Of a stretch of DNA of 6,826 nucleotides, positions 1-6,826 are shown one piece after another. A program made the translations under genes and the position numbers. Position 1 is the first letter of the stretch, and the number at the start of each line of letters is the position of its first letter. This DNA is from Paraspadella gotoi (Eukaryota > Animalia > Chaetognatha): positions 1 through 6,826 of the forward strand of contig JBJCIZ010000087.1 in NCBI GenBank assembly GCA_051294375.1. The letters are read 5' to 3'. A model generated the notes under the pieces. That model did not search any database, had not been told where the DNA came from, and saw only the letters and a program-made list of their open reading frames with translations.

Positions 1-42
1 GCCAAGCCTTACACCACCGGAACCACGCCGCCTTTTAAGAAG

Positions 43-1704
43 ATGGACAACCCCTCCCCTCCAACCGTCCCCCCAGCCAAAGCGGGATGGAAAAAGGGAA
101 CCGTGACGCCAACCACAAGCGCCACGAGTTGCCAAGACGGTAGCAGTAACGCAGCGGATCTCGAGTTCCACACCTTCGAACTCAGTGGATACCTGCAACA
201 ACACTGCCAAACAGGCGGAGAACACGCCGAAATCACGCTCGAAGTACTGAAGGTTATCAACGACGTCAACCTGAAGAACAGACAGGAGATAGCCGTCCTT
301 AGAGGCCGCGTCAAGGACTGCGAGGCCAACCTCGGGTCAAAAATCGACGACCTCCGCGGGATGATGCAACAAATGATGACCCACGTCAGCGGGATGAAAA
401 ACAACCAAGCCAGCGTCGATGAGAGACTCATGAGCCTCTCCCAAGCTCCCCCTCCGCCCTCCAGCTTATATCCTGACCTCCGTGGAGCTGGTCGTCCGGA
501 TCAGTCGCAAGGACACCTCCTAAGACAACCAGCGGACAAAATCAGCCAAATACCACGGGACGAGACGCCCTCGGAAAGCGGGAGAAGTGACCCGCCCTCC
601 TATACCTCTGCCGAGCAGCCGATTAAGCTCGAAAAGAGGAGATCCGATGAGTCGCCAGCAGATTTCTTACGCAGCTTCTACGAAGCCTTCAAGGATTCGC
701 CGACCCCGGACAAGGTGGATCAGCAGCTGCGCGCCTTACTAGCCAGGGACAAAATCGCGAGCCGTTTCATCGAGCCCATCAACCAATCCATGTGGCTGGG
801 ACTCAGAGCCTTCTGCGAAGGCTCCTCGGTAAGCATAGCCGAGGCCCTCGCAGAGGCGAAAATCGAAGTGGATCCGCATGTACACGCCAAGTACGGGCTG
901 GCATTAGTTAATGCTGCCAAAGAAAACTTTGAGGCCGTCAGGGAGAAAGACAAAGCTTCGATCCCTGACTATGTCGCCCAAATGTTGGTTGAAGCGCTCG
1001 AACCTTACGTCCCCGGGATAACCTCCGAGACTTTGGAATGGACAACGCTCTTGGAAAAAGGCGAAACACGCATCCTGGGAAAAGCCATAGAATACAAGCT
1101 AAGGGGNNNNNNNNNNAAGACGACTGACAGCACTATCAGAAAAGTGGTCAAAACCGTGTCAGACGAAGACAAGGAGAAGCTCGTCAACGCCTTAGTTCAA
1201 AAAGGCCAAACGGACAAGGACCCACATGCCAGCGCAACATCATTTTACCAGGGATCCATGTTGCAGGAGATGAACAACATGAGTGAAATGATGAAGGATC
1301 TGAAGAGGGAGCTGGGAAAAACCGGACGCCAGCCAAATCGCCGTGAGGACCGCTACGAGCGCCGGGAGCAACGCAGCCCGAATAGGGACCAAGAGAGGAA
1401 ACCCTACAAAAACCGGGATTGGAAAAAGTCTAATTGGCGCGACGAAAAAAAGGGAAGAAAAAGTCAAAACTTTGGCAAGAGGAGAGATATTGTAGACCTA
1501 ACTCGTGAAATTGAAAATGATTCTGCTTCTGATTTCGATGAAAATAAAGACGATTTCTATTACAACCGTGTGGTGAATAAAAATAGGAAATTAGAAAAAA
1601 GAAAAGGAGAACAACAACAGCTAAGAGATTTCTACAAAAGCCTAGAAAAAAAGTCATGGCAATCGACACACGACCCGTCGAAGGGCACCTTAGAGAGAAG
1701 GTAA
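43..1704 (+). CDS. gag: Gag-like structural polyprotein (553 aa; may be 5'-partial because frame 1 is open back to base 1)
   Basis: Long ORF immediately upstream of and overlapping pol. It has a heptad-like helical N-terminal region (~238-441) and a Pro-rich linker. A capsid-like helical core has DESPADFLRSFYEAF (~646-690) and an MHR-like VREKDKASIPDYVAQM (937-984). An Arg/Lys-rich C-terminal region follows. There is no CCHC knuckle. The call rests mainly on position and architecture. A 10-N gap lies at 1107-1116. Confidence 0.8.
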   Translation: MDNPSPPTVPPAKAGWKKGTVTPTTSATSCQDGSSNAADLEFHTFELSGYLQQHCQTGGEHAEITLEVLKVINDVNLKNRQEIAVLRGRVKDCEANLGSKIDDLRGMMQQMMTHVSGMKNNQASVDERLMSLSQAPPPPSSLYPDLRGAGRPDQSQGHLLRQPADKISQIPRDETPSESGRSDPPSYTSAEQPIKLEKRRSDESPADFLRSFYEAFKDSPTPDKVDQQLRALLARDKIASRFIEPINQSMWLGLRAFCEGSSVSIAEALAEAKIEVDPHVHAKYGLALVNAAKENFEAVREKDKASIPDYVAQMLVEALEPYVPGITSETLEWTTLLEKGETRILGKAIEYKLRXXXXKTTDSTIRKVVKTVSDEDKEKLVNALVQKGQTDKDPHASATSFYQGSMLQEMNNMSEMMKDLKRELGKTGRQPNRREDRYERREQRSPNRDQERKPYKNRDWKKSNWRDEKKGRKSQNFGKRRDIVDLTREIENDSASDFDENKDDFYYNRVVNKNRKLEKRKGEQQQLRDFYKSLEKKSWQSTHDPSKGTLERR

Positions 1705-4700
1705 AGACACTCGCTCAAACGGCAAACATGCTAAGAGGAAAATCAACAGCATCACGGATGCACAAGTTGTTCAAACCTCTCGATGCCAGCGAGATTGCCC
1801 TCGCCAACAAATATCTCCACAAAATGGGGTGGAAGGACTGGAGCTGTACAGACATGGCAGGCCAAAGAGCCATAATATCAAGGTCGAAAACCTGCGCCAA
1901 GCTAATGAGAAGGGCGAAGCGAAAGGATAATGCTCCTCTTCCTCCTCCTCCTCCTCCTCCTCCTCCGGCCAAGGAAACAATCCAACCCGACGCAAACGCC
2001 AATAGCGACGCCAGCAACGCCCTCCCCAACGCTTACCCTCACCCACAACAAGGAAAAAGGAACAGACTCAATCCAACAAAACGTGGAGAAAGGCTGGGGC
2101 TAAGGAAACTGCGACCAACAGGCAGCAGAAACAACCCAACCTACCAGATAGTCGCTGGATGTCAAAGTGGAGAATCTCTCCATCAAGCGACCATTAGGAA
2201 AGTCGAACTCGAGTGCCATTTGCCGGAAGACTTCCCTCCTCCAAAAGGAAAGTTGNNNNNNNNNNAAGACGAAAGAGACATGCCGGGGCTACCAGAAAAG
2301 ATTGATAATCCGATACAGGGGACTGTAGGGCCAGAACCTAGAGACGACACGGATATCAACCGCCTCACTGGCAAAAATAGCTACATCCCAGCGGTGATAG
2401 CAGGAGCACCTGCCAGCTGCTTATACGATACAGGTGCATCAATTAACACTGTACCACGAATGTTCGTAGAAAAATGGGGCCTATCTAAACACACTTATCA
2501 TGGAACGCCACTGCGCTTATCCACCGCCACTGGCACGATCACGTTAACTGAGAGAATTAACCTCAGGGTGATGTTCCAAAAATGGGTCCTCCGCACCATC
2601 TTCTATGTCTCTGCCGACGAAAACGACAAAGACATAATCATTGGAACGGCCATCACCAATCCAGGCCCTCCAGACCAGCTATGGGTAGTACAACCCTCAA
2701 ATCAGAGGAAGGAACTGCAAATTGCCACCATGGACGGCAAACCCATCACGCACCTGTTTGGAGACAAACATGAGGCCCTCAAAGCGGCCAGATGGCTCGC
2801 TCGAGGAAACGTCGATGAGCACACCATCTTACCCATACACTCAGAGAGAGGCGAAGATGGAAAAACTAGGCTAACCTCAAACAAAGCTTACTGGAAAACC
2901 CTAACCGGAACAAGATGGATTGTCGAAGCGGAAGACAAAGAAAAAGCCTACATCGCAGATGGCGACCAGCTCAAAGAGGGAGTAGAATTGGACGCTGAAC
3001 CCGGATATTGGGGAACAGCACGACCCCTAATAACAAACGAAGCCAAGGTCGACCTGCATCTTGAAACAAACATCACGGCCGAACCCGTACAAGCCGACCT
3101 ATCAGGCGAAAAACCCCTATTAAGGAAAGTACGGAAGGATCATATCCCGGCCACTACGATCGTCCATCATAAGCCGAGCGCAGAAGAATTAAAATCGGTG
3201 GAGGAAGCACGCCAAAAGAGAAAGCAAAAACACGACGAACGTGGCAAGGAAGCATTCCTGAAACCATTCAAGGACGTCGACCCAAGCCNNNNNNNNNNNN
3301 NNNNNNNNNTCTGGGAGATTGTCTGGGAGTTTCGAGACGTCTTTGGAGAATCGATAAACGATTGCAAGGAGGGCTTCCTCAACTACAGGGTCGACCTCGG
3401 TTATACAAACGAGGACCTCCCAAAGCCGAGATTCGCCAATCAGGGGCCAGTAAAGAAAGCGGCCCTCAAACGGTACCTGGAAGTTTACGAGAAAGCAGGC
3501 ATTGTATCTAGAACAAGGAATGAAGCCTACTCGAACGCCTTTCTCATAAAAAAACCCGGACACGTTGCTGAGGGACAGGACCAAATGAACGACGAAACTT
3601 TTGCGAAACAGTGGCGATTAATATGCGACCTCTCTTCCGTAAATAATAACATCTCCACATATGCAACAGAACCACAAACGATAGCCTCAATACTCGAACA
3701 ATACAAACCGCACGAACTCCAGTGCTCAGTGGATATCTTGGCCTGCTTCCATCAGGTCAATCTAACGGACCGCTGCAAGCCGGTTACAACCTTCGCCGGA
3801 GCGGGTCATAACTGGTGGATGAATAAGCTGCCAATGGGTGGGGTCAACAGCGTCAACGTCCTCCAAGCTATACTGGATGAGATCTTCCAAGACTTAGGCA
3901 CAGACGTCAAAAGTTTTCTCGTCTACGTGGACGACCTCATCCTAACAGCAAAGTCGCCAGAGGACATGGCCCACAGACTCCGCGATCTCTTGCAAAGATG
4001 CAGAGACGAGAACGTGGTTCTCAAATGGACAAAGAGCGTCCTCCTGCGAAAAGAGGATATCAAGATCCTGGGCTTCAGTATCTCAAAGAGCAAGTTAATG
4101 CCACAAAGAGAGAAACTCGACGCGGTCGAGCTCAAACTGAAATCGCTGAAAACGCAGAAGGAGCTCAGAGCGATGCTGGCATCATTGAATTACTACAGAT
4201 GCTTCACCCACCGATTCTCATACATCGCCCAACCTCTCCACGCCCTCACCCTGCTTGACAAAAAAGAATTCAAGCTAACGGATAAACACACAAAGATGCT
4301 GCAGCTCCTTATAGAGGAAATAAGGTCATCGCCCGGCTTAAACTTCCTTAATGACGCAAGAATCAAGCAAGGCTCATACAAAATTTATGCTGATGCCAGC
4401 ACAAGCGCGATGGGTGGGTTAATCACCGCGACTGCAGATGGCGTCGAATATCCACTGTCTTTTCACTCAAAGTCTTTCCCTGACGAGTACAGGATAAAGC
4501 ATATCAACATCCTGGAGACTCTTGCATTCAACATGATGGTCCGCAAATTCAAGGGTTACACCTGTGGACGGAGCGTCACTCTAGTCACCGACTCACAGTA
4601 TTTTAAGAGGGTGATGGATCTCCAGCACGATAGGCAACAATTACTGCCCACCAACGTGCTCAGGTGGATTACCGAAATACGACAAGAATGTCAACCTAAG

Positions 4701-6824
4701 GAGATCATCCTCGTCAAGAGCGAGGATAATCCGGCAGATTTCTTGACCCGTTTCACGGACCAAGGGCAAGTCACGCCCCTCGACACACCTTTCTTTCCGG
4801 CAGGCTTCGATATCTCGGGAAAATACGAACCTGGCTTTGCCGAAAATCCCGTGTATGACCAACAAACCCCAGAACATTTGGATCTCATCACGGGACACGC
4901 CCCAACTCTGGCGCTATTAGCGCAAACGCTGACAGAAGACACCAAGGCCTTCAGAGCGAAATTCTTTGAGTTTGTGCGACAACGATTTCCACACAGAAAG
5001 GCTAATATCGAGAAATTATATGGAAAACCAAAAACCAAAGATCCTGACACATTCATCAGAACCATATCAGCCAAGGACTGGATCCNNNNNNNNNNNNNNN
5101 NNNAAATGCTCAACGAGATGACTGGGATCACCTTGGTCATGATGGATGAGGACTCAACCAAAGAAACAGGTTGCAAATTCGAAAGAATTTACGGATCTCC
5201 TACAGACAATCGGGTATTAAAAATCTTTAGAACCATCACGGGGCAAGTCAGCCTTATCAGTGATGAACGACAAGAAAGATCACTGCGACCAATCATCCCT
5301 GAAACCATCCAAACCATCAAAGTCGACAAACTAAAGCAGCCAGAACGCAGAGGACGGCCAAAGGCACAAAAAGTTGATACTCGACACGTTGACACCCTCC
5401 CACAGGACTTCATAAACCTGCAGGTGGGCTCAGCCAATGCAGAGGCTGCCACGACATCACCCACGGAACAATCCCAGACAGTAGAGGCACTAGACACAAA
5501 TTGGCCTGGGGCCCATCAGGAGCTGATGGTCGATAGCGCCCTCGAAGCGGACGTCGATGCCACAGAAGAGGAAATTGCAAAAGAAATCAGGAAACCGCAG
5601 GAAAAACAACCGGACCTCATCCCGATCGCTGCTGAGATAAAGAGATGGCAAGATGAGGAAGAATCATTCAGATTAGTCGTCAAAGCTCTCAGAGAAGGCG
5701 ACCGCGAAAAAGCGAGGCAAAAACTGAATGAAAAGATGCAAAAAAGAAAAACTGTTACCGAGAAGTACTTGTCTAACTGCCTCGATGATTTTGACATCAC
5801 CGAAAACGACATTCTAATCATTAAAGGCTTCAAAGCCGACATCCCCACAAGAAAATTCGTCGTACCAACATCAAAGGCAGAAGAAGTTACAAAACGGATT
5901 CATGAACGCTTTGGACACCCGGGCCGAGACCGAACAGCATTCATCACGGCCCAGTATATATCTGCCCCGGGACTCACTGCATCCGCTGCTAAATGCCTTA
6001 GAAATTGCGATAATTGCGCAAAAGCGACAGATGCTCAACGTCACAACGAAACACCATCAAGCCCAAACCTCGCCATCGCCCCATGGGAATCGCTTAGCAT
6101 CGATGTAATGCATCTTCCCCCAGTCGCTGGGCACAATTACGTTCTGGTAGCCTCGGATAATGCATCCGCATACACCTGGGCTATCCCGCTACGCCGAGCA
6201 GATGCTACAACAATCGTAAAAGCTCTCGATGAAAAGATTTTTCTCCAACACGGATCCTTCATGGAAGTAAATTTCGATGGAGCAACCCAATTAAATGGAT
6301 CGGCAATGAAATCAATACTTGACTTGCTAGATACAGTAGGCAGACGCGTCCTCGTGGGCAGAAAGGACAGCAACAGAGCCGAAAGAGACATTGGAAGAAT
6401 CCGTCAGGCACTACGCAAAGCGGCGGACGACCGACCAAACAAATGGCTCGAACAGCTGCCTCATTTAATGCTCCTCCTAAATGCGACGCCCATAGTCGGA
6501 TGGAAGACAGACATGTCGCCGCACGAAATACAATTTGGCCATAGACCAAGGATAATCGAAAGCGCCGACGATTTCACAAAAAGAAATCTCATCGACTTCA
6601 TCAGACAAAGGGCAGACAAACAGGAGAAAGCCCAAGCACAGCTGGCCAACCAAAGGACGAAACTCTACAAACAATCGGCCAGAAGGAACCCATACAGACG
6701 GCCAGAAGAGATTAAGGTCGGCGACCTAGTCCTAACCAGACGCGATCTTATCATGACCGGAACAGCGACCACAGAAAATAAGATCAAGAGAATCTACTCT
6801 GGCCCTCACAAGGTTATAGAGAAA
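1587..6824 (+). CDS. pol: Pol polyprotein (PR-RT-RNase H-IN), 3'-partial; -1 frame relative to gag; first ATG at 1656
   Basis: Manual translation of frame 3: the last upstream stop is TAG 1584-1586, and there is no stop from 1587 to the window end (1746 codons, across three N gaps). It contains the motifs LYDTGAS, YVDD, YADAS, HX4HX29CX2C and D-D-E. Confidence 0.95.
1647..1702 (+). promoter_or_regulatory. Candidate -1 programmed ribosomal frameshift signal (A_AAA_AAG heptamer plus small downstream hairpins)
   Basis: An X_XXY_YYZ heptamer phased on gag codons (GAA AAA AAG) at 1647-1653 lies inside the 118-nt gag/pol overlap (1587-1704). Two possible 5-bp stems follow: TCGAC 1663-1667/GTCGA 1677-1681 and ACCTT 1687-1691/AAGGT 1698-1702. 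Confidence 0.5.
1941..1967 (+). repeat. (CCT)8-CCG trinucleotide microsatellite encoding a 9-proline tract in Pol
   Basis: Read directly: cct x8 followed by ccg, in the pol frame giving APLPPPPPPPPPAKE. Confidence 0.95.
2382..2657 (+). other. Retropepsin-type aspartic protease domain of Pol
   Basis: YIPAVIAGAPASCLYDTGASINTV (catalytic DTG at 2427-2435), flap-like LSTATG, and C-terminal DIIIGTA (IG at 2640-2645). Boundaries are approximate. Confidence 0.92.
3312..4370 (+). other. Reverse transcriptase domain (fingers/palm/thumb) of Pol
   Basis: EFRDVF, AGIV, AFLIKK...WRLICDLSSVN, SVDILACFHQV (Asp 3732-3734), TTF, KLPMGGVNS (LPMG 3828-3839), VYVDDLIL (YVDD 3924-3935), ILGFSIS, and thumb ELRAMLASLNYYRCF...IAQPLHALT. 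Boundaries are approximate. Confidence 0.96.
4380..4751 (+). other. RNase H domain of Pol
   Basis: IYADASTSAMGG (Asp 4392-4394), PLSFHSK, HINILETLA (Glu 4515-4517), LVTDSQY (Asp 4590-4592), LRW, and NPADFLTR (Asp 4737-4739). The D-E-D-D tetrad is complete. Confidence 0.93.
5346..5363 (+). other. AT-hook-like motif (RRGRPK) in Pol upstream of integrase
   Basis: cgc aga gga cgg cca aag = RRGRPK, which matches the AT-hook core R-G-R-P flanked by basic residues. Confidence 0.55.
5637..6824 (+). other. Integrase domain of Pol (HHCC zinc-binding, DDE core, GPY/F-like module), 3'-partial
   Basis: IKRWQDEE...FVVP lead-in; His 5901, His 5916, Cys 6006, Cys 6015 (H-X4-H-X29-C-X2-C); PWESLSIDV (Asp 6102); NFDGATQL (Asp 6276); SNRAER (Glu 6381); WLEQLP..LLLN, SPHEIQFG, IKVGDLVL and KIKRIYSGPHKV (GPH 6801-6809). 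Confidence 0.95.
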
Positions 6825-6826
6825 GA

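Follow-up and report, generated by a model that had tools for sequence, protein, structure and literature searches.

The Pol polyprotein of a Gypsy-type LTR retrotransposon from Paraspadella gotoi carries, between RNase H and integrase, a conserved additional domain that very probably has the fold of an OTU deubiquitinase and appears to have lost its catalytic residues. This reading draws on a structure prediction, two fold searches, weak Pfam matches of relatives and a language-model atlas, and it bears out an initial annotation, made from the letters of the DNA, that had proposed a dead OTU domain at this place. A conserved pseudo-OTU in a Gypsy Pol would combine two kinds of cargo already known, namely the transposon-borne OTU and the accessory domain that bridges RNase H and integrase.

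The Element and Its Pol

The window, i.e., the whole stretch of 6,826 nucleotides analyzed here, is the interior of a Gypsy-type LTR retrotransposon that starts inside gag and stops inside integrase. A single open pol carries protease (PR), reverse transcriptase (RT), RNase H (RH) and integrase (IN) in the Gypsy order, as determined with Pfam and a motif check (Table 1), and each of the four enzymes has its catalytic motifs. Compared with PDB sequences, the RT was closest to that of Ty3 (E 8e-24), followed by entry 8r0s (1.4e-22), which we take to be cauliflower mosaic virus. With the Gag-Pol of Ty3 (Metaviridae), the window shares a gag, an overlapping pol in the -1 frame relative to gag, the PR-RT-RH-IN order and the closest solved RT, but it is very divergent from Ty3 and its RNase H-integrase bridge is about 300 residues longer. 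The best full-length Pols (n = 12) were only 21-27% identical to that of the window. The gag-like ORF matched no Pfam family at E < 0.1, the spacer between PR and RT had no usable match in the language-model atlas, no long repeats were found within the window, and a tRNA gene search found none. The integrase has a variant (YSGPH) of the GPY/F motif, which is an integrase hallmark of Ty3/Gypsy elements (PMC2836005).

Table 1. Features of the window, with positions counted from its first letter.
Feature	Position	Strand	Remarks
gag-like ORF	1..1704	+	open 5' end; 567 aa seen
pol ORF	1587..6824	+	1746 aa seen; open 3' end; stop-free
Aspartic protease	2385..2648	+	PF13650, E 7.9e-6; DTGA at 2427-2438
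Reverse transcriptase core	3630..4082	+	PF00078, E 5.3e-17; YVDD at 3924-3935
RNase H	4374..4751	+	PF17917, E 2.5e-10; D, E, D, D motifs present; end motif 4728-4751
Spacer	4752..4868	+	39 residues, length conserved; G-F-D-x-x-G-x-Y at 4803-4826 (columns 2-9)
Pseudo-OTU domain (predicted)	4869..5261	+	OTU fold in the model; catalytic Cys and His both absent
Pro-Thr where OTUs have the catalytic Cys (predicted register)	4902..4907	+	start of helix 1; TYMV Cys783 aligns with Pro (4902-4904), CCHFV Cys40 with Thr
18-N run	5086..5103	.	seven codons unread after the conserved Trp
T-x-C-K motif, family-specific	5166..5177	+	Cys in 11/11 rows; low-confidence region of the model
Gln where OTUs have the catalytic His (predicted register)	5244..5246	+	CCHFV His151, yeast Otu1 His222 and TYMV His869 map here
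Linker	5262..5636	+	acidic, poorly conserved; hydrophobic fraction 0.22; 25 D+E in 125 aa
Integrase	5862..6824	+	PF17921, E 2.8e-8; PF00665, E 2.9e-4
Integrase motifs		+	HHCC 5901-6017; D-D-E 6096-6389; GPY/F-like 6795-6809

An In-Frame Insertion Conserved in Relatives

About 290 in-frame residues had been noted between the end of RNase H and the lead-in to the integrase. We counted 295 in-frame codons (4752-5636), and all residues and coordinates quoted for the segment were found where the initial annotation had put them, including the conserved Arg (4953-4955), the conserved Trp (5079-5081) and the gap of 18 Ns inside the W-box. In the window, 383 residues separate the end of RNase H from the first His of the HHCC motif of integrase. 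The 12 long Pol proteins that allowed both motifs to be placed have 32-198 (median 78). A full-length Pol search yielded 12 distant Pols, and the domain was found in none of them. X7 (2328 nt) and X9 (2466 nt), contigs of two other studies, map to 4224-5020 and then from 5160 onward at the same offset, each pair of parts being assigned to one contig on the grounds of equal length and depth. On that assignment, the constant offset makes RNase H, domain and integrase colinear in these contigs and means that the N run leaves the length unchanged. RNase H, the segment and integrase share one register in the contigs of both studies, so the insertion does not appear to be an assembly artefact.

Of 35 matches that HMMER returned from 1.84 billion representatives, six fell within the domain, and a profile search gave 13 matches among 2194 candidates (E 1e-19 to 1e-67). 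Together with one cluster member, these searches provided 16 relatives, all protein fragments and many of them decayed in appearance. Fourteen came from JGI (mostly one family) and two from ENA, which amounts to about three independent groups besides the window. With 16 matching fragments from other samples, 13 of which reach the E-values above, the conservation of the segment exceeds chance. In four of the 16 relatives (P0016, P0049, P0051 and P0056), RNase H runs directly into the domain. Identity to the window, measured on 12 of these 16 relatives and on two fragments that contain RNase H only, was 45-76% for RNase H, 31-48% for the spacer (six relatives), 26-46% for the domain and 14-22% for the downstream linker. 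The domain diverges faster than RNase H, with 34-42% versus 45-52% identity in the same three relatives and, in P0049, 26% over 38 residues versus 76%.

The boundaries first given to the domain, 4869..5261, do enclose a real conserved domain, but the conserved unit begins earlier, with the G-F-D-x-x-G-x-Y motif. The spacer has the same length in all four relatives that span it and is likely an N-terminal extension of the domain. The linker on the other side is likely disordered, and it is also likely to hold the RH/IN cleavage site. Within the domain, the Trp is present in 12/12 rows and the Arg in 12/13, as the OTU reading had predicted for homologous elements, and a dozen more columns are invariant at identities down to 25-33%, a pattern which indicates that these positions are kept by selection. 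Arg, Trp and a helix Glu belong to the conserved OTU core. The Glu occurs in nine of 11 relatives, its position in the window being unread, and the Arg/Trp/Glu pattern was partly visible in the viral OTUs compared.

None of 173 candidates from a word-based search proved to be a longer relative of the segment, and no related locus was confirmed by DNA scans of metagenome contigs (129 and 298 pattern matches) or viral contigs (129 and 182 pattern matches). In prokaryote genomes, five of 112 matches passed tblastn and were rejected as unrelated proteins with one short motif in common; by inspection, they are presumably PHP-like phosphoesterases and O-methyltransferases.

Evidence for an OTU Fold

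AlphaFold with a 17-row alignment produced a model of the domain with a pLDDT of 66 and a pTM of 0.62, in which residues 12-26 and 117-135 are below 50. The single-sequence prediction (pLDDT 35) was unusable. Modeling followed by fold searches had been suggested with the initial annotation, and the model did resemble OTU structures. In a VIA search of 48,161 PDB chains, ranks 1-32 were all OTU or OTU-like viral proteases, among them OTUD1 (Z 8.9, rmsd 3.2, 114 aligned), OTUD3 (Z 8.8, rmsd 3.1, 111 aligned) and the CCHFV protease (Z 8.3, rmsd 3.3, 115 aligned), on a scale where, as the tool itself warns, chance often yields a best Z of 7-8. We take the Ceg23 and maize virus protease rows among these matches to be OTU or OTU-like. 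The family labels of the other rows follow entry titles and two articles (PMC3705208; PMC6357015). With Foldseek, the OTU family filled 37 of the 40 PDB rows listed, and OTUD1 was at the top of those rows (E 0.064, probability 0.92-0.94, TM 0.50-0.52). The viral library (BFVD) returned weak rows, several of which were named OTU. A second structural comparison again matched OTUD1 (Z 9.2, rmsd 3.6, 121 aligned).

Like the human OTUD-subfamily deubiquitinases OTUD1 (4BOP) and OTUD3 (4BOU) and the nairovirus vOTU of CCHFV (3PHU), the window domain is predicted to be a minimal OTU fold, about 130-150 residues long (Z 8.3-9.2, rmsd 3.1-3.6, 111-121 aligned), and its conserved Arg and Trp follow the order expected of OTUs. 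In contrast to these three proteins, to which it is 7-11% identical, the window domain has no catalytic Cys, His or Asp/Asn in the predicted register and is located inside a retrotransposon Pol.

Sequence comparisons pointed in the same direction for the relatives. The OTU profile PF02338, proposed earlier as a check, matched four of the 16 (E 0.0012, 0.014, 0.062 and 0.16), covering only the middle of the profile, and the best of them, at 19.8 bits (E 0.0012), lies under the gathering score of 23.3 bits. The same check failed for the window segment itself, which had no Pfam match, and a comparison of the segment with PDB sequences matched nothing, OTU chains included. In the language-model atlas, the relative P0050 adjoins clusters of giant-virus hypothetical proteins (0.93) and a cluster in which 19% of the proteins carry PF02338 (0.92); for a 90-residue unbroken N-terminal piece, the best value was 0.81. 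Profiles of the family found no OTU chain among PDB sequences. The matches they did give there, designed repeat proteins and gyrase (E 0.005-0.6) and an enzymatic polyprotein matched through its RNase H, were rejected.

Probable Loss of the Catalytic Site

In the structural alignments, the last aligned residue of the model is 154, opposite residue 156 of the CCHFV protease, 227 of yeast Otu1 and 874 of the TYMV protease. Catalytic His residues are at 151, 222 and 869 in these three proteins, respectively (PMC6357015), and the three alignment ends together with these positions put the catalytic His place at model residue 149, a Gln. Read in this way, the register assumes that the last residues up to the site are free of gaps, and we consider it probable with good confidence. 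It agrees with the one in which the catalytic Cys and His had initially been declared missing.

The relatives give the same picture. At the Cys place, column 35 is Pro or Leu in 13/13 rows and column 36 is Cys in 0/13; a lone Cys occurs in one relative, at column 33, two places before the Cys column. The His column holds Gln (two rows) or Ser (six rows) in all eight rows covering it, with His in 0/8, and the third triad position, two residues past the His place, is Ser or Ala. Whether relatives keep the DGNC and HY motifs of active OTUs had been raised as a question, and none does among the rows that cover those columns, nor did we find a relative with an intact triad among the 16. With 0/13 Cys and 0/8 His in the aligned columns, the whole family is likely to be pseudo-OTU, outside the active OTU family although the fold itself is predicted.

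Comparison With Known Systems

Human FAM105A/OTULINL likewise pairs an OTU fold with a disrupted triad (PMC7862380; PMC3705208), and its structure (6DRM) matched our model with Z 6.2, rmsd 4.5 and 131 aligned residues. However, FAM105A is described as a large OTULIN-type domain in a cellular ER protein in which the His is kept, whereas the window domain is minimal, belongs to a mobile element and would have lost both Cys and His. OTU domains fused to a core protein of a transposable element, as here, are described for Ginger1 transposases and Helitron/Helentron RepHel (PMC2836005; PMC6431247) and for the ORF2p of a Symbiodinium non-LTR element (PMC13405545), and Ginger1 also has a Gypsy-like integrase (PMC2836005). 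Those hosts of OTU domains are DNA transposons or non-LTR elements, and their OTUs are described as C- or N-terminal cysteine proteases. The window differs in being part of an LTR element, in the internal position between RNase H and integrase and in its apparently dead site.

The same slot of the Ty3/gypsy Pol is occupied in errantiviruses by a bridge of pseudo-RNase H and mini domains, which are folded and apparently non-catalytic, but these are mostly RNase H-like folds, unlike the domain in the window (PMC13524379). The word OTU is absent from the main text of that article, where such a domain could stand as an unnamed outlier. The initial annotation knew of no standard Ty3/Gypsy Pol with the present arrangement, and neither our 12 Pols nor a full-text literature search produced one. 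No OTU or pseudo-OTU between the RNase H and integrase of an LTR element was found in these full-text searches, a scope to which Repbase Reports, GyDB and subscription journals do not belong.

Proposed Role and Alternative Explanations

We tentatively propose that the domain, with its predicted OTU fold and without catalytic residues, serves RT-RNase H as a non-enzymatic binding module at its C-terminus. The element would descend from an ancestor that took up an active OTU gene, as is known from other mobile elements, and catalysis would have been lost before the sampled lineages split. The element's protease may cut in the variable linker and leave the domain on RT-RH; the conserved spacer with its constant length of 39 residues and the unconserved acidic linker of 125 residues argue for such processing. 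Fusion to either IN or RH had been suggested, and the conserved spacer favors RNase H over integrase. The former active-site cleft, with its conserved basic residues, might then, while reverse transcription proceeds in the particle, hold on to nucleic acid or an acidic partner. This choice of ligand is the weakest step of the explanation, and we offer it with corresponding reserve. In the Cys loop, column 33 is Arg, His or Lys in 10/13 rows, and in the His loop, column 144 is Arg in 8/8. Column 98, after the Trp, is His in 11/11 relatives and presumably lies in the OTU variable loop. The domain as a whole is only mildly basic (19 K+R versus 16 D+E). The Cys, His and variable loops line the cleft of OTU proteins (PMC3705208). 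There is precedent for a dead OTU without ubiquitin binding in FAM105A (PMC7862380) and for a pseudo-enzyme in the RNase H-integrase slot in errantiviruses (PMC13524379), and the proposed role would parallel that of the pseudo-RNase H which fills this slot in insect errantiviruses.

Rather unlikely, in our view, is that the dead OTU acts as a decoy for ubiquitin or ubiquitin-like proteins, binding chains or ubiquitinated Pol or Gag without cutting them and thereby shielding the particle from degradation or immune signaling. Such a use would fit the fact that Helitron, Ginger1 and non-LTR elements repeatedly carry OTU, Ulp1 and Josephin domains in active form (PMC2836005; PMC6431247; PMC13405545). 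In OTUs, an aromatic residue ahead of the His loop touches the ubiquitin tail (PMC3705208), and seven of eight rows retain it as Phe. Divergence faster than that of RNase H would also suit a host-facing part, but ubiquitin is nearly invariant and a surface binding it would not be expected to diverge quickly. Moreover, the relatives have two bulky residues after the Trp where the viral OTUs compared mostly have Gly or Ala, which would tend to block the narrow tail channel, and FAM105A, the sole characterized pseudo-OTU among the work cited, has no ubiquitin interaction as described in PMC7862380. A complex prediction for the relative P0050 with a viral ubiquitin, run without alignments, was uninformative (score 0.00).

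It is improbable that the captured OTU simply died and has been kept only as an in-frame passenger of Pol, needing to fold and to contain no stops. The conserved columns are indeed mostly core hydrophobic residues or Gly/Pro, the domain is less conserved than RNase H, and most Gypsy Pols do without it. Nevertheless, the domain is maintained where RNase H is only 45-52% identical and the adjoining linker is randomised, and several polar residues foreign to OTUs are invariant (His 11/11, Cys-Lys 11/11, Arg 8/8), which speaks against a mere relic.

An origin outside the OTU family, with a mediocre model of a small alpha/beta domain resembling OTUs by accident, is very unlikely. Foldseek gave no match under E 0.001 (best 0.064 in PDB and 0.027 in BFVD), and the VIA structural alignments were at 6-15% identity. 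Profile-profile comparison was not significant either: hhalign of the family against 11 viral OTUs scored 14.0, compared with 12.9 +/- 2.1 (maximum 19.9) for 100 block shuffles, and an HMM of the 11 viral OTUs was not significant against the family. However, Pfam on the relatives, language-model features and structure all name OTU, and no other family recurs. The OTU rows of the VIA search reach Z 8.9 while the first unrelated fold has Z 4.0 with 54 aligned residues, and the match spans model residues 23-154. Finally, catalysis could hardly have moved to a new dyad or metal site formed by the Cys of T-x-C-K and the post-Trp His of the relatives, since this Cys, although present like the His in 11/11 rows covering it, is 24 residues before the His-site strand, in a region of pLDDT below 50 and away from the start of helix 1 where OTUs catalyze.

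We also regard as doubtful the wider proposition that a captured deubiquitinase became a non-catalytic arm of Pol in an old, unnamed lineage of animal Gypsy elements, serving as a ubiquitin-chain decoy or carrying a rebuilt Cys/His site on the OTU scaffold. Were the decoy or the rebuilt site true, LTR elements would have their first pseudo-deubiquitinase counter-defence module, which would point to ubiquitin-based host restriction of particles. The predicted OTU fold would join the cargo known between RNase H and integrase as a family-wide pseudo-enzyme missed by Pfam, and annotations of LTR elements would for this reason undercount captured ubiquitin-system domains. Characterized pseudo-OTUs are few (FAM105A; PMC7862380). 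A small, soluble one kept over deep divergence would be a tractable case for asking why a dead deubiquitinase is retained, and it also bears on whether hosts restrict retrotransposons through ubiquitin.

Diverged Copies

The sequencing runs listed as carrying the element included no RNA runs. In run X1, 141 contigs map to 3400-5020, and because 118 of these are less than 90% alike, the host appears to carry many diverged copies. Some of the diverged copies have joints from 5185-5195 to 5494 or 5725-5731. These were left uncounted, their short sides being only 22-26 letters, and they hint at variability of the linker.

Gag, the gag-pol overlap and the flanking regions of Pol

Four runs of unread bases are present in the window, none of which breaks a reading frame. 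The gag and pol ORFs overlap by 118 nt (1587-1704), with pol in the -1 frame. Two runs of seven A in this overlap are candidate frameshift sites; a script that applied a strict slippery-heptamer rule returned no site. The gag-like protein (1-1704) matches nothing in Pfam under E 0.1 and lacks a CCHC knuckle, and Arg, Lys and Asp are abundant in its C-terminal part.

N-terminal to the protease, Pol begins with approximately 265 basic, low-complexity residues (1587-2384). The protease-RT spacer (approximately 210 residues, 2650-3290) looks partly folded, and searches of Pfam and of the protein language-model atlas returned no match for it. In other elements, a decayed dUTPase-like domain is known between protease and RT (PMC6431247, excerpt).

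Five bacterial loci (L143-L147) passed the DNA scan for relatives of the pseudo-OTU family, but they were rejected, as they have only one short motif in common with it, by chance.

Ahead of the integrase zinc finger, 88 basic and helical residues (5637-5900) probably correspond to the 'mini' domain outlined for Ty3/gypsy bridges (RNase H-to-integrase regions) in section 7 of PMC13524379.

Coordinates of minor features in the window and of rejected bacterial loci
Feature	Position	Location or remark
Poly-proline run	~1935-1967	pol, upstream of protease
Seven A	1595-1601	gag-pol overlap
Seven A	near 1645-1651	gag-pol overlap
N run	1107-1116	
N run	2256-2265	
N run	3289-3309	
N run	5086-5103	
Bacterial protein locus	L143:8001-8174	unrelated to pseudo-OTU family
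Bacterial protein locus	L144:6511-6660	unrelated to pseudo-OTU family
Bacterial protein locus	L145:2642-2854	unrelated to pseudo-OTU family
Bacterial protein locus	L146:2960-3160	unrelated to pseudo-OTU family
Bacterial protein locus	L147:2894-3073	unrelated to pseudo-OTU family
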